Positions 1-64,000 of a stretch of 64,000 bases of DNA are shown in pieces. Position numbers and translations under genes: made by a program. Within the stretch, counting starts at the first letter, position 1, and each line of letters begins with the position of its first letter. The stretch comes from a virus. Lineage: Duplodnaviria > Caudoviricetes. The notes below the pieces were generated by a model. That model did no database searches. It was not told the DNA's origin and saw nothing but the letters and a program-made list of their open reading frames with translations. The stretch lies in the IMG/VR virus record IMGVR_UViG_3300031414_000007, positions 32,001 to 96,000 of that record; one strand, 5' to 3'.

Positions 1-2
1 CA

Positions 3-188
3 ACACTCGGTAGTGTTCGTCTGGCAATGCTGATGAACATTCTGGGCTTTGATGATGCTACTCTTAGTGGCGTCTTGAACGACCCTATCCTGACACGCCG
101 CGCGAGCCTTGTTGCTGTGACTGGCTTGAATGAGATGGGTCAGAAAATCCAACAACTGTACGACGAGAAAAACAATGAGCCAACCTAA
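3..188 (+). CDS. 3' end of a hypothetical protein (5'-truncated by window)
   Basis: Open frame from base 3 (TLGSVRLAMLMNILG...EKNNEPT) ending TAA at 186-188, overlapping the next start. Confidence 0.6.
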   Translation, partial: TLGSVRLAMLMNILGFDDATLSGVLNDPILTRRASLVAVTGLNEMGQKIQQLYDEKNNEPT

Positions 189-318
189 CGTAGCAACTCA
201 ATCAGAAGAAATGGATCTGGACGCAATCCCTGGTCTGGACCCAGATGCAGTAGCACCGAACGGTGTTGATGCAGCAGCATCTGATGAAGGTTGTGAAGGC
301 GGCGCCTGCAAAATCTAA
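175..318 (+). CDS. 47-aa acidic peptide ending in an NrdA-like redox tail (DEGCEGGACKI)
   Basis: ATG at 175 after GAG; C-terminus nearly identical to E. coli NrdA tail DDGCESGACKI. Confidence 0.7.
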   Translation: MSQPNVATQSEEMDLDAIPGLDPDAVAPNGVDAAASDEGCEGGACKI

Positions 319-347
319 TTCATGGGGCCTAGTGCCCCATTTTTCGT

Positions 348-890
348 TTGAGGATAAAAACGATGCAAACAGCCTATCGCTGCAAACACTGCAAGTATGT
401 CCACATCGGCAAAGTGTCCAGCTGTGATTGTCAGGGCAGTAAGAAATTCGAATACACGTTGGTGCAAATCATCGACGTGCCTGAGAACGAAGACCAAGTG
501 CCTCCGTTCAAAGATCTCAAACACTCTCGCGCTCAACGCTACGTGAACGTTAAAGACGGCACGTACGGTAATGGCATCTATGAACTACGTGAGAAGCGCG
601 AAGGCCAACGTTACTGGTGGACGCATCTCGGTACTATGCAGAGCGGGTTCGATAGCACTGATATGTCTTACCAGTTCTGCGAAGATAATTGTAAGGCGAA
701 CGTTCTGCTGGCAGCGGCTGGCCCTGTTATGCTCGAAGCACTGTACATGACCTATCAGTATTTCCACCGCAAGCGTCTGGTGCAGGGATCTACGCCTCAG
801 ACAGATATGCGCATCTCGATCATCGCTGATGCTATTCGTCAAGGCACTGACTTGTCTGTGTTCGACACCCTTCAAATACCTAAGGAATGA
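348..890 (+). CDS. hypothetical protein with N-terminal CxxC...CxC zinc-ribbon-like motif
   Basis: 180-aa ORF, CKHC/CDC, GAGGA RBS nearby. Confidence 0.7.
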   Translation: MRIKTMQTAYRCKHCKYVHIGKVSSCDCQGSKKFEYTLVQIIDVPENEDQVPPFKDLKHSRAQRYVNVKDGTYGNGIYELREKREGQRYWWTHLGTMQSGFDSTDMSYQFCEDNCKANVLLAAAGPVMLEALYMTYQYFHRKRLVQGSTPQTDMRISIIADAIRQGTDLSVFDTLQIPKE

Positions 891-1528
891 CCATGTTGAT
901 TGATATGTTGAAAGCAATTCCTGCGATCATACTCTGCTACATAGTGTGGCGCTATTTTCTAAACAAACGTGACCACGATCGTCATCTGGTCAAAGCGCAA
1001 GAGCACTACAATTGCGGGCGTCTTGACAGCGGTAATGTCTGGATTCATTTGAAGTCCGGCCGGCCTTACACCGTGCTTTGTCTTACCAACACGGGTACGT
1101 CTAAGGCGGGCTGGGAAATCAACGTCATCTACACGAATGACTTCAAGCAGATCTATAGCAGACCGTTCAGTGAGTTCTGTCACAAGTTCACGCACGTTAG
1201 TCGCGGCAAAAATGAAGAACACTTCACTACAACGCTCATGGGTTTGCAAATGAAAGCCAACACTCGCATCCTTATCCCTCGTGAAGGTGAGATTTGGTTT
1301 GAGGGTACGGTTCATGCAACACCACCAGAACTGGTGAAGCAGGGTCATGCACCTCAAGTCGTGTCTCAACGTCGTGCGCACATTGATATGGTGCTGGCTC
1401 TAGGTGAGGCGCATCCAGTCGTCGTATTTACTGTAAATGAAAAGCAGACAGCAATGTTGCTTTCGCAATTCATTTTCATCTATCGCAAAGAGGTGTCCTT
1501 CGATGGAACAACCAGCTCTTGTGTTTAA
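887..1528 (+). CDS. membrane-anchored DUF1653-like protein
   Basis: N-terminal TM segment, then WIHLKSGRPYTVL...VIYTND...IYSRPFSEF motif typical of DUF1653. Confidence 0.6.
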   Translation: MTMLIDMLKAIPAIILCYIVWRYFLNKRDHDRHLVKAQEHYNCGRLDSGNVWIHLKSGRPYTVLCLTNTGTSKAGWEINVIYTNDFKQIYSRPFSEFCHKFTHVSRGKNEEHFTTTLMGLQMKANTRILIPREGEIWFEGTVHATPPELVKQGHAPQVVSQRRAHIDMVLALGEAHPVVVFTVNEKQTAMLLSQFIFIYRKEVSFDGTTSSCV

Positions 1529-1850
1529 ATACGTGATGTTCGTCCGTACGCGCACCAAAGAGCGTGACGACGGCGTTTACTTGCCTGTGATATTCCCGAC
1601 GCATATCATGCACTCTGATATGTCAGACGAAATGCGCGGCTACGGTATGTCCAACGGTTTTCGAGAGAATCGCTATCACCAGCGTATCGATCCAATCTCG
1701 GCAGGCTTTATCAATCTGCGAACACTTCAATGCTTCGGTGAGTCTGAATCTCTGGAGCTGAAATCTCGCCCAGAAGACAGCACCATCATCGCAGAGTACA
1801 TGAAGACTCAAGGTAAAGGTGCAGAAGCTCCACCAGAGGATGACGCATGA
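1503..1850 (+). CDS. conserved phage hypothetical protein
   Basis: GAGGTG RBS before ATG 1503; PISAGF...CFGESESLELKSRPEDS motif. Confidence 0.65.
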   Translation: MEQPALVFKYVMFVRTRTKERDDGVYLPVIFPTHIMHSDMSDEMRGYGMSNGFRENRYHQRIDPISAGFINLRTLQCFGESESLELKSRPEDSTIIAEYMKTQGKGAEAPPEDDA

Positions 1851-2338
1851 TGGACCTCCAGCAGAAGTCGAGAGACATTAGGCGCAGCAAGCGTCGAGCT
1901 GTGATCAGCAAACAGCATGAGTTCCGTAATGCCTGCAATGAAATGCAGCCGCGTATTGAGCAGGACCTGATTGATATTCTTGCGGAGTTTGCTCAGGCCG
2001 GCTCCGATAAAGATATGCTGATATTTAGACGCCCTGCCTACCGCATAGGCAAGCACAAGTTCCAGCTACAAGTTACTGTCAGACTCTTTGACACGCGCAA
2101 CACGCAGTTCAACGTCGAGCTTGTATCTAAAGGCTTTACGACTCTGCTGGAGAAAAACGTTCGTCGCCGCATTTGGTTCCTGCCAGACACCGTTCTCGTC
2201 GAGCACAACATCTATCTCAGGGATATGATGTATCGTGCGCAACAGGCGGTGTTCACAGGTAAAGAGTGGGAATTAGAGTATGATCCAAACATAAGTATAG
2301 ACGATTCCGTATTCACTCACATCTATCTCGTGGAGTAG
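1847..2338 (+). CDS. hypothetical protein
   Basis: ORF with ATGA overlap and GAGGA RBS. Confidence 0.7.
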   Translation: MMDLQQKSRDIRRSKRRAVISKQHEFRNACNEMQPRIEQDLIDILAEFAQAGSDKDMLIFRRPAYRIGKHKFQLQVTVRLFDTRNTQFNVELVSKGFTTLLEKNVRRRIWFLPDTVLVEHNIYLRDMMYRAQQAVFTGKEWELEYDPNISIDDSVFTHIYLVE

Positions 2339-2340
2339 TA

Positions 2341-2682
2341 ATGGACATTCTGAGATCAATCTGGGCAAGCCCTTTCTGGGACAGTCCTGCGTCTGCATTT
2401 GTGCCTACGACGCTTATCATTGCATTCTTTATCTATACTGAATGGCGTGAGCGTCGTACTCTGCGTCTGTCTCGTAAGGCATTCGCAGACGGCTGGGATC
2501 CGAAGAAGAATACACTCTTCCGTCACAAGTGGTTTCCATTCATGACGTGTCGTGTGGACTTTTATTCGAATAGCCCGAATGATAAGTTCACGCCGTCAGT
2601 GTTTGTGCAAAGGAATGGTGGGCGTTATGTAGAGATGCCTGCCTATGTGTTACGTTACCGCTATAATGAGATTAAACAATGA
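2341..2682 (+). CDS. hypothetical membrane protein
   Basis: GGAG RBS; one hydrophobic segment. Confidence 0.7.
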   Translation: MDILRSIWASPFWDSPASAFVPTTLIIAFFIYTEWRERRTLRLSRKAFADGWDPKKNTLFRHKWFPFMTCRVDFYSNSPNDKFTPSVFVQRNGGRYVEMPAYVLRYRYNEIKQ

Positions 2683-3020
2683 CACCAGCAATCCGCTTTA
2701 ACGAGCAGACCTGTGAACTGCTGAAAAAGATCTTCGGCAACAACAAGCCCTTCTTTGTTGTGCGCCGCGACACAATCATCGAAAACGATAAGCAGTTCGG
2801 TGAGCGTGTGTATCTGGCCAATGGCACGCATGTCATTACCGTGCCTAACGTACAGGGCCTCGATCTCGGAGATAAGCTCTATCTCGCAGAAGACAATGAG
2901 GTGTACGAGTGGCATCCTCATTTCGACCGCCCCAAATACGAAGCAAGCAACAATCAAAAGGAAGCTCTCGCTTTTGGTCTTCATCCTATCGTCCATCATA
3001 AAGACAGCCGGAACTCTTAA
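2679..3020 (+). CDS. hypothetical protein
   Basis: Translationally coupled ORF. Confidence 0.65.
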   Translation: MTPAIRFNEQTCELLKKIFGNNKPFFVVRRDTIIENDKQFGERVYLANGTHVITVPNVQGLDLGDKLYLAEDNEVYEWHPHFDRPKYEASNNQKEALAFGLHPIVHHKDSRNS

Positions 3021-4123
3021 TGAACAATCAACCTCTCGATCTGCGCGATCCCAATCAGTACGAACTGTATTCTCTGCATTGCGTGGATGAACAGTACATC
3101 AATCTCGGCAATGCAATTCTGATGCACGGTACTGACGAAACAGATCCCGGTCGTACCGAAGACACGTGGCGCACTCTGATCGGTATTGGCTTTCAATTGA
3201 CCAACACGCTGATCGCTTTCCCTGCGTTGCTATCTGCGCGTAAGAACTGGTTCGCAGCCGTTGATGAAATGTGCTGGATGGCTCGCGGTGAAACAAATAT
3301 CGGCAGTCTCAATTCCAAAATCTGGAACGAGTGGGCGGACGAAGATGGCGAGTGCGGTCCTATCTACGGTCTGATGTGGCGCATGTGGCCTGATATCAAA
3401 ACCTTCCCGACTATTGAGTCGATGAAGGAGCGTCAGATTAGCGATGCTGAAATCGAGCGTATCTCCAAAGAGATCAATCGCATGAAGGCCGCTGGTTACA
3501 CTGAAACGGAAATGGCTGACGGCCGTGTGTGCTACGAAGGTACAATCGATCAGTTTGCTGATGCTCTGCGTCAGGTAATGAATCGCAGTCGCTCACGTCG
3601 CATCCGTGTTCAGGCATACAATCCAGCGTATCTCAACATGCAGGGTCTGCCGCCGTGCCACACTGAGTTTGAGTTCAATGTGACTAAGCCTACGCTGTAT
3701 GAAACGGCTCAGATGGAAGCACGTCAGATGGCGCCTGCCGAAGACTCGCTGCACATCACGGTGACCATGCGTTCCAACGACACGCTTCTGGGCAGACCGT
3801 TCAACATCATCGGCTACAGCGCCATGCACCAAATGATCGCGAAGTGGGCAGGCATGAACGTCGGCAGCTTTACGCTGAATACTACCAACACGCATCTGTA
3901 CACTCACCACTTCGAAGCGTTCAAAAAGCAAAGTGAGCAGTGGGCAGTTCTCGCAGACAACATGAAACGCACTGGCGAACCTGTTGTCTATCCTATGCTG
4001 GAAATCAGCGACGACATTCTTGGCCTGACGCCGGAAGAGTTGCTTGATAACGCCAATGCTGAATGGTTCCAGCTTCTCGATTATGCACCAGCACAGGCAG
4101 TCAAAGGACGGGTCACCAAGTGA
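3020..4123 (+). CDS. thyA: thymidylate synthase (ThyA family)
   Basis: IWNEWADEDG-GPIYG-WR, catalytic PPCH, RSND-LLG-PFN, THLY motifs. Confidence 0.9.
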   Translation: MNNQPLDLRDPNQYELYSLHCVDEQYINLGNAILMHGTDETDPGRTEDTWRTLIGIGFQLTNTLIAFPALLSARKNWFAAVDEMCWMARGETNIGSLNSKIWNEWADEDGECGPIYGLMWRMWPDIKTFPTIESMKERQISDAEIERISKEINRMKAAGYTETEMADGRVCYEGTIDQFADALRQVMNRSRSRRIRVQAYNPAYLNMQGLPPCHTEFEFNVTKPTLYETAQMEARQMAPAEDSLHITVTMRSNDTLLGRPFNIIGYSAMHQMIAKWAGMNVGSFTLNTTNTHLYTHHFEAFKKQSEQWAVLADNMKRTGEPVVYPMLEISDDILGLTPEELLDNANAEWFQLLDYAPAQAVKGRVTK

Positions 4124-4773
4124 ACAACAACATTCTTCTGATCAAGCACGTTTCTTCTTACCTGTATGTCGGCTATTGCGAAAATGCAAGTGACATTCCT
4201 CGTCGCGGTATTGAGCTGCTGGACATTGTTGTGCCGAGCCCTGTAAGTGGTGACTCAGACAACATTCTCGATATGAAAGCGCGTTGCATCTATCATTTGC
4301 CACACAACTGTTTCCTGCTGCAACATGTAGATGGTGAGTTCGAGGGCAACGAATACCCGGCGTGGACGAAAAAGCATTGTCGGGATAACATGGAAATCTT
4401 CCAGCGTTCGTCTCATGGCCGTGAGCAGGCAGCGATTGAACTCATGCTGAATGAACTGCGTGATGCGGAAGTTGAGCATCCGGAATGGCCAGAAGAAGCA
4501 ATTCATGCAGGCTCCATTCTCGTAGAAGAAGCGGGTGAGTTACTGCGTGATTGTGTGTCGTTCGATGAAACTGGTGACGACAAGCTGATCGTTAATATGC
4601 AGATCGAAGCAGTGCAGACAGGTGCAATGGCGTTGCGCTTCCTGAAGAACCTGGCCACGTCGCAGAAGCGTACTATCCCGCATAATGCTCTGCGTACTAT
4701 CTTAAACTCAACGATGACGCCAGAAGAACAACTGGCGGAGATGCGTCGTCTTATCGATCACGGAGTACGCTAA
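4120..4773 (+). CDS. protein with C-terminal MazG-like NTP pyrophosphohydrolase domain
   Basis: GTG start overlapping thyA stop; EEAGEL...EAVQTGAMALRFL motif. Confidence 0.6.
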   Translation: MNNNILLIKHVSSYLYVGYCENASDIPRRGIELLDIVVPSPVSGDSDNILDMKARCIYHLPHNCFLLQHVDGEFEGNEYPAWTKKHCRDNMEIFQRSSHGREQAAIELMLNELRDAEVEHPEWPEEAIHAGSILVEEAGELLRDCVSFDETGDDKLIVNMQIEAVQTGAMALRFLKNLATSQKRTIPHNALRTILNSTMTPEEQLAEMRRLIDHGVR

Positions 4774-5705
4774 TGCGTTTACTAAAGTATATCCCAAGTG
4801 CAGGCATCTCACACACGCCACCAGCCGGCGGTGAATATGTGCGTGATATGGTAATCGACTTTGGTGATCATCCGAAGCCTGACGTAGGTCATCATGACGA
4901 ACTCTGTTTGTTTGATTTGCGTCTGACTGATGTAGATGTGTATCACGAACAGGACAGCGTTCACATTTGTCTGCCGGACATGAGCCACATCTACGCCAAC
5001 TTCGATATGGCTATCTGCCAAACGCGCGAGTATCAGTTCTGGATGGGCGACAACGCACCTGCACCCTCCGCGGACGCTATTGTTCACGCGCACATCGTTA
5101 AAGGGCATCTGCCTAATCTGCACAAAGACTTCGACACATTCGTCGAATGGCTGTTTGATCGTATGCGTGAGATTCCTCGTCTTAACATCGATCACATGGT
5201 GCTGAAAGGCAAAGGTCAAATGTACGATGCGAACACTAAAAACTCGTATGACCTTTGGGGCATGTTCCGCTACTGGTTAATGCTGGGGCGTAACCTGACT
5301 ATCGGGTACTCGCTCGACAATCAGATAACGTTCAACGATACACACATCTCGGAGAAAGGTGTGCGCTGGTGGCTGATCGAGCACAACAAACAACTGATGG
5401 AAGTCGCGCGTGAGAACGATCTGCTGGCTGCATTCATCACGTTTGGCTCCGATAGCCCTGGCTCTGAGGACGAGTATGCGTATACGTTCGTTGGCAAAGA
5501 CGGCAACTTCATGCGCAGCCACGTAGACGTTAGCGAGTTCATGCACCTCGCTGTTCACGGCCACTTCCCTGAACTGGTCTGCGATTCGAGCGGCAAGAAC
5601 TTCAACGTGACGTTTAACTTCGCGCAGTATTTCCCGGAAGAATACCACGCGTACCAAAACTATCGCGGCGGTGATTATCATCGCGCTCTGTCTCGCTTCG
5701 TCTGA
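4773..5705 (+). CDS. hypothetical protein
   Basis: 310-aa ORF, TAATG coupling. Confidence 0.75.
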   Translation: MRLLKYIPSAGISHTPPAGGEYVRDMVIDFGDHPKPDVGHHDELCLFDLRLTDVDVYHEQDSVHICLPDMSHIYANFDMAICQTREYQFWMGDNAPAPSADAIVHAHIVKGHLPNLHKDFDTFVEWLFDRMREIPRLNIDHMVLKGKGQMYDANTKNSYDLWGMFRYWLMLGRNLTIGYSLDNQITFNDTHISEKGVRWWLIEHNKQLMEVARENDLLAAFITFGSDSPGSEDEYAYTFVGKDGNFMRSHVDVSEFMHLAVHGHFPELVCDSSGKNFNVTFNFAQYFPEEYHAYQNYRGGDYHRALSRFV

Positions 5706-5755
5706 CGGGCTTCGGCCTCCTGTCAGTAATTTGATTGTCTAACAGGAGAGCCGAC

Positions 5756-6091
5756 ATGAACTACGATCCAAAGAAAGATTTCCACCCGTTTCAATATCTG
5801 GGCGCACCTAAAGTCCCGCACACAGGCTTCTTAGGCAATACAGTGAACTTGGTTGAGAACGACGTAAACATCGGCAGCGATGAATGCACGTTCGAGTTCA
5901 CTGTAGCTCAGATGAACGCGATGGACAGAGGTACTGTTACGTTCAGGGCGAAAGACTCTGGCGGTGGTATCGACATTAAGAAATGCTCAGTCTCAGGTTT
6001 GAAAATGGTAATTAAGCTGGACAGAAGGGTGATCGAGTTCGGCAAAGTTCAAGTCGAATGGCAGACCACTCCTCGCCACTACTATTACTGA
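5756..6091 (+). CDS. hypothetical protein, possibly late/virion
   Basis: AGGAG RBS; preceded by UUCG hairpin and TAATTT motif. Confidence 0.7.
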   Translation: MNYDPKKDFHPFQYLGAPKVPHTGFLGNTVNLVENDVNIGSDECTFEFTVAQMNAMDRGTVTFRAKDSGGGIDIKKCSVSGLKMVIKLDRRVIEFGKVQVEWQTTPRHYYY

Positions 6092-6134
6092 ATCTGTAAA
6101 GACAGAGAAAGAGCAACCGATAAGAGATACGACA

Positions 6135-6845
6135 ATGGCAAAAACTGCTATCAAAACAAAGGACGGAAAGAAGAAAAAGAATGATGGGCTAAAGTTTGAG
6201 TTGAATAAACTCAGCTCCGTCAATCAATTAAAAGGCGCAGCGTATAACCCGCGTTTCATTTCAGACAGTCGCCTGAAAGCACTCGAAGGTTCTTTGGGTA
6301 GCTTCGGCGACTTGTCTGGTATCGTGTTCAACAACAACATCAAATCTGGTGTGTTGATCTCAGGCCACCAGCGCTTGAAGTCAATCGAAGGCTGGAAGAC
6401 TCGTATCGAGGTCCAGAAGTCTGTTGATAAGCACGGCACTATCGGCCTGGGTTATATTCACGCAACGCATCCGAAGAAGTCTGATAAGGTGATCAGCATT
6501 CCTCTGCGTATCGTGAACTGGACCGATAAGAAAGCAGAGTACGCTGCAAACATCGCGGCGAACGCCCACGGCGGTGAGTTCGATAACAAGAAACTCGCCA
6601 AGCTGGTTGAGCAACTCGACCTCAACACAATCAAGCCGCAGTTGCTTGGCCTTGACCCGTTAGAGATTCGCGGTCTGCAAGCCAAGCTGAAAGTTCAGGC
6701 TGTTGTTCAGGACGAGAAACGTGCGGGCAAGACAACTGGCCAGATGAACGGCAGTACCGGTAAGTTCAATGAGTACAACCCTGATGATGTGGGTGAAGCT
6801 CTGAACTGCACCTGCCCGCGTTGTGGATTCAAGTTCGAGGGATAA
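6135..6845 (+). CDS. ParB/Srx-like N-terminal domain protein with C-terminal zinc ribbon
   Basis: YNPR...SL-FG-L-GIVFN...LISGHQRL motif; C-terminal CPRCGFKF. Confidence 0.8.
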   Translation: MAKTAIKTKDGKKKKNDGLKFELNKLSSVNQLKGAAYNPRFISDSRLKALEGSLGSFGDLSGIVFNNNIKSGVLISGHQRLKSIEGWKTRIEVQKSVDKHGTIGLGYIHATHPKKSDKVISIPLRIVNWTDKKAEYAANIAANAHGGEFDNKKLAKLVEQLDLNTIKPQLLGLDPLEIRGLQAKLKVQAVVQDEKRAGKTTGQMNGSTGKFNEYNPDDVGEALNCTCPRCGFKFEG

Positions 6846-6846
6846 T

Positions 6847-8976
6847 ATGATCATCAAGCCGCCTACGATGAAGGAAATCAACAAGCTGGATAAACCCTGG
6901 CGTGGTATGAGTTTCTTCGCAGGTTGCGGTGGGTCTTCGACCGGTCACAAGATGGCCGGTATCGACATTGTGTTGAGCAACGAGTTTGTTGACTCAGCAC
7001 GAGAGTCCTACGAAGCGAACCATCCGACAACTAAAGTGCTGCCTCATGACATTCGCCGCTTAGACCCAGGCAAGCTGTTGCGCTTCGCTGGTCTAAACAA
7101 AGGCGAACTGGATTTACTTGACGGTAGTCCTCCTTGCTTTACCGAAGACACGATCATTCATACAGCAGACGGCATGAAGTTCATTTCGGACATGAACGTC
7201 GGCGATAGAGCAATGACCAGTGTCGGGCAGTATCATCCCGTGTACGACACGATGGTGCGACCTTACGTCGGCACGATGCACAAAATCGAAACACTGATCA
7301 GTAGCAACAAAGCAACGCCTGAGCACCCGTTCTTTATCAGACGTCCACTTGCTGCGGGCGGTTACTCTGAACCATTCTGGTGTGATGCTAAAGACGTGCA
7401 GGAAGGCGATCTGCTCGGTACACCTCGTGTTACGCCTGACCAGACTGCTGATGTGTACCACAATCAGATGAATCAATTGCCGAAGATGATTCGTCAGTGG
7501 GTAAGCATTCCTGAGTTCTGGTGGATGGTAGGTCACTGGTGTGATCGTGGTTCAATCGAAACTATCGGTGGCATTGAAGCAGTTAGCTTCGAATCGCATA
7601 CCAGTATTGAAAACGCGATGATTGAGCAGGCGTTTGACGCGCTTAAACTCAGTAGCCTGAATCGCATCGAAACAATGACAGCGCAACGTAAAACGTTCCG
7701 TACTGTGATTGATGTTGAGCTGGTGCAGTTTCTGCGTCGCTTTATCAGTCACGGCAACAACACGTTCTCTCGTCGTCTGCCTGCCATGTTGTTCCACATC
7801 AACGCGGAACTGAAACAGCAATTCATTCTGGGCTGTGCTGGCATGGATTATGTGACTGCTATGGGCACAGGCATTGCTATCACTTCTGCAAGCAAGCGCT
7901 TCCTGCTTGAACTGAATTACCTGTGCTGCTCTGCATTCAATCGTCCTCTGTTCGACGGACTGACTTGGGGCGACCTGTATTTCGGTAGTTCGTTAACGCC
8001 CCGCGAACGAAACAGTGCGCGTGAGCACATTGGCTACCTGTTCCTGCAGGACGAGCACAACTTCTTCCACGAGTTTAGCAAAGAAGACCCGCATCTCTGG
8101 ACAGAAGTGATTGAGAACCTCGCGTATCAAGCAACCTGTGACGTCTATAACTTCTCTGTTGAAGTGGACGAAACGTATGTGGCGAACGGTGTTGTTGTTC
8201 ACAACTGCAAAGGCTTCTCTACTGCTGGCGTGAAAGAAGAAGGCTGGGGCAAAGAAGTTAAGTACAGCGATAACAAGTATCAGCAGGTTGATGACCTGTT
8301 CGATCAGTACTGCCGTATGCTGAAAGGCATGATGCCGAAAGTGTTCACTGCGGAAAACGTTAGTGGTCTTGTTAAGGGTGCCTCGAAAGGCTACTTCCTT
8401 GAGATCATGCGAACGTTTGACGAGATTGGTTATTACGTTCGAGCGCCGCTGCTTAATGCTGCGTGGCTTGGTGTGCCTCAGTCCCGTGAACGTATCATCT
8501 TTATGGGTGTACGCAAAGACGTAGCACACGCTCTCGGTTATAAGAGCAATCAGGCTGCTGTGCCTGACGTAGTGCCCTGCGATACGATGGCCTTCCTTGC
8601 AGACGCACTGCCTCACATTCAGCGATATAAGTCCACGAAGAAGGATATCATCACGTATCTTCCTGCGATGAACGGACCGATGCCGACAATCACTGCGGCT
8701 GATGCTATCGCGTATGAGACAGCCCGTTTCTCGTCTGCTGGGTTCGTTGAAGACAACAAAGGTCATCGTCGTAAGTTGACCATCGACGAACTAAAAGTTG
8801 TTTCTGGCCTGCCGTCAGACTATAAGCTGAAAGGTAAGTTTGAAGAACAGTGGGAGCGACTCGGTCGTATCTGTGTTCCGGCAATGACACAGGCTGCGTC
8901 GAAAGCTCTTATCGAACACGTCCTGCTGCCTTATGCTAAGAAGCGTAAGAAGAAGCCTGGCGAAATCTTTAAGTAA
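6847..8976 (+). CDS. DNA (cytosine-5)-methyltransferase, intein-containing
   Basis: Motif I FFAGCGG, motif IV DGSPP-C split by intein, motif VI ENV, motif VIII QSRERI, motif X ERLGRICV. Confidence 0.92.
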   Translation: MIIKPPTMKEINKLDKPWRGMSFFAGCGGSSTGHKMAGIDIVLSNEFVDSARESYEANHPTTKVLPHDIRRLDPGKLLRFAGLNKGELDLLDGSPPCFTEDTIIHTADGMKFISDMNVGDRAMTSVGQYHPVYDTMVRPYVGTMHKIETLISSNKATPEHPFFIRRPLAAGGYSEPFWCDAKDVQEGDLLGTPRVTPDQTADVYHNQMNQLPKMIRQWVSIPEFWWMVGHWCDRGSIETIGGIEAVSFESHTSIENAMIEQAFDALKLSSLNRIETMTAQRKTFRTVIDVELVQFLRRFISHGNNTFSRRLPAMLFHINAELKQQFILGCAGMDYVTAMGTGIAITSASKRFLLELNYLCCSAFNRPLFDGLTWGDLYFGSSLTPRERNSAREHIGYLFLQDEHNFFHEFSKEDPHLWTEVIENLAYQATCDVYNFSVEVDETYVANGVVVHNCKGFSTAGVKEEGWGKEVKYSDNKYQQVDDLFDQYCRMLKGMMPKVFTAENVSGLVKGASKGYFLEIMRTFDEIGYYVRAPLLNAAWLGVPQSRERIIFMGVRKDVAHALGYKSNQAAVPDVVPCDTMAFLADALPHIQRYKSTKKDIITYLPAMNGPMPTITAADAIAYETARFSSAGFVEDNKGHRRKLTIDELKVVSGLPSDYKLKGKFEEQWERLGRICVPAMTQAASKALIEHVLLPYAKKRKKKPGEIFK
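7135..8205 (+). mobile_element. intein (357 aa) with degenerate LAGLIDADG homing endonuclease
   Basis: Starts CFTEDT, block B ATPEHP, block F VYNFSVEVDETY, ends VVHN followed by +1 Cys; internal degenerate LAGLIDADG-like blocks. Confidence 0.9.
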
Positions 8977-8984
8977 GGGCGTCT

Positions 8985-9089
8985 ATGTTCTACGTAGTAT
9001 TGGGTTTTGGTATCGTGATTGGGATCATCCTCACGCTATTCTGTCTGTGGTTTTTCTTCCTGAAGGACTTCGCGGTATTCAAGTCGTGA
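8985..9089 (+). CDS. 34-aa single-pass membrane peptide (below ORF-track cutoff)
   Basis: AAGGG RBS; MFYVVLGFGIVIGIILTLFCLWFFFLKDFAVFKS. Confidence 0.6.
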   Translation: MFYVVLGFGIVIGIILTLFCLWFFFLKDFAVFKS

Positions 9090-9122
9090 TCAATTAGGAC
9101 AAGGACGTCCGGGAGAATTGAA

Positions 9123-9689
9123 ATGTCTTATTGTTTAGTTCGTGCAATGATGGTTGCTCATGTACAGGATGGACAACTTGTTTGTTCTAAATACAAGATC
9201 AAACTCAGTGCGAGTAACTCCACGCAACTGCATAACTTCATGCACCGCATCTTCTTTGAGTACAACGGCCGTATTCTGCTAGAAGATGAACAGGACCGCG
9301 ACGTGCTGCCTACACTTAACTACCGCAAGCAAGCCAAAGTGCTTGAAGGTAATGGCAGCGTGTTCAGTCGCATCACCCAACTCGGCCAAAAGCACGGCAT
9401 CACCTGTCATCTGGTGAACACGTTCAAGTCGAACCTTGACGAAATTGCTTACGTGTTCTATCTGGTGCAGCCTACTGGCGTTGCATGTCAGGTACTCGAT
9501 ACTGACAAAGAAGAACTCTGGGGCAAGACGCTGCTAGTGGGCGCTGACTCTGACGTTGACTATGTAGGGCGCAACGTTGTGCCAATCTTCTGCGATGAAA
9601 ACTACAACGTTGACGACGCAGTGCTGGGCAACAACCTGTTCACCCTGCACGACGATACCACCAAACTGATGGTGATGGTCGGCAAGTAA
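9123..9689 (+). CDS. hypothetical protein
   Basis: GGGAG RBS, 188-aa ORF. Confidence 0.75.
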   Translation: MSYCLVRAMMVAHVQDGQLVCSKYKIKLSASNSTQLHNFMHRIFFEYNGRILLEDEQDRDVLPTLNYRKQAKVLEGNGSVFSRITQLGQKHGITCHLVNTFKSNLDEIAYVFYLVQPTGVACQVLDTDKEELWGKTLLVGADSDVDYVGRNVVPIFCDENYNVDDAVLGNNLFTLHDDTTKLMVMVGK

Positions 9690-9690
9690 A

Positions 9691-9873
9691 ATGATACGCT
9701 ACCCGATAATATTCCTCGCTACATGGATTCTGGTAGCGTACTCATTATCGACACTGGATGTTTCATCTGAGTGGTGTGAAAGAATAGGCATGGTATCTGC
9801 CGCTATCATCACTCACATCGAAATCAAATGGCAGCGCTTCATCAAGAAGCATTGTCAATATCCCGCCGAGTAA
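9691..9873 (+). CDS. small membrane protein
   Basis: 60-aa ORF with hydrophobic segments. Confidence 0.5.
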   Translation: MIRYPIIFLATWILVAYSLSTLDVSSEWCERIGMVSAAIITHIEIKWQRFIKKHCQYPAE

Positions 9874-9932
9874 TCGGCATATCGGTGTGCGGCACAGACG
9901 TGACTGCACCCTCTACCTAAAAGGTATGTACT

Positions 9933-10148
9933 ATGTCCAAGAAACACACTTCGTATACCAGCGCGTTCGCAATCGGTGAAATGGCTGTTCTGTCTCTCGA
10001 TAACTTTGCAGACTGCGAACTGCCTTACGGTGTAGTTGAAGGCGTTCTGTTCTACGGGCCTCAAGTGCGCTATCGCTTGTCGCTGTTTGTGAATGATGGT
10101 CCTGCTTCTTCACCTAAAGCATATCGCCATTCAACATTCCTGTTATGA
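9933..10148 (+). CDS. hypothetical protein
   Basis: AAGGT RBS; 71 aa. Confidence 0.55.
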   Translation: MSKKHTSYTSAFAIGEMAVLSLDNFADCELPYGVVEGVLFYGPQVRYRLSLFVNDGPASSPKAYRHSTFLL

Positions 10149-10390
10149 TCACTGGTGTGCGCTACGAAGAAGGCAAAGTGCTGTATGACGTGAGCATTCA
10201 GCGCAAGCACTACGAAGATGGTTCCATTCGTATCGACACTTCGACAACGTATGGCCGTTTGGTGGGTGACTCGCTGCATAGCGTTGACTCAATCTTTCTG
10301 AAACCTGTTGGTGGTTGGCGTAACCCTATTACCTCGGGCCGCTTGGACAGCAACGCAGAAAACAAAAGCAATGTACCTCGTTCTGAATAA
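10145..10390 (+). CDS. hypothetical protein
   Basis: ATGA overlap; 81 aa. Confidence 0.55.
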   Translation: MITGVRYEEGKVLYDVSIQRKHYEDGSIRIDTSTTYGRLVGDSLHSVDSIFLKPVGGWRNPITSGRLDSNAENKSNVPRSE

Positions 10391-10399
10391 CTAACTGAT

Positions 10400-10428
10400 G
10401 GGTAGCTACGGCTGCCCATTTTTGTTTT
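10400..10428 (+). terminator. intrinsic terminator
   Basis: GGGTAGC-TACG-GCTGCCC followed by T-tract. Confidence 0.85.
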
Positions 10429-10474
10429 TATGTGTAATTTTATTGGACATTCCTTCGTTCGAGGTACGACGTCC

Positions 10475-11470
10475 ATGCAATTCGCAATAGCAAATACATT
10501 AGGGCTGCCAGCAGACGTTCTGGCTTCGGCAAAAGCACGGCTGCTGTTATTCGATGCGTCTGTAGACCCAAGGCTCGCAGTAAGAGATTGGACTCAGTAC
10601 GCCGTTCAATGCAGAGGAGTAATAGCAAGTCTTGTTGGCAGTGTGTATACCACAGGACAAGTTCAAGGTGTGCGTGACGGAAAACATTATCCTGCGACTG
10701 GAGGTGTTCTTACACAATCAGCACAAACAACACCTCTGGCCGCAACTAACTATACAACTCTGGTAGATTTTGATACAAGCAATTCCAGTCTTGGCATCAA
10801 GTACGGAAGTCGAATAAGACTGCCGTCCAGTAAAGCCACACCATTCACCTGGGATAGTGATGGTTACGGACTTCCTCAAGATCTGATGCTCATTTCTTCT
10901 AAAACAGGTGAGTTGAAGGCTGAGGTGAGTGCAAGCGTCAGTTGTTATTTCACCAGAACGTTCAAGCCCGATCCGAATCGCACCATAACTCGAACGAACA
11001 CTATAAATAGCTATTCTGTTCTTCGTGGTATCAAGCTAAATAAGACTGCGGTCAACTTGAATTTTCGTATAGCCCCCGCAGTGTGGGCACAGTCTAAAGT
11101 CGCAGATCTGCCTGCAGGGATCTTTCTTGCCAATAGAGCAATTCAGGGAGTCTACTACGAAACTGAGTATTACAAAACAAGCTATGCACCTGTAGATAAA
11201 TTTCAGAATGGTGATGCTGGATATATTCCTCTAGGGACCGTTAGAGAGATTCCAGTTTATCTGGACTCAACAGAAGAGGATGAAACCGTGGTGCCGACTT
11301 GGGCAGCGCTGCAAGTTGACTCAATTAGAGGTGAATCCCTTCTGACATTCACTGTAGGCGAAGATGGAGATTTTATTCCTACGTCCTCGTGTGTCCCAGG
11401 TAAATATCTGACGCTGGTGGAAAATCCAAATAAGATGTTGCGCGTCAGTCAACATCTACAGAACCTATGA
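10475..11470 (+). CDS. hypothetical protein, probably virion-associated
   Basis: GAGGT RBS before ATG 10475; Thr/Ser-rich beta-type composition; flanked by terminators. Confidence 0.75.
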   Translation: MQFAIANTLGLPADVLASAKARLLLFDASVDPRLAVRDWTQYAVQCRGVIASLVGSVYTTGQVQGVRDGKHYPATGGVLTQSAQTTPLAATNYTTLVDFDTSNSSLGIKYGSRIRLPSSKATPFTWDSDGYGLPQDLMLISSKTGELKAEVSASVSCYFTRTFKPDPNRTITRTNTINSYSVLRGIKLNKTAVNLNFRIAPAVWAQSKVADLPAGIFLANRAIQGVYYETEYYKTSYAPVDKFQNGDAGYIPLGTVREIPVYLDSTEEDETVVPTWAALQVDSIRGESLLTFTVGEDGDFIPTSSCVPGKYLTLVENPNKMLRVSQHLQNL

Positions 11471-11476
11471 AAATAA

Positions 11477-11501
11477 GGGTGGCTTCGGCCGCCCATTTTT
11501 G
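11477..11501 (+). terminator. intrinsic terminator
   Basis: GGGTGGC-TTCG-GCCGCCC plus T-tract. Confidence 0.85.
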
Positions 11502-11508
11502 TATCTAT

Positions 11509-11520
11509 AATCTGTAAATA
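11509..11520 (+). promoter_or_regulatory. AATCTGTAAATA phage promoter-like motif, copy 1
   Basis: Exact 12-mer found 4 times at gene boundaries. Confidence 0.7.
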
Positions 11521-11537
11521 TCAGACAGGAGGATAGC

Positions 11538-11885
11538 ATGAAAGATGATATGTACGAAATTCGGAATTTCATCAAGGGCCGCCTCGATGAAGAAACGAAG
11601 GATATCGTTATGAGTGATGAAATGGTACTTAGCCGTACTCGTGACATTGCTGGTGGCGTTATCCGAGCTATCACGCGCAATATGCGTAGTGATGGATTTA
11701 GTATCGTGTGCGACAGCACTATCAACACACAAGCGCTGATTGACAACAATGTTCTGGCAGTTGACATTGTGATCAGTGACTCGCGTTTGGCCAATCAAAT
11801 ACTTAGAGGGAACGACAATGCTAAAACGTCTATTAGCTTTGTTCTGGCGGAAGAAGAAAACACCACCGGTCAAAAAGAGCTTTGA
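11538..11885 (+). CDS. hypothetical protein
   Basis: AGGAGG RBS. Confidence 0.75.
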   Translation: MKDDMYEIRNFIKGRLDEETKDIVMSDEMVLSRTRDIAGGVIRAITRNMRSDGFSIVCDSTINTQALIDNNVLAVDIVISDSRLANQILRGNDNAKTSISFVLAEEENTTGQKEL

Positions 11886-12303
11886 AGAAAAGCTGGATGA
11901 CCTAAGTGACCAGATTCGTCGAGATGACGAACATCTGCGCCGCGTATTGCACACTGGTCATCAGCCTGTGCGTAAGAAAGAGCGCGTCACGGTTACCGTA
12001 GAGCCGCCGAAGAAACGCTATCAGACTAAGCCGACGCCTATGCCTGAACGCAAGAACTTCAACGGTCAACCTCGTCGCGGTATGACAGTGAATCATGCTT
12101 CTTCTAGTCGCGCTCAGACAGACGATTTAATGCTGGCTGTGATGATGCAGCAGACCTACGTTGCACCCACACCAAGTCGTTCGCACGATGATAACTGTCG
12201 CGTAGATCATACGCCGAGCTATCGACATAGCGACCCTGACCCAAGCCCCTCATACGAGGGCGGTTCTGATTCTGGTTACAGCGGAGGTGGTTCCTGTGAT
12301 TAA
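11818..12303 (+). CDS. hypothetical protein with Ser/Gly/Asp-rich tail
   Basis: GAGGG RBS before ATG 11818; ends SYEGGSDSGYSGGGSCD. Confidence 0.65.
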   Translation: MLKRLLALFWRKKKTPPVKKSFEEKLDDLSDQIRRDDEHLRRVLHTGHQPVRKKERVTVTVEPPKKRYQTKPTPMPERKNFNGQPRRGMTVNHASSSRAQTDDLMLAVMMQQTYVAPTPSRSHDDNCRVDHTPSYRHSDPDPSPSYEGGSDSGYSGGGSCD

Positions 12304-12637
12304 ACGTCTAATGAACTGGATAGGCTTGATGCTTATCTCTGAATCAAACAAGCGTAAACTCCGTCAGCACGAAGCAATGATGCGCGCCTGTACTGACGTT
12401 TACGATTGGTGCGGTGCTGACTTGCCTCAGACGGCCGAAGCTGTCGAGTACGTTCGCACACGCGCATTAGGCTATGAGAACCGATTGAACGTCCACAACG
12501 GTAAAATCATGACGCCATACGAAGCGCACACAGGCATTAGCAACTGGCGTGATGCGATGCGCAGTAAGTATCTGCATAGCGAAGTGGACTTTGACGGCAA
12601 GGCGTTCGCAGCACCAAAGGCAGATTCTGTAAACTAA
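12296..12637 (+). CDS. hypothetical protein
   Basis: GGAGG RBS, GTG start. Confidence 0.65.
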   Translation: MIKRLMNWIGLMLISESNKRKLRQHEAMMRACTDVYDWCGADLPQTAEAVEYVRTRALGYENRLNVHNGKIMTPYEAHTGISNWRDAMRSKYLHSEVDFDGKAFAAPKADSVN

Positions 12638-12666
12638 GAACACGAACAACATATACCGAGAAAAAT

Positions 12667-13131
12667 ATGGAACGTAACTCAAACGAAAAGATTGTGGTGC
12701 TGGATGTAGATATGTACCGCACTCTCGTACAATACGCAGAGTGCGGTGAACGCGACTGCGGGCCTAACTTCTTTGGAAAATCCGTGAAAGAACTCGAAAA
12801 ACATGCACGGCACTTTAATCCACATCTACGCGCACCGTTTGAGCAGATGTTGACTAACGAGCGTTTGGGTAAAGCCGAACGTCGTCGGCTGGTGAAGAAA
12901 GCACGTCGCCTTAGTTCCCAGCGCGAGCCTGTACGCTTCCTCGTTGACCACCAGCACAAGGTAATCTATCCGATTATCATCACTGGTGTGTCGTCTGACA
13001 ATCAACTGCGTTTGAAGTATCACGCACTGTCTGACGGCTGGGATTCGGCTGCTATGGTTGATCGCATCTTCGAAACACCAGAAGAGTTGCCTCAGTCCTA
13101 TCGTATGCTCAAGGAAGGGGAGAACGTCTGA
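12667..13131 (+). CDS. hypothetical protein
   Basis: 154-aa ORF. Confidence 0.7.
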   Translation: MERNSNEKIVVLDVDMYRTLVQYAECGERDCGPNFFGKSVKELEKHARHFNPHLRAPFEQMLTNERLGKAERRRLVKKARRLSSQREPVRFLVDHQHKVIYPIIITGVSSDNQLRLKYHALSDGWDSAAMVDRIFETPEELPQSYRMLKEGENV

Positions 13132-13532
13132 TGAAAGCACTGTCTATTCGTCAACCTTGGGCTTGGCTGATTACCAAAGGTCACAAGAAGATTGAGAACC
13201 GTACGTGGGACACAAAGAAACGCGGACGCTTTCTCATTCATGCAAGTTCGAAACGTCCTAGTGACGACGACATGCGTGTGGCCAAAGAGATCTGCGACGG
13301 CCTGAACATCAAGCTGCCTGAGAAGCATGAGTTCGAGCTGGGAGCTATCGTGGGCTATGCTACTCTGTGCGGTACGACAACGCAATCTGACGACCCGTTC
13401 TTCTTCGGGCCTGTTGGTCTGCAACTGAAAGACTGTCGTGCTACCGAGCCTGTTCGTTGCAAAGGCGCTCTCAGTTTCTTTAACACACCGTACTGTGTCG
13501 TAGGCGGTAATGTGATCTTGTCTCCACGATGA
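13131..13532 (+). CDS. ASCH domain protein
   Basis: MKALSIRQPWAWLI-G-K-IENRTW...GRFLIHAS signature. Confidence 0.88.
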   Translation: MKALSIRQPWAWLITKGHKKIENRTWDTKKRGRFLIHASSKRPSDDDMRVAKEICDGLNIKLPEKHEFELGAIVGYATLCGTTTQSDDPFFFGPVGLQLKDCRATEPVRCKGALSFFNTPYCVVGGNVILSPR

Positions 13533-13744
13533 GGCCCATACTGGTTGTTCATGGAGGCAAAGTTCTGCCCGCTCAACTGGTAAATGAAGATCGTAAAGAC
13601 GTGTACTTTGTTCGGCACATGACGATCAGAGGACAAAACGTGTACGTCGCAGGATTGGCACCAGTTGCTACTGTTGTGTTTCTCTATGGATACTCGCCTA
13701 CTGTTGATGACTATGAAGTTGTAAAACAGATGCGAGGCAAGTAA
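13529..13744 (+). CDS. hypothetical protein
   Basis: ATGA overlap, 71 aa. Confidence 0.55.
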   Translation: MRPILVVHGGKVLPAQLVNEDRKDVYFVRHMTIRGQNVYVAGLAPVATVVFLYGYSPTVDDYEVVKQMRGK

Positions 13745-13747
13745 ATC

Positions 13748-13773
13748 AAGGGTGGCCTGACGGCTGCCCTTTT
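13748..13773 (+). terminator. intrinsic terminator
   Basis: AAGGGTGGCC-TGAC-GGCTGCCCTTTT. Confidence 0.8.
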
Positions 13774-13790
13774 CGCGTTTAAGGAGCGTT

Positions 13791-14195
13791 ATGTTACCGT
13801 TTGCACCTAAGACCCGCGTAGTCAGTATGCGTAACGGCAATAAGGACTATGATGTTCGTATTGACCGGGAAACGAAGTGGGGCAACAAGTTCTATATGAC
13901 CAAAGAGACTGTGGCCGAACGTGACCGTGTGTGCGATGGACATGAGATAGATCTGTGGTTAAAAATCTACAGTGGTGAGATACGCATAGGTCATTTGCTT
14001 GAACTCTATGGTAAACGTCTTGGCTGTTGGTGTAGTCCCAAACGCTGTCACGGAGATGCGTTAGCTAGAGCGGCTGAGTGGGCGTACAATGCAAACTGTA
14101 AATGGGAGCGTATAAAAGCCACTTACAGGAAGCGCCGACGTGCAGCAAACAAAGCCAATAGCAAGAAAGGTAGGAAGAAAGTTTCTCGGAAGTAG
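13791..14195 (+). CDS. DUF4326 domain protein
   Basis: RIDR-TKWGN-F...L-GKRLGCWCSPKRCHGD-L motif. Confidence 0.85.
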   Translation: MLPFAPKTRVVSMRNGNKDYDVRIDRETKWGNKFYMTKETVAERDRVCDGHEIDLWLKIYSGEIRIGHLLELYGKRLGCWCSPKRCHGDALARAAEWAYNANCKWERIKATYRKRRRAANKANSKKGRKKVSRK

Positions 14196-14202
14196 CCCGT
14201 CG

Positions 14203-14694
14203 ATGAAGGCTATGAATTGGGAAGTGTATATCAGTGCATTCAGCGGCAGAGCTTACGGCCAGTTCGCTGTTGCATGGGGCGCTTCTCACATGGTGATTCA
14301 TACACTCGATGTTACCGAGTGTGTGCGCAATAACTGCGACCAGTTATACATCGACAAACTGGACAAGATCATTGAGTGTCTAAATGCGTTCAATGGTCTG
14401 CTTGGTACGACCAACATAGGTCATTGTCGTGAGTGGCTGAATCCTATTGAGACAGGCGCTACAGGCAGTGTGGCGTTCTGCCACTACGTCACTGACAAAG
14501 AAGCCAACATCTATTTCGAGCTGGCATCCTGTACTGAGAAGGTTCGCTTCTATCCCGCACCAGCAGGCAGGCACAAACTGCGTAACCTGAAAACCAGCCT
14601 TGTTCGTTTAGAGCAGGAGCTGATCAAACACAGGCAGGCAATGCTTGATACCATGAGTGTGGTCAACGAAACACGCGCTATGCTAAATCTGTAA
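14203..14694 (+). CDS. hypothetical protein
   Basis: ORF ending within promoter-like motif (AAT CTG TAA). Confidence 0.65.
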   Translation: MKAMNWEVYISAFSGRAYGQFAVAWGASHMVIHTLDVTECVRNNCDQLYIDKLDKIIECLNAFNGLLGTTNIGHCREWLNPIETGATGSVAFCHYVTDKEANIYFELASCTEKVRFYPAPAGRHKLRNLKTSLVRLEQELIKHRQAMLDTMSVVNETRAMLNL

Positions 14695-14697
14695 ATA
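14686..14697 (+). promoter_or_regulatory. AATCTGTAAATA motif, copy 2
   Basis: Exact match overlapping stop codon, upstream of 14736. Confidence 0.7.
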
Positions 14698-14735
14698 TAG
14701 CGTATACCACATATACCTAGAATAAGGAACTTGGC

Positions 14736-15068
14736 ATGGCCATGACTCAAACGCAGTACGCTCTTTCTAAGGTGGCAGAAGAAGCTACCGAGATCGCAAA
14801 AGAGTGCCACAAGATCATGCACTTCGGGTTTAACTCATTTGACCCGAATGACCCAAAGCGCGTTAAGAACATTGACCGCCTGATTGCTGAACTGCATGAT
14901 CTCGAAGGCGCCCTCCTGTTTCTGCGTGATAACTCAGGCGGTGAGTTCGAGTTTATCCCCGATACCTGCACTGCGTTGGCTAAGTACGATAAGATTGCAC
15001 GGCACATGGGCTACGCGATTGAGTCTGGTAATGTTGAACCTTTCGATTTAGAAGACGAGGATGAATAA
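14736..15068 (+). CDS. MazG-like nucleotide pyrophosphohydrolase
   Basis: KVAEEATEIAKECHKIMHFG...ELHDL all-alpha NTP-PPase pattern. Confidence 0.65.
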   Translation: MAMTQTQYALSKVAEEATEIAKECHKIMHFGFNSFDPNDPKRVKNIDRLIAELHDLEGALLFLRDNSGGEFEFIPDTCTALAKYDKIARHMGYAIESGNVEPFDLEDEDE

Positions 15069-15583
15069 TGAGTTACTCTTTCGTTGTTGAGTGGAACATC
15101 CGCTTAAAGGCCGATACGCCTAAAGAAGTTATGAGCATGTTGAAAGCGTGGCACAAGCATCCGCACCGCTTCGACGCGTTTTTGAATCTCGGTGTTGACG
15201 TTAGTGCTGCGTTGGGTTGTGGTCTGGATTCAATCGCAGGTATTTACTACGAGAGTAACTTCATTCACGGCTCCGGCGTCGTGCCGTATATCCGCACCTG
15301 CGCCAACTTCACGCGACGTAGCTCAGGCACGGATCGTCTGGTAGGTTTCATCAACTGGTTGGAGCCGTATATCGATCATCGTGATGAAGTCATCGGCATC
15401 GTTCGTGGCGAAGATGATCTCTACTGCTATGACGATACGCGTGGTTATGGCTTCGGTCTTATTCCTGAGCCGCCTCCAAGCAAAACGTTCTACGAAATTC
15501 GTATCATCAACAACTGCGCACAAATCGAATATAAGCGTGGTGATCTTCATAACCTTTATCCGTGGGTATCTTATGCTTACTAA
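15068..15583 (+). CDS. hypothetical protein
   Basis: TAATG coupling. Confidence 0.7.
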   Translation: MSYSFVVEWNIRLKADTPKEVMSMLKAWHKHPHRFDAFLNLGVDVSAALGCGLDSIAGIYYESNFIHGSGVVPYIRTCANFTRRSSGTDRLVGFINWLEPYIDHRDEVIGIVRGEDDLYCYDDTRGYGFGLIPEPPPSKTFYEIRIINNCAQIEYKRGDLHNLYPWVSYAY

Positions 15584-16247
15584 CATTGCTCGTCTCGTTG
15601 CTACACAGGCACACTCTGGTCAGGTACGCAAGTACAATAACGAACCGTACATCAATCACCCACTGCGTGTTGCACAGTGGCTGTCTCAGTTTAACGTTGG
15701 TGAGCTGATCGAAGCAGGCGCAATCTGTCACGATGTTCTCGAAGATACCGACGTCGGCTATAGCGCTTTGGAACTCACTGTCGGTACACCTGTTGCTGAC
15801 CTCGTTCGGGAAGTTACTAACGGCGTCTATCCGGCAGGCACTTCTCGCGTTCAGAAGTACTGGGGTAATATCTCCAAGCTACTGACCTCCAGTCATCAGG
15901 CGCAAACGCTCAAGTGCGGTGACGTGTATGACAACTGCAAAGACGTGTACGATCTGGACCCGTCGTATGCAGCGCGTTACATCGCCGAGAAGTTCTTCCT
16001 CGTGCGTCTGTTCACTCGCGCTCAGTCTGACGTGCGCAACGCAACGTTGAACCTACTGTCGTCTGTATACAACGGCATGTCTGACGGGCACCGCATCTAC
16101 TGTCTGGATTACATGCAGCAACTCGAACGTGAGTGTCCGGAAGAACTGTTGATTCACTTCCACAACGCGCTGGTAGAAGCCAACGAACACAATGGCTGTA
16201 CTCTGCGTATCGGAGATGCGTATGGAACTGAAACTGCCGCCGTTTAA
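15573..16247 (+). CDS. HD-domain hydrolase, Mesh1/SpoT-like ((p)ppGpp hydrolase family)
   Basis: AH-GQ-RK...EPYINHP-RV, CHDVLEDT, V-EVT, LK-GD-YDN motifs. Confidence 0.85.
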   Translation: MLTNIARLVATQAHSGQVRKYNNEPYINHPLRVAQWLSQFNVGELIEAGAICHDVLEDTDVGYSALELTVGTPVADLVREVTNGVYPAGTSRVQKYWGNISKLLTSSHQAQTLKCGDVYDNCKDVYDLDPSYAARYIAEKFFLVRLFTRAQSDVRNATLNLLSSVYNGMSDGHRIYCLDYMQQLERECPEELLIHFHNALVEANEHNGCTLRIGDAYGTETAAV

Positions 16248-16596
16248 AACTCGCAGCGTACTGGTAGAGAACATGGAAGTTCGAAACAAACACGCCACAG
16301 CCGTTGTTGCCGTCAGTGAAACAAGCTGGTGGGGTTATCGCAAACGTAACCTGCGCGTTGCAATGAAGTGCGACAAGATCACTCGTAAGGAGATCGAGTG
16401 GTCAGCGCTGGTCAAATGGGATGATGGCTATATTGTTGCTCCCATCTGCGAAGACAGCGACGTCCTTACAGCCGCAAACAACACACTCCGCGATATGCGC
16501 AACATGAACTTGCAGCGTTACGAGCAACTGCTTGCGCATCGCCTGACCATTCACATGAGGAAACATCATGGCCGCACATGCAGTTTATCTGTTTGA
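16222..16596 (+). CDS. hypothetical protein
   Basis: GGAG RBS. Confidence 0.6.
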   Translation: MELKLPPFKTRSVLVENMEVRNKHATAVVAVSETSWWGYRKRNLRVAMKCDKITRKEIEWSALVKWDDGYIVAPICEDSDVLTAANNTLRDMRNMNLQRYEQLLAHRLTIHMRKHHGRTCSLSV

Positions 16597-16951
16597 GAAC
16601 GTGGAAGATGAAGTTGCTTTCACCGAACGCCGCTTTCATAAAAGCATTCTTTTCATGAAGGGCATCAATAAAAACTTGCCTATGGTGGAAGAAAGCAAAG
16701 AAGTAACGTTCGCCGTATACGAAGTGGGTGACACCAAAACGTATGCTGCAACTGTCGGTCAGCCTCTTCCTGAAAATCTGCGTCTGGCACTGAACCTCGA
16801 ACCGGTTCGTGTGTGGCGTCTGATTCGCCGTAAAGACGATGTGTTCTTTGTCGGTGAAAACTCAGAAGCTATCGTTGCAGATAGCGTGGTGCCTATGGAG
16901 ATTCGTGTTGAAGGAGCACAGGATGCAGAACGTTGCTGGTCACGCGCTTGA
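16568..16951 (+). CDS. hypothetical protein
   Basis: GAGGA RBS. Confidence 0.65.
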   Translation: MAAHAVYLFENVEDEVAFTERRFHKSILFMKGINKNLPMVEESKEVTFAVYEVGDTKTYAATVGQPLPENLRLALNLEPVRVWRLIRRKDDVFFVGENSEAIVADSVVPMEIRVEGAQDAERCWSRA

Positions 16952-17579
16952 ACTAACAGCGAAGGACGTTGAGGCTTATTGGCGGGGACGTGCGTATATT
17001 GAAGCGGCTCGTATTGCGCACAACCATCAGGAAGACCCGACTGCGTACACTCTGACCTTTCAGCTCATTGAGCCGTATCTTCCTCAAGGCTGGGAAGTCA
17101 TCAACCCAATACGTGAGCAGCACGAAGGTGAATTGCCTGATGCCGTGTTTGAGCCTGGTGAAACCCTTGAGCCGCGATTCGTCGTCATGCTTGCGTTGAT
17201 GATCGATAGCGATAAAACTCAGGTGGGCGGCAAAACAATTAAATCTATGGCGCATCTGTCTTCTGTTGCGCGTGACAAACGAATCGTGTTGGTGCTTAAC
17301 GGTCACGACACAGCACTTGCGCGGCATCTTGCGCTTGAAGCTGGGTACGAAGTGAGTGAAGCAGGTCTGATTGATATGGCCAAAGCTATTGGCGATAAAG
17401 CTATGCGCCGTGCTGAACACACTGGCTTCTTTGAACTTGATACTCCACGCGAGCGCAAAGAGCGTGACCCGAATCTCGACGCTGTACGACACAAGCATAA
17501 TCGTGTGGGTCGTCATTCAGGCAATCAACGATTTAATGCCAAGTCGCAGCGTCAGAATTTCAAAGGCCGCGGCCGATGA
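16923..17579 (+). CDS. hypothetical protein with basic RG-rich tail
   Basis: AGGAG RBS before ATG 16923. Confidence 0.7.
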   Translation: MQNVAGHALELTAKDVEAYWRGRAYIEAARIAHNHQEDPTAYTLTFQLIEPYLPQGWEVINPIREQHEGELPDAVFEPGETLEPRFVVMLALMIDSDKTQVGGKTIKSMAHLSSVARDKRIVLVLNGHDTALARHLALEAGYEVSEAGLIDMAKAIGDKAMRRAEHTGFFELDTPRERKERDPNLDAVRHKHNRVGRHSGNQRFNAKSQRQNFKGRGR

Positions 17580-17917
17580 AAAACGAAACATATGCGATTG
17601 AGTATGTGGACAACGTACCACTGCGCGTCCATGTCTTTCGGCCAGAGGCAAGCCCTGAGCAGAGTGATTATCAGGCTCTGGTAAGCATTGACGCGTTCGA
17701 TAAGCGTATGTGCCTTGCCTGCAAGAAAGACCCAGCAGTTCGTCGCTTCTGGCTTCAACGTAAGCACGAATGGGAACATCTCGTGGAGTCTGATCGACGC
17801 ATGATGCGTTTGAGAATGTCTCCTACATTCATCAATCTTCCAAAGCAGATACACGAAGACCTCTGGACGTTCTACCGTGAAGTCGGCTGGGACTATAAAA
17901 GCAAACGATTCATTTGA
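17576..17917 (+). CDS. hypothetical protein
   Basis: ATGA overlap. Confidence 0.65.
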   Translation: MKNETYAIEYVDNVPLRVHVFRPEASPEQSDYQALVSIDAFDKRMCLACKKDPAVRRFWLQRKHEWEHLVESDRRMMRLRMSPTFINLPKQIHEDLWTFYREVGWDYKSKRFI

Positions 17918-18073
17918 CCAAAAATCCACTATCTCTGCCGCTGTCTGCTGTTTGCATTCTTGCGGTATCGACGCGCACGGGAGTCTTTCTCGATGTGCTT
18001 AATAATGAAAAGACACCAGCAGGCCAATGTATCAGTCGTGTTGTAGATGCTGTCCTTGCTGAGGGGAGTTCTT

Positions 18074-18421
18074 ATGGACTTGAAAGACTGGTTGATCACA
18101 ACGGAGACAATCGTCCACAAGATGGTTGTTGACCCCGTTGAAGGTACGGCTGCTGGGCTAGTCGAAACTGTTTACTACGGACCGAAACGTCTTGGTCGTC
18201 GTCGCATTCAGGGCATTAGTCGTTCGTGCATCTGCCACGATATTTATCGTCGTCAGGCAGTTTGGATGGACGTCAACGGCATGGACGAACTACTGCCAAA
18301 GCACAACACGGCCAAGTCATTGTGTCGTAGACTACGCACAGAAATCAATAAACTCGTAGCAGAGGGTAAAGTAAATGGTGAGTCCATTAGCAAAAATCAA
18401 CATCGGCAGCCCATTGCCTGA
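18074..18421 (+). CDS. hypothetical protein
   Basis: GAGGGGAG RBS. Confidence 0.65.
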   Translation: MDLKDWLITTETIVHKMVVDPVEGTAAGLVETVYYGPKRLGRRRIQGISRSCICHDIYRRQAVWMDVNGMDELLPKHNTAKSLCRRLRTEINKLVAEGKVNGESISKNQHRQPIA

Positions 18422-19100
18422 TAGCGGCGATCTGATCTACAAACAGATTCTTGATGGTAGTATTGAGATTCTGGACAGCACACTCGATCTGCATCGGCAG
18501 AGCAATGTGGTGCTGCGTAACACCAAAGAGCTGGGTATTGATATACTCAATGGAGTCTGGACTTATACTCCTAAGTACACGTATGAAAACAGACACCCTC
18601 TGGCGTATACGTTCGGTCAAATGATGGCTGATCCAAACAGCACGTATCAGGACCTGGCGAAGGAGCTTACAACCAAAGCGGAGCAAGATATGTTCTACGC
18701 GCCGCTGCGCAAGCTCCGTGCGTTCATAATCAACCATGATACAGTTACGGGTAAAACTGATTTGCGTATGCCGGACGCGTGGATCGTAAACATCGACGCT
18801 GCGCTGACAATGCGTGACTTCATGGGCGTAGTTGAAGGCTACGTTCAATCTAAGCAGCGTCAGGAAGTTGCGGATGTTGTCTTTGAGAAGTATTACGCCA
18901 CAGGCGAAAGCACAAAGAACTCCAAGGCACGTCTGTTGTTCAGTGGTGGTACGGTAGTTATGGTCGACCCGGATCGCCATACAGCTGGGACCGCCAATAT
19001 GTTCGATATGACGCCAATCTTCAAGTTCGTGTCGCGTCCGTGGAATCACGGCCTGACGCAGAATCATCTCCGTACCTATCGCAAGTTAGTAAATCTGTAA
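18375..19100 (+). CDS. hypothetical protein
   Basis: 241-aa ORF ending within promoter-like motif. Confidence 0.7.
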   Translation: MVSPLAKINIGSPLPDSGDLIYKQILDGSIEILDSTLDLHRQSNVVLRNTKELGIDILNGVWTYTPKYTYENRHPLAYTFGQMMADPNSTYQDLAKELTTKAEQDMFYAPLRKLRAFIINHDTVTGKTDLRMPDAWIVNIDAALTMRDFMGVVEGYVQSKQRQEVADVVFEKYYATGESTKNSKARLLFSGGTVVMVDPDRHTAGTANMFDMTPIFKFVSRPWNHGLTQNHLRTYRKLVNL

Positions 19101-19103
19101 ATA
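19092..19103 (+). promoter_or_regulatory. AATCTGTAAATA motif, copy 3
   Basis: Exact match overlapping stop codon, upstream of 19166. Confidence 0.7.
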
Positions 19104-19165
19104 CTAACTGCTAAAGTTACTCTATCTTATTCAGACTATCTTTCAACTAACATAAGGAAACAAGC

Positions 19166-19873
19166 ATGGCTTCTAAAGAACGTGCGGGCGTTGTGGACAA
19201 TTCTGCTAAGTCCGCTAAATCTGGCGGCAGCGCGGGTAGACGTGTTACTGCTCCGATCTACAACGGCACCCAAACTTCTGCGCATGTCGCATCCGCTGCA
19301 TCTACCTCTGTGCTGCCTGTCTCTGGCGTGTCTCTCGCTGCGCAAATCTACAGCCGCGCGGACAGCCTGCGTTACGCCACTTCTGAGTTATCTGAAACGT
19401 TGCAGCGCCTGGGCCTGTACGAACCGGCTCCTTCGAAAGGCGAAGATCTGGCGAGCGCTGCCCACGATAACGTGCTGCGTGTTATCAACGAAGAACTCAA
19501 CGGCGCGATGCGTTTCGCTAACAACGTTCTGTTCTCGTCCGTTCACGGCGACGACGAAGAAGAAATCGGCGAAGATTGTGACACTGAAAAAGAAACCCAG
19601 GGCGCTATTCATAAAACGCAGTTCGGCCGCAGTATTTACGGTGACGCACAGGCAGCCATCTCGCGTCTGCTGAGTATTCAGAGCCTGGCCAATCGTGTCA
19701 ATCTGTCTCTGGTTGGCGTTGAAGGTCCTGCTGACTGCCGTGCTGCTCAGGTGAACGATAGCGTTCACGGCTGCCTGTGCAATCTGGCCGATCACATCGA
19801 CGACACCGTCACTACTCTGCATCGCGTTAATGCAGACCTGATGACCAACCTGTTGGGAGTTAACGGGCAATGA
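19166..19873 (+). CDS. hypothetical alpha-helical protein
   Basis: AAGGA RBS; strong codon bias. Confidence 0.75.
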   Translation: MASKERAGVVDNSAKSAKSGGSAGRRVTAPIYNGTQTSAHVASAASTSVLPVSGVSLAAQIYSRADSLRYATSELSETLQRLGLYEPAPSKGEDLASAAHDNVLRVINEELNGAMRFANNVLFSSVHGDDEEEIGEDCDTEKETQGAIHKTQFGRSIYGDAQAAISRLLSIQSLANRVNLSLVGVEGPADCRAAQVNDSVHGCLCNLADHIDDTVTTLHRVNADLMTNLLGVNGQ

Positions 19874-20865
19874 TCGACTTCAAATCTGTTAAGTTTGACG
19901 AAGACCGTAAGCCGTACATCGTTGAACGCGGCGCTAAGGGTAAGTTCCAGCGTCGTTATCTGACTGACGCAGAACAGCAGGAGCACAAAGAGTGGGACGC
20001 CAAGCGTGTTAGCAAACTGAACGCAGCCGCTGTTCGTCCGGCTCGTGGCCAGACTGAATCTTTCCAGCACGTCGATACTGTCGGTACTGATCGTGCCTCA
20101 GCACGTAACTCTACTCTGCGTACTGGCTACGGTTTAGCTGACGGTCCTACCGGTCCTGTTGGTCCGGGACCATGTCCTGTCGGCGCTGACCCTCTGATTC
20201 CGTATTCTCTGGAAAGCGGCTCAGAGCAGGACGTCCCGGTCGGCCAGCGCGTAGCTCGTCGTTCTGTTAACCTGATGGACAGCCTTGCGCATCTGACGCT
20301 GGCTTTGTATGAGTTCGGCGCTATCGACAATGCGTGTGTTGCTGATGTTCGTTCGCGCGTCATGGACCTTGCAGAAGGTCTTCATGAAGACGAAGACTGT
20401 ATGCGCATTCAGGCAGAAGACGAGCTGGTGGAGCCTTACTACTACGTTAAGTCTATGGCTGCGCTGCTGCACGGTTCGTATACTCAGTCGCGTACTCAGG
20501 CTCCGTTGAAAGTTGTTGGCTACCACGCCGCACCGGTTATTACTCTGACACAGTACCTGATGGGTCTTGTCTTCCCCGAAGGCGATATGGCACGTCGTGC
20601 TCAGACCGGTAACCTGCTGCGTCGCGGTGACGAATCCGTGCGTGATCTGGCGCTGGACATTATGACCGTGTACAACAACATTCAGGCTGACATTAGCGAA
20701 GCTGGTATTCGTCTGCTGGGTGAGATGCCGGAAGAAATCGGCGGGTTGAATGTAGGTCTGGGTGAGCTGGCGTCTCTGGACGTCGTTCGCGCCGTTGACG
20801 AAATGCTGGAGTATCTGGTGATTCGTATCGACGGCCTGACGCAGATGCTGCGCGACCAACTGTAA
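19870..20865 (+). CDS. hypothetical alpha-helical protein
   Basis: GGGAG RBS; strong codon bias. Confidence 0.78.
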   Translation: MIDFKSVKFDEDRKPYIVERGAKGKFQRRYLTDAEQQEHKEWDAKRVSKLNAAAVRPARGQTESFQHVDTVGTDRASARNSTLRTGYGLADGPTGPVGPGPCPVGADPLIPYSLESGSEQDVPVGQRVARRSVNLMDSLAHLTLALYEFGAIDNACVADVRSRVMDLAEGLHEDEDCMRIQAEDELVEPYYYVKSMAALLHGSYTQSRTQAPLKVVGYHAAPVITLTQYLMGLVFPEGDMARRAQTGNLLRRGDESVRDLALDIMTVYNNIQADISEAGIRLLGEMPEEIGGLNVGLGELASLDVVRAVDEMLEYLVIRIDGLTQMLRDQL

Positions 20866-20880
20866 TCTGCTGTAGAAAGC

Positions 20881-20918
20881 AAAAAGGGCGGCCCTCGTGA
20901 TTGAGAGTCGCCCTTTTT
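20881..20918. terminator. bidirectional terminator between convergent gene blocks
   Basis: AAAAAGGGCG...CGCCCTTTTT inverted repeat with A/T tracts on both sides. Confidence 0.85.
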
Positions 20919-20920
20919 CG

Positions 20921-21385
20921 TTATAGCGCTAAACCTATGCCGATAGCTGCTGCAATGCGTGTCAACCACAATTGAAAATCCGCAGACTTCTGATCTTCAA
21001 TACGTGCCTTACGCTCTGCTGCCAAATCATCGGATAGTCCATTCGCTCTCACCTCTTCGGCTTGAGCCAAACGCAATAGCTTGTTGCGTTCATCAATGGT
21101 CAGATTGAGCACATCGAGTAACTTGTTTCGTTCCTCGGTGCGGTCTTTCCCTGCCTGATACAGATTAATCAAATCAACCATTCCCTTGTTATCAAGCACT
21201 GCAACCTTCTTGTCTTCTACCACTTTGATAGTGACAGTAGGCTTGGCAGGAACGGCTTCCTTTTCCCACTCAACTTTGTTGATCTGCTGAATATCTTGCA
21301 TGGTTGTTTTCTTGGTTGCATCAATCCCAGATAACGAACTGCAACCAGTCACTAGCAAGCACAGGAGTAACGTGATTATTTTCAT
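20921..21385 (-). CDS. lipoprotein spanin (o-spanin-like, with hydrophobic C-terminus)
   Basis: Lipobox LVTG-C with Ser at +2; coiled-coil; C-terminal LWLTRIAAAIGIGLAL. Confidence 0.7.
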   Translation of the reverse strand: MKIITLLLCLLVTGCSSLSGIDATKKTTMQDIQQINKVEWEKEAVPAKPTVTIKVVEDKKVAVLDNKGMVDLINLYQAGKDRTEERNKLLDVLNLTIDERNKLLRLAQAEEVRANGLSDDLAAERKARIEDQKSADFQLWLTRIAAAIGIGLAL

Positions 21386-21678
21386 AGCTTATTGTACCTG
21401 TCCACCAGCTCGTCCATGCTGTCATCTTTACTTGGAGGCTTAACGTCAGTCTCAGGCTTCCGCGTATTCAGATCTTTCACCGCATCGTTAACAGTCTTGC
21501 TGTCTTGAACTTGGTTCTCGATTGCTGCCTCACGCGTATTGTCAGCGGCTTTCTGCTCACCTGTAGTAGTCGATGGGCTTGCCTTTGGGCGACGGAACAA
21601 CAGCGCCGTTACGACGAGCACAACAACAGATGCGAAAACCTTCCAGTATTTCATAAACACTTCAATAGCCTTAGACAT
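21382..21678 (-). CDS. i-spanin-like inner-membrane protein
   Basis: N-terminal TM VFASVVVLVVTALLF, polar helical remainder; coupled to the lipoprotein gene. Confidence 0.6.
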   Translation of the reverse strand: MSKAIEVFMKYWKVFASVVVLVVTALLFRRPKASPSTTTGEQKAADNTREAAIENQVQDSKTVNDAVKDLNTRKPETDVKPPSKDDSMDELVDRYNKL

Positions 21679-21692
21679 AATCACGCTCTCCA

Positions 21693-21998
21693 CTATTCTT
21701 TATCTGTCTCCTGCTTCTCTGCTTTAGTCGTCTGCATGTTGACAAGGTTCTCAACAGTAAACGCAAGGGAGAAGTAGGTAAGATGGTCGGTCTGACCATT
21801 CATCAGCAAGCCAATGAACATACCGGTAGACACGAACACTGCGGCGACGGAGGAGATTGGATTCAGCGTCCAGTACTCCTTCCAGTTTAAGCCTTCTCGC
21901 TTAGTCTTGACCACGTAGTTCATCAAGACACCGCCGACGTATGAAAGAAAGAAGGCTACGATTTGGATTGTCGGCATTTGTGATATTACATCACCCAT
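21693..21998 (-). CDS. putative holin
   Basis: 101 aa, 2-3 TM segments, charged C-tail, second Met at codon 8; upstream of spanin-like genes. Confidence 0.6.
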   Translation of the reverse strand: MGDVISQMPTIQIVAFFLSYVGGVLMNYVVKTKREGLNWKEYWTLNPISSVAAVFVSTGMFIGLLMNGQTDHLTYFSLAFTVENLVNMQTTKAEKQETDKE

Positions 21999-22020
21999 GT
22001 TGCAATACTCCCTATTTGAC

Positions 22021-22052
22021 AAAAGAAAGGGAGAGCCGAAGCCCTCCCTATA
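22021..22052 (-). terminator. intrinsic terminator
   Basis: GGGAGGGC-TTCG-GCTCTCCC-TTTCTTTT on - strand. Confidence 0.85.
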
Positions 22053-22054
22053 GA

Positions 22055-22294
22055 TCAAAGATGGTCAGAGGTAATCTGACCATCTTGATACAGTTCGCGC
22101 TTACGCGCTTTCCACGTTGAAGAAAGTTCAGAGAAGAACTCTCTCGCACGATCATCGTCAAGCTCAAACGGTTGCTGTACGCCATACTTAGCGCACAGGC
22201 CATTGAACGTTGCATTGTACTCGGTCTGCAAAAGCGATTTGTCCGCGCTCTCGCTGATATACTGCTTGGCCGACATTGCTACTGTTAGTTGCAT
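22055..22294 (-). CDS. hypothetical protein
   Basis: GAGGA RBS; TAATTT motif upstream. Confidence 0.7.
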   Translation of the reverse strand: MQLTVAMSAKQYISESADKSLLQTEYNATFNGLCAKYGVQQPFELDDDRAREFFSELSSTWKARKRELYQDGQITSDHL

Positions 22295-22329
22295 GATACC
22301 ATCCTCTTATTATCTACTCGCATAAATTA

Positions 22330-22929
22330 TCATGCGAATTTCAAAACGAGGTCGTTCACGATAACAGCCTTGGACTGGTCAGTAGGCGTGGTGTTGTTTG
22401 CATACACTTTACCCCCAACCAGGCGTAAGTCTGCATTCGACACCTCGCTGCCAACACTACACACAGCAAGAAATGCAGCGCCTGCATCGTTGTTGCCTGT
22501 CTGCAAGTTGATCGTGTTTGAGTACGCACCGACAACAATACACCAAGTAGGCGTAGCGTCTTTCAGGAAATAACTCGAACGGTTATCGCTGTACGAGACA
22601 GCAAGGCGCATGTTCATCGCAGACGCAAGCAGCACAGGCACGTTATTGGCAAGCAGTGATATAGCAGCCTTGTTGCCTGTAACACCACCAACATAGTCAG
22701 CAACGCGGGCATTCAACAGAGGCCCGATGCGCGTGTACACTGCGCTGTTGCCTGCCAACTGAGTGGCCTCTGCAAGCATTGCTTGCACTTCTGCTTTAGT
22801 AGGCATCGTGCCAGTATAAAACAGAATTGAGTTGGTAGTTGTGGTGAACGAGGTAGGTACCGAAGTTCCAACAAGACCGTTGTATGCACTGCGCATCATC
22901 GCATTCGCTGTAGCAGGAAGCATTCTCAT
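22330..22929 (-). CDS. virion fibre-family paralog (short type)
   Basis: ILFYTG-MP, ATPTW, VG....ADLRL motifs shared across the array. Confidence 0.75.
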   Translation of the reverse strand: MRMLPATANAMMRSAYNGLVGTSVPTSFTTTTNSILFYTGTMPTKAEVQAMLAEATQLAGNSAVYTRIGPLLNARVADYVGGVTGNKAAISLLANNVPVLLASAMNMRLAVSYSDNRSSYFLKDATPTWCIVVGAYSNTINLQTGNNDAGAAFLAVCSVGSEVSNADLRLVGGKVYANNTTPTDQSKAVIVNDLVLKFA

Positions 22930-23840
22930 TACGCACCCTCCACAAAGTTGTCAGCTATACGAATGGTAAGATCAGAAACAGCCATCATGCCATACTCGCC
23001 AATAGAAGTCGTACCCAGTGTAATATCGGTACCTACATCCAGCACCATGCCGAAGTAGTCCTCAGTTGTAGAGCCTAGGTAGGCTTGAGTTGTACTCGGC
23101 ACACTTCCCGTCAGTGGTACAAGCACAACGTGCGTCAGAGCAGCAACAACAAAGTCACTGCCTTTCTCGACATACGGAGTGAATGACAACTGGTTCGTAG
23201 TAGACGTACCGTTCATGCTCAAGCGTAACTTACGCGCCAGAATATTCAGACCATCATTCATGCCTGTAGTGACAGTGATACGCGTCCAGGCCAGAGTTGT
23301 CGGGTCTTGATACTCAAGGCGAATGTTACCAGCATTGATTACGTTCGCATTTGGAATAAAGAACGAACGGAAGCGTAGAGTACGGCCGTAGTCGTATTCC
23401 ACTGTGTCGTTCGCATCCCACGCAGGAGCAATACCAACAGTTACGTCAGAACAAGCAGCAACGTTGGCCAGCACCTGCTGCGGTGTCTTACTCCATCCTG
23501 CGCTTGGAGTATAGCGAGAGTATTCTGGGAACACCGCATACGTCTGGATAGGCTGTTTGGTAGTCGGGTCAATTGTAACACGACCCTGACCGTAGCCGCC
23601 AATCGGCATAAGACTGCGTGCCTTGCTGTACTGACGGCATAAGATACCGTTAGCATCGGCGACCTGAGTCTGGTACTTGATCTCCACGGCAGCACGAGAC
23701 GAAGCGACAAGGTCAACCAACGTCTTAGGAACGTTGTTGCTACTACCGTTTCGAAAGAACGCTGCCCAGCCACTTGCGTTTGTAGAAGTGCCTACAGTTT
23801 GCAGTAGCTGGTAGAGCGCTTGTTTTTCAGAGACTAACAT
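22929..23840 (-). CDS. virion fibre-family paralog (long type, jelly-roll insert)
   Basis: EYDYG...ARKLRL insert; LTHVVLV...LDVGTDITL C-module. Confidence 0.7.
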   Translation of the reverse strand: MLVSEKQALYQLLQTVGTSTNASGWAAFFRNGSSNNVPKTLVDLVASSRAAVEIKYQTQVADANGILCRQYSKARSLMPIGGYGQGRVTIDPTTKQPIQTYAVFPEYSRYTPSAGWSKTPQQVLANVAACSDVTVGIAPAWDANDTVEYDYGRTLRFRSFFIPNANVINAGNIRLEYQDPTTLAWTRITVTTGMNDGLNILARKLRLSMNGTSTTNQLSFTPYVEKGSDFVVAALTHVVLVPLTGSVPSTTQAYLGSTTEDYFGMVLDVGTDITLGTTSIGEYGMMAVSDLTIRIADNFVEGA

Positions 23841-23849
23841 AATGCCTCC

Positions 23850-24383
23850 TTAGAGTTTGATACGCATATCAGCAACACGCAGAGGCTGACCAGCAACAAC
23901 AGCACCGCCCAGGATTTTCATATCAGCAGTAGAGTTCTCGTCACCAACAGTACCGACGATGCAGTTATACAGGTTAGTGCCTGTAGTAAAGCCTGACCAC
24001 GTATCAATGGTCGTACCAGCAGAACACTGACGCAGCATGAACCACGTAGGCGTACCAGAAGCAGCGATGTTGAAAACGTTAGGCTGGCTGCTCAGTGGCA
24101 GATTCAGTACGTTGTTATCGTAGTCCATGGTAGGAGTGAACGTACCAAGAGATACGTTGCCTAAGAAGTTTGCTGTGGTTGCGAATGCAGAAATGGCAGC
24201 GGCCGACCACGTAGTTTGAGTGCTCGCAGTCGTCAACAGAGCCTGTAGTTGTTCATCAGTTGGCGGAGTACCTGAGAACAAAGCAAGGTGAGTCAAGTTG
24301 CCGCCAACAGATGCACCCGGCAGCATACGAGTGCAGATAGCAATCTGAGACTGTAGTGTGTTGTAGGCTTTAGAAACGCGCAT
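23850..24383 (-). CDS. virion fibre-family paralog (short type)
   Basis: LALFSGTPP, SGTPTWF, GTVG...ADMKILGG. Confidence 0.78.
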   Translation of the reverse strand: MRVSKAYNTLQSQIAICTRMLPGASVGGNLTHLALFSGTPPTDEQLQALLTTASTQTTWSAAAISAFATTANFLGNVSLGTFTPTMDYDNNVLNLPLSSQPNVFNIAASGTPTWFMLRQCSAGTTIDTWSGFTTGTNLYNCIVGTVGDENSTADMKILGGAVVAGQPLRVADMRIKL

Positions 24384-24384
24384 G

Positions 24385-25449
24385 TTAGTATACCTCAGTT
24401 GCGACAGGTTTATAAGTTACAGTGAACGAGCTAATAGCCTGTTCCTGCGCAGGGTAAACAGTGGCGTCGTTAATAACGAGGTCGTAGTTCGCTGCCTGTT
24501 TCAGATCGTCAGTGATAGATACGCCATAGTGCGCAAAGTAACGACCAAATGATATAGCCGCCAGATTGACGGAGAAGGATGGTGTTGTCCACACAGCTCC
24601 GTAGGCGAAAGGTACCATGACGGCGTGCTGAATCTTGCCCAAAACACGCGGCGAAGTACCAGAAGCATAATCACCGTAGAAGTGCAGAGCGAATACACCG
24701 ACGCCGTTAGGGAATGGGTTTGCCGCAGCTTTCGATACGATGCGGAAGCGACGGGCCTGAACAGTAGCTGGAAGCTGGAAGAACTTCTCTGAGTTCAGGG
24801 CAGTAGCAGGCAGATTAACAGACAGGTTAGTGACGTCTACCCACGAACTGCCTTGCTGCATCTGTAAGAACAATGCAGTGGCTGCGCTGTTGATAAACAG
24901 GTTATTCGAGCTGTCTGTTTGCGTAAATCCAGCGAGAGAGTTGATAACCACTTCGGCGCCAAAGTCATACTCAGCAAACGTCCAGGAACCATCAGCATTG
25001 GCCTGCTTCACTGCCGGAATAGAAGCGGTCTTAGCCAGTGCAGCACAAGAGGTCAGCGTTGCGTTTTGAGTAGACGCACAGCGATGGGCCATGATAGTGG
25101 CAAAGATAACATCCAGCTGGGAACCGAACTGAGACAGGTTACCTACTAGATCTTGGTAGACCGTGCTGTATGTGGCGAACGTCACTTTTGGCAGTACGCG
25201 CTTGCCGCGATAGCCCTGAACTGTAGTCCACGCAGGAGCAGGAGATACCTGATAGTTGGAGACAGTTGTTGGAAGGGCCTGATGTTGGGAGTTACCCAGT
25301 TGAGTCTGCAAGAACGCACGGCTGCTTACCATGTTGTTCAGAACGGTTTGCAGATCGTAGTTCAACGTGGCGGGAAGATTCCCTTCCATAAATGCGCCGA
25401 ACACTACTAGAGGAGTGTTCTGATAAATCGGTAGAATTTTCATATTCAT
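24385..25449 (-). CDS. virion fibre-family paralog (long type, discoidin/F5-8C-like insert)
   Basis: AEYDFGAE...LPATVQARRFRI...FYG. Confidence 0.75.
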   Translation of the reverse strand: MNMKILPIYQNTPLVVFGAFMEGNLPATLNYDLQTVLNNMVSSRAFLQTQLGNSQHQALPTTVSNYQVSPAPAWTTVQGYRGKRVLPKVTFATYSTVYQDLVGNLSQFGSQLDVIFATIMAHRCASTQNATLTSCAALAKTASIPAVKQANADGSWTFAEYDFGAEVVINSLAGFTQTDSSNNLFINSAATALFLQMQQGSSWVDVTNLSVNLPATALNSEKFFQLPATVQARRFRIVSKAAANPFPNGVGVFALHFYGDYASGTSPRVLGKIQHAVMVPFAYGAVWTTPSFSVNLAAISFGRYFAHYGVSITDDLKQAANYDLVINDATVYPAQEQAISSFTVTYKPVATEVY

Positions 25450-25509
25450 GCCCTTGGTTTAAAGACAGTTCAAATTAATGACGTGGCAGCCGAAGCCACC
25501 ACGTAAGTA

Positions 25510-26034
25510 TTACAGTTGAATGGTAAGATCAAGGAAGCGATAAGCCTGACCCGTCTTAATCGTACCACCAATGAACTGTAGTTCCGCATCAGACCCTTGA
25601 TCGCCGACAGTGCCTATCCAGAAAGGACCAGCTATCGCAGTATTGTATGCAAAGCCAGCCCACGAGGCCACAGTGTTCGAAGTAATGCTACGCGCAACAT
25701 AGAACGTAGGCGTGCCGTCAGCCTCTCCGGTCAATGTCGAAGATAAACCCCCAAACGGCAAAGTCACGGTACGAGCAACCGCATTAACTATGGGCGTCAT
25801 TGGAGGGCAGGCCATATCTCCGAGATAGTTTGTCTGGAGCAGACCGAGATTTGATACAACGCTTGCCCAGTTGAGCACACTACCTACACCACCATGAGGC
25901 ATCAAGTCCAGCGCTTTGCTGATCTTAGGTGCAGTGCCTTTGAATAACGCTATGTGCAAAAGCCCGTTGGAGATCTGAACCGCAGGAAACGCAGCATTCA
26001 TCTGAGCAAGCGAAAGACCTTTATTGCTAATCAT
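25510..26034 (-). CDS. virion fibre-family paralog (short type)
   Basis: IALFKGTAP, DGTPTF, GTVG...AELQFIGG. Confidence 0.78.
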   Translation of the reverse strand: MISNKGLSLAQMNAAFPAVQISNGLLHIALFKGTAPKISKALDLMPHGGVGSVLNWASVVSNLGLLQTNYLGDMACPPMTPIVNAVARTVTLPFGGLSSTLTGEADGTPTFYVARSITSNTVASWAGFAYNTAIAGPFWIGTVGDQGSDAELQFIGGTIKTGQAYRFLDLTIQL

Positions 26035-27107
26035 ACGCCCCTCCCAACGAGTGCATCTTGCTTAATACGGAACGTCGGCACAGGTGCTTCACCGAACGTT
26101 ATGCTGTAGCTTGTGTCCGGCATAACGATATCCGTACTGGCACCTAACTTGAGATCGTCAGTGACAGTAAGGTGTGTCATTCCAAAGTAACGACCGGCAA
26201 CAGTCGCAGCAACCGCAGGAAGATTGAAGTTCCACGGCGTACTGTTTGCGTAGCTCGCATTCGCCATCAGGTTCAGTATAGACATATGCTTGTACTTACC
26301 TAATGTGCGTGGCTTCGTTCCTGTATAGTTGCCGTAGAACTGCAAGCTAAACGGATAGTGCCCTGTAGTAGACCATGGCCATGCTACTGTTTTGTTGATC
26401 AGACGCCACTTCTGCGCTTTAATTGTCGCAGGTAGGCTGTAGGCAACAGGCGAGTAGTTGCTGTTGGTACGAACGTTTGCGTAAATATCTACAGCATCAG
26501 TCCAGACATCTCCGATAAGAGCTTGCAGCACAGTGCCTTGAGTACCGAGAGGCATAAGTGAAGCAACACCGGCACCTATGTTCACACCAACAAGTCCTTT
26601 AAGTTCCATCTCAGCGCCGAAGTCATACTCGGCCATCAGCCAGTTACCTGCCTCGGTAAGACTGTATTGAGGACTCAGATAGTTGCCTGTGTTTACTGAG
26701 AACTGCGTCTGCGTCGTGCCCATCTTGTGCGCGAGAATGGTAACAGCCACGCTCTCATTGTACGCATTGACGGTAGTGGCGAAACGCGCATCAAGCGCAG
26801 GCAGTCGTACCTTAGGCACGATTCGCATCAACGCATTAATAGCGGCACCGTAGCCCAAAGAGCCGCTAAACTCTACCCACGCAGGATAGAAGTTCGTGCT
26901 GAGAAACGTCGATGCAGTTACTGGGTTGAACTGCCAACGAAACGGCGCAGTGCTTGCAGGCTGCTTTTGAAACAAGCGAATGGCAATAGCATCGTTGAAG
27001 GTGCTATGAATACCACGCTCACCATTTGCAGGCACATCGGTGTCATACAACAGACCCAGCGAGAACACCGAAGCAATGTTCGCCGCTTGGTACGGGAAAA
27101 GTTCCAT
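26031..27107 (-). CDS. virion fibre-family paralog (long type, discoidin/F5-8C-like insert)
   Basis: AEYDFGAE...LPATIKAQKWRL...FYG; clear paralog of 24385-25449. Confidence 0.75.
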   Translation of the reverse strand: MELFPYQAANIASVFSLGLLYDTDVPANGERGIHSTFNDAIAIRLFQKQPASTAPFRWQFNPVTASTFLSTNFYPAWVEFSGSLGYGAAINALMRIVPKVRLPALDARFATTVNAYNESVAVTILAHKMGTTQTQFSVNTGNYLSPQYSLTEAGNWLMAEYDFGAEMELKGLVGVNIGAGVASLMPLGTQGTVLQALIGDVWTDAVDIYANVRTNSNYSPVAYSLPATIKAQKWRLINKTVAWPWSTTGHYPFSLQFYGNYTGTKPRTLGKYKHMSILNLMANASYANSTPWNFNLPAVAATVAGRYFGMTHLTVTDDLKLGASTDIVMPDTSYSITFGEAPVPTFRIKQDALVGRGV

Positions 27108-27116
27108 AGCGCGTCC

Positions 27117-27698
27117 TTAGCTGAATGTGATGTTGTTAAGAATGATAGTGCCATTCAGATTGAACGTACCATCGTTATTGTCCGTGAGAGACGCACCCAT
27201 AGCAATCAGATCCTGAGCTGTGAACTCAACAACCGTAGCAACTCCAACAGTTGCAGGAGCGAGTGTAGTGGTGGTCTGACTAATGAACAGATACATGCGA
27301 TTGAAAGGCTTCGCATAGGAGAAGCGACCAAGCAGACTATTCAGGTCAAACATGCGCTTACCATTGCCTGCGTTGACAACACGCAAAGTACCTGTCGAGG
27401 CATAAGCAGTGTCCATCACGCATCCTGGAACGTTAGCTGCCAGATAAGTACGCAGAGAGTTCAGGCTAAACAGAGCTTGCGCTTGGTTAGTCCAGGTGTT
27501 ATCAGGCACCGCATCTCCTGAGGAGAACACAATCGCGGCAGCAGGCTCAGCAGAGACATGCGTACCACCAGCTTGCATCGCATTTGCCGCATTGTATGCA
27601 GTGACTGAGCTAGGCAGCCACGGAGCTTCAACAACAGCAGCCGCAGATGAACCCAAAACATCGCCACGCATATTGAGCATCGCTTTAGAGATATACAT
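27117..27698 (-). CDS. virion fibre-family paralog (short type, divergent)
   Basis: IVFSSGDAVP; similar size and position. Confidence 0.6.
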   Translation of the reverse strand: MYISKAMLNMRGDVLGSSAAAVVEAPWLPSSVTAYNAANAMQAGGTHVSAEPAAAIVFSSGDAVPDNTWTNQAQALFSLNSLRTYLAANVPGCVMDTAYASTGTLRVVNAGNGKRMFDLNSLLGRFSYAKPFNRMYLFISQTTTTLAPATVGVATVVEFTAQDLIAMGASLTDNNDGTFNLNGTIILNNITFS

Positions 27699-28600
27699 CA
27701 GCTACTCCTTTGAGTGAAGCGAAGTTTGGGGCAGTACATCATGTTCTTCTGATTAGGATAAACCTGATCAGTCAACTTGAATGGACCCTGCGTACCGACA
27801 GCACCGGCAGTAAACATGATGTTGTCAGAGTAATCAGTATCGCCATGCGTGAACGTATTACAGTGTGCAAGAGCCGCCCACGAAGGAGAGGTCACGGCGC
27901 TGGCTGGTGGCGTGTCTACAGAACTAAGCAGAATACGCATAGCAGTAACAGAGGTCGCAGTAGAACTTTTATAGCGGTAGCGCTTAGACGCAACAGGTGC
28001 AGATAAAGCCAGACACGTAGAGTCACCAGCAATAGCAGCCGCGTTGCCCAACGATACTTCCTGCCCCTGATCATCAACAGCAACAAGGGAGAAGATAGAG
28101 TTAGGAGTTGTGTTGTACTTAACGTGCGTCACAGTCACCGGAGTGTCGAACTCAAAGTCAATATCAACTCCACCCATACGAGCAGCAGGAACGGTGCCGC
28201 TACCTGATCCCATAATCAACGTGACGTCGCGATCAGTAATGCCTGAACGAGTGATACGGTGAGGCATAAGCTGAGATACCACAGTAGCAGCAGTACCAAC
28301 GGTCCCATAGTACGATACCCCTTTGGGGATGTACTGAGATTGGAGAGCAAGTGCAATCACGTTGCCATTCTCAATTCCAGTAATAGGGTTTCGCACAAAG
28401 CCGATTGCCTGATTGTACATATCGGCAAGTGACTTATTGTTGAAGGCTGCATCAAAGCCTTCTTTTGACGTAGGCAGCTTACCACTAAACGCAAACAGAT
28501 TCCAGCCCGCCCCTGCATTAGGGTCATTGAGCATGGTTGCGTTATTCGCGTTTGTGCCAACGACTGACTGCGCCATGATGCGTGTGTTAATGATCTTCAT
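27698..28600 (-). CDS. virion fibre-family paralog (long type)
   Basis: LFAFSGKLP, FEFDTPV...SKRYRY, SPSWA...GAVG. Confidence 0.72.
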   Translation of the reverse strand: MKIINTRIMAQSVVGTNANNATMLNDPNAGAGWNLFAFSGKLPTSKEGFDAAFNNKSLADMYNQAIGFVRNPITGIENGNVIALALQSQYIPKGVSYYGTVGTAATVVSQLMPHRITRSGITDRDVTLIMGSGSGTVPAARMGGVDIDFEFDTPVTVTHVKYNTTPNSIFSLVAVDDQGQEVSLGNAAAIAGDSTCLALSAPVASKRYRYKSSTATSVTAMRILLSSVDTPPASAVTSPSWAALAHCNTFTHGDTDYSDNIMFTAGAVGTQGPFKLTDQVYPNQKNMMYCPKLRFTQRSS

Positions 28601-29055
28601 TAGCTCACCACCGGTGCAACAGATTTATTATTCGCTTTCGTGTCAGACAGATCGAGCGTAGGAACAGACACACGGAACACAATGTTGTCGTACAGAGGTT
28701 CAATCGTCTGATCTGTTACGAACGCACCACTGACAAGAGGGGCATCCACACGAGGTGCTGCTGGGTTCGACACGAAAGTACGTGGCGTAAACTTCGACTG
28801 TACCTGAGTAGCAGCAGGACCGTTGAGAACAATCTGGTCTGCGTCAGATACGCGCTGGTTAAGAATCTGCGTCCACGTATAGATAGGCAGGTAAGCAGAC
28901 AGAGAAGACGTAACACGTTCCTGAGAGAATGCGGAAACTTTCTCGTTGGTCGTCGGCTTCACAGGCTGAGATGCAGTGCTTATCTCAAGCTGAGACATAA
29001 CGAACACGTAGTCAGCAAAGAGATCTGGGTCATACGCAATAACTGGTACGAACAT
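28600..29055 (-). CDS. hypothetical virion protein
   Basis: AGGAG RBS, TAATG coupling. Confidence 0.7.
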   Translation of the reverse strand: MFVPVIAYDPDLFADYVFVMSQLEISTASQPVKPTTNEKVSAFSQERVTSSLSAYLPIYTWTQILNQRVSDADQIVLNGPAATQVQSKFTPRTFVSNPAAPRVDAPLVSGAFVTDQTIEPLYDNIVFRVSVPTLDLSDTKANNKSVAPVVS

Positions 29056-30140
29056 TAGTAGACTCCTTGACGAATGCTGTAGTGATCGATGATGGCCGTG
29101 CATGAGGCCGACGCACCAGAACCGTAACCACCAGTAACAGTGAACGCAGCGCTGTTGGACATTTTCATCACGTACACAAAGGTATCAACCTGAGTGCCGT
29201 CAATGTAGATAGTGTGCGTACCAGTAACTGCATCATACACGTACTTGAAGCGGACAGGCACGGTAGTTTTTAACGCAGCATACGGAGCCATGTCACGCAC
29301 GACTTTCGTTGTACCGCTATCGCCAACGTTGTTTCGCACTACAAAGGCTTTCTCTGTGGTGCGGTCAAACGCTAAGATGCTGCGGTTGGTCAGAGTCGCA
29401 TAGTAACGCAAAGGCTGCCATTCAGCAAAGTCCGTGTCCGACGTTTGAGCATAGTCACACTCAATGGTGAATGACTTGCTTACGTCAACGATGTTGCTGT
29501 TATTGTATTGCAGCACACCGGTGGTGCCCATGTTGATGCCATTAGCCACAGGCTTAACGTCACCAGACATGCCATATTGGTTGCCGATGTAATCAAAGAA
29601 CGAACCAGTATTGAACGCGTTGGCATCGAACGCAGTTACTTCATTTCCCGGCAGCCACGTAGCGAGCGAGTTCTCAACCCACATGTTAGCAAGAGGAATG
29701 TTAAACGACAGGATAGAAATCTGCGTCTTATATCCGTTCGGGTCGTACTTAACGTTCAGGTCAGGATAGAGCAGAGTCACATCCGTTCCTACGGTCAAGC
29801 ACACAGGCAGAATGCCACCGAGAATTAGATGCGTAGGTACACCCTCAGCCGTAGCAGTAAGAGCACAGTCAGACACTGTAATCTTCTTACGGTCGATTGT
29901 GCGGACGCAGTTTGTGCCTTTAGCGATCACAGTGCAGATGCCAGTAGAAGCAGCAAGCGCCGCGTCAAACATATAACCTGCACCAGTCTGAGGCTGGAAG
30001 TTCAGGCACTTGTTTAAGTCTGCTTCGACGTAACCTGCATTCAGCTTAACCAAGTAGCAAGACTTATCGTCCGCAGTTGATTGAGCAAACAGACGCGCTA
30101 ACTGAGGCACAGCAGAAGTACCAAAGAGCTTGTAATCCAT
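29055..30140 (-). CDS. fibre-family module fused to ConA/LamG-like domain
   Basis: EGVPTHL...TVGTDVTL N-module; C-terminal FTIEC...YVYD...IYIDG...IDHYSI. Confidence 0.7.
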   Translation of the reverse strand: MDYKLFGTSAVPQLARLFAQSTADDKSCYLVKLNAGYVEADLNKCLNFQPQTGAGYMFDAALAASTGICTVIAKGTNCVRTIDRKKITVSDCALTATAEGVPTHLILGGILPVCLTVGTDVTLLYPDLNVKYDPNGYKTQISILSFNIPLANMWVENSLATWLPGNEVTAFDANAFNTGSFFDYIGNQYGMSGDVKPVANGINMGTTGVLQYNNSNIVDVSKSFTIECDYAQTSDTDFAEWQPLRYYATLTNRSILAFDRTTEKAFVVRNNVGDSGTTKVVRDMAPYAALKTTVPVRFKYVYDAVTGTHTIYIDGTQVDTFVYVMKMSNSAAFTVTGGYGSGASASCTAIIDHYSIRQGVY

Positions 30141-30141
30141 G

Positions 30142-31098
30142 TTATACCTCGGTAGACAGACGAAGCTGGGCAACCGCAGCGAACTCACCTGGGCCGAGAG
30201 ATGTGGTCATCAACTCGATAGGCTTGCCGCTACCTATAGCACCAACTTCACAGGCAAAGTAAGTAGGAATGTAGTTACCGTTAGCAAGAGCACCGTAGTT
30301 AGTGTCCTGAATAAGAACCATAGCCCACTTAATTGATTTGTATGCAGCGTTACGGCCAACATCAGAAGCAGTAACAGGCAGCACACGACGAGTACCAGAG
30401 GTCTGAATGAAACGGTAGCGCTTAGACTGCGGAATAGCGGTAGCAATCACGTTACCTTCTTGGTTCGCAGCAATTGACCACGAAACAGCAGTGCCTAAGA
30501 TACCCAGCTCGTCGATAGGTGCAATCGTACCAGCACATGCAGAGCTAACGTCACCAACGTCAGACAACACGCCGTCAATAGTAATAGCGAAGTCATACGT
30601 CAGGTCAGTAGATGACAGATGGATTCCCGGCATAAGTGCATCATGCGGAACACCTGCGTAATCCCATGGACGATAGCCAGCAGGACCGATACCCCACAGT
30701 GCTTTGTTGCCTGCGTCGTTACTCGTAAGGTATGCAGTGTTAATCTGCACAGCAGACGCACCGTTATACCCGACAGGACGCGCCTTTGATGGGTAGTGAA
30801 TGGTTGCACCGTTCTTGATCTCGTATACATGACCAGAACGCGCTTTCCAACCTTCCTGTTGATCTAAGAGAGGCAACAGACCTTCAGTTGTAGGACGGAG
30901 CACAAGACGCGTAGCAGCAACTGCGTTATCGAACAGGTTGCGCATGTCATACAGGTGCTGCGAGAAGTTACCCTGAGCGGCCAAGTCAGTATCGAAGAAG
31001 AACACGTTAACGGTCTGCCCGTTAGACAGGTTCGACGCCCAACCTGAACCCAAGTTGAGCACACTGAACGGCAGTAAGTTGTGTCCTAAGATGCGCAT
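30142..31098 (-). CDS. virion fibre-family paralog (long type)
   Basis: YDFAI...SKRYRF insert; IKWAMV...EVGAIGSGKPIEL. Confidence 0.72.
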   Translation of the reverse strand: MRILGHNLLPFSVLNLGSGWASNLSNGQTVNVFFFDTDLAAQGNFSQHLYDMRNLFDNAVAATRLVLRPTTEGLLPLLDQQEGWKARSGHVYEIKNGATIHYPSKARPVGYNGASAVQINTAYLTSNDAGNKALWGIGPAGYRPWDYAGVPHDALMPGIHLSSTDLTYDFAITIDGVLSDVGDVSSACAGTIAPIDELGILGTAVSWSIAANQEGNVIATAIPQSKRYRFIQTSGTRRVLPVTASDVGRNAAYKSIKWAMVLIQDTNYGALANGNYIPTYFACEVGAIGSGKPIELMTTSLGPGEFAAVAQLRLSTEV

Positions 31099-31595
31099 TA
31101 GAACTCCTTAGAGTCTTTAATAACGGTGGCGAGGAACTTACCGTTACGCAGGTTAGATGACGACAGAATCAAGTCGGCGCCTGAACCCGCACCACCGATA
31201 GTCAGAATCAGGAAGCCACCATAAGGCGTGCTTGCAATATCTTTGTTGAAGACAATCACGTTGTACGTGTTCAACAAGTCGGCGATAGAGCCAGCAAATG
31301 TGCCTTGCAGTGTAGCGCTCAGACGGAACTTATATTTGTTATCAGAGCCATGAATCCAGCGCACAGGGTTAACGGTAACAGAAGTCAGATCAAGCACCGC
31401 AGTTGCACCGATAGCTGTCTGCACTGTAGTGCCATCGGCAACAACAATGTTTGCAGGGTCTGGTACTTTAGCGAGGCAGATTGTCTTCTGCATATTTGAC
31501 AGGCCGTACTTCAACGGAGGATCAGTAGCTGGACGTTTGCCTGCATCTGGAATCACAATACCGTTGGCGACCAAAGGGAACGAAACTATTTCCAT
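31098..31595 (-). CDS. virion fibre-family paralog (short type)
   Basis: LTIGGAGSGADLILSS C-module; TAATTT upstream. Confidence 0.7.
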   Translation of the reverse strand: MEIVSFPLVANGIVIPDAGKRPATDPPLKYGLSNMQKTICLAKVPDPANIVVADGTTVQTAIGATAVLDLTSVTVNPVRWIHGSDNKYKFRLSATLQGTFAGSIADLLNTYNVIVFNKDIASTPYGGFLILTIGGAGSGADLILSSSNLRNGKFLATVIKDSKEF

Positions 31596-31663
31596 TTTGT
31601 ATCTCCAGTTAACTCGCTATAAATTACTGACAAGTCGAATCGCATAGGAAGTCAAAACTTGTC

Positions 31664-32716
31664 TTACATCAAAAACCGTCGCTTTATCACCACAGCGTCG
31701 TAGGCATTCAATGTTGCAGCAGGCACTTCATTGGGATTTATGTCTGAGGCCGCATTGAAATCAACACCCGCTTTGGATAGAACAACGTACACTGGAGCGT
31801 CACGCTCGAATGCTATCGGCATCGCTCCCCACTTTAGTGCATAGGCAGGAGTATCGTCATGGGTGCCTTGTCCGAAGTATGCCCCGTCAGGCTCTGAGGC
31901 AGAACTGCCGAGAGAACCCGCTGAATACGACGTGGTGTAAGACCAGCCCCCACCGGAGAAGTAGTACGAGCCATAAGTTGATGAACTGAATGGTTGAAAC
32001 AGTCTCGGGAAGATCGTATCAGGGAAGGTACTCTGATTGTACGGAGAACCCGCATACAACGAACTCAGAGTCTGCACGTTAATCGTTACGGTGGCTATAT
32101 CGGCAGTTACATTCAACGCAGTGATTCCCACGTTTTGCAGATAAGAAGATCCTGTCCGTGTCCATCGCCCTATGCCACTACCCCCGCCTCCAGTGATAGT
32201 ACCTCCATCACTTGAAGTCACACTGGCAGATGTTTTAGGGACAGAGTAAAGAGACTTCGTAAACGCTGAGCCGTCGAATGCAGGCAGAACCATATCAGAA
32301 TAAGCGGGTACGCTAGGACTTCCGTTACCGTACGAATCCAGCAGACTGCCTGTACCTTCCTGAGCTGTACCGATGCCAGAGTCTAACGTACCTATAGCAT
32401 AGTAACGACGGAACATGTCAATAGCGCTGACAACGCGATTACCACCAGTCTGAGAAAACCCAGACTTACGGACAGAAGGCACGTAGTTATAGAATAGGCG
32501 ATTACCTTTCCAGCCAGCACCACGAACGCATTGCATTTCATTCTGAGCATTAACAAGAGCGCAGAAGGAGCGAGACTTATTGATCTTGTCAATCATCTCA
32601 GGATAAGACGACTTACTCGTTGGAGGCTCAACATCATCAGAGAAAAGGAACATGCGACGACGAGCCGTCTCAATCTTCTTCTCTAAGATTTGCGCTCCGT
32701 TTGAAATGAAAAGCAT
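31664..32716 (-). CDS. virion fibre-family paralog (long, divergent)
   Basis: MFLFSD..PP; LKWGAMPI...AGVDF. Confidence 0.6.
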   Translation of the reverse strand: MLFISNGAQILEKKIETARRRMFLFSDDVEPPTSKSSYPEMIDKINKSRSFCALVNAQNEMQCVRGAGWKGNRLFYNYVPSVRKSGFSQTGGNRVVSAIDMFRRYYAIGTLDSGIGTAQEGTGSLLDSYGNGSPSVPAYSDMVLPAFDGSAFTKSLYSVPKTSASVTSSDGGTITGGGGSGIGRWTRTGSSYLQNVGITALNVTADIATVTINVQTLSSLYAGSPYNQSTFPDTIFPRLFQPFSSSTYGSYYFSGGGWSYTTSYSAGSLGSSASEPDGAYFGQGTHDDTPAYALKWGAMPIAFERDAPVYVVLSKAGVDFNAASDINPNEVPAATLNAYDAVVIKRRFLM

Positions 32717-32745
32717 AACCACTCCTTAGCAAAACTTTATTCGGT

Positions 32746-33786
32746 TCACATAAGATAAAGTGTCTTGGAACCGAAAGGGTTTTCAGCTTCGATGCTCAAT
32801 ACTGCAACATCACCAGTGTCCGCGGGTGCGGTCTGTATAATGTCTTGGCCAACCTTGGCACGAAGCATATACCCTTGACCATTGCACTTGAACATCATCA
32901 TGCAAGAAGTCAGAGTTACGGCAGGCGTGTTTGTCTTGCCAGTAACCGCAGTGCGCATAGAAAATGCGTCTGCACCACGAGTGTAACCACTAACACCATT
33001 TGAGGTGGTCGGGGCTTCCCACGCAGTGAACTGATTTAGCCCACTGTAGCTGTAGCGTTTGCCTACAGGTCGAATGAACGTAATGTGAGGAGCATTCGCA
33101 TCTCGATAGATAGAAGGAATGATCTGCACAGGAGAGGAGGTAGTTTGGATGTATGAGTAAGATTGAGCGCCGGTCTCTGCTCTTGTTGAGAGGTCAAGAG
33201 AAGCATTCATAAACCCAGCATCATAACCACTGTACGTTCCCCAAAAGCTGTCAACATTTCGAGCGTACTGATTGCCTGCCTTAGAACTGTATGATTCAAT
33301 CTGAGCGGACTGTCTCATATTCTCAGGAAAGACAAGCATACACGAAGATGGCCAATAGTACCCTGTCTCACATGTGTCTCGACTCACACCGTTCCAGCCG
33401 TTAAACACGGGGTTGCCGTTAGACCACTGCTGGCCATTGCCCTCCGCCGTGTCGTATACACATAAGTAACGCTCGGCAACAGCTTTATACGTCTGCACTG
33501 CCGTATAGCTATTGTGAGGCGCAGCGTTGCCTGAGATAAGATTGGCGCTACGTGCTGGGTAGAAGTAGTTGTCCTTAACACCACTCATAGGACTCAAGGT
33601 AATCTGGTCGCCCCGTGTGTCTGAGCTATTACCCCAAGCACGAACAGACTGCACCTTTGAGATGTAGTGTTCTTCGTCCAAATGAGCGTCAGATATATCC
33701 GTCTGATCGTCAAAGTAAAGCGCACGATGTACTGCCAGCTTGGCTATCGTGTTCGCCTTGTTATTGTGGTACGTTGCGTATAGCAT
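32746..33786 (-). CDS. virion fibre-family paralog (long, divergent)
   Basis: ALYFDD; LTSCMMM...KVGQDI. Confidence 0.6.
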   Translation of the reverse strand: MLYATYHNNKANTIAKLAVHRALYFDDQTDISDAHLDEEHYISKVQSVRAWGNSSDTRGDQITLSPMSGVKDNYFYPARSANLISGNAAPHNSYTAVQTYKAVAERYLCVYDTAEGNGQQWSNGNPVFNGWNGVSRDTCETGYYWPSSCMLVFPENMRQSAQIESYSSKAGNQYARNVDSFWGTYSGYDAGFMNASLDLSTRAETGAQSYSYIQTTSSPVQIIPSIYRDANAPHITFIRPVGKRYSYSGLNQFTAWEAPTTSNGVSGYTRGADAFSMRTAVTGKTNTPAVTLTSCMMMFKCNGQGYMLRAKVGQDIIQTAPADTGDVAVLSIEAENPFGSKTLYLM

Positions 33787-33865
33787 AAACTGTCCTTAAG
33801 CCCTAATGTGTGGCTTGCTAAAAACACCGCCTGATGCGGTCACGCCCATGAGGATTATTGTTCGC

Positions 33866-34795
33866 TTACACGCTTATCACTTCTTCAAATGGCAACTCTA
33901 TCCGTGACATGCTAATCGTCGGAGTATTCCCAGCCTGCTGCGTCGAAGCCGTGTAATCTTTCGATTGCTCCGGCTTGAACAGCTTAACTTCATTTCCCCA
34001 CAGCATTGGGATAACACAGTACGACAGATCGACACCTGACTCAGGAACACCGATAGCCGCAGTTGGAACCGTCGGCAGTACAGTGCCAGATTTGTAGGGC
34101 AACTGAAATCTACTGTTACCTGAGATAACCACATGTCCACACCATAACAGTAACACCGAGCCAGTATCAGCATTGATGTTGTTGTAGACAGGACGGGTTG
34201 TAGGGCTAGAGTCAGATTCGTGTTGAGATACTGTCGGGCTGACAAACACGTCCGTTGTTGTGCGCAACAGAGCTATACCTTGCGTCATGATTCCGCTGTA
34301 CGAAGTGGACTGCCCTCGTGCAATATCTGAATACATTTGAGGCAGTACCCAGTTAGCGTTAGGTATAGGTGAATTACCAACACGACTAGGAATCAGACTC
34401 GCAATGGTTCCGTTTGTAATCCACGGCTTACCCGCAGTGGACATGGTAAACGGAGTAACACTGTCATTGCCTACAAGCCCTTCGTTCTGACCGTTGCATC
34501 GACCACTAGCATTGAAGCCAGTAGGTATAGGCAACATAGTCTGAGCGAATGCGGCCTCAGATTTGAAGTCAGGGATAGCGCCTAAGTTTGATATGCGTGT
34601 GAGTTTTAATTGACTGCTTGTACCTACCATTACAGGCGTCAGCTTCACCTGATTGTTGTCAACGATGGTCTCCACGTGAGTTCGTGCGTTACGCATATAG
34701 TCCATGATGCCTGCAACAGTCATCGTAGAAAATGGACGCTCGGAAAACATCGCATAGAGTCTAATATCTTTCCTCTTTGGTATGACGAGTTGCAT
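33866..34795 (-). CDS. virion fibre-family paralog (long, divergent)
   Basis: LYAMFS..P; LSYCVIP C-module. Confidence 0.55.
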   Translation of the reverse strand: MQLVIPKRKDIRLYAMFSERPFSTMTVAGIMDYMRNARTHVETIVDNNQVKLTPVMVGTSSQLKLTRISNLGAIPDFKSEAAFAQTMLPIPTGFNASGRCNGQNEGLVGNDSVTPFTMSTAGKPWITNGTIASLIPSRVGNSPIPNANWVLPQMYSDIARGQSTSYSGIMTQGIALLRTTTDVFVSPTVSQHESDSSPTTRPVYNNINADTGSVLLLWCGHVVISGNSRFQLPYKSGTVLPTVPTAAIGVPESGVDLSYCVIPMLWGNEVKLFKPEQSKDYTASTQQAGNTPTISMSRIELPFEEVISV

Positions 34796-34866
34796 ACAAT
34801 ATCCTTGATAAAGAACTTGTCTTTGCGGACATATGCAAAAACAGAGCGAAAACTCTGATATAAGGT

Positions 34867-34896
34867 AAAAGGGCCCGTACCATTACGATACAGGCC
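34867..34896 (-). terminator. intrinsic terminator
   Basis: GGCCTGTAT...GTACGGGCC-CTTTT on - strand. Confidence 0.7.
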
Positions 34897-34903
34897 ATTT
34901 CAG

Positions 34904-35485
34904 TTACACCAGCAGACGACCTGCGATAGTGATTGCTACACCATTGAGAGTGGTGTCAGCAGTGTCCGGTGCAACAACACGAAGCTGATCTCCAGCAACC
35001 AGAATGATCTCTTGGTCCAGATAGGCAGCAAGAGGAGCAAACACACCAGTCTTAGAGCCAGCGCCAAACGTAACAGTACCGAGCTGAATAACAGCTTGGG
35101 TGGCACTGTCATAAGCACTTACTTTGAATACAGCCTGAGCCGTAGCAGCAACATCAGCAACAGCCATAGAGCCGACAAAGTTTTTGATGATTGCAGTAGT
35201 ACGCACAGATAGGTAACGAGCGATCTCTTGTCCACCAGCGTAGCGCTTGAGAACACTCATACCCACGTCATATGGATTTACAGACTGTAACTGGTTAACC
35301 CACTTGGTGCGCACGGCAGAATATACATACAGACCTGGCTGATTAGAGCCAGATACAGCAGTCAAGTTCCATACACGACCGTTAGTTGGGTTAGCTGGAA
35401 AGGTTGGGCCAGATGAATTAGGGTCACCTGGTGCGCGTGTAATCTGAGACTGTGCGCCTGCGAGCTGAATACCAAAAGCGTACAT
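34904..35485 (-). CDS. virion structural/fibre protein
   Basis: AGGAG RBS; FPANPTNGRVW motif. Confidence 0.72.
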   Translation of the reverse strand: MYAFGIQLAGAQSQITRAPGDPNSSGPTFPANPTNGRVWNLTAVSGSNQPGLYVYSAVRTKWVNQLQSVNPYDVGMSVLKRYAGGQEIARYLSVRTTAIIKNFVGSMAVADVAATAQAVFKVSAYDSATQAVIQLGTVTFGAGSKTGVFAPLAAYLDQEIILVAGDQLRVVAPDTADTTLNGVAITIAGRLLV

Positions 35486-35495
35486 ATTTTTCTCC

Positions 35496-35717
35496 TTAGG
35501 CGATTCGCACATGACCCGTAACAGCGTACGGGAATGTTACTTTGACCGTGTTCTTGTCAACAATGATAACGTCGAGCGGCAGCACTTGATGGAGTTTACC
35601 ATCAGGCATGTTCACGCAAGTAGTCACTGCGACTTCACGGCCGAAGTTGTGCGTAATCGCCCATTCAGCGGCAGCCTCTTCCTGTAGGAAGGTGCGCCCC
35701 ATTGAATAGTTGATCAT
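35496..35717 (-). CDS. stand-alone W-x-I-x-H-N domain protein (73 aa)
   Basis: WAITHNFG...V.P..V...D.N...V.F; GAGGT RBS. Confidence 0.72.
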   Translation of the reverse strand: MINYSMGRTFLQEEAAAEWAITHNFGREVAVTTCVNMPDGKLHQVLPLDVIIVDKNTVKVTFPYAVTGHVRIA

Positions 35718-35730
35718 AGAGACCTCGTTA

Positions 35731-36663
35731 TTACAGATTATAGAGTGCCGCGGGTCTGCGAACTAGAGAAACGGTGTCTGCGAAACTGCCTTGATAGACA
35801 TTTCCTGGAACCATGTCGCTGGGAACTGTGAAGTCGTTTGCATCCAATAGATACATCAGAAGATCGTTTGTACCTGTAGAGACAACAACAGCAGCCCAAG
35901 ACAGATTCACAGATTCATCGGTTGAAGCAGTGATCGGCAGACTTGCAGTACGTTTGTCCGTAGGTCCACTTGTGACATTCGGGTAGCTTGTCGTTCTAGT
36001 CGCATTGTTAAACGTAATGCCCCGCAGAGTTTTTGTGCTTACTGTAACACCTGCATTTATGCTATAGTATTGATACCTACCGCTAAAGTTTTCGTAGGTT
36101 TGCCCAAAAGCAGCAGGCTGTGCGTTTGATGCGTCAAAGTGGCTGACTGCATTCATGGCCATAGTGGTGTATGTAGGATAAGAGCTTGCATAGAAGAAGG
36201 ATGTTACTCCCACTGTGGGTATCGAGACACGAACACTTATATCCAAAGCGCGAACGGCATCAGGAACTAGATAGATCGCGCTTGGTGTATTAGCACCGAA
36301 AGTAACTCCATAACCACCAGCCCAAGAGGGTCCAATGTCAGTCAAGAATGCACTGGACCCTCTGCGCGTGGACTCCTTCTTACCGCCCTCCATTGGAATA
36401 GCGGTTAGAGAGAACAGATCGTTTGAACTGAAATCCACATCACCTGACATGTATGACATTTTAGTTAGGTAGTACGTGCTACCCAATCGACCTCTGATTG
36501 GGTTAAGCCGAAATGTTCTCCCTGACATATCGTACACTGTAGTGCGGGCCTCTCCTTGCTTCGCTCTCCAGTCAGCAAGAGACCTAATGTCCTTTGTCGT
36601 TGTTTCATCGAAAAACGATGCGTATCGCAGAACATTATCAGTAGACAGGAGTGCCATCTGCAT
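35731..36663 (-). CDS. virion fibre-family paralog (long, divergent)
   Basis: YASFFD; LSWAAVVV C-module. Confidence 0.55.
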   Translation of the reverse strand: MQMALLSTDNVLRYASFFDETTTKDIRSLADWRAKQGEARTTVYDMSGRTFRLNPIRGRLGSTYYLTKMSYMSGDVDFSSNDLFSLTAIPMEGGKKESTRRGSSAFLTDIGPSWAGGYGVTFGANTPSAIYLVPDAVRALDISVRVSIPTVGVTSFFYASSYPTYTTMAMNAVSHFDASNAQPAAFGQTYENFSGRYQYYSINAGVTVSTKTLRGITFNNATRTTSYPNVTSGPTDKRTASLPITASTDESVNLSWAAVVVSTGTNDLLMYLLDANDFTVPSDMVPGNVYQGSFADTVSLVRRPAALYNL

Positions 36664-36675
36664 ATGCCACCTACC

Positions 36676-37272
36676 TTAGTACAGGATGACCGTACCAGAT
36701 TGCGGCGTATCGAACGTGATAGTGAGCTGGCTGGTGCTGTCGTGTACGATAGACTTCGGCTGTACTTCTTTGCTGCCCTGATAGATACGAACAGCAGGGT
36801 TATAGCCTAGGTTATGTACAACAACCCACTGCGCTTCATCGGTGAAGGTAGCGGTGAATGCGACGGTAGGAGTAGGCAGACCGTTTTCAACACCAGACAG
36901 CAACACGGCAGTACCGGCAACTGGCTCAGGGAACAGAACCACCGTAGTGTTCGCATCCTGAGAGTGAATGGAGGAAGGCTGAACAACGTCACCATTTTCA
37001 TCGTAGCATTGTACGATTGGCGTAGCGGTGTTCATGTTGTGCGTAATCTCCCAGCGAGAAGACGCGGAAGGTTTCGAGTAACGGTACATCGTCATCTGTT
37101 GAGTCAGAGGTACCCAAACAGGCACATCGCCAAGTTCGACGCACAGCATCAAACGCTTATCCATAAGAATGGCCATGCCTGGCTTAGGGTCAGCAGGCCA
37201 GTCGGTAGCAACGTCGAACACGAAGTTCTTAATTGAGCCGAACGTTAAGTCGAGCGTCCCGAGGACTTTCAT
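36676..37272 (-). CDS. virion protein with two W-x-I-x-H-N domains
   Basis: WEITHNMN and WVVVHNLG repeats; N-terminus paralogous to 37340-38962. Confidence 0.78.
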   Translation of the reverse strand: MKVLGTLDLTFGSIKNFVFDVATDWPADPKPGMAILMDKRLMLCVELGDVPVWVPLTQQMTMYRYSKPSASSRWEITHNMNTATPIVQCYDENGDVVQPSSIHSQDANTTVVLFPEPVAGTAVLLSGVENGLPTPTVAFTATFTDEAQWVVVHNLGYNPAVRIYQGSKEVQPKSIVHDSTSQLTITFDTPQSGTVILY

Positions 37273-37290
37273 AAATCTTCTCCTGAAAGG

Positions 37291-37320
37291 TAAAAAGGGC
37301 AGGCAGATGCCCACCCTTTC
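37291..37320 (-). terminator. intrinsic terminator
   Basis: AAAGGGTGGGCA-TC-TGCCTGCCC-TTTTT on - strand. Confidence 0.75.
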
Positions 37321-37339
37321 ATTATGCTACTGAATCGAA

Positions 37340-38962
37340 TTACGCTTCTGGTTCAACGTAGGCGTTAGTACCAGTTACGAATGCGATTGCGACTTTCTTC
37401 GCAGTAGTCAGCTCGACGCGCAGGCTGTTTGCGTCAATGAACACGACTTCATCAGGGATGATTTGATAGCCGGTATCATCAACAACGGTAACAGTACCGT
37501 ACTTCACACCAGCGTTGTGCGTGAAGGTGTGCGCAGTTGCAGCAGCGTCGCCGCCAGCAGTTTTATCGTACTGGTACAGTTTAGCAGCAGCGCCGCCAGC
37601 AGAGCTGGAGATAGCATCGTCAACATATTTCTTGTTGACAGCAGACTCGTCGGTCAGCGGGTCGGTGCCAGTGATGGTCAGCGCAGCAACTTCACCACCA
37701 GTAGCGTCGATGAAGCCGCCAGCAGTTTTAACCGCAGCAACGTCAACGATGATTTTGCTGTTGGTAGTGTCCTGTTTCAGGCCGTTACCCAGGGCAGCAG
37801 CAGCGATCTGCTCGTAACCCACACCGCCGTCAGCAACTGCGATACCGTCTACAGTGCGAGACAGAGTAGTGCCATCCAGTTTAACGCGAGTAGAACCAGC
37901 GTTATCTTCCAGACCACCAGCAGCATCCAGCTTCGCAGTAACAGCGTTAGAACTGATCTGAATACCAGCACCAACTTTAACGTTAACGACGTTGCCAGAT
38001 TTTTCCAGACCATCACCAGCGTTGAACTCAGAAGCACCGCCGAAGGTAGTCCACACAGTACCGTCAAAGCGACGATACTCTTTGATCGCTTTAACCCAGG
38101 TCACTGCACCGCCAGCTTCGCTGTCAGTCGGGTCGAATACGATTACGAACTTGGTGCCGTCGTAACGCACGATCATGTTATCAACCAAATCGGTGATAGA
38201 ACCAAAGTTCGGGTTGATCTGGTCAGCAGCCAGAATGATGTACTGCTTGCCAGCTACCAGCTCTGGGTCGAGAGTACCATCTTCCTGAATCGCGTCGGAG
38301 TCGTGCAGCCAGTCGATACCAGCAACGGCGTTGTCAATATCGATCTTACGAGCAGCGTCGTTCGGGTTAGCAGGAGCGGCCAGGTTAGCAACGGTATGAC
38401 CGTTAGCGTCGAGGTCACCAGAGAGCTGGCCGTTAGCTGAGTCCAGCTTGCCTGTCAGACCAGTTTCAACAGTACCGACTTTACCGTCCAGTGCAGTGAT
38501 CTGAGACTGAATGTTAGAAGTCGCGCCAGACACATAGCCCAGCTCGGTAGCAGTTACGTTGCTGGTGGCCAGTTCGTTATCAGCACCAGCGATAACAACA
38601 CCGTTTTCAGTCAGGCCAGTGATTTTGTCTTGCTTGGTAGCAGCAACGGTTTCGACGTGTTTCTTAGAAACAGCAGCGTTGTCGCCAGAAGCAGACTGGT
38701 CAGGACCAGACAGCAGAAGGTCAGCAGTCATCGGCACAGAGCCGTCAGCCAGAACAGCACCTTCTAAGGAGCCGCCACCGCCGCCGAAATCTTTGATTTC
38801 AGTACCGTCGAAGTATTTGTACTTCGCATCAGTGCTGTTATACCAGATACGCGCAGTTTGCGCAGCAACCAGATCGCCTACAGCCGGGTCGGCGGTCAAA
38901 ACTTCTGGACGGAAGTTCTTAATCTGACCGCTAAGCATCAGTTCAATATTACCAGTACGCAT
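37340..38962 (-). CDS. abundant fibre protein (coiled coil plus beta-repeat shaft)
   Basis: LAAPANPNDAARK-D, AGDGL/GAGI shaft repeats, DESAVNKKYVD, C-terminal HN domain; strong codon bias. Confidence 0.82.
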   Translation of the reverse strand: MRTGNIELMLSGQIKNFRPEVLTADPAVGDLVAAQTARIWYNSTDAKYKYFDGTEIKDFGGGGGSLEGAVLADGSVPMTADLLLSGPDQSASGDNAAVSKKHVETVAATKQDKITGLTENGVVIAGADNELATSNVTATELGYVSGATSNIQSQITALDGKVGTVETGLTGKLDSANGQLSGDLDANGHTVANLAAPANPNDAARKIDIDNAVAGIDWLHDSDAIQEDGTLDPELVAGKQYIILAADQINPNFGSITDLVDNMIVRYDGTKFVIVFDPTDSEAGGAVTWVKAIKEYRRFDGTVWTTFGGASEFNAGDGLEKSGNVVNVKVGAGIQISSNAVTAKLDAAGGLEDNAGSTRVKLDGTTLSRTVDGIAVADGGVGYEQIAAAALGNGLKQDTTNSKIIVDVAAVKTAGGFIDATGGEVAALTITGTDPLTDESAVNKKYVDDAISSSAGGAAAKLYQYDKTAGGDAAATAHTFTHNAGVKYGTVTVVDDTGYQIIPDEVVFIDANSLRVELTTAKKVAIAFVTGTNAYVEPEA

Positions 38963-38986
38963 TATCTTTCTCCTGAGTGCGTGGGA

Positions 38987-39730
38987 TTAGAAGAAGTTAC
39001 TCTCGCAGTCATCAAGGCTACAACGCAGCGCTTGGTATGCAGAGATTCTTTCTTCCGTTAAATTGATATATTTATCATCAATATTGTACTTCACTCGAAT
39101 AGGCACATCGTACCCATCAAGCAAGCCGTGACGTTGGTAGACTTCAAGGCGAAGTACGGGTGAGCTGACCTGAGCACGTTCCATAATGTTCAGGTCAATC
39201 TTGTCGGCGTAGATGAACGGGCGTTCTCTCTTACACAAGATGTAATCTATCTCATGCAAATTAAAGAGTGTGAAATTCATATAGCCAATAATAAACTCGG
39301 CAATGAGTTTAAATGACTCGCTCATGTCCGACCGAAACTGTTGTGTGAGAATCTGATCGACGTGTGGCTTGACTGCCGTACGCATCTCATACCAGCTCTC
39401 ACAAAACAGTGCGGGGAAATCCTCAGGGTGGTGGGCCATAAGACCCAACACGTCTTTTTCCGTATCTGCGAAAGAGTTTAAAATGTCAGTGGCATCAATA
39501 TCCGTCTCGACGCCACGGCCAGTTGAAATGAATCGACGCTCAATGTCTCTCAACCAAGACTCTGATGCAGATAGGTATTGAAGCAGTGTTTCTCGTGCGG
39601 CAGCCGTGAACTCATGCCTGTTAGAGTCTAAGACTTCCCCAAGCATAAAGGCTTTCGCTTTGTAGAAATCACTATAGCGTTCGGCAGTGAATCGTCTGAA
39701 CCCTATGTTATTCTTCAAATAGCCCATCAT
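38987..39730 (-). CDS. hypothetical alpha-helical cytoplasmic protein
   Basis: 247-aa ORF coupled to upstream membrane gene. Confidence 0.72.
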   Translation of the reverse strand: MMGYLKNNIGFRRFTAERYSDFYKAKAFMLGEVLDSNRHEFTAAARETLLQYLSASESWLRDIERRFISTGRGVETDIDATDILNSFADTEKDVLGLMAHHPEDFPALFCESWYEMRTAVKPHVDQILTQQFRSDMSESFKLIAEFIIGYMNFTLFNLHEIDYILCKRERPFIYADKIDLNIMERAQVSSPVLRLEVYQRHGLLDGYDVPIRVKYNIDDKYINLTEERISAYQALRCSLDDCESNFF

Positions 39731-40245
39731 CGCAATGCCCTCAAATCATTCAACTCCGAGTTGCCTTGAGCATTCGGAGTTGTATAAAGAGAACTGGATA
39801 TGCTCTGCAAACGCAGACCGAGCTTCTCAAGTTCCTGTTGGCTCCCACCTAACTTCTCAAGCACTTCGCGCATAAGCTCGACGGAAACTTGATGGTCCTG
39901 GGATTGTTGAGAGATGATTCGTTCGAAGCGCTGCATAGCACGGAGAACGGAATTCAATCCCTCTTTCATATCCAAATTATCCACTGGCGCAGAGTCAGAG
40001 ATTGATTGAAGCATCCTCATCATCTGCGCCAGGTCAGCTTGCAGTACGTCGCTGTCGGGGTTGACAACGGTGGCAGCCGCTTCCAGTTCTGCGTTCCGCT
40101 CCTTCAATTGTTCCAGTTCTTCAAGCTGGGGCAGTATCTTCCACCAAACATAGGCACCGCCTAGGATTAGTAGAACAACAGAGAAGACAGTCGCATAGTT
40201 GGACGCAAGCAACTTGTATAAAATATCCGCCCACATTATATTCAA
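39727..40245 (-). CDS. single-pass membrane coiled-coil protein
   Basis: TM VFSVVLLILGGAYVWW followed by heptad-rich helices. Confidence 0.75.
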   Translation of the reverse strand: MNIMWADILYKLLASNYATVFSVVLLILGGAYVWWKILPQLEELEQLKERNAELEAAATVVNPDSDVLQADLAQMMRMLQSISDSAPVDNLDMKEGLNSVLRAMQRFERIISQQSQDHQVSVELMREVLEKLGGSQQELEKLGLRLQSISSSLYTTPNAQGNSELNDLRALR

Positions 40246-40526
40246 CCCTTACAGGTGTTATCGTTCAGATCAACAATAATCCTCTCGGCACCTGGTTCGT
40301 TTACGTCAGTGGTTTTGTACGTGTGCGCCATCCGAGGCTTGAACTCTAAGCAACTCTGTCCATAACGTCCATCGACAACACAAATGGCAGACAAGCAGCT
40401 CACATCTTCCTTGAGTATCAAGTTTTCAGGAGATTCGTTGGCACTCCTAACAGCAGTGATCACGAAACCAACCACAGCGAGGGAAATGGCAACAGTAATC
40501 GCAATCCTAAGTCGCTTGGCTTGCAT
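40242..40526 (-). CDS. membrane-anchored small protein with four Cys
   Basis: N-terminal TM/signal, CLSAIC...C...C; TAATTT upstream. Confidence 0.72.
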   Translation of the reverse strand: MQAKRLRIAITVAISLAVVGFVITAVRSANESPENLILKEDVSCLSAICVVDGRYGQSCLEFKPRMAHTYKTTDVNEPGAERIIVDLNDNTCKG

Positions 40527-40590
40527 TTCGGGTTATACCTCATGATCCTTTTATCTGCTTGAAATTAGCGAACCACTCGCATCTAGGAGG

Positions 40591-41616
40591 TTATTCCTCC
40601 AAGACACCACTAATTTCCGCAAACATGTTCTTGTAGACCAAAGAACCATCCAGCTTGTCTAGGCGTTCAGGAAGAACGTATAGCTTAGGTGAAGTACGCA
40701 TGTTCACCCAAGTTTTCTCATTACGATCAAGTCCACCAAGTATCGGAACAATGACCATACTGAGGTTTCTATTCGCTCTAACAAAGCCAATGTCAATATG
40801 CTTCCTGTTAATGCTTATGAACAGCTTGTTGATTGCGTCCAAACCAACAGGCCTATTGAATTCCGTATCGCTAACTGTATTGACCAAGCTAATGAGAATA
40901 CCCCTGTCTCTGCTTTCTATATCAAACAAATCAGACTTCAAATCAGCAACGGTCGATGCGGAGAAGTAGGAGACGTCATGCCCATAGTCTTTGAGACAAG
41001 CACCAAGCGCACGGGCTGATTCAATATGTGCTATGTTGTCGTCTCGCAGAATGTAAACTGGAGCGTCGGCCTGATACGTTCTCTGAGTCATTAGGTTGAT
41101 AAGATCGCAAGAGGGCTTGCCAACAGCGGCCAAGCCCTTATTCGCAATGTAAAACTTGTCGCGGTACACATCGTACACGTTTGGTGGCATGTACTTCATG
41201 TAATCGTCGTCCAGACTAAGTATCATGCGAGGCTTAGTGAGCTGGACGACAAGTTGCATACTACGAAGCGATGCTCTATATTCCGTGTCAGACAGCACAC
41301 GACTTATCGGAAGATATTGCACAACTACGAATCGGTCATCAATGGAATCGACAACCGACCGTATTAACGTACTGCCTAGCGTTGGCCCAGCAGAGAATTG
41401 GGTAACGATCATTAAGCCATTTTCAACTAAGCCTTTCGACTCAGATAGCGTCATGCCGTTACCCGTCTGCTTTACCGCGCGCTCCCACGTTATTGAGGGT
41501 TCGTCTCGCTGATCGGCATGTACATTAACTGCGCCACCCCAGAGACAGGCTCCAAGAAGGTAAGCAGCAATACGTTGTCTGGATCGGCTTCTGCTGGATT
41601 GACCGTGTCCGGCCAT
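40591..41616 (-). CDS. secreted periplasmic-binding-protein-like (ABC substrate-binding type I fold) protein
   Basis: AGAGGAG RBS; Sec-type signal ending VHA; KPRMILSLDDD and LYVLPERLDKL resemble ABC substrate-binding family motifs. Confidence 0.55.
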   Translation of the reverse strand: MAGHGQSSRSRSRQRIAAYLLGACLWGGAVNVHADQRDEPSITWERAVKQTGNGMTLSESKGLVENGLMIVTQFSAGPTLGSTLIRSVVDSIDDRFVVVQYLPISRVLSDTEYRASLRSMQLVVQLTKPRMILSLDDDYMKYMPPNVYDVYRDKFYIANKGLAAVGKPSCDLINLMTQRTYQADAPVYILRDDNIAHIESARALGACLKDYGHDVSYFSASTVADLKSDLFDIESRDRGILISLVNTVSDTEFNRPVGLDAINKLFISINRKHIDIGFVRANRNLSMVIVPILGGLDRNEKTWVNMRTSPKLYVLPERLDKLDGSLVYKNMFAEISGVLEE

Positions 41617-42314
41617 AGCACTTCTCCTCTCTCGTCAGTGACGTAAGGAATGCCGGAGCCCTTGCCCAATCCATGACGCAAAGCCCATACGGTGTCGGCA
41701 TTCTCCTGCACGAACACTAACCCTTTAACTGTTGCTTCATCTGTAGCCTGTTCCAGAATCTCAACACGCGCACTAAGAAGCTGAGTGTCAGACTGGATGG
41801 TACGAATCGCAGCAAGGTTAGAGTTAACGCGCTGGTTCATGTTGTTAAACATGGTGAAGAACGAGTTGTTCATCGAAGTGCGAACGCCGTCCGTATAGGA
41901 CTTAGGAATCAGTTCATCGTTGTCGTAGACGGTGACGCCTGAGCGCACGAGAACTTTACCGGTAAGACGTCCACCACTTGCGCTGATAATCTGAGGCGCA
42001 GGCAAATCAGCTTCGTCCCAGACTTGAACAGTGGTCATCACCGTATTGTAGTCAGTCTCTTCCTGCCACGTATTTTTGTATGGAGCAGTAGCAGTTTTGG
42101 ACTTACGGCGCATCACTTTTTTATAGTTAGCGCTCGTTCCGTCCGCGATGATCCAGAGACCGTTTAGTGGAAAGACGTGAGTAGTAGGCTCAGCAAACGC
42201 GAGAATAATCGTAACGTCTGCACCAACCTTATACACAATGTTGTTCGACGCTGACAGACCTTGCTGCTGGGCAAGACTAATCAACGTGTCCACGTAGTTA
42301 GTCAACTGACTCAT
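41490..42314 (-). CDS. fibre protein with coiled coil and C-terminal HN-type domain
   Basis: GGRLTG...DELIPKSYTD, heptads, WALRHGLG. Confidence 0.75.
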   Translation of the reverse strand: MSQLTNYVDTLISLAQQQGLSASNNIVYKVGADVTIILAFAEPTTHVFPLNGLWIIADGTSANYKKVMRRKSKTATAPYKNTWQEETDYNTVMTTVQVWDEADLPAPQIISASGGRLTGKVLVRSGVTVYDNDELIPKSYTDGVRTSMNNSFFTMFNNMNQRVNSNLAAIRTIQSDTQLLSARVEILEQATDEATVKGLVFVQENADTVWALRHGLGKGSGIPYVTDERGEVLWPDTVNPAEADPDNVLLLTFLEPVSGVAQLMYMPISETNPQ

Positions 42315-42774
42315 CCGAGACTCCTAACGATTGAAGAATTGTAGAACTTACATCGGAGAAGGCTTTAGCGATCAGTTTGGCCGCAGCCTTATCGACGACG
42401 AGTGTGCTGATTTTCCCTTTGGTGTTACACACAATAGTTTGTGGTGCGTATTGTGCGAGAGCCAAAGCGAATAGCAGATGGTTGCCGAGATCACCAGTGA
42501 TACTTACCTCTACGTCAAGTTCAGGCACGTAGATGTTCTGATTGATTCCGGCAACAAACTGCGCCAGCGCAACAGGGTCGAAGACAGGAGGCGCTGTGTC
42601 GTAATCCTCAGCAAGATCAATTTGACCCGTCTCAGGATAGAAGCGAAAGGCCGCAGGGTCACTGATGATTCTGCCAAACAGTTCATCACTGACTTCAATG
42701 CAATCGTTGCCTGTCACCTCACGAACACGACCAACAATAGCGTTGGTCGTTAGGTTGATTCGAATTATCGGCAT
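42298..42774 (-). CDS. putative tail fibre assembly/chaperone protein
   Basis: Follows collagen fibre gene; AGGTG RBS. Confidence 0.5.
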   Translation of the reverse strand: MPIIRINLTTNAIVGRVREVTGNDCIEVSDELFGRIISDPAAFRFYPETGQIDLAEDYDTAPPVFDPVALAQFVAGINQNIYVPELDVEVSITGDLGNHLLFALALAQYAPQTIVCNTKGKISTLVVDKAAAKLIAKAFSDVSSTILQSLGVSDESVD

Positions 42775-42775
42775 A

Positions 42776-43597
42776 TTAATCACCTACCGCAGTATACCAG
42801 AAGTCCCAACCAGCAGTGTTCGTGCCAGTAGACTTGATGGTGAAACCGCCTAACAAGGCGTTCTCATTCATCGCGCTCGTACCGTCCAGATTGTAGAGCT
42901 GGTAGGTCTTCGCTTGGTTGAGTGCAGCGTTCACGAAGGTAATCTGAATGCTGATACAACGGTTGATGAATGCCGTGTTAAACACAACGTGGATTGTATC
43001 AGTAGTTGACGCGTTCACGACTCGACCCATGTTCTGAGTAAAGCCAGTGTTCATATCGCGGTTACTACCAATCCATGCGTTCGGTATTACAGCGCCGGTC
43101 ACAGGGTTAAGAGCTTGTGCTGTACGATATTCGTCGATAGCAGCATCTCGACCAGGACTACCGGTAGGTCCTGTGGGTCCAGTAGGACCCACAGAGCCAG
43201 TATTACCAGTAGCGCCGACAGGCCCAGTGTTACCTGTCGGTCCATTACGACCCCGCGGACCACGAGGGCCCGGGCAGCCATCTTCACCGTCACGCCCATC
43301 ACGACCGTTAGCACCAGGAAGGCCACGCAGACCTTCTTTACCCTGTTTACCTTCGCGTCCTGACTTGAGCTGGTCGGCAGTAGGCAGTCCGATAACACTA
43401 GACTGACTACCATCTGGCCAAATGACTGTTAGAGTACCTGTAGTTGTGTCGAACTCCACACCCTGAGAGCCGGGAATCTTCGCAGCTTCTGTAGGGTCAA
43501 TAAACTCTACAGATGTGCTAGTCTTCTTACCTAACACTTTACCGATAGGGTAGGCACCGCCGTCGATAAGTGAAGGATTAATCTTTGTAAGAGACAT
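42776..43597 (-). CDS. collagen-like fibre protein
   Basis: 24 G-X-Y triplets; C-terminal V.FNTAF...CISIQIT fibre-tip-like domain. Confidence 0.88.
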   Translation of the reverse strand: MSLTKINPSLIDGGAYPIGKVLGKKTSTSVEFIDPTEAAKIPGSQGVEFDTTTGTLTVIWPDGSQSSVIGLPTADQLKSGREGKQGKEGLRGLPGANGRDGRDGEDGCPGPRGPRGRNGPTGNTGPVGATGNTGSVGPTGPTGPTGSPGRDAAIDEYRTAQALNPVTGAVIPNAWIGSNRDMNTGFTQNMGRVVNASTTDTIHVVFNTAFINRCISIQITFVNAALNQAKTYQLYNLDGTSAMNENALLGGFTIKSTGTNTAGWDFWYTAVGD

Positions 43598-43608
43598 GGG
43601 CTAAACTC

Positions 43609-43812
43609 CTAACCAGTCAGTGTTGTCCAATCAGGTTGGCCCGCCTGTCCGGTTTCTGGATTCTTGACTTTCGTGTTATTGACTGTCATACGAATCCAAC
43701 GCACACTTCCGTCTGCATCTTGAAACCGAACCTTCGTTCCACCGTAAGCTAAATTAGCTACCCATCTGTCTCTGCTCGGGTCTTTGAATGCTAATCGTGC
43801 ATAAGCAGGCAT
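43609..43812 (-). CDS. small virion-associated protein (67 aa)
   Basis: AAGGAG RBS; resembles N-terminus of 46742-48751. Confidence 0.68.
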   Translation of the reverse strand: MPAYARLAFKDPSRDRWVANLAYGGTKVRFQDADGSVRWIRMTVNNTKVKNPETGQAGQPDWTTLTG

Positions 43813-43822
43813 ATGAATCTCC

Positions 43823-46726
43823 TTAGTGCAGAATCTCGTCAGGTTCCCAGCACAGGATAGGTCTGCGCCATACTTGGAATACACCGATTGGCGCTGAACG
43901 TGCGTCATCAATGAATGGGTCGAAAGTACGACCGCCACTGTTGCCACTTTTCATCAACGTCCGCAAGTCCTCATACCAAGAAGCACGACCACCTGAGTCA
44001 GCCTCGAACAGTCCTTCCCAGACCATATCGAAAGCTCCATTCCATGCGTTGAAGTGGTGTGAGGAGTATGCACCGTCGCCAACAGTACACAGCACCATGT
44101 ATTGATAATCTTTGACGCAAGGAATCATATAGTTGTTTCCACGCGGCACAGTGGTGCTGTTATTGTTGAATATACATTCCCAACCGGTACGGTCAGCAGA
44201 ACCTGTAGTGAGATACAGAGGTCTACGAATAATCATCATGATACCGTTTTCACCGCCGTGATCTTTAGACGTCTCACAGTACGCATTGCAACGCAGCGAG
44301 CGGTCAACGGTGAACGTGGTAGAGTTCGAGAAGTCGCGGGTGTAGTAGTTCGATCCCCACTTCGGCAGATACTCTGCTGGTGGAACAAAGAAGTGTCGCT
44401 CCGCCAATTCAATGCCGCCGTAGCGGTCATACGCAAATACAATGTATTCGTGACCTGCTTCAATCTGAATGTTGTGACCCTGAGATCCAGGACCTGTCCA
44501 CTTCCAAACTACTTGCCAGTCATTCGAATCACGCGCAGGGATGCCTGTAATTAGATTGTACTTGCGCTCATAGATATGCCACACTTTACCTTCTTCCGTC
44601 GTTTGAATGTACAACGAGTTCGGGTCATTGATGTTACCGTTTTCAGTACCACAGTAAATCTTGTGTGACGCACCAGACGAGTTATAGATTGTGCCTGAGC
44701 CAATACCGCCAAACATGTCCCAGTTCATCATCAGGTGAGAGGTACACATTTCGTTCTGGCCACTACCATCGGAGGTTGTGATCAGATACTCATTCAAGTC
44801 TTTGAACGGGTACTTAACGTAGCGGTTGTTCGCACGATTGACGACATGTACCCAATCGTGAGACTGAACCAGAGGCTTCGGCGCGCATGGGTTTTCGACA
44901 GAGATAACGAACGTCTTTGTCTCATACATCGGCAGCTTCTTGAATCGGTTGTCACGGAACGTTGACGTGTATTTGGCGCCAAAGAATTTGCTCATGTCAG
45001 GCACGTCAAGAGTCTTACCGTAGCGAATGCGCATACCACGTCCGTTCTCAAGTGCAGCTTGGTTAATCTGCGTCTGAGGAGTGATAGCATTCGTGCCTGT
45101 CACATACGGCCAACCATTACCGTCGAAGTCAAACCCTACATCGAACGTAGCATTAGGGTCATTATCCTTTTCGCCCTTGAGCATCTCAACTATGGCGTTA
45201 CCTTCTCCGAGTCCAGGACTGCCGAAGCAGCAATAAGCAGCACGATAGTAGAAGTTCGGACCGTCAAAGATACGGCGTGAGGCACCGATGCGATACATAG
45301 CAGCTTCAAGGCCACTAGCTTTGCGGTTGTAAGACGCTTCATCGAACATCGTGATCAGCACCCAATAGGCACTGCTAATCGAGTTCAAGTATGCAGCCAT
45401 CTGACCGGCATTAACCAGACCACTTCCCTGGCCTTCACCACCATCACCATGCACATCAAACTGGCGACGCTCAACAACCTGCAATGACACTTTATCAATC
45501 TTGTAGACTGAATAGCTTCGCGCTTCTGCGTAGCGAGTACCGTTGATGATCGTATAGCCTGGGTTGGTCTGAGGCGTATAGTTGGAGCCTGAGCCGGGCA
45601 CACCGTAGCCTACAGCGTGGAAGAAGATACGACCACGATTGACGAGCGACTGATCGGTGTTGTTATACCACGAGATACTATGCGTCTTATTTGCAAGGCC
45701 AGCAGCCCAGTTATCAGGCTTGGACGGGAACGTGTACGCATCGAAGTTGGCTTCGTATCGCGTCCCTGGGTCTACGCAGCATACGTCACTAAAGAACGGA
45801 GGCGTATATGCCTGAGTGTCATCGTTAATATCGACAGTACCACACCAGAACGGAATCCATGTGCCTGGCTGCCCCGACATTGAAGTCTGACGAGCACCAC
45901 CTGTATCGGTGAAGCGATAGCCCTGAGCACTACGGAAACCCTGCGTAAGATGAAGCTGACCTACTTGGTTCCACGCAATATGATCACCGTACTGAGAGAC
46001 TTGACGGTTACGCGCGGTCTTGGTGGCAACAATGCTTGTGGTCTTCTGCGTACTAATGCCAATCTGAGAGAAGATGGCGTTAAAGTTAGCAGCACCTTCA
46101 CCAGGACCTTTTTGAAGCACAACAAACGAGATACCCTCTTTGATGGCATTAGCAATCGCGTTGCACATCTGCGCAGGCATCGTCTGAGAAGTCGCCGATA
46201 AACAGAAAATGGTGAGAGCAAACTGTTTAAAGTATTGCTTATCACCATTGTAGCCGAATGCACCGGCCTGTATTTCTGCGAGTGTGTGACTGTAGACGTT
46301 GTAACGCTCACGCTCAAGATAGCGAGCGAATTGGCCCCAGTTGTTATAGGCTTTCGTCTCAGTCACAGAAGCACCGTCGGACATGAGTAGAATATCGTAC
46401 CCATGAGTGAAGTTGCAGTTCATATCCATCATCAGGCGGATATGGCGCAGCGCACCAACAGCTTGGTTGAACTGAGTGTTGTTGAAGTTACCAATCCAGC
46501 CGTAACCCTCAACGATGTTAAACGAATATGGCGTAACGAAATCGCCGTTCATGAATGCACTACCGAAGCCACAGATGTAGCCTGATGCGTGTCCATCAAC
46601 TGCGATACTCGTTAGCGTTGAGAAATCTGGGCTCATGCCTGCGTCAGCGGAGCCAGGGTTATTCGAGGCTGACCCCGAATAACCGCTGGTGATTCCACGC
46701 AGATATAGACAGCTTTGTTTCAGCAT
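43823..46726 (-). CDS. large tail-fibre/adhesin with ILEI (FAM3/PANDER-type lectin) domain
   Basis: FDVHG...MAAYLNSI...VLITMFDEAS...IGA...YRAAYCCFG ILEI pattern. Confidence 0.78.
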   Translation of the reverse strand: MLKQSCLYLRGITSGYSGSASNNPGSADAGMSPDFSTLTSIAVDGHASGYICGFGSAFMNGDFVTPYSFNIVEGYGWIGNFNNTQFNQAVGALRHIRLMMDMNCNFTHGYDILLMSDGASVTETKAYNNWGQFARYLERERYNVYSHTLAEIQAGAFGYNGDKQYFKQFALTIFCLSATSQTMPAQMCNAIANAIKEGISFVVLQKGPGEGAANFNAIFSQIGISTQKTTSIVATKTARNRQVSQYGDHIAWNQVGQLHLTQGFRSAQGYRFTDTGGARQTSMSGQPGTWIPFWCGTVDINDDTQAYTPPFFSDVCCVDPGTRYEANFDAYTFPSKPDNWAAGLANKTHSISWYNNTDQSLVNRGRIFFHAVGYGVPGSGSNYTPQTNPGYTIINGTRYAEARSYSVYKIDKVSLQVVERRQFDVHGDGGEGQGSGLVNAGQMAAYLNSISSAYWVLITMFDEASYNRKASGLEAAMYRIGASRRIFDGPNFYYRAAYCCFGSPGLGEGNAIVEMLKGEKDNDPNATFDVGFDFDGNGWPYVTGTNAITPQTQINQAALENGRGMRIRYGKTLDVPDMSKFFGAKYTSTFRDNRFKKLPMYETKTFVISVENPCAPKPLVQSHDWVHVVNRANNRYVKYPFKDLNEYLITTSDGSGQNEMCTSHLMMNWDMFGGIGSGTIYNSSGASHKIYCGTENGNINDPNSLYIQTTEEGKVWHIYERKYNLITGIPARDSNDWQVVWKWTGPGSQGHNIQIEAGHEYIVFAYDRYGGIELAERHFFVPPAEYLPKWGSNYYTRDFSNSTTFTVDRSLRCNAYCETSKDHGGENGIMMIIRRPLYLTTGSADRTGWECIFNNNSTTVPRGNNYMIPCVKDYQYMVLCTVGDGAYSSHHFNAWNGAFDMVWEGLFEADSGGRASWYEDLRTLMKSGNSGGRTFDPFIDDARSAPIGVFQVWRRPILCWEPDEILH

Positions 46727-46741
46727 ATCTTCTGCATCCTG

Positions 46742-48751
46742 TTATTGATATACGACCTCAACGTTGATACGAAGGTCGATGTACTGCTCGCCGCTTTCTG
46801 GCGTGTACACAGTCACGATGCCAATCCAACCGTTAGCCGCTGTTGGTACTTGCACAAGCTCAGTCTGATATACGGAACCAGTCCAAGTGTACGAAGTCTT
46901 AGCGCTTACGATTGTACGATCACCAATGCTAGTGCCCCACGGCTCATACTCAAGCGTACCCCACAAGTCGCCGTGTTTCGTTTCGTTCGTCTTCTGGAAG
47001 TAACCACCAGTTGCTGCAACACGAGGCGTAACGTCACGGCCGTAGCCAGAAGTAACGATACGAATACCATCGTCGGTGCAGATACGGAAGTTGAAGTTAA
47101 CGGTGTGGTCAACGTTACCGTAGTAGCGCAGAACACCTTTGCTCAACGTCCAACTGCTGGAAACATCATCAACGGACAGACAGCGATATGGAACAAGATA
47201 GTCAACCACGTCAAACTTAGGCGGTTGAATCGGGCAGTATACAAAGTAAGACCAATCACATCCGATAGGCGCTGTCGCTCTGACTGTTATGTTAGAGCGT
47301 AACGTGTGCTCTGGGTACTTCCAGAACTCAAGAGTACCTGTCTTACCTGCCGCTACATATTCAGTATCAAGCAGGTTCATGTCTTGGTCGAACACCTCAA
47401 ACTTGGTGTCAAAGGAGTTCGCTACGCAGACAACAAGGACAGCGCGTTGATCAGTTTGTGTTCCTAACGCAAAATTATCTTCTGTCGTTGGGTGGCCGGC
47501 AGAGTAGACGCTGTAACTTTCACAAGGGTGCATGTATTCACGCGCACCACGTTCACCAGGACAATACAGGCTGTAGAAGCAACTCGCAAGTGACGCAGCG
47601 TTACCGAAGTCTTTGCTGACTACGCGCACCATAATGTCACAGGCAACTCCCTGTGGGTCAAAGTAGAAGTACAGATAACCTTCACCCGTCTTCGCGTCAA
47701 GCGTTGTTGCGATACGACGCCCTGCCTGATACACCTCGATGAAGTCAAACGTTTCCCACGAGGTGTAGTCGAGATACATCCAGCCTGCTGTCCAGCCAAT
47801 GAAGTGATAGTATTCAAAGGCGTTAGCGTTCTGAATACGTTCAGCGATAGGCCAAACAGTAGCGTGACACGGAGCAGGGAAGATAGGGCTGCCGATGTAG
47901 TCAGGATGAATAACGTCAGGGAAGTTGATAACGTCATATGATGCCTGACTGTCGAGCGCTAACCCACCACGATCAGACGGTGCTGCAAGACGAGGCGGAT
48001 AGACTTCGAGACTCCAGCCATACCCCTGAGTTGTACGCACACGCACCATGATACGCATATCAGCAGCATCAGGGTCAAACTGAAATTTGATACGAGAGCG
48101 TCCAATCAGTTTACCACACGTTGAAGCAACACGCTCCCCCATGTGATACACGTCAACGCTTGCTCCAGCAGGCGCATACGAGGCAATCATCAGCTCAACG
48201 TAGCCCTCAATAGCAGGCATCGCGTATACTGTCTCAGTAATCGTTGCGCCACGTCCATGAACAGACGCATACGGCACGTTAGGGTTAGCATAGGTGCCTA
48301 GCCCTGCGCGAGAAGCAACACCAGAAGGGTCGTATGATTCGATGGTCTTGATGCCGGGTCGGTTAATAGATCGACCAGTAGGAGGAGCAAAAGAGTTGAC
48401 GAGACCGAAGCCAGTGCGACCAGCATCAGGTAAGTCGAACCCTGCAGGATAGCCTTTGAGTATATCGTATTTCTCACGACCTCCACTCCCTATCCCGTTA
48501 CCAGAACCCTTGGTTGTTGATGTAGGACCGCCTCCACACGCGCCCGTGTCAAGATTAGAGCACGGGTCATCGTATGTAGGGTCGAACGAGTCATCAATAA
48601 GATGCCAACGCTGACCCCATTGGTTACGCACACTAAACTTCTCTGGAGTTAAAGGCGTCCAGTCTCCCTCTCGTGTGCGTATGAACATGGGCGTGTCCAC
48701 ACAGTCATGCCAACCGTTATTCGCAGCGTTACGAACGCGAAAACGAGCCAT
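46742..48751 (-). CDS. virion protein with three tandem beta-sandwich repeats
   Basis: Repeats G-V-L...EVY-G-R-A-T...F-DP...IMVRV...W/FY-CP. Confidence 0.78.
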   Translation of the reverse strand: MARFRVRNAANNGWHDCVDTPMFIRTREGDWTPLTPEKFSVRNQWGQRWHLIDDSFDPTYDDPCSNLDTGACGGGPTSTTKGSGNGIGSGGREKYDILKGYPAGFDLPDAGRTGFGLVNSFAPPTGRSINRPGIKTIESYDPSGVASRAGLGTYANPNVPYASVHGRGATITETVYAMPAIEGYVELMIASYAPAGASVDVYHMGERVASTCGKLIGRSRIKFQFDPDAADMRIMVRVRTTQGYGWSLEVYPPRLAAPSDRGGLALDSQASYDVINFPDVIHPDYIGSPIFPAPCHATVWPIAERIQNANAFEYYHFIGWTAGWMYLDYTSWETFDFIEVYQAGRRIATTLDAKTGEGYLYFYFDPQGVACDIMVRVVSKDFGNAASLASCFYSLYCPGERGAREYMHPCESYSVYSAGHPTTEDNFALGTQTDQRAVLVVCVANSFDTKFEVFDQDMNLLDTEYVAAGKTGTLEFWKYPEHTLRSNITVRATAPIGCDWSYFVYCPIQPPKFDVVDYLVPYRCLSVDDVSSSWTLSKGVLRYYGNVDHTVNFNFRICTDDGIRIVTSGYGRDVTPRVAATGGYFQKTNETKHGDLWGTLEYEPWGTSIGDRTIVSAKTSYTWTGSVYQTELVQVPTAANGWIGIVTVYTPESGEQYIDLRINVEVVYQ

Positions 48752-48760
48752 GATTTCTCC

Positions 48761-49252
48761 TTATGGACGTACCCAAATTGCGCCGGGTTCGATCTCTTGA
48801 TCCATTGACGGGTCGGTGTCTTGAATGAAGATTTGCAGTACACCAGGATTACCCGGAGCACCAGTAGGACCCGTAGGGCCTGTAGGACCAGCAGGGCCTC
48901 TGTTACCTACCCAGCCTTGCTTGCCTTGCAGACCATCATTACCACGAGGGCCAGGACAGCCGTCAGTACCACGACGACCATCGTTACCCATGAGACCGTC
49001 AATACCGTCACGACCAGATGGACCTACGCCACCAGCAGGACCGTAACCGATACTATGAATCGTAGGCAGCCCAGAAATTTGCAGCTTGCCAATATTGGGG
49101 ATGTTGATTGCTAACAGACCGGTAAGCTGATCAAAAGAACCGGTAAGCTGGCTGTCGTTTTCTGACGTATCAACGTTAATCCCACCTTGAGTCGCAACAA
49201 CAGGACCAGATGCGTTGGCCTTGATAAGCGATATATCAACCTTCTCTACCAT
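48761..49252 (-). CDS. collagen-like fibre protein
   Basis: 22 G-X-Y triplets; C-terminal PGAIWV motif. Confidence 0.88.
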   Translation of the reverse strand: MVEKVDISLIKANASGPVVATQGGINVDTSENDSQLTGSFDQLTGLLAINIPNIGKLQISGLPTIHSIGYGPAGGVGPSGRDGIDGLMGNDGRRGTDGCPGPRGNDGLQGKQGWVGNRGPAGPTGPTGPTGAPGNPGVLQIFIQDTDPSMDQEIEPGAIWVRP

Positions 49253-49262
49253 AACAACTCCC

Positions 49263-49895
49263 TTATGGCCAAGTTATATTCTGATCTTTGGTCGGGTCTA
49301 CCCAGATGGTGCCAGCAGCAACGTTCCCTGGGTTCGTAGCACTTACGATGATAGACAGACGACCGGCAGGACCCGCAGGGCCAGTTGGTCCGGTAGGGCC
49401 TGTAGCACCTGTTGCGCCAGTAGGACCCGTACCGCCACGAGGGCCAGTAGGGCCTGTAGGACCCATTGGGCCAGTACGACCGTCAGGGCCAGTAGGGCCA
49501 ACAGGACCCGGTAGACCATCACGACCATCTGGTCCGGGAAGACCCTGCTCACCGTCAGGTCCGATATTACCGTCACAGCCTTGTTCGCCCGGACTACCAT
49601 CACGTCCATCACGACCATCTTTACCATCAGCGCCCGTTTCACCTCTGCCACCCTGTCGTCCTTCAGGTATATCAGCAGCGGTCGGGAACCCACCTACTTT
49701 AATCGACTGCCCGTTAGCGAACTTGAGAGTAAGAATACCAGAAGTCGCATCAAACGAGGAGTCAGCAGTTACCTCTGAGGGCACATCGGCATCGTTTGGG
49801 TCTATCGAAAGAACTCCAGACTGAGCGCGAATTGCAGCAGGCGTAGACGAAGAACCAGCCTGAATGAGACCGGTCTTAACTTTAATCAGACTCAT
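49263..49895 (-). CDS. collagen-like fibre protein
   Basis: 33 G-X-Y triplets; C-terminal AGTIWV motif. Confidence 0.9.
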
Positions 49896-51337
49896 TACTT
49901 TTTCTCCGCTTTCGCAACAATATCCGTGTTGTGTGCGAGTACATCACCAACGAAGTAGCAGTCAAATGGATCGACGTCAATATCAACAGTCTGCACCAAA
50001 TCGTCTACACGTCTGAACTCGTAAACAGACACTGGGCCTTTACGACCAAGCACTGTATGTCCTGGCTCTACTTCTCGTGCAGGAACGTAACGCCACACGG
50101 ATTGATCATATATCAACACTGGATGCTCATGCGTGAACTTCTGTCCGTTGATAATGAAGTAGTGGTCTTCCTGTCCGTACTTGAGCGCAGTCACGGTAGC
50201 GTTTACCAGATTGCCTTTCAAGCTCTTAGAAGACCAAGCACGGAACTCTTTTGGCTGATTAGAGAAGCTACGCAGGCTATCACCTACACGCAAGTTCTCG
50301 ACAGCTTTAGGTCCAGTAATCGTTTCTACCTCAGAACCAAACACGATACAGCCAGATGTTGAAGTGTTGACAGGGTTACGTGCAACAACGGTCAACGCAG
50401 AACTCACGGTAACAGTTGGGCGCGACGTTTGACCCATATCAGTTACTACGCAGCGGATAGTGCCTTTGATTGTACGATCAGCACCAAGTCCGAGACGCAG
50501 ATAGAAGTTAACAATACACGTTGAGGTAGTAGTCGCATCGAGCGTTACGCCCTCTGTGGTTGTGATAGACCATTGATACTTATATGGACCCACACCTCCA
50601 CGCGCATTGACAGGAAGATATGCGAGCGAGGTAAATACATCAGACCCTTGCACTGCACGTTGACCTACCATGTACAGGCTCGATACTGACGCAGCAAGAG
50701 GTGTTATCGTAGGCAGAGGCGGGGCAGGTGTAACGTTAGCTGTTGGATAGAGCCACACGAATACACGCCCGTCTGTAGGCTGCGCGTTAGACAGAACAGC
50801 AGTAGTGATAGGCGCAGGGCCCGTTGGGCCAGTAGCACCAGCTATACAGCTTGCACCAGTAGCACCACGAGGACCGAGAACGCCCGGAGGCCCATCAGGA
50901 CCGTCGGGACCAGTAGGGCCTGTAGGACCCTCTCGTCCAGTATCACCCGTCTGACCATCAGGACCATCACGTCCCGGTTCACCTACAGGGCCTGTCTTGC
51001 CTCTATTGCCAACAGGGCCAGGACAACCCGGTCTGCCTGTTTCTCCATCACGACCATCACGCCCGTCTCGGCCAGGAGCACCGGGAGCGCCTCGACGCCC
51101 CGGTTTCCCTTCGCCAAACATTGCTACAGTCGGAAGACCAGGAACATTAACTACTTGCCCGTTCTTCTTGATGAAAACTAACACACCTGTCTTGCTGTTA
51201 AACCTTACGCTGGCAATCTGAGTATCTGTCGCCAAGTCACTCGACTCGAACCCGACACTACCATCAACACCAACCAGCGATTTACCTTCATCGTTAGCCG
51301 TTGTTTCGATTTGCGAAAGTTTTAACTGTGTTGTCAT
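49895..51337 (-). CDS. collagen-like fibre with Ig/PKD-like domain and C-terminal Hint domain
   Basis: 29+3 G-X-Y triplets; [11 protein letters not shown] Ig-like motif; CIVFG...FTHEHP...AHN-T. Confidence 0.88.
49928..50350 (-). other. Hint / mini-intein-like autoprocessing domain (141 aa)
   Basis: C1, block B T-x-x-H, block F D, terminal HN with +1 Thr; no endonuclease domain. Confidence 0.82.
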
Positions 51338-53673
51338 TTCGGTTCAACCTTAATGCACAAGTTACCAGACAGTTTCGAACCATAGCTAGTGATCTGCGCA
51401 TTGGTGATACGCACCTTAGCTATAATGTCGATGAAGCCCTGAGGCTGGTTCTCTTTCAACACGGTGAACATCTGCGTCAGGCTAACGTTTGAGTAAGCAA
51501 TCACCTCTGTGAGACTTGCATCAGAAGTAACAACGTTAAAGCCAGCGCTGCCCGTGCCTTTAAGACCACGACCATATTCAGCTTCTGAGGTGCCCGGCGT
51601 TTTGAACGACAGGACATACTCGATATGCTCTTTACCGCTGGTGGCCGCAAAGCCTGGGCCCAGTTGACACTGGAAGTCAGCGATACAAGTAAGCATCACA
51701 CCCTTTGTGAACTCGATTCGTTGAACGATGGTCAGTTCTTCGGAATCGCCAACAGTCTGCTGGATGTTATACATGTTCTTCGGGTCAGCTTCTTCGGCGA
51801 GAGCCTGAGTGTTACTGATCGTAATCTCTGGCCACGTGCCTTTAATCTGAATACCTTCGCCTTGAATGATAGCAGGAGTAGCGATAGGCACGTCGATGGG
51901 AGGCAGACCTTGACGCTTGAACATGTAGCCTGTCGGTGTTGGGATAGCATCAATAATGACACCATCCACCGAGCTGTCTTTCGAACCCACAGCCATAACG
52001 TTCTCAAAGATTGTGATCTCAATGAGTGTATCGGCAGGGATAGGAGTCAGCGTTTTCAGCGCATTACCAGCAACGGTAAACTCTTGCGTGTGTACTGTCA
52101 GGCCACTCATTGCCATAACGCAGTGCGCTTTATTCAACGGAGTAGTAGGCAGAACAAATGTATCAGCATCATAAGGCAGGCGATACTGAGCAACACGAAT
52201 ACGAGTAGACCAGTTGGCGCGTTCTTCATAGCGAGCTACATAGAAAGTGTATTTCTGACCAGATGGGATTGCTTCTGTAAGCGTGACGCTATTACCATTC
52301 GTGAGTTTATACACGGTGGTAGGCTGCCACGTACTGCCGACAACGCAGAAGATCATATCGACGCTTTCAATCGGCTTGCTGCCAAGTTTAAACAAAGCAG
52401 TCTGGCCGTCACCGACACCTTCATACGTTTCAAACAGGACAACGTGACCCTGCGACGGCTCGATACGGAACTGACGCATATCAAGCTGCATACGTTGCTC
52501 AGGGTAGGACGAAAGCAGAAGCTGATCGTCTACTACGCTATATGCCGTGCGCGGCTGGAGAACACCAGACGTACCAAGCAGTAAGTCAGTTGAGCTATCG
52601 AGAATCTCGGACAGCGTGTAACGTAACTTATCAGGCGTTGCAGTAGTCACAACAGAACTGAACAACATCTTACCAGGAGGTACAAACAGCGTACCGGTAG
52701 TCTGACGAGCACCACCAGCAACAGGTCCCCAATATGGCTGCAAGTCTTTACCGCGATACAACGCCCATGCTTCTGGTACATCGTTGTTGAGCGGCCACGG
52801 TATTCCAGCAGTCGGAGTTGTTGGGTTAGTGATACGACGCCAAACAGCAATCGTTGTCTGAGCACTCACGAAAGGAATCGGGTCGTCCATGTTAACGAAC
52901 TGACCTTTCGTGTATTTAAAGTGACGACACGCACCAGAGCCTGTGCCTGAGATTGTTTGAATCAGAACAACCTCACCCTCTTTCACGCTGGTGATACTTG
53001 CGATCTTGAAGGTGTTTGCGTTGATGAATCCAGAGGCAGTAATCTGTCCGCTGAATACACGGTCATGTTCGCTGAATGCCCAGTAGAATGAGCCAGCACC
53101 GTAACGATAGGCAATACCCGGAGAGCGAGTGCCGTCAGAATTAACGTGCATATCAAGAACCGACACGGCGTTGAACACGTTATCGTTCAAGCTCGGCAGA
53201 TTCTGGAGTGTGGCGGCACTTGGAATTGAAGTGTAATCCGCCATCTTTACAGCAAGAATCTTTTGAATGTCCTGCTGAATGTGTACGAGAAGGCTAACGC
53301 GGCTGATAGAGTTTGGTACTGCGATGATTGGCTCTTCCAGAACAACGTGACCAAAAGGTCGGTTGTCTTTGAGCATAATCAATAGCTCACCAACACGTTT
53401 CAGCGACTCACCTGCAACGTAGTTGACTTTAATATCGAAGACAAAGCGGGCACTGTTCTCGGTAAGAACCTGAACATACGACAAAGCGCCCGACGCAAGC
53501 TCGTTGCCAAGTAACTGCTCTGGAACCACAGACGGGTTAGAGCCTACAAAGTCACCTGCTTTAAACGACACTGGCTGAACTGCAAGTCCACCAGAGTTAG
53601 CGTTCGCAACGGCCTGTTCTCCCTGAGGCGTTAGACGCAATGCGTCAACGTAGATAGATTCAGTGGCCATCAA
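51334..53673 (-). CDS. tail collar/fibre-anchoring baseplate protein
   Basis: N-terminal [12 protein letters not shown]...FKAGD tail-collar-fibre-like domain; GDGQT-F-L...G-Q...Y repeats. Confidence 0.72.
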
Positions 53674-53714
53674 AGAACTCCTTGGGTTTTAACTGTTCTA
53701 AATTAGCGTAAAAC

Positions 53715-53753
53715 AAAAAGGGAGCCAGGAACATAGCGCTCCGGACTCCCTTT
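53715..53753 (-). terminator. intrinsic terminator
   Basis: AAAGGGAG...CTCCCTTTT on - strand. Confidence 0.75.
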
Positions 53754-53756
53754 ATT

Positions 53757-56700
53757 TTACTGATAGCGCACTGTGATAACTGAGGAGCCAAATGCACGAG
53801 CGTTGGTGCGATAAATCAAGACGTTTTCTGTCAGGTTATCATACACCACTTTCCCTACAATCGGACCCTTCTTGCCGTTATCTCCAGTTACAGGCCACTG
53901 AGCACCGTCGAAACCCTGCCACCCTTTGTTTACTGTTCCAGTACCGTCTGCGGCTGCTGAGAATACAGCGGTACCGTATGACTGTCTGACAACAAAGTAA
54001 CCGTACTCGTCTTGTTTGGTAGACAACACGAACTGGCCACCAGTCTTAGAACGTAAACGCGTTGGCAACTGAGCAAGTGCAATACTCACGCCAGTAATGC
54101 CGAAAGGCGCAACACCGAAGCGTGGATAAGATGACATGGCTTTCATGAAGTGCGTCTGCGTAAGCGTCTGCTGTCCTTCGATATAGATAGCTTTAACACC
54201 AAAGTCGGTATCGTTAAGCAAAGAGGCTATGGTCAGTCGCCCAGTTTGAGCATTGATAGTGATGCCTTGAACATCAACCACATCGCCCTTACTGTTGGTG
54301 ATCTGCCACAGACACTTGGCACTAACATCATCCTTAACGAACGTACCGGTACGGCCGAGTAATGCGTTCATCTGCATTGAACTGTCGTCTCGCACATTCG
54401 TATATCCGCCTACTGTCAGGTCTTGTGGGAAGCCAATGCCTGGGCAAGTGATTTCCTGAACGAGACTGATTTCAGTACGCTGCTCGGTGATGATACACTC
54501 CACTTTAACCTTCTGCGGGTCTTTCGATGCAGGGAAGCGGAAGGTACCGTCTTGAGCCAAAGTAAAGCCACTGACAGACTCAATGATGTTCCACTTGAAC
54601 TTCACGCTGTTTGCATCAGGCAGACGACTTGAGCCGGTAGCACCAGAGCGGCGCGTATAGAACGCAGTGAAACGATAGTCAATGTTCGGACTGATATTGC
54701 CAGCAGGGTTCTCGATGTAGCCGTTGAGAATCGTGTTCTGCGTTTGAAGCTCAATGGTGCGCGTACCGATAATGGTTTCATCAGCAAGTGACATTGGGTT
54801 CTGCTTGGTAAACACAGCGCGTAGATTAATAACACCGTCCGACAACTGCGACTGACCAATGAACAGATGACCGTTCAGTGGATCGATTGATACGCCGTCA
54901 ACGTTTGTCTCGTCACCAATAGACCAGATAGCGTCAGTGGTTGTGAGTTCGTCATCAGGCTCGATGATAACACGCAGGCTGTAAGGAACGTACCAGCGCC
55001 CGTTTTCATATCCGATAGTTGGGTTACGATCAGACACGTCCCACACAACATCAGGTCCGACGATGCCAATTTGACGGAGATAAGTGTTAGCCTGCACAAG
55101 GAACACAAGCAACGTCTTCTCAATCTGATACTGGTCGCACGTAAAGCGAGCGCGAAGAAGCACGGCACCATTAACGTTCTGGCTCGGTGTGAGTGAACCA
55201 TCGGCATCAATCTCTGCAATACTGTCTGTTGTTGGGATAAGCACAGGCGTATTGTTTGGTCCATCTTGCGTGTAGTAGCTCTGCACGACTGCCCATTCAG
55301 AATCGACTTCTAGGTCAAACGTCTTTGGTGTTTCCTCAGCGTAAGAGCCATCAAGAGTGCGCATTACGCCACCAGTCTTATACGTGTTGACCAGAGTGTA
55401 TGACTCGGACAGCACATCAGCACTGATTTGCGTTGCACCTTCAATACGGCTGTTGACGATATTGTTGATACTCTGCTTAGGTGCAGGAGAAACGACCAGG
55501 TCAATCTTGTTGCTCACTCGGAAGAATGAGGCAATAACCTGAGTGTAGGTGTCGTACTCATATTGCAGCTTGCCCGTTTGCAGAATAGCACCGTCGTAAT
55601 ACGCTTTATTCAGGTCAGCAATGCTACCAATCGCGTTGAACATCGGCAGTTTGCTAACGTCCATTGCACGGAAGTCTTTGTAGTCGCTTGGTGTGCGGCC
55701 TTCGATGATCTCAACGATAGCCATACCACTATAGCGACCGGGCGAGAACTGTAAGAACTTATACTCGTCCGTGTCTTTGTCCGGCCAGTTGCCTACCCAC
55801 TCAGCAGCAGTCACATACTCCTGACTACCATCAGCATAAGTCGCAAGCAAACGCACAAAGGTACGCGTCTTCTCATACATCACGTCAGGGCATTCGATGG
55901 TAATGCTGTCCACCAGCGCTCGCGTTGGAATGAGTTGCAGGTCACGGTAGTTTGAGAGTTTCGTTCCGTCGTACTCATACTCCATGCTAATACGCGCAGA
56001 ACCATGCAGGTCTCCCTGATAGTAAAGCACATACTCTTTCACGCTTCTGCCCATGATTGGGTCATACACCGTGTTGTTGCTCAGGCTGACGTTCAGCGTT
56101 ACCCAGCGAGCATAGTCAGGATGATCAGGGTCGAACTGACTTGGGTCTTGCCCTTGCTCTACTGCCTGTTGTTGCAGCCTGATTGTGCGCTGTCTCGCTT
56201 CCTCAATAGCAGAGTCCGATGGGATGTACTCGACTTTCACAGCAGCCGCAGCAGCATACGACAAGCCGTTATTCCACAGACACACAGTAGGCAACATCAA
56301 CGTTGCGCCACTACTGATAGTAGGTGACGAGCGCAGGTCAATCGACTTCGGAATCATGATCGTATCGTTAACGAGAATGATTCGGTTAAACGTGACAGTA
56401 GAGTTACCGTCAATGAACGTGAAGTTCAGGGCGTACTTAACAGCATCACCACTGACCAGAGGCGCTTCGAACTCACCGGTTTGCGTATTAACAAAAGGTA
56501 TAGCGTTGACCGATGTTGCTTTGTCTTCGCTACTGAACCAGATGCCAAACACTTCGGTATAAGCAACCACGATCGATGGGTCACGCGCATCAATCTCTGC
56601 CTGAGTAGCAGAAGCAAGAACATAGAGAGCCATTGCTTTTGGTCGAACAATATCACGCTCAACAACAGTCGCAGGAACAACGAGGTCAATCGTAGCCAGT

Positions 56701-58292
56701 TTAATCTCTGGCGCCCTCATCGTTACTTGCTTTACAGCCTCAACAGGAGTAACTTCACCAAAGACAGCGTAGATAGACGTCAGGTAGTCGCCACGCATAA
56801 TCTTGGACTTGAGAACGTTCTCAACTATCTCCGTATGCTCGCTGGTGGTACGAGCCTGAGCGGTACCCAGCTTGGAAGTACCGTCATTGTACGTGATTGC
56901 ATACTTGAGTTCTACTTCTTCGCCTTGAGGCACTTCATCATCCACGATGATACGCAACTCGGTTGGCACCAAATCTTTAACACTGCGATTGACGTCGAAC
57001 TCCTGAGTCTTGGACATATCGAACTGTCCTTGATAGGAGACGCTTATATCAATCTTGGAATCTGCTTCGACACTAGGCAGAGACAGCGTTGTGCCGTTAA
57101 AGATGCCCAGCGTAGAACTGAGAGCGATCATACCACTGTCAGTTAATTCTTTGGTTGCGCCGGTAGAGAGATACTTACCGTATACACGAACCTTAGCGCT
57201 TGCGTTACCGTATAGCGTTGGGCACTCAATAGAAAGCTCGTCAGGATCAGGCTCAACCCCCATAGGGTAGATGCGAGACTCAAGCGCCTGCTGAGTACCA
57301 TTGTAGGTAAGAGTGAGGTTGATAACAGAGATGGCCAGAGGCTCATTGAAACGAACAGCATTACCGTCACGCTCTGCAATCCAAGTAGAGTCTTCTACCC
57401 ACACCTCAACTGTCTGCTCGGTGCCGTCGCTGTATTTGACGATAGCGCCAAACGTAGTCCACTCACCGCCGCGAATAAACTCAGGCTGAATGAACGATAT
57501 GGACTTCTGCAAAGGACGGCCGACGTTGAAACGCTTAACAGGCTCAACAACAACGTGAGCGCCAAGATACAACTTAGCACCCAAGTTAATAGCAGCGTAC
57601 ACACCTTCGAGAACTTCTTCGATAGGCGCCCATTGATAAAACAGGTCTGCGATTCGGCGGTAGAACATTGCGCTACGTGCGGTGTACTGCTCAACGTCGT
57701 TGTTCACAGGCTCAAAGCCAATGTGATTGTTGAACCAGTCTTCCGCTTCCTGTTGCGTCATGCCTACTTCTTGCAGTGCGTTAACAACGTCTTTCTCTGC
57801 ATCTTTGGTGATAGTTAGATCGAGGCCGCCGTCAATCAAATGTGCATCTACTTCGAGATTGACCTTGTTCGACTTATACCACGTACCGCCGTCTTGAATC
57901 AGAGTACCAAGAGGAGTAGGCACAAAGGTCTGATAGTCAGCGGTATACAGGCGAGAAGAATCGAACTGACCGCCGAGTAACATACCCACGAACTTAGGCC
58001 ACTGAGTTGTACCAGAGACTTGCTGCCAGTCAGGCAAGCAGTCGATAACACGTTTCAACGAAGGTAAACGATACTGCATCAGGTCACGCGTGATATTGAT
58101 GCCGAGCTGGCGAATACTTGCTTCGGCCAACTCGTCGTTTGTGTCACCGCTGATGCGACGAATATTCAACAGTTGCTCAATGGTCTTGAGGTTCTGCTCG
58201 TCGTTGTGTGCATCGAGAATCTCGAACAACTCTGCCCAGGCTTCGTTAGCTTCAAGGAAGTCAATGTTAAAGGCTAGAGTGTTTGATTTCAC
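53757..58292 (-). CDS. large baseplate wedge protein with Ig-like repeats
   Basis: 1511 aa downstream of gp6-like gene; repeated A-Y-DG...V-A-W Ig-like modules. Confidence 0.72.
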   Translation of the reverse strand: MKSNTLAFNIDFLEANEAWAELFEILDAHNDEQNLKTIEQLLNIRRISGDTNDELAEASIRQLGINITRDLMQYRLPSLKRVIDCLPDWQQVSGTTQWPKFVGMLLGGQFDSSRLYTADYQTFVPTPLGTLIQDGGTWYKSNKVNLEVDAHLIDGGLDLTITKDAEKDVVNALQEVGMTQQEAEDWFNNHIGFEPVNNDVEQYTARSAMFYRRIADLFYQWAPIEEVLEGVYAAINLGAKLYLGAHVVVEPVKRFNVGRPLQKSISFIQPEFIRGGEWTTFGAIVKYSDGTEQTVEVWVEDSTWIAERDGNAVRFNEPLAISVINLTLTYNGTQQALESRIYPMGVEPDPDELSIECPTLYGNASAKVRVYGKYLSTGATKELTDSGMIALSSTLGIFNGTTLSLPSVEADSKIDISVSYQGQFDMSKTQEFDVNRSVKDLVPTELRIIVDDEVPQGEEVELKYAITYNDGTSKLGTAQARTTSEHTEIVENVLKSKIMRGDYLTSIYAVFGEVTPVEAVKQVTMRAPEIKLATIDLVVPATVVERDIVRPKAMALYVLASATQAEIDARDPSIVVAYTEVFGIWFSSEDKATSVNAIPFVNTQTGEFEAPLVSGDAVKYALNFTFIDGNSTVTFNRIILVNDTIMIPKSIDLRSSPTISSGATLMLPTVCLWNNGLSYAAAAAVKVEYIPSDSAIEEARQRTIRLQQQAVEQGQDPSQFDPDHPDYARWVTLNVSLSNNTVYDPIMGRSVKEYVLYYQGDLHGSARISMEYEYDGTKLSNYRDLQLIPTRALVDSITIECPDVMYEKTRTFVRLLATYADGSQEYVTAAEWVGNWPDKDTDEYKFLQFSPGRYSGMAIVEIIEGRTPSDYKDFRAMDVSKLPMFNAIGSIADLNKAYYDGAILQTGKLQYEYDTYTQVIASFFRVSNKIDLVVSPAPKQSINNIVNSRIEGATQISADVLSESYTLVNTYKTGGVMRTLDGSYAEETPKTFDLEVDSEWAVVQSYYTQDGPNNTPVLIPTTDSIAEIDADGSLTPSQNVNGAVLLRARFTCDQYQIEKTLLVFLVQANTYLRQIGIVGPDVVWDVSDRNPTIGYENGRWYVPYSLRVIIEPDDELTTTDAIWSIGDETNVDGVSIDPLNGHLFIGQSQLSDGVINLRAVFTKQNPMSLADETIIGTRTIELQTQNTILNGYIENPAGNISPNIDYRFTAFYTRRSGATGSSRLPDANSVKFKWNIIESVSGFTLAQDGTFRFPASKDPQKVKVECIITEQRTEISLVQEITCPGIGFPQDLTVGGYTNVRDDSSMQMNALLGRTGTFVKDDVSAKCLWQITNSKGDVVDVQGITINAQTGRLTIASLLNDTDFGVKAIYIEGQQTLTQTHFMKAMSSYPRFGVAPFGITGVSIALAQLPTRLRSKTGGQFVLSTKQDEYGYFVVRQSYGTAVFSAAADGTGTVNKGWQGFDGAQWPVTGDNGKKGPIVGKVVYDNLTENVLIYRTNARAFGSSVITVRYQ

Positions 58293-59752
58293 TGGTTCAT
58301 CTTCCTTTCGCTATAGGTGATATTGATGCGAAGGTTACGCAGCGCAACATATTCCAGCACGGTGTTAGGGATGATATCCTGAACAGGGCTTTCAATGTTG
58401 CAGTAATCGACTTCTGGTCGACGCGCAGGACGGTCTGGGTCAGTCCAGTCATACAGAACACGGTCTGTTATGTCAGACATTGCGAGACGTTTACCCAGCA
58501 GACCTGGACGACGTTCAAACAGTTTAAGCACCGATTGCTCAAGAACGGCCTGATTAGACTCACGCGTACCAGGAGCATCGGCATAAAGAGCCACATTCAG
58601 AATGCAGTCGATTTGCAGCTTATCTGGATTCCATGCCTGCACATCAAGAGGGCTATTGAATTGAGCCAGCCAGTTCAGGAATTTATTCCATTGCGCAGAG
58701 CTTGGGTTAGGATTGATGCCCCCCCAGGTGCTTGTGTTACGAGGCAGAACAGCGACGCGCACAACACCTTGCCACTCTTTATCGTTTGGTGCAATCTCTG
58801 CCTGACCCTGAACGACCACATCTGCAACGTCTGGATAGAGTGCGATAGCAGCTTTCCATTCATCACGACGAATCAGCTTCTTGCGACTGCGGCCAACGAT
58901 AGGTGCGTAGTTGCGGTAGTAGTCGACAGGCGTTTCATCAGAGCCTCCTAAGATAGCGCTTACTGTTTTACCCTGCAACTGAGAGTTAGACAGGCACTGT
59001 ACCTTCAGGCCGATACTGTCTGTGTTACCACTAGCGCCAAGCGACTTGATACCCTGCACCTTCATCGTGTAGCCTGCTGGTGGCTGTGCGCCCCACTGCT
59101 CACCACCAAACTGAATCTCAACGTCACCTTCATCGGTTGTTACATCGAGAAAGATTTGCTGTTCTGCGTATGCTTCGAACAGGCATTTGTTGAAACGCTG
59201 ATACTCAATCTTAGTGCCAGTCGGATGCTCAAACCAAACACGTAAGTCATCAGTCAGTTGGAAGTTCTCAGTGCCTAGCTTAATCGACATATAATCAATT
59301 GGCTGAGGAACAATCTGGCTGAACGTAAACACTTCACCAATGATGAAGTCCACGTTCTTTATTTCGCCTGGTTCCCACTGCGTTACTTCTGCCAGCAGTG
59401 CATTGAAGTTACCGATAGTGAACGGTGTGTTTTTATCGTATGACTGTTTCACTGAACTCAGGTTAACAACAGCCGCAGTTACCGTAGACACAGACTTGCG
59501 ACCAATATCCACACCAAGATAACGAGCGTTAGCAAGGATAGAGGTGTTGCGTCGAGCCAAACGACTAAATGCTTCACGCGCAGCAATCAGGGAAGCATAG
59601 GCATTCGTTACACCAAGGTCACCCAGTGCGTCGGCAAGTAACGCAGTCAGTGAGCTTACCTGACTGTCCGTCCAATAGCTGGACTTATTGATACGACTCA
59701 GGAAGTCTTTCGCAAACTCCTCATGAGTCGTGTATGTGTTAAGCATGGACAT
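58289..59752 (-). CDS. baseplate wedge subunit (T4 gp6 / baseplate J-like)
   Basis: SILANARYLG, IQFGG-QWG-QPP-G, GGSDETP-D-YR-YAP, LIRRDEW motifs. Confidence 0.85.
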   Translation of the reverse strand: MSMLNTYTTHEEFAKDFLSRINKSSYWTDSQVSSLTALLADALGDLGVTNAYASLIAAREAFSRLARRNTSILANARYLGVDIGRKSVSTVTAAVVNLSSVKQSYDKNTPFTIGNFNALLAEVTQWEPGEIKNVDFIIGEVFTFSQIVPQPIDYMSIKLGTENFQLTDDLRVWFEHPTGTKIEYQRFNKCLFEAYAEQQIFLDVTTDEGDVEIQFGGEQWGAQPPAGYTMKVQGIKSLGASGNTDSIGLKVQCLSNSQLQGKTVSAILGGSDETPVDYYRNYAPIVGRSRKKLIRRDEWKAAIALYPDVADVVVQGQAEIAPNDKEWQGVVRVAVLPRNTSTWGGINPNPSSAQWNKFLNWLAQFNSPLDVQAWNPDKLQIDCILNVALYADAPGTRESNQAVLEQSVLKLFERRPGLLGKRLAMSDITDRVLYDWTDPDRPARRPEVDYCNIESPVQDIIPNTVLEYVALRNLRINITYSERKMNQ

Positions 59753-59753
59753 G

Positions 59754-60176
59754 TTACTGTGCCCTCATTGCAAACGTAATTGATTGTTTGTCTTCGAGCT
59801 TAGGACAACGCCATGTGATTACACACACGTAGGTCTGCTCGTATTGATCGCTCATGGTGCAGGCTGTCTTGACGCTGGTTACGTCCTGCGTGAGACCGTT
59901 GTATGGGTCTTCTAGGGCAAGACGCATGTACGTTGCAATCCAGTCAGCCGTTGTTTGATCGAACGGCTCAAACAGATACTGATATACATCGGCACCGAAG
60001 TTCTCACGCCATTTGCGAGACTTCTTACGCGTACCGATTACCATCAGTATCTTCTGGACGATGCTGTCCATGTTCTGCACGTTATCGCGCGGTTCAAGTT
60101 GAATCCACGCATTAATATCACAATAGATGCGCTCGCTAATCGGCACATCTATCAGACGAACTCCGATTCCAGCCAT
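59754..60176 (-). CDS. baseplate wedge subunit, gp25-like
   Basis: SIVQKILMVIGT-K-SR-WR-NFG-DV-QYLFEP-D. Confidence 0.88.
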   Translation of the reverse strand: MAGIGVRLIDVPISERIYCDINAWIQLEPRDNVQNMDSIVQKILMVIGTRKKSRKWRENFGADVYQYLFEPFDQTTADWIATYMRLALEDPYNGLTQDVTSVKTACTMSDQYEQTYVCVITWRCPKLEDKQSITFAMRAQ

Positions 60177-60466
60177 TAGCCAAATCTCACATTAGAACTA
60201 CCACTCGAAGCTGTGTCGCCGCAACTGTTAGCGTCACCAGCACGTTGCGCAGGCTTACCGTTGACACGCACACTAGAACTTGAAGTAGCTTTCCCGACAT
60301 GAGGAGGCTTCTTTGGTTTCCAGTGAGGACGATAACTATCGCCTTGACGAACACTCCCTTTTCCATTCACAAGCACGTTAGAAGATGCCTGAGCAGGGAC
60401 AACAGGAAAATAACCATTGTGTCCAGTAGACAGATCTGTGCCTAAACGAATAGCTTTCTGACCCAT
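60176..60466 (-). CDS. PAAR-repeat tail spike tip protein
   Basis: LSTGH...ASSNVLVNG...RQGD...H...VNGKPAQRAGD...CG...GSSNV. Confidence 0.9.
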   Translation of the reverse strand: MGQKAIRLGTDLSTGHNGYFPVVPAQASSNVLVNGKGSVRQGDSYRPHWKPKKPPHVGKATSSSSVRVNGKPAQRAGDANSCGDTASSGSSNVRFG

Positions 60467-60489
60467 GTTAATTCTCCTCTGTTAGGCAC

Positions 60490-60495
60490 AAATTA
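60490..60495 (-). promoter_or_regulatory. TAATTT late-promoter-like motif upstream of PAAR
   Basis: Same hexamer starts 28-41 nt upstream of several structural gene starts, usually just after a hairpin. Confidence 0.55.
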
Positions 60496-60511
60496 GCTTG
60501 TTATGCAGTAG

Positions 60512-60546
60512 AAACGAAAACGGGCAACCCGAAGGCCGCCCGTTTT
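60512..60546 (-). terminator. intrinsic terminator closing the large RNA
   Basis: GGGCGGCC-TTCG-GGTTGCCC-GTTTTCGTTT; G-U pairs valid only on - strand. Confidence 0.85.
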
Positions 60547-60576
60547 CTTTGCTTGGATTTGTGTCGCTTAACTCCC

Positions 60577-60735
60577 TCACACCCGAAGCGAGTGCTCGGT
60601 AGCCGAAGCCACTAAGCCGGAGTTAATGGCCGAGAGTGAAGCCGCACGGCGCGGCAACAGCATGTGACTCTCGGGACCAGATAGCAAGCGACCAAGCATC
60701 GCAATTGCTATCAACGACACGAAGAACAAAATCAT
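60577..60735 (-). CDS. 52-aa sORF with hydrophobic N-terminus inside the structured RNA
   Basis: AGGAG-caaac-ATG; MILFFVSLIAIAMLGRLLSGPESH...HSLRV. Confidence 0.45.
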   Translation of the reverse strand: MILFFVSLIAIAMLGRLLSGPESHMLLPRRAASLSAINSGLVASATEHSLRV

Positions 60736-61791
60736 GTTTGCTCCTGTGTCTCTACTGTAAGGTAAAACATTTGCAAATGTCGATCAAGTTACTTCAAGTT
60801 GCCCTTCGCCCAACTTCACTAGGGTTTCAACTCTCTTTCTCTCGTTACCGCCTGGGTTGCGGAGACCGCGCACAAGAACAACGCTTCAACGATACGTGGG
60901 CAGGAAGACACGTACCGTATTCACATCGCTCAAGCGAAGGAGGTTACCCATCGGTGATCTGCGGTGGTTAATACACTCTTTAACAATCGCTCTTGTTGTG
61001 CATTAGATCGTGGTAGGAACGCGATTGACCGCTAACAAGTCCTATACGATATTTCACTACCCGAGAATGGGTATCAGCTATGGCAGCACGTCAACAGCAG
61101 CGGGGCAGCGGACACACTCCATTAAGCATTGTTAAGGGCAATGCTCAACAGGCTGTGAACAGCTTTGACCAAATGCAGAGTCGCTCGTCGCCCGACTTCA
61201 CTTGAGTATCTCGTCTGCACTCTTTTACTCCCTGAATACCGTACAAGGAAGACGGCACCCATGAGGGTCTGCGGATGTTTATCACATTAAGACTCTAGCC
61301 AACTTAATCCCGTACGCAGTGTGTTGAGTCGTCCGCTGGATGACACACTACATACCCCCTCACGTTCGTGCATAAGTGGGATATAGCTGGTGGAAGGTTG
61401 TCATGAAGATTGCATCGCCTGGAGGCCTGCCGTTCTTCCCAATGCACACACGGTGAAAGGCATATGTGCATCAGGCAGCGTAGCTGCAAACTGCTATCCC
61501 GATAAGAGGGGCCACAACGTTGAGAGTACGTTCCGCCTGTCTTACGCGCCTAGAGGCAACTGCCGTGCCATGTCTGAAAAGAATGAAAAACGCTGGGCCT
61601 TGTGAGCGTCAGCAGCAGAGCAGCAGTCTATCGCGTGGGTGCTGGGGTTAATCCTCACGATTACAGAGCATCACACTCTAACCAGCTGGAGGCTTGCCTA
61701 CTGTGGAACGCAGCGACAAGTTTACAGTCAAACAACGTCCGCTAAGTACGCCATCTGACTGGGACAAGTTGATATTACTATCTGCAATTTT

Positions 61792-61803
61792 TATTTACAG
61801 ATT
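61792..61803 (-). promoter_or_regulatory. AATCTGTAAATA motif, copy 4 (putative promoter of the large RNA)
   Basis: Exact reverse-complement match directly after the stop codon of 61804-63567. Confidence 0.7.
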
Positions 61804-63567
61804 TTAGAACGCCTTACGCTCAATATTTGAATAAAGAGTATCGTAAGGTTCTGAGTACAGTTCAGGTCCGCGTTGTGCGCGAATCGTCACGTAGCCTGTG
61901 TGACGGTTGAACGCTGTGATTTCGACAGTCGGCTGTTTAGGCTTGATAGTCGCATAAATCGGAGCATTCAACGTTGGCTCGTCTGTCTGAATCTTATTTA
62001 CAGATTGCAGTGCAGCGCCAGAGATAGCAGGCAGATTAAAACGCAGTTCAGCACGTTTCTGGCCGAATGCCGCGCGAATCATACCGTTCTCCAACTCTAC
62101 ACCGTTCTGCTTGAGATATGCAGCGATGCGACGTCCGATACCAGTAAGCTGATCGCGAGTGCGCGGGTCAAACGTGCCTTCGAAGCTGATTGCTTCTGCT
62201 GGCTGACGTACAGACAAGTGCAGGCCCGTGTTGAAATAGCCTTCGGTAAGCAGACGCAGGATTTCTTTCACGACCTCTTTGGTGTTCGTCTTGATAGCAG
62301 CGATACGCAGCTCAGGAACGTCCACTTTAATCGGGTCACGAAGCTCGGTCTGGTTGTCCATATAGCCGAGTGAGATATGCTTCGCATTGGCATACGTGTG
62401 TTGCAGCACACCAGTCGCGCGAATCAATACAGAGCCACCTTTTGCGAGGTCATAAAGTTCATCGCTGGTGGTTGTGCTGAACAGGTAATAGTCCGTAGGT
62501 ACGGCCATGCGATTAACAGCTTCAATCGCTTTGGTCTGAGCTTCTTTGACAGTTGAGCCAAAGACTACGCGACTACGATTCGGCTGGGCAGCAGATACAG
62601 GGAAAAACGCACCATAGACAACGCTAACGTTTTTCTTAATCGGACGCTCAGACTGAATCTTCTTACCGCCAGGCAGAGACGGTAGCTTAACGCCCACCAG
62701 CTTACCTTTGACGATAGCTTTGTTCTCTTTTACCGGCTTGAGGCTGTCAATGAGTTTCGCCAGATCAGCACCGCTAAGAATCTTCTCCAGCGGAACAGCG
62801 AGGTTCTGCGGCAGATAGTGTTTCTTGCGGAACATATAGATAACGGTGTCTTTCTTGATCTGCACTGGCGTAGCCATGTTGCGACCAACAACACCGACCG
62901 GCTGGAACGTGTTTGCTTTGTCATCACCGATAGAGCCGAACTGCTTAGTGAACTCAGTCTGGCCGATGATGTTAGCAGCACGTAAATGGCCACGAATGAT
63001 GAACACGATTTTCGGGTCATCTTTCATGCGCAACTCGTAGCGGTCACGGTTCAGATAAACCATGCTGTACTTGTCGCCTTTCTCCAGCTCCAGATCGTAC
63101 TCGTCGTTAGCGTCATCAACAACGACTTTCTTACCTACGTAGGTACCGTAAGTGCGCGGGCCAGCAGACTCAGAAGCAATCTGCAATGCTTTGCCACTGT
63201 TAGACAGAGAGGCAGCGAAGTCCATAACAGCGGGCATCAGGTCTAAAGACGATGCTACAGCGTATGGCTTGCGCTTCTCACCAAGATGCAAATGAACAGC
63301 GCTACTGCTGGACATGAATACGGTTGTGCCTACATCTTCGTGTGTACCAGCGAAGTGCATACCGCTAATACGTTCGATGATGTTTGCGTTGAGCGATTGG
63401 AAGTTTACTTCGCTGCCTGCGGTGAAGTCATAAATTTCACCGTTACGCCACGCATAGGCAACGTTGTTTGAGCTTAGACCCACGAACGCATCACCCAACT
63501 GACGCACGGTCAATGGCATGATGCTCAGGTCACGAATAATCGAGGACTGCTTTTGAATGAGGTTCAT
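61804..63567 (-). CDS. hypothetical protein, likely virion-associated
   Basis: 587-aa ORF, AGGGA RBS, in structural block. Confidence 0.78.
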   Translation of the reverse strand: MNLIQKQSSIIRDLSIMPLTVRQLGDAFVGLSSNNVAYAWRNGEIYDFTAGSEVNFQSLNANIIERISGMHFAGTHEDVGTTVFMSSSSAVHLHLGEKRKPYAVASSLDLMPAVMDFAASLSNSGKALQIASESAGPRTYGTYVGKKVVVDDANDEYDLELEKGDKYSMVYLNRDRYELRMKDDPKIVFIIRGHLRAANIIGQTEFTKQFGSIGDDKANTFQPVGVVGRNMATPVQIKKDTVIYMFRKKHYLPQNLAVPLEKILSGADLAKLIDSLKPVKENKAIVKGKLVGVKLPSLPGGKKIQSERPIKKNVSVVYGAFFPVSAAQPNRSRVVFGSTVKEAQTKAIEAVNRMAVPTDYYLFSTTTSDELYDLAKGGSVLIRATGVLQHTYANAKHISLGYMDNQTELRDPIKVDVPELRIAAIKTNTKEVVKEILRLLTEGYFNTGLHLSVRQPAEAISFEGTFDPRTRDQLTGIGRRIAAYLKQNGVELENGMIRAAFGQKRAELRFNLPAISGAALQSVNKIQTDEPTLNAPIYATIKPKQPTVEITAFNRHTGYVTIRAQRGPELYSEPYDTLYSNIERKAF

Positions 63568-63575
63568 ATAAATCC

Positions 63576-63986
63576 CTAATACGAAACAATGCGGAAGGCG
63601 TTCTGCTTGAGCAGGTTGAGATTACCCAGCATCAGGCTATACGCAAGAGTACCGTGCTGTTCAATCAGACTGTCAGGTACAATTGACCCGAAGTAAAGAG
63701 CTTTGTCTGGCCGAACATTAATCTCTTCGCCTGTAGACTTCATTGCGTCAGGGACAACGAAGCACCACGGTTCAGCAACGTACTTACCTTTGACGTACTG
63801 AATCCTATAACCAACAGCCATGTGCTGGTCTTTGGTAGGACGGTACGCGAAAACATCCGTGTTCTGCTTACGCGATTTGCGGACCGAGAACAGAGCCATA
63901 GTGAGGAAGCGCTGTTCGAACTGCGGTATAAACGCGTTGTCTTCGCAAATCTTTTTTAGTACCGCCTCTTGTCGTGCGCGAGGCAT
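63576..63986 (-). CDS. hypothetical protein
   Basis: 136-aa ORF co-oriented with structural genes. Confidence 0.68.
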   Translation of the reverse strand: MPRARQEAVLKKICEDNAFIPQFEQRFLTMALFSVRKSRKQNTDVFAYRPTKDQHMAVGYRIQYVKGKYVAEPWCFVVPDAMKSTGEEINVRPDKALYFGSIVPDSLIEQHGTLAYSLMLGNLNLLKQNAFRIVSY

Positions 63987-64000
63987 CGACGCGTAGAGGT

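Follow-up and report, generated by a model that had tools for sequence, protein, structure and literature searches.

Very few RNAs above 500 nt with ornate folds supported by covariation are known outside ribosomes and introns, and each one found so far (GOLLD, ROOL, OLE, raiA) has raised open questions about what large RNAs can do. GOLLD (RF01998) and ROOL (RF03087) are very large, multi-domain, pseudoknotted and strongly covarying RNAs of phages and prophages, of unknown biochemical function. They measure roughly 800 and 580 nt, respectively. Cryo-EM unexpectedly showed that both form RNA-only homo-oligomeric complexes (PMC12286853). Dual-function RNAs such as Staphylococcus RNAIII/hld and Escherichia coli SgrS/SgrT combine a structured RNA with a short ORF for a small, often membrane-active, peptide. 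In type I toxin mRNAs (hok-like), extensive fold-back structure controls a small hydrophobic peptide. The phi29 prohead RNA (pRNA), of about 170 nt, has a role in virion morphogenesis.

The locus described here shares with GOLLD and ROOL a phage origin, multiple domains, pseudoknots and strong covariation, but no sequence or structure match to them was found. It is longer (about 1050 nt non-coding and about 1270 nt in all), is found in Gram-negative jumbo phages in a tail/baseplate gene block rather than near tRNA genes, and contains an internal duplication and an embedded small ORF. It is more than twice the size of RNAIII, its predicted peptide is unrelated to those of the dual-function RNAs, and there is no evidence of base-pairing regulation; no complementary target for the conserved AAAUCCAAGC was found in the phage genome. 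As in the hok-like mRNAs, an ORF of about 50 codons for a hydrophobic peptide is embedded in long-range pairings that include a helix between coding sequence and 3' end. However, no antisense RNA gene is evident, the leader is about 1 kb and internally duplicated, and the Shine–Dalgarno sequence is not obviously sequestered. The locus lies among structural genes, which recalls pRNA, but pRNA matches nothing here and no link to packaging is shown.

Locus, signals and homologues

The window (a 64 000-nucleotide stretch, positions 32 001 to 96 000 of IMG/VR record IMGVR_UViG_3300031414_000007) derives from an Alexandravirus-like Erwinia jumbo phage (99.4% to pEa_SNUABM_30). A first-pass annotation of the sequence had noted about 1.3 kb without a credible long ORF between structural genes, bounded by a promoter motif and a UUCG terminator on the minus strand and containing several long helices. 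This observation was confirmed. The longest ORF in the gap is 111 aa, on the wrong strand, and no ORF except one of 52 codons is conserved among 17 homologues. The features are listed in Table 1.

Table 1. Positions of the features within the window.
Position	Strand	Feature	Support
61804-63567	-	587-aa ORF	
60467-61803	-	Interval without a conserved long ORF	
61792-61803	-	Promoter-like motif AATCTGTAAATA, directly after the stop codon of the 587-aa gene	Exact match; invariant in all homologues; at the same place in Yoloswag, SNUABM_5, JA11 and JA29
61771-61790	-	5' leader AAAUUGCAGAUAGUAAUAUC; transcription start presumed to lie here	Invariant or nearly so across three genera
61725-61761	-	5' hairpin with a conserved CUUAGCGG-type loop and a variable, compensating stem	Alignment; single-sequence fold
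61356-61692	-	Domain I, closed by helix 61692-61689/61359-61356	RNAalifold
61636-61615/61568-61544	-	20-bp helix of domain I	10 compensatory pairs
61542-61529/61519-61505	-	Helix of domain I	RNAalifold
61478-61463/61450-61435	-	Hairpin 61478-61435 of domain I, 15 bp	4 compensatory pairs
61167-61354	-	Unit A: hairpin 61354-61313 with an invariant loop, PK-A and module A (61285-61167) with the 17-nt loop AAGUGAAGUCGGGCGAC	Covariation
61354-61345/61322-61313	-	Helix of unit A, 10 bp	9 compensatory pairs
61336-61332/61275-61271	-	Pseudoknot PK-A (GCGGA with UCCGC)	Compensates as GCGGG/CCCGC in Snuvirus
61122-61163	-	Two hairpins, the second (61148-61122) with the conserved loop UGCCCUUAACA	
61148-61140/61130-61122	-	Helix of the second hairpin, 9 bp	6 compensatory pairs
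61121-61115/60624-60618	-	Long-range helix, 7 bp; 3' arm inside the small ORF	Compensated in Sasquatchvirus
60797-61050	-	Unit B, a paralogue of unit A: hairpin 61050-61007, PK-B and module B (60975-60797) with inserted hairpins and the loop UAGUGAAGUUGGGCGAA	Module A HMM hits module B (E down to 2.6e-7); covariance model R1 also hits it (E 5.9e-6)
61032-61028/60965-60961	-	Pseudoknot PK-B (GCGGU with ACCGC)	Four compensating variants
60949-60942/60856-60847	-	Long-range pairing of the G residues of GG-GUAA-CC	Covariation
60918-60909/60898-60889	-	Helix, 9 bp	6 compensatory pairs
60741-60745	-	Shine–Dalgarno sequence AGGAG, 5 nt (CAAAC) upstream of the ATG of the small ORF	Read from the sequence; conserved in most homologues
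60577-60735	-	Small ORF, 52 codons (47-53 in relatives); N-terminal part a hydrophobic helix; 3' half overlaid by hairpins 60674-60630, 60611-60600 and 60592-60576	Only ORF conserved in all 17 homologues; peptide alignment; hairpins covary
60697-60692/60556-60551	-	GCUUGG (codons 13-15 of the small ORF), complementary to CCAAGC within the invariant AAAUCCAAGC	Both sides invariant, including synonymous sites; extended to 8 bp by an insertion in Alexandra-type phages
60510-60547	-	Intrinsic terminator: 14-bp stem, UUCG tetraloop and U tract (60547-60516)	Conserved with G-C/G-U changes
60176-60466	-	PAAR gene	

ATCTGTAAATA occurs six times in the window against 0.8 expected, and it occurs 14 times exactly in the 210-kb genome against 0 for the reversed control. 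Four other copies in the window sit just upstream of genes. A transcript would be expected to start a few nucleotides after TGTAAATA. No copy of the motif lies between the terminator and PAAR; the conserved spacer there was tested as a repeated promoter motif and is not repeated.

A homologous unit of 1205-1306 nt occupies the same locus, between the 587-aa gene and the PAAR gene, in 45 phage records of three genera (Alexandravirus, Snuvirus and Sasquatchvirus) plus two uncultured lineages. Scans of IMG/VR mostly returned the same cultured phages, plus one full-length UViG and one truncated new lineage. Module homologues occur in Yoloswag and SNUABM_5 (E 8e-5 and 3e-6), whereas no other copies of module A were found in the phage genome. 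The family is confined to one clade of Erwinia/Dickeya jumbo phages. An exact-match pattern for the 5' leader found nothing in the metagenome collection, and a domain-I pattern found nothing in the metagenome or bacterial-genome collections, although the latter fits only the window-type spacing and is weak evidence of absence. Logan and ENA contigs carrying the small ORF are near-identical to known phages and their ends do not coincide with the RNA ends; they add neither diversity nor evidence of a transcript.

The window was searched with cmscan against all 4227 Rfam 15 families and gave no hits at gathering score, including to GOLLD, ROOL, OLE, HEARO, raiA and the introns. For the region at E<=10 only STnc320, snoU82P and MicX were returned, chance-level hits to unrelated small RNAs at 14-17 bits, far below their cut-offs. 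ARAGORN found no tRNA or tmRNA. In literature searches on these phages and on structured phage RNAs no description of this RNA was found; the large phage csRNA survey reports motifs averaging 67 nt.

Covariation, strand and the small ORF

The consensus structure was determined with RNAalifold from 17 distinct homologues (54-93% identity) in about eight lineages. 265 pairs were found, 123 of them with compensatory double changes. In 40 column-shuffled alignments the energy was -325±9 against -571 real (z = -28.5), with 39±7 compensatory pairs (maximum 54) against 143 real. As a coding control, the neighbouring gene in the same 12 phages gave 36 of 242 compensatory pairs against 94 of 230 for the RNA. 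The sense structure is 94.1% canonical and drops to 81.7% when mirrored onto the other strand, with 782 G-U cells; this asymmetry fixes the minus strand. RNA identity is 0.55-0.83 against 0.35-0.64 at fourfold sites of the flanking genes, a sign of purifying selection. The single-sequence folding z-score (-3.3) is not clearly better than that of a neighbouring mRNA (-2.5). An all-pairs G-test with APC was dominated by phylogenetic signal and was abandoned as a significance test; only six of the top 25 pairs are structural, though about 0.01 would be expected by chance.

All four long helices named in the first-pass annotation were recovered and covary. The GUGGC-UUCG-GCUAC hairpin (60611-60600) also covaries, although its loop is not kept as UUCG. 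Two details of that annotation did not hold: the GG-GUAA-CC hairpin read as a GNRA loop is not conserved, and the proposed 3' multibranch domain (60733-60556) is also a conserved small ORF with a Shine–Dalgarno sequence. To the earlier reading were added the two paralogous units, each with a covarying pseudoknot, and the long-range helices.

The small ORF is open in all 17 homologues and in the more distant phages Yoloswag, SNUABM_5, JA11 and JA29; it is found in six genera. Indels are in multiples of three. Codon periodicity is seen in the hydrophobic part only (14/7/13 variable columns), where it exceeds all 137 non-coding windows. By these measures it is a short ORF under protein-level selection within the structured unit. 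The ORF is annotated as a CDS in some relatives.

Interpretation

The interpretation given in the first-pass annotation, a new large phage ncRNA class, was partly supported. The locus is a single, very large, strand-specific and evolutionarily conserved RNA structure with its own promoter-like motif and terminator, and over about 1050 nt it has the characters of a large ornate structured ncRNA: no conserved ORF, many compensated helices, two covarying pseudoknots and long invariant loops. It is not purely non-coding, however, as the last ~230 nt carry the small ORF, which is built into the fold. The roles that had been proposed (RNA scaffold or cage, protein sponge, anti-defence decoy, assembly factor) remain speculation; repeated conserved loops exist that would suit a GOLLD/ROOL-like cage, but no intermolecular covariation can be separated from intramolecular.

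With high confidence, we identify the gap as a conserved large structured RNA unit with an embedded small ORF. In this view it is one transcription unit on the minus strand, about 61785 to 60512 and roughly 1.27 kb, the product of which is selected chiefly as a folded RNA. The first ~1050 nt form a 5' hairpin, a large closed domain and two paralogous units, each built from a hairpin whose loop forms a pseudoknot with a downstream CCGC strand and each ending in a conserved 17-nt loop. The 3' half of the ORF, for a small hydrophobic (probably membrane) peptide, is tied into the fold by hairpins and by long-range helices to the non-coding body and to the 3' UTR. This would make it a very large dual-function RNA, most likely a new family of ornate structured phage RNA with an embedded small gene. 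The conservation, the strand, the secondary structure and pseudoknots (by covariation), the internal duplication, the conservation of the small ORF and the absence from Rfam were established by the analysis, while transcription as one molecule from motif to terminator (judged from sequence signals only), translation of the small ORF and any activity of the RNA are inferred. A mechanism that we regard as about as likely as not is that the non-coding body works as an RNA in its own right, its rigid pseudo-dimeric fold presenting repeated invariant loops (two WAGUGAWGUYGGGCGAM loops and three YAGCGG loops) to a partner, which could be a protein, another RNA or further copies of itself. The co-transcribed peptide would be made from the same, structurally gated, message.

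The main alternative is a giant cis-acting 5' leader that only controls the stability, translation or transcription read-through of what follows, namely the small ORF and, through the terminator, the PAAR/baseplate operon. In every phage the RNA is the 5' part of a putative message: the structured region lies directly downstream of the promoter motif and upstream of coding sequence, which is the small ORF here and three small genes in Yoloswag. The small ORF is physically built into the fold, downstream genes may depend on read-through as no copy of the promoter motif lies between the terminator and PAAR, and an anti-SD-like CCUCCUU lies in module B. On the other hand, 1 kb with two pseudoknotted paralogous units and many invariant loops is far more than any known leader needs, and the Shine–Dalgarno sequence and AUG sit in a loop in the consensus structure rather than being sequestered. 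In Yoloswag the small ORF has its own promoter copy and is separated from the RNA by three genes, so the two can be uncoupled. A pure cis-leader is considered unlikely, though not negligible, and a working RNA is favoured.

A cluster of independent short elements (small RNAs, small genes, regulatory hairpins) is improbable. Some relatives annotate short ORFs inside the region, the 3' end (an A-rich single strand plus terminator) resembles a 3'-derived sRNA and processing cannot be excluded, but none of the annotated internal ORFs is conserved, covarying helices spanning 330-500 nt join the parts, there is only one promoter motif and one terminator, and length is kept. A decayed gene or a DNA-level element (replication origin, packaging site) is very unlikely. 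There is no long ORF and more distant relatives carry small genes in the same interval, yet compensatory changes that keep Watson–Crick and G-U pairs on one strand only cannot be explained at the DNA level or by decay, and identity is well above that of fourfold sites. There is no GC-skew shift, and nothing found suggests an origin: no repeat arrays were noticed on inspection of the alignments. It is equally unlikely that the unit is a diverged member of a known large family (GOLLD, ROOL, OLE, HEARO, group I or II intron, RNase P, rRNA fragment): its size and phage origin recall GOLLD and ROOL, and GAUCACC...CCUCCUU in module B recalls the 16S 3' end, but the Rfam search argues against this, and the element lies between complete genes in all relatives, is not inserted in a gene and contains no intron-type ORF.

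The finding also corrects annotation, as several GenBank records place spurious ORFs in this region and most miss the conserved small ORF. The unit sits in cultivable, genetically accessible jumbo phages of a well studied plant-pathogen host, and its function is therefore open to direct experiment. It matches no described RNA family and would be among the largest structured RNAs known from a phage. A more far-reaching reading, which we hold only tentatively, is that it is the founding member of a new class of giant ornate RNA, the largest structured nonribosomal RNA known from a phage. Its pseudo-dimeric, doubly pseudoknotted body would assemble into a defined RNP or RNA-only higher-order particle acting during infection of Erwinia or Dickeya, for instance in baseplate or tail morphogenesis or as a decoy against a host defence, while the same transcript would deliver a small membrane peptide.

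Genomic setting and homologues of the interval

The window was assigned by blastn to an Erwinia jumbo phage that is 99.4% identical over this region to pEa_SNUABM_30, genus Alexandravirus. The genome record is 210.5 kb, of which the window represents bases 32001-96000. All genes around the interval lie on the minus strand, in the order 136-aa ORF, 587-aa protein, the gap, PAAR, gp25-like baseplate protein, wedge subunit and 1511-aa tail protein. The conserved 587-aa protein contains a KMPT-N domain (PF20294, E 4e-18), has otherwise no known function and is restricted to this phage group. Within the gap the longest ORF was 111 aa, on the plus strand, and nothing longer than 61 aa was found on the gene strand. 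The positions of the features are collected in the table below.

The motif AATCTGTAAATA follows immediately after the TAA of the 587-aa gene. ATCTGTAAATA was found six times in the window with up to one mismatch, against 0.8 expected, and 14 times exactly in the genome, against none for the reversed control. Four other copies in the window lie 20-60 nt upstream of start codons; the genes concerned include a ParB-like gene and an NTP-pyrophosphohydrolase gene, so we refer to the sequence as a phage promoter-type motif, without implying a temporal class. A second exact copy of ATCTGTAAATA, inside the 587-aa ORF and about 200 nt upstream of the copy that heads the RNA, may be an internal promoter or a chance copy. 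At the other end, a 14-bp stem with a UUCG loop and a U tract forms the predicted terminator. Base composition showed no skew change. The 46-nt spacer between the terminator and the PAAR start (…AACAAGCUAAUUUGUGCCUAACAGAGGAGAAU…) is almost invariant across three genera but is not a repeated motif in the window; it may be a unique promoter or operator, or a translation element for the baseplate operon. In AD1, SNUABM_3 and SNUABM_33 an extra insertion of ~120 nt with an ORF of ~40 codons, which the window lacks, is present between the terminator and PAAR.

Positions of the features in the window and in the records of related phages (records with the prefix L)
Feature	Position	Strand	Remarks
587-aa gene	61804-63567	minus	KMPT-N domain
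Second exact copy of ATCTGTAAATA	61995-62005	minus	Inside the 587-aa ORF
Gap	60467-61803		
AATCTGTAAATA	61803-61792		Promoter-type motif
5' hairpin	61761-61725		CUUAGCGG loop
Helix closing domain I	61692-61689/61359-61356		
CCUCC in domain I	61692-61688		
Unit A	61354-61167		
Two hairpins	61163-61122		
Long-range helix	61121-61115/60624-60618		7 bp
Unit B	61050-60797		
GCAGAUCACC…AACCUCCUUCGC	60938-60960	minus	In module B
Pairing of the G residues of the proposed GNRA hairpin	60954-60952 region with 60856-60847		GC/AU and CG/GC/UA exchanges
Small ORF	60735-60577		Alignment columns 1197-1359
ACAAAUCCAAGC	60551-60570	minus	Invariant, single-stranded
Terminator	60547-60516		14-bp stem
Terminator-PAAR spacer	60467-60512	minus	46 nt
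PAAR	60176-60466	minus	
Insertion with ORF of ~40 codons (AD1, SNUABM_3, SNUABM_33)	L005:1068-1236, L007:1066-1233 and L027:520-648		~120 nt
Annotated hypothetical proteins inside the RNA	L010:1901-2465, L002:1884-2033, L003:1723-1884, L006:2280-2423	either	Not conserved
Small ORF with its own motif copy and leader (Yoloswag)	L028:1450-1499		ATCTGTAAATAAGAATTGTAG

The region was found by blastn in 45 phage records, in 33 of them over more than 80% of its length. In Alexandravirus, Snuvirus and Sasquatchvirus the interval between PAAR and the 587-aa gene is always 1.27-1.46 kb, and the distance from motif to terminator is 1205-1306 nt. 17 non-identical copies, including one IMG/VR UViG, were aligned (1429 columns, pairwise identity 54-93%). 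A further uncultured lineage (L059), with a 587-aa protein 63% identical to that of the window, carries the first ~860 nt of the RNA at 49-56% identity.

Every ORF of at least 40 codons on both strands of each homologue was mapped onto the alignment, and only one was conserved, namely the small ORF. The hypothetical proteins that GenBank and RefSeq records of several relatives annotate inside the region are not shared and are probably mis-annotations, whereas the conserved small ORF is annotated in only a few records. About 1,050 nt are therefore non-coding in every phage. These nucleotides are nevertheless under purifying selection, with an identity to the window of 0.55-0.83, compared with 0.35-0.64 at four-fold degenerate sites of the two flanking genes in the same phage pairs.

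Covariation and architecture of the predicted RNA

The consensus structure was predicted with RNAalifold. 265 pairs were obtained, 123 of which have at least one sequence with both sides changed and the pair kept. Many show three to five pair types; for example, UA, CG, GC, UG and AU were observed at column pair 198/268. The sense structure has 94.1% canonical cells and the same structure mirrored onto the other strand has 81.7%, because 782 G-U cells become A-C. The ribosum-scored consensus energy was -571 for the sense strand and -471 for the antisense strand. As a control, 40 alignments were shuffled by column within classes of gap pattern and conservation, which retains the phylogeny; these gave an energy of -325±9 (z = -28.5) and 39±7 pairs with compensatory change (maximum 54), against 143 for the real alignment. 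The last 900 nt of the neighbouring 587-aa gene in the same 12 phages, used as a coding control, gave 36 compensatory pairs of 242, against 94 of 230 for the RNA. Two tests did not discriminate: single-sequence folding gave z = -3.3 for the RNA and -2.5 for the coding control, and a naive G-test was dominated by clade structure.

The four long helices proposed in the first-pass annotation were all recovered with covariation, as was its GUGGC...GCUAC hairpin. The GNRA hairpin that it had also proposed was not recovered, its G residues being paired elsewhere. An invariant 5' leader is followed by the 5' hairpin, domain I, unit A, the two hairpins, unit B, the small-ORF domain and the terminator. 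Units A and B are paralogues: an HMM of module A, the module of unit A, hit module B in the same molecules (E down to 2.6e-7), and a covariance model of module A (R1) hit module B in the window at E = 5.9e-6. No other copy was found in the window's genome.

In each unit the loop of the leading hairpin pairs with the CCGC strand that opens the module, forming a pseudoknot. The pseudoknot of unit A (PK-A) is GCGGA/UCCGC and becomes GCGGG/CCCGC in Snuvirus. That of unit B (PK-B) is GCGGU/ACCGC and becomes GCGGG/CCCGC in SNUABM_3 and L059, GCAGGG/CCCUGC in the Alexandra type and GCUGGUG/CACCAGC in Snuvirus. Each module ends in a hairpin with a nearly invariant 17-nt loop, WAGUGAWGUYGGGCGAM. In module B, GCAGAUCACC…AACCUCCUUCGC contains GAUCACC and CCUCCUU, which recall the 3' end (anti-Shine-Dalgarno region) of 16S rRNA; CCUCC also occurs in domain I.

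The centre of the RNA is tied to the small ORF by the long-range helix, which is compensated in Sasquatchvirus. GCUUGG in codons 13-15 of the small ORF is invariant even at synonymous sites and is complementary to the invariant CCAAGC just before the terminator; in Alexandra-type phages an insertion lengthens this helix to 8 bp. The invariant ACAAAUCCAAGC, followed by an A-rich stretch and the terminator, looks like the 3' end of an Hfq-type sRNA. No complementary target for it was found in the phage genome, although it can pair with codons 13-15.

The small ORF and more distant phages

The small ORF is preceded by AGGAG with a 5-nt spacer (CAAAC) before the ATG and encodes 47-53 residues, a conserved hydrophobic N-terminus (LFFVSLIAIAMLGRLLS) being followed by a variable tail. 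Indels inside the ORF are multiples of three (3, 15 and 3 nt), apart from a 1-nt insertion near the 3' end in Snuvirus that shifts its frame there. In the hydrophobic part, variable columns by codon position number 14, 7 and 13, the pattern expected for interchange among NUN codons, and the ratio of third-position variability to that of positions 1 and 2 combined exceeds that of all 137 non-coding windows. In the C-terminal part there is no periodicity (23, 25 and 21 variable columns), and its alternative endings (HSLRV or HLHRA) are simply the two states of a compensating helix, CUCGC/GUGAG against CUUGC/GUAAG. Recognizable homologues of the peptide were found in Yoloswag (gp109), SNUABM_5 (gp115), JA11 and JA29. 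We conclude that the ORF is very probably a real gene, the 3' half of which is dominated by RNA-level constraints.

In Yoloswagvirus, Rivsvirus and Salmondvirus the same two flanking genes are 1.7-2.4 kb apart. The same promoter motif follows the 587-aa gene, an unannotated stretch of 620-740 nt comes next and small genes intervene before the small ORF. In Yoloswag the small ORF has its own copy of the motif plus a similar leader (ATCTGTAAATAAGAATTGTAG), and three small genes separate it from the module-A-like RNA, which suggests that the fused arrangement in the window arose by loss or gain of those genes. A module-A-like element was detected with R1 in the unannotated stretch of SNUABM_5 (E 3e-6) and Yoloswag (E 8e-5), and weakly in JA29 (E 0.2); these share AGUGNNUAACNNCCGCAG. 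The RNA therefore has shorter relatives, and it can be uncoupled from the small ORF. Pattern scans of the JGI metagenome and GTDB genome collections, for which the patterns were narrow, returned nothing.

Comparison with described RNAs and interpretation

No Rfam 15 family matched, no tRNA or tmRNA was present and no description of this RNA was found in full-text literature searches. In kind it resembles GOLLD and ROOL, which are large ornate phage RNAs shown to form RNA-only complexes (PMC12286853), but it does not match their family models and is longer. In carrying a small hydrophobic-peptide ORF it resembles dual-function RNAs (RNAIII/hld, SgrS/SgrT) and, loosely, hok-type mRNAs.

The observation made in the first-pass annotation, a gap of about 1.3 kb without a credible long ORF, headed by the motif and closed by the terminator, was confirmed. 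Its interpretation as a new, very large structured phage RNA was supported in part, two corrections being required: a small gene is embedded in the RNA and the GNRA loop is not supported. What the analysis establishes is one strand-specific, conserved, pseudoknotted and internally duplicated fold of about 1.05 kb, joined to a small ORF and bracketed by a promoter-type motif and a terminator. That it is one transcript, that the small ORF is translated and that the body has any activity of its own are inferred from the sequence alone.

The main alternative, which we consider possible but less likely, is a purely cis-acting leader that would govern the small ORF and read-through into the PAAR/baseplate operon, for which no promoter motif of its own was found. 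Decay of a gene, a role at the DNA level and membership of a known family are each very unlikely. In the reading that we prefer, although it is held at no better than even confidence, the body of this RNA of cultivable phages functions as an RNA and would present its repeated invariant loops to a partner or to other copies of itself, with the peptide made from the same message.

Follow-up and report, generated by a model that had tools for sequence, protein, structure and literature searches.

What is encoded at the 3' end of a noncoding-looking gap in a jumbo phage genome, and does the RNA that carries it also control it? The window, by which we mean the whole stretch of 64,000 nucleotides that was analysed, comes from an Alexandravirus-type Erwinia jumbo phage, which is lytic and has a dsDNA genome of 260 kb in which ordinary lysis genes are presumed. 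On the minus strand of a 1.3-kb gap, two elements follow one another:

60736 to 61791, minus strand: a kilobase-long structured RNA, upstream, given here as context and confined to the Alexandra-like clade.
60577 to 60735, minus strand: a small open reading frame (sORF) of 52 codons plus UGA, membrane-like over residues 1-19, with a variable C-terminal tail.

An earlier note, drawing a parallel with hok-type messages, had proposed that the sORF specifies a membrane peptide of delayed expression (toxin, exclusion or lysis timer), whose Shine-Dalgarno sequence (SD) and start are buried or freed by competing pairings under the control of the large RNA. The 52-aa ORF and the GACAC, SD, AUG, GUGUC and CGACAC motifs on which the proposal was built are all present on the minus strand as described; the observation as a whole was confirmed in part, and its interpretation is supported in part.

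Concerning the sORF itself, none of 20 homologous sequences from eight lineages contains an in-frame stop codon, while frames +1 and +2 each hold zero to six stops at varying positions (zero solely in frame +2 of JA29), with about 18 distinct stop positions accumulated in each alternative frame across the homologues. The frame stays open across three independent hairpin replacements and frame changes, and in a scan of both strands no other part of the gap offers 45 or more stop-free codons in a consistent phase; consistency of phase was required since some frame is open over most of the gap, which makes phase-blind coverage uninformative. KD19 lies at 1.9-2.7 in frame in all lineages and below 1.6 out of frame, and the best 19-residue Kyte-Doolittle window of the window's peptide reaches 2.27. 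The hydrophobic N-terminus, previously put at 18 residues, is indeed membrane-like in every lineage, although the uncharged run in the window is only 15 residues long and is followed by R16 (19-21 residues in some relatives). Over the N-terminal 19 codons the window and Yoloswag share about 44% nucleotide identity (hand count), yet frame and hydrophobicity are kept. Variable columns in codons 1-20 number 13, 6 and 12 at the three codon positions, the second being the least variable. We relied on stop codons, phase and hydrophobicity as coding tests; pN/pS was dropped as uninformative for the N-terminus, where frame 0 (0.56) and frame +1 (0.54) are not separable. Taken at the level of sequence comparison, these data support the view that the sORF is a real gene under selection with a membrane-like N-terminus. 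The peptide probably enters the membrane, where it could act as a toxin-like depolariser, as an accessory in lysis or exclusion, or as a helper of assembly.

Weighing conservation of the ORF against conservation of the structure, a check that had been suggested beforehand, gave a divided answer: the frame is always open, but the C-terminal two thirds of the peptide are without amino-acid constraint. The C-terminal 32 codons have a pN/pS of 0.91 and lack codon periodicity, and this part is read in three phase combinations against the same RNA columns in different lineages. Therefore, the RNA dictates most of the 'protein'; only the first ~19 codons are protein-constrained, and the remainder is RNA-constrained in a frame that differs by genus, a situation that bears on the origin of small ORFs on structured RNAs. 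Retention of the SD is similarly mixed, with an AGGAG-type sequence 4-6 nt from the AUG in six lineages, but an absent or poorly spaced one in SNU3, SNU34 and JA11; in JA11/JA29 a GUG start is required for a segment of membrane length. Peptide length is 47-53 aa in seven of the eight lineages (64 in SNU5, 63 in the Yersinia phage), and the sORF is already annotated as a CDS in SNU17, SNU35, SNU2, Yoloswag, SNU5 and fHe-Yen9-02. Six lineage-representative peptides gave no Pfam match at E <= 1 save a spurious one to ETRAMP (0.36), six peptide variants gave no significant PHROG match, and a word-index and exhaustive profile search of 1.84 billion representatives returned peptide relatives solely in this phage clade.

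The RNA-level constraint resides in a pseudoknotted domain of 170 nt (60720-60551, minus strand), which spans codon 6 to the stop and thereby takes in nearly the whole ORF body. It consists of a closing helix (P1), hairpins A and B, a three-way junction and a loop-tail pseudoknot:

60713 to 60720, minus strand: 5' strand of P1, GUGUCGUU, in codons 6-8, contested by the 5' arm of the start region and by the P1 3' strand.
60680 to 60712, minus strand: hairpin A, whose loop GCUUGG (60697-60692) pairs with the tail CCAAGC.
60630 to 60674, minus strand: hairpin B, with a base of 8 bp and a tip of 5 bp.
60569 to 60625, minus strand: three-way junction, comprising a tetraloop hairpin and hairpin J4, which bears the stop codon.
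60561 to 60568, minus strand: 3' strand of P1, AGCGACAC, containing CGACAC (60566-60561).
60551 to 60556, minus strand: 3' strand of the pseudoknot, CCAAGC, invariant in the Alexandra-like clade.

Both sides have changed in all eight pairs of P1 (GUGUCGUU/AGCGACAC). In other genera CCAAGC is swapped for GAGCA, GAGCGA or CUUGCC jointly with the loop, so that loop-tail complementarity co-varies, and hairpin B has been wholly swapped with pairing retained in SNU35/SNU2, Y3 and SNU34. The junction tetraloop varies among UUCG, GAAA, GAAG and UAAA, and a change of the stop codon from UGA to UAA is offset by C to U in the J4 partner strand. Covariance-model alignments are biased towards structure, and with this in mind 91% of cells are paired and 41 of 52 pairs compensatory in alignment A6 (20 sequences, eight lineages), against 35-49% paired when partners are slid; in alignment A1 (14 sequences), 94% of cells are paired, 24 of 60 pairs have changed on both sides and none of 500 shuffles equals this. 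Two weak model matches (L019:588-745 and L002:597-738) were judged spurious and excluded from the final alignment, while those in SNU5 (E 5.6e-9), Yoloswag (9.5e-8), the Yersinia phage (9e-7) and JA11/JA29 (0.03) each lie exactly under a small ORF. The fold of the 251-nt stretch has a z of -6.9. No Rfam 15 family matched the window at gathering score, and a permissive search of 60300-62000 gave chance-level matches (E > 1). The unit formed by sORF and domain is compact (about 235 nt), occurs once per genome and constitutes a new RNA structural family outside Rfam.

The pairing GUGUCG/CGACAC, previously put forward as the rival of the start hairpin, proves to be P1 itself, the closing helix of this strongly co-varying domain. 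Its proposed companion, GAUUU/AAAUC, did not hold up: it is 81% paired with zero compensatory change, one pair is broken in 6 of 14 sequences, and its C is part of CCAAGC, the strand that forms the pseudoknot.

Alternatively, the domain might act purely as a structured RNA without coding function, be it by itself or as the 3' part of the kilobase RNA, with the ORF a by-product lacking useful translation. RNA-level constraint accounts for nearly all the sequence conservation, and even stretches of peptide that look 'conserved', AHVRGMW among them, simply come from hairpin J4 in a single reading frame; the protein-neutral C-terminal two thirds with frames shifted between genera, the deficient SDs of three lineages and an initiation region that is always sequestered (see below) fit the same reading. 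It does not, however, readily explain a start-codon frame uninterrupted in 20 sequences beside so many stop sites in the other frames, nor a divergent N-terminus that is nonetheless frame-fixed and hydrophobic, nor correctly spaced AGGAG in divergent genera, and we regard it as unlikely, though with a chance that deserves respect.

The start of the sORF is involved in a second structure:

60741 to 60750, minus strand: 5' arm, with GACAC (60750-60746), a mimic of the P1 3' strand, followed by the SD AGGAG (60745-60741).
60716 to 60750, minus strand: SD/AUG hairpin (state A), with a basal stem GACAC/GUGUC (60720-60716) and an inner stem AGGAGCAAA/UUUGUUCUU; the AUG (60735-60733) lies in the loop.

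The burial of SD and AUG that the earlier note had described is borne out. Folded locally, the hairpin reaches -15.5 to -16.9 kcal/mol (z -3.0 to -3.7; no shuffle equals it), and it recurs at -10 to -16 kcal/mol in 11 lineage representatives of differing sequence. In each of these the 5' arm contains the SD, the AUG falls in the loop or stem, and the base is built on the lineage's own P1 5' strand. As every lineage builds the hairpin base on its own P1 strand, the competition co-varies three ways; the terminal pair of the 5' arm is altered on both sides in three lineages, and lineage-specific equivalents of the arm were seen. Whole-fold energies in the window are -82.1 kcal/mol for state A and -83.3 kcal/mol for state B, in which P1 is closed, a gap of about 1 kcal/mol, with P(P1) at 0.73 and P(basal stem) at 0.26; across 18 sequences the difference between the states stays between -3.6 and +4.1 kcal/mol. 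The hairpin alone (-14.1 kcal/mol) is the first to form in simulated nascent transcripts, which stay in state A until position 60561 is made. Folding and comparison thus support a gate at the initiation region, made of two helices that exclude each other and co-vary. P1 had also been said to free the SD, and here the claim needs tempering: the 5-bp basal stem is displaced, but the inner 9-bp stem (-6.5 kcal/mol, weak A-U/G-U) is more than 90% formed in both states. Since P1 displaces the basal stem alone, the hairpin weakens from -14.1 to -6.5 kcal/mol, and since the inner stem survives, the SD is loosened rather than freed. With P1 starting at +16, within the 30S footprint, and the initiation region folded in either state, the message may be translated at a very low level.

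The explanation that we favour, with modest confidence, is that the unit is a message that gates itself and encodes a small, single-pass membrane peptide of ~50 residues, uncharged ahead of its membrane segment and with basic residues after it. During transcription the local hairpin would first lock SD and AUG, its basal stem making use of the 5 nt with which the P1 5' strand begins. About 150 nt later, transcription would deliver the 3' partner of P1 together with the tail of the pseudoknot, and P1 could then displace the basal stem, leaving the SD in state B under the weak inner stem. Initiating ribosomes would have to unzip the entire domain, because the stop codon lies from 16 nt before to 37 nt after the end of P1. 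State B would be the more translatable one, and the gate presumably delays or throttles peptide synthesis. Small phage membrane peptides and their control are a little known field, to which the unit adds a comparison-backed bistable RNA gate on such a gene in lytic jumbo phages, with three strands co-varying across eight lineages. It offers clear mutational predictions and is amenable to reporters and toeprints.

The near-equal energies of the two states also recall translational ON riboswitches, of which the add adenine riboswitch of Vibrio vulnificus is an example, where the closing P1 of a multi-helix pseudoknotted domain likewise competes with an SD-sequestering helix. It may be, then, that the domain is an ORF-embedded riboswitch-like sensor or a dual-function RNA, in which a ligand, a protein or the RNA's own partner would stabilise P1 and the pseudoknot and so open the gate, translation and the RNA's own activity being mutually exclusive. 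Besides the switch architecture, an aptamer-like co-varying fold with invariant loops and junctions, a pseudoknot and tetraloops speaks for this, as does conservation far exceeding the needs of a simple SD hairpin. Yet hok-type messages are just as elaborately folded without sensing; there is no sign of a ligand pocket, no known ligand and no Rfam match, and the 'aptamer' would sit in the coding sequence and not in a leader, an arrangement of which we know no case among riboswitches. We consider this reading rather improbable.

Put more broadly, a peptide gene may have been overprinted on a 170-nt domain that has a function of its own as RNA, whether as a sensor of a phage or host factor or as an RNAIII-like dual-function module, which we think unlikely but far from negligible. 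Ribosome passage would then exclude the RNA's function, P1 would signal 'RNA complete or partner bound' to the start, and the unit would be a riboswitch-like device within coding sequence. RNAIII of Staphylococcus aureus embeds the hld (delta-haemolysin) ORF, translation of which reportedly lags transcription via pairing of the 3' part; the likeness is of a small membrane-active peptide ORF in a large multi-hairpin RNA, but there is no homology of sequence or structure, no regulatory targets are known for the unit, and four genera have it without any large RNA. In small phages the lysis peptides MS2 L and phiX174 E share their sequence with protein genes or genome RNA. They resemble the unit as small membrane peptides overprinted on otherwise-constrained sequence, with protein constraint on the membrane segment alone and RNA structure controlling access, whereas here the overprinted sequence is a dedicated RNA domain and the phage a dsDNA one of 260 kb.

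Returning to the self-gating message that we prefer, its closest described parallels are type I toxin messages, hok/sok of plasmid R1 and aapA/IsoA of Helicobacter pylori. These share a ~50-aa hydrophobic peptide, a message folded throughout with covariation, in-ORF anti-SD sequestration and a long-range helix involving the 3' end; in aapA the SD is sequestered by an in-ORF anti-SD sequence and hairpins form co-transcriptionally (PMC6733600). The unit, with a hydrophobic peptide below 60 aa and its SD in an in-ORF anti-SD hairpin, could accordingly belong with hok/aapA among the classical toxin-antitoxin modules, if its antisense RNA has so far escaped notice, and the metastable hairpins of aapA3 (PMC6733600) invite the comparison. 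Membership of the hok type, to which the earlier note had pointed, is nevertheless not supported. The peptide matches neither Hok/Gef (PF01848) nor another toxin family, a mok-like ORF is absent, and the opposite strand over 60550-60800 carries no sigma-70-like site, phage promoter motif or terminator among known types. In hok and aapA, moreover, the 5'-3' interaction is inhibitory and is relieved by 3' trimming, whereas P1, which joins codons 6-8 to the 3' end instead of folding back in the manner of tac/fbi, has the opposite sign and loosens the SD hairpin. The known modules are carried on plasmids or chromosomes, the unit as a single copy in a lytic jumbo phage. A classical module is, in our estimation, very unlikely.

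Control by the large RNA is not supported either. The kilobase RNA is itself well supported (236 RNAalifold pairs; 95% of cells paired against 31-43% with partners slid; 116 compensatory pairs against 22-42 in slid controls), but it is absent upstream of the unit in Yoloswagvirus, Rivsvirus, Salmondvirus and the Yersinia phage, and is therefore dispensable for the unit. Separating the two aids the reading of the larger object. Small genes of Yoloswag, SNU5 and JA11 left no remnants in the window's gap by tblastn, and a metagenome scan with the 587-aa neighbour gene gained just one new locus.

Further elements, most of them signals for transcription, were found on both sides of the unit:

61792 to 61803, minus strand: promoter-like motif AATCTGTAAATA, at the start of the 1.3-kb gap.
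60767 to 60780, minus strand: palindromic 5' stem-loop ACAUUUGCAAAUGU, which precedes the gate and was recognised by reading the sequence.
60754 to 60783, minus strand: putative sigma-70-like promoter TCGACA-18-TACAGT (9/12 matches), predicted to start near 60747, inside GACAC.
60506 to 60547, minus strand: intrinsic terminator, a 14-bp UUCG hairpin and U tract, its stem kept in homologs.

Beyond the terminator lie same-strand PAAR and baseplate genes without a recognisable promoter, and the conserved spacer ahead of the PAAR gene is not a recurrent motif. The window could be read as showing the pieces of a leader-peptide attenuator, namely a small ORF with alternative pairings, followed by an intrinsic terminator and then by these genes; ribosome position on the sORF would set termination at 60547-60516, before the PAAR and baseplate genes. 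The terminator adjoins the unit solely in the Alexandra-like clade, however, lying about 225-330 nt past the domain in JA11 and the Yersinia phage, and in Yoloswag further sequence separates the domain from the PAAR gene; the stop codon stands 30 nt ahead of the terminator stem, and reading the sequences by eye we noticed no complement to the terminator 5' arm. Attenuation is hence hardly to be credited.

The start inside GACAC recalls phage T4, in which e, soc, 49 and I-TevI have hairpins sequestering the ribosome-binding site whose 5' arm is missing from internal-promoter transcripts. There too an upstream complementary arm buries the SD, but the unit's internal promoter is putative and non-conserved, and its competitor is a downstream helix and not transcript choice. 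We rejected this promoter because the match is weak and, by alignment reading, the Alexandra subgroup, SNU3 and SNU34 do not conserve it; sigma-70-like sites in the region number 2 against 1.2 expected. The 5' stem-loop has symmetric variants in Y3 (UUCUUUGCAAAGAA) and L034 (AUAUUUGCAAAUAU), and comparable hairpins come after a promoter motif in Yoloswag, JA11 and the Yersinia phage, three of the four genera without the kilobase RNA, where the promoter-like motif lies 50-80 nt upstream of the unit. In the window AATCTGTAAA has six exact copies and 12 matches at <=1 mismatch (3.6 expected), and four plus-strand copies of this motif lie 30-75 nt upstream of gene starts.

We confirmed that the elements described in the earlier note, namely GACAC, the Shine-Dalgarno sequence (SD), AUG, GUGUC, CGACAC and the short open reading frame (sORF), all lie where it placed them, and that the frame encodes 52 residues with a hydrophobic stretch at its start. 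The local hairpin, GACAC-AGGAGCAAA-loop with AUG-UUUGUUCUU-C-GUGUC, also folds as proposed (-15.5 kcal/mol, z -3.7). The observation holds, with far stronger support than one sequence read alone could give, and comparison of relatives indicates that the rival GUGUCG/CGACAC pairing is the closing helix (P1) of a conserved RNA domain. The 251-nt stretch up to the terminator has a fold z of -6.9, with the following elements in the window fold (minus strand):

60720-60713 with 60568-60561: P1
60712-60680: hairpin A
60674-60630: hairpin B
60625-60569: three-way junction with a tetraloop hairpin and hairpin J4 (stop codon inside)
60556-60551: tail CCAAGC, forming a pseudoknot with the hairpin A loop GCUUGG

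The homologous region was sampled from 13 annotated relatives plus IMG/VR and metagenome loci, and more distant phages (Yoloswag, pEa_SNUABM_5, Dickeya JA11/JA29 and Yersinia fHe-Yen9-02) were reached via the neighbouring 587-aa protein. With 14 sequences in a plain MAFFT alignment, pairing held in 94% of cells and 24 of 60 pairs had changed on both sides; no shuffle was as good, and slid partners paired in 34-43%. A covariance model built from the domain core, used to search the distant phages, matched at full length and once per genome in SNU5 (E 5.6e-9), Yoloswag (E 9.5e-8), the Yersinia phage (E 9e-7) and, with filters off, JA11/JA29 (E about 0.03). The resulting 20-sequence alignment, which leans towards structure because it was fitted to the model, had 91% of cells paired and compensatory change in 41 of 52 pairs, including all eight of P1. 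The pseudoknot co-varies as well, being UGCUUGG:CCAAGC in Alexandra-like lineages and the Yersinia phage, UGCUC:GAGCA in Yoloswag, UUGCUC:GAGCGA in SNU5 and UGGCAAG:CUUGCC in JA11/JA29. The additional GAUUU/AAAUC helix proposed earlier did not hold up: it has zero compensatory change, is broken in many relatives and loses its last base to another, better supported pairing. A weak full-length match to the domain model inside the large RNA of pEa_SNUABM_1 (L002:597-738, plus strand, E 0.5) is probably due to chance, an internal duplication being the less favoured reading.

Competition between P1 and the SD hairpin is also conserved. All 11 lineage representatives form a hairpin of -10 to -16 kcal/mol (z -1.9 to -4.2) over the stretch that runs from just 5' of the SD through the P1 5' strand. 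Its 5' arm holds the SD or its equivalent, its loop or stem contains the start codon, and its basal pairs use each lineage's own P1 5' strand.

Basal pairing of the SD hairpin (5' arm / segment shared with P1), read directly off lineage folds
Most Alexandraviruses: GACAC / GUGUC
SNU3: CGACAA / UUGUCG
SNU34: CGACGA / UUGUCG
Y3: GGCAU / AUGUC
L038: GACAU / AUGUC
Yersinia phage: GACAA / UUGUU
Yoloswag: AC-AGCA / UGCU-GU
SNU5: AGUGAU / GUCGCU
JA11: GACGU / AUGUC

In every tabulated lineage the 5' arm looks like the P1 3' strand, so one segment has two co-evolving partners. In the window the two states are nearly equal in energy (-82.1 versus -83.3 kcal/mol), with probabilities of 0.73 for P1 and 0.26 for the basal stem when the pseudoknot is uncounted; across 18 sequences the gap ranges from -3.6 to +4.1 kcal/mol. 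When progressively longer transcripts were folded, the full SD hairpin persisted until the P1 3' strand was present. The alternative pairing does not free the SD, as had been suggested: it costs the hairpin only the 5-bp basal stem, while the inner stem of 9 bp that covers AGGAG is still present in >90% of the ensemble. In Yoloswag (L028:5857-5884 and 6005-6040), AUGCUCGU occurs twice, one copy being at the start codon and the other forming the P1 5' strand, and GAGCAU has two copies 3' of the ORF; by minimum free energy folding, these duplications could thus allow a second long-range pairing to capture the start codon.

An AUG-started frame of 43-65 codons spans the domain in 20/20 sequences (50 codons in JA11/JA29 if counted from an upstream GUG). 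It contains no in-frame stop in any of them, versus 0-6 stops in each of the other two frames, at ~18 distinct positions per frame and with zero only in JA29 frame +2. Over the whole gap and both strands it is the only phase-consistent stop-free stretch of at least 45 codons in all sequences, and it is preserved through three independent replacements of hairpin B. The first ~19 codons keep one phase in all lineages and are membrane-like throughout (best 19-residue Kyte-Doolittle window 1.9-2.7, versus below 1.6 in other frames), and here the second codon position varies least (variable columns 13, 6, 12). Six lineages have an SD of the AGGAG type at 4-6 nt from the AUG. Counting against the ORF, in the last 32 codons pN/pS is 0.91, periodicity is absent and three phase combinations occur relative to the same RNA columns; AHVRGMW-like peptide motifs are one reading frame of hairpin J4, which in Alexandraviruses reads HSLRV-stop; and in SNU3 and SNU34 a distant purine tract stands in for the SD. 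We take it that the frame is maintained open and that its N-terminal membrane segment is selected as protein, with a C-terminal tail dictated by the RNA. The position of the stop ranges from 16 nt before the P1 end to 37 nt after it, so a translating ribosome would have to open the whole domain. No peptide relatives were found beyond this phage group.

The earlier interpretation, in which competing RNA helices gate a small membrane peptide, is right in kind but wrong or unproven in detail: the SD is not freed and the unit does not depend on the large RNA, any timing role being putative. RNAIII/hld is the nearest dual-function analogy. In its workings the unit is most like type I toxin messages, sharing a ~50-aa hydrophobic peptide and a message folded throughout. 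As in aapA3, an anti-SD sequence within the ORF forms early hairpins (PMC6733600). The unit does not belong to the hok family, the system named previously: no Hok/Gef domain, mok-like frame or antisense signal was found, and its long-range helix affects the SD in the opposite sense to that of hok. Like a translational ON riboswitch, the unit pits P1 against an SD sequestrator, but its 'aptamer' lies inside the ORF and has no known ligand.

Over this region the window shares 99.4% identity with Erwinia phage pEa_SNUABM_30 (Alexandravirus), and matches to the region come from 45 phage records; genes here are oriented on the minus strand:

61804-63567, minus-strand neighbourhood: 587-aa gene, function unknown
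Gap start: promoter-like motif AATCTGTAAATA
1337 nt, between the 587-aa and PAAR/baseplate genes: gene-free gap
60547-60516, gap end: strong UUCG terminator
60466 downward: PAAR and baseplate genes

No Rfam family matched anywhere in the window. Within the gap, the upstream 1.07 kb is in the Alexandra-like clade a structured RNA with strong covariation of its own: RNAalifold gave 236 pairs, 116 of them compensatory, with 95% of cells paired versus 31-43% in slid controls. This large RNA (60736-61791, minus strand) has many invariant islands and two hairpin loops that are near-identical (in GGCGACGAG and GGCGAAGGG contexts); a more distant IMG/VR contig (L025) has conserved islands too. The window's unit is probably transcribed together with the large RNA, making up the 3' end of the 1.27-kb RNA. 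Control by the large RNA is nonetheless not a conserved feature. In four distant phage groups (Yoloswag, SNU5, JA11/JA29 and the Yersinia phage) its place is taken by ordinary small genes, of which no remnants were found in the window's gap. Yoloswag, JA11 and the Yersinia phage also have the promoter motif, or a variant of it, 50-80 nt ahead of the start codon, with a 5' stem-loop after it. The unit is thus autonomous. A sigma-70-like match (60783-60754) is weak and not conserved; a transcript starting from it would begin inside GACAC and so lose the SD hairpin with its basal stem.

Several database records place short 'hypothetical proteins' within the structured-RNA gap, on one strand or the other (L010:230-706, L003:313-456, L004:737-886 and L011:834-995, all minus strand); these look like over-annotation because none is phase-conserved across relatives. 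The motif AATCTGTAAATA has six copies in the window, 30-75 nt upstream of several genes. Promoter-like AATCTGTAAA(T)A copies lie at 6091, 11509, 14686 and 19092 (plus strand) and at 61803 and 62006 (minus strand), one within the 3' end of the 587-aa gene; since the genes downstream include ParB-like/methyltransferase and NTP-pyrophosphohydrolase genes, this may be an early or middle rather than a late signal. The terminator hairpin (60506-60560) has an A-rich 5' flank and a U-rich 3' flank, and could therefore stop transcription in both directions. The spacer from terminator to PAAR gene (60467-60511, minus strand; AACAAGCUAAUUUGUGCCUAACAGAGGAGA) is near-invariant in the Alexandra-like clade and was not found as a recurrent motif within the window. 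This 45-nt spacer stands in place of a 39-42-aa basic gene with a shared FVPAK-PKIP-like motif, missing from the window, that relatives carry between terminator and PAAR gene: AD1, 2910A, SNU33, SNU3, one metagenome relative, Yoloswag and SNU5 (L005:1677-1802, L006:1671-1799, L008:1670-1792, L034:3825-3944, L028:6286-6414 and L029:6589-6714).
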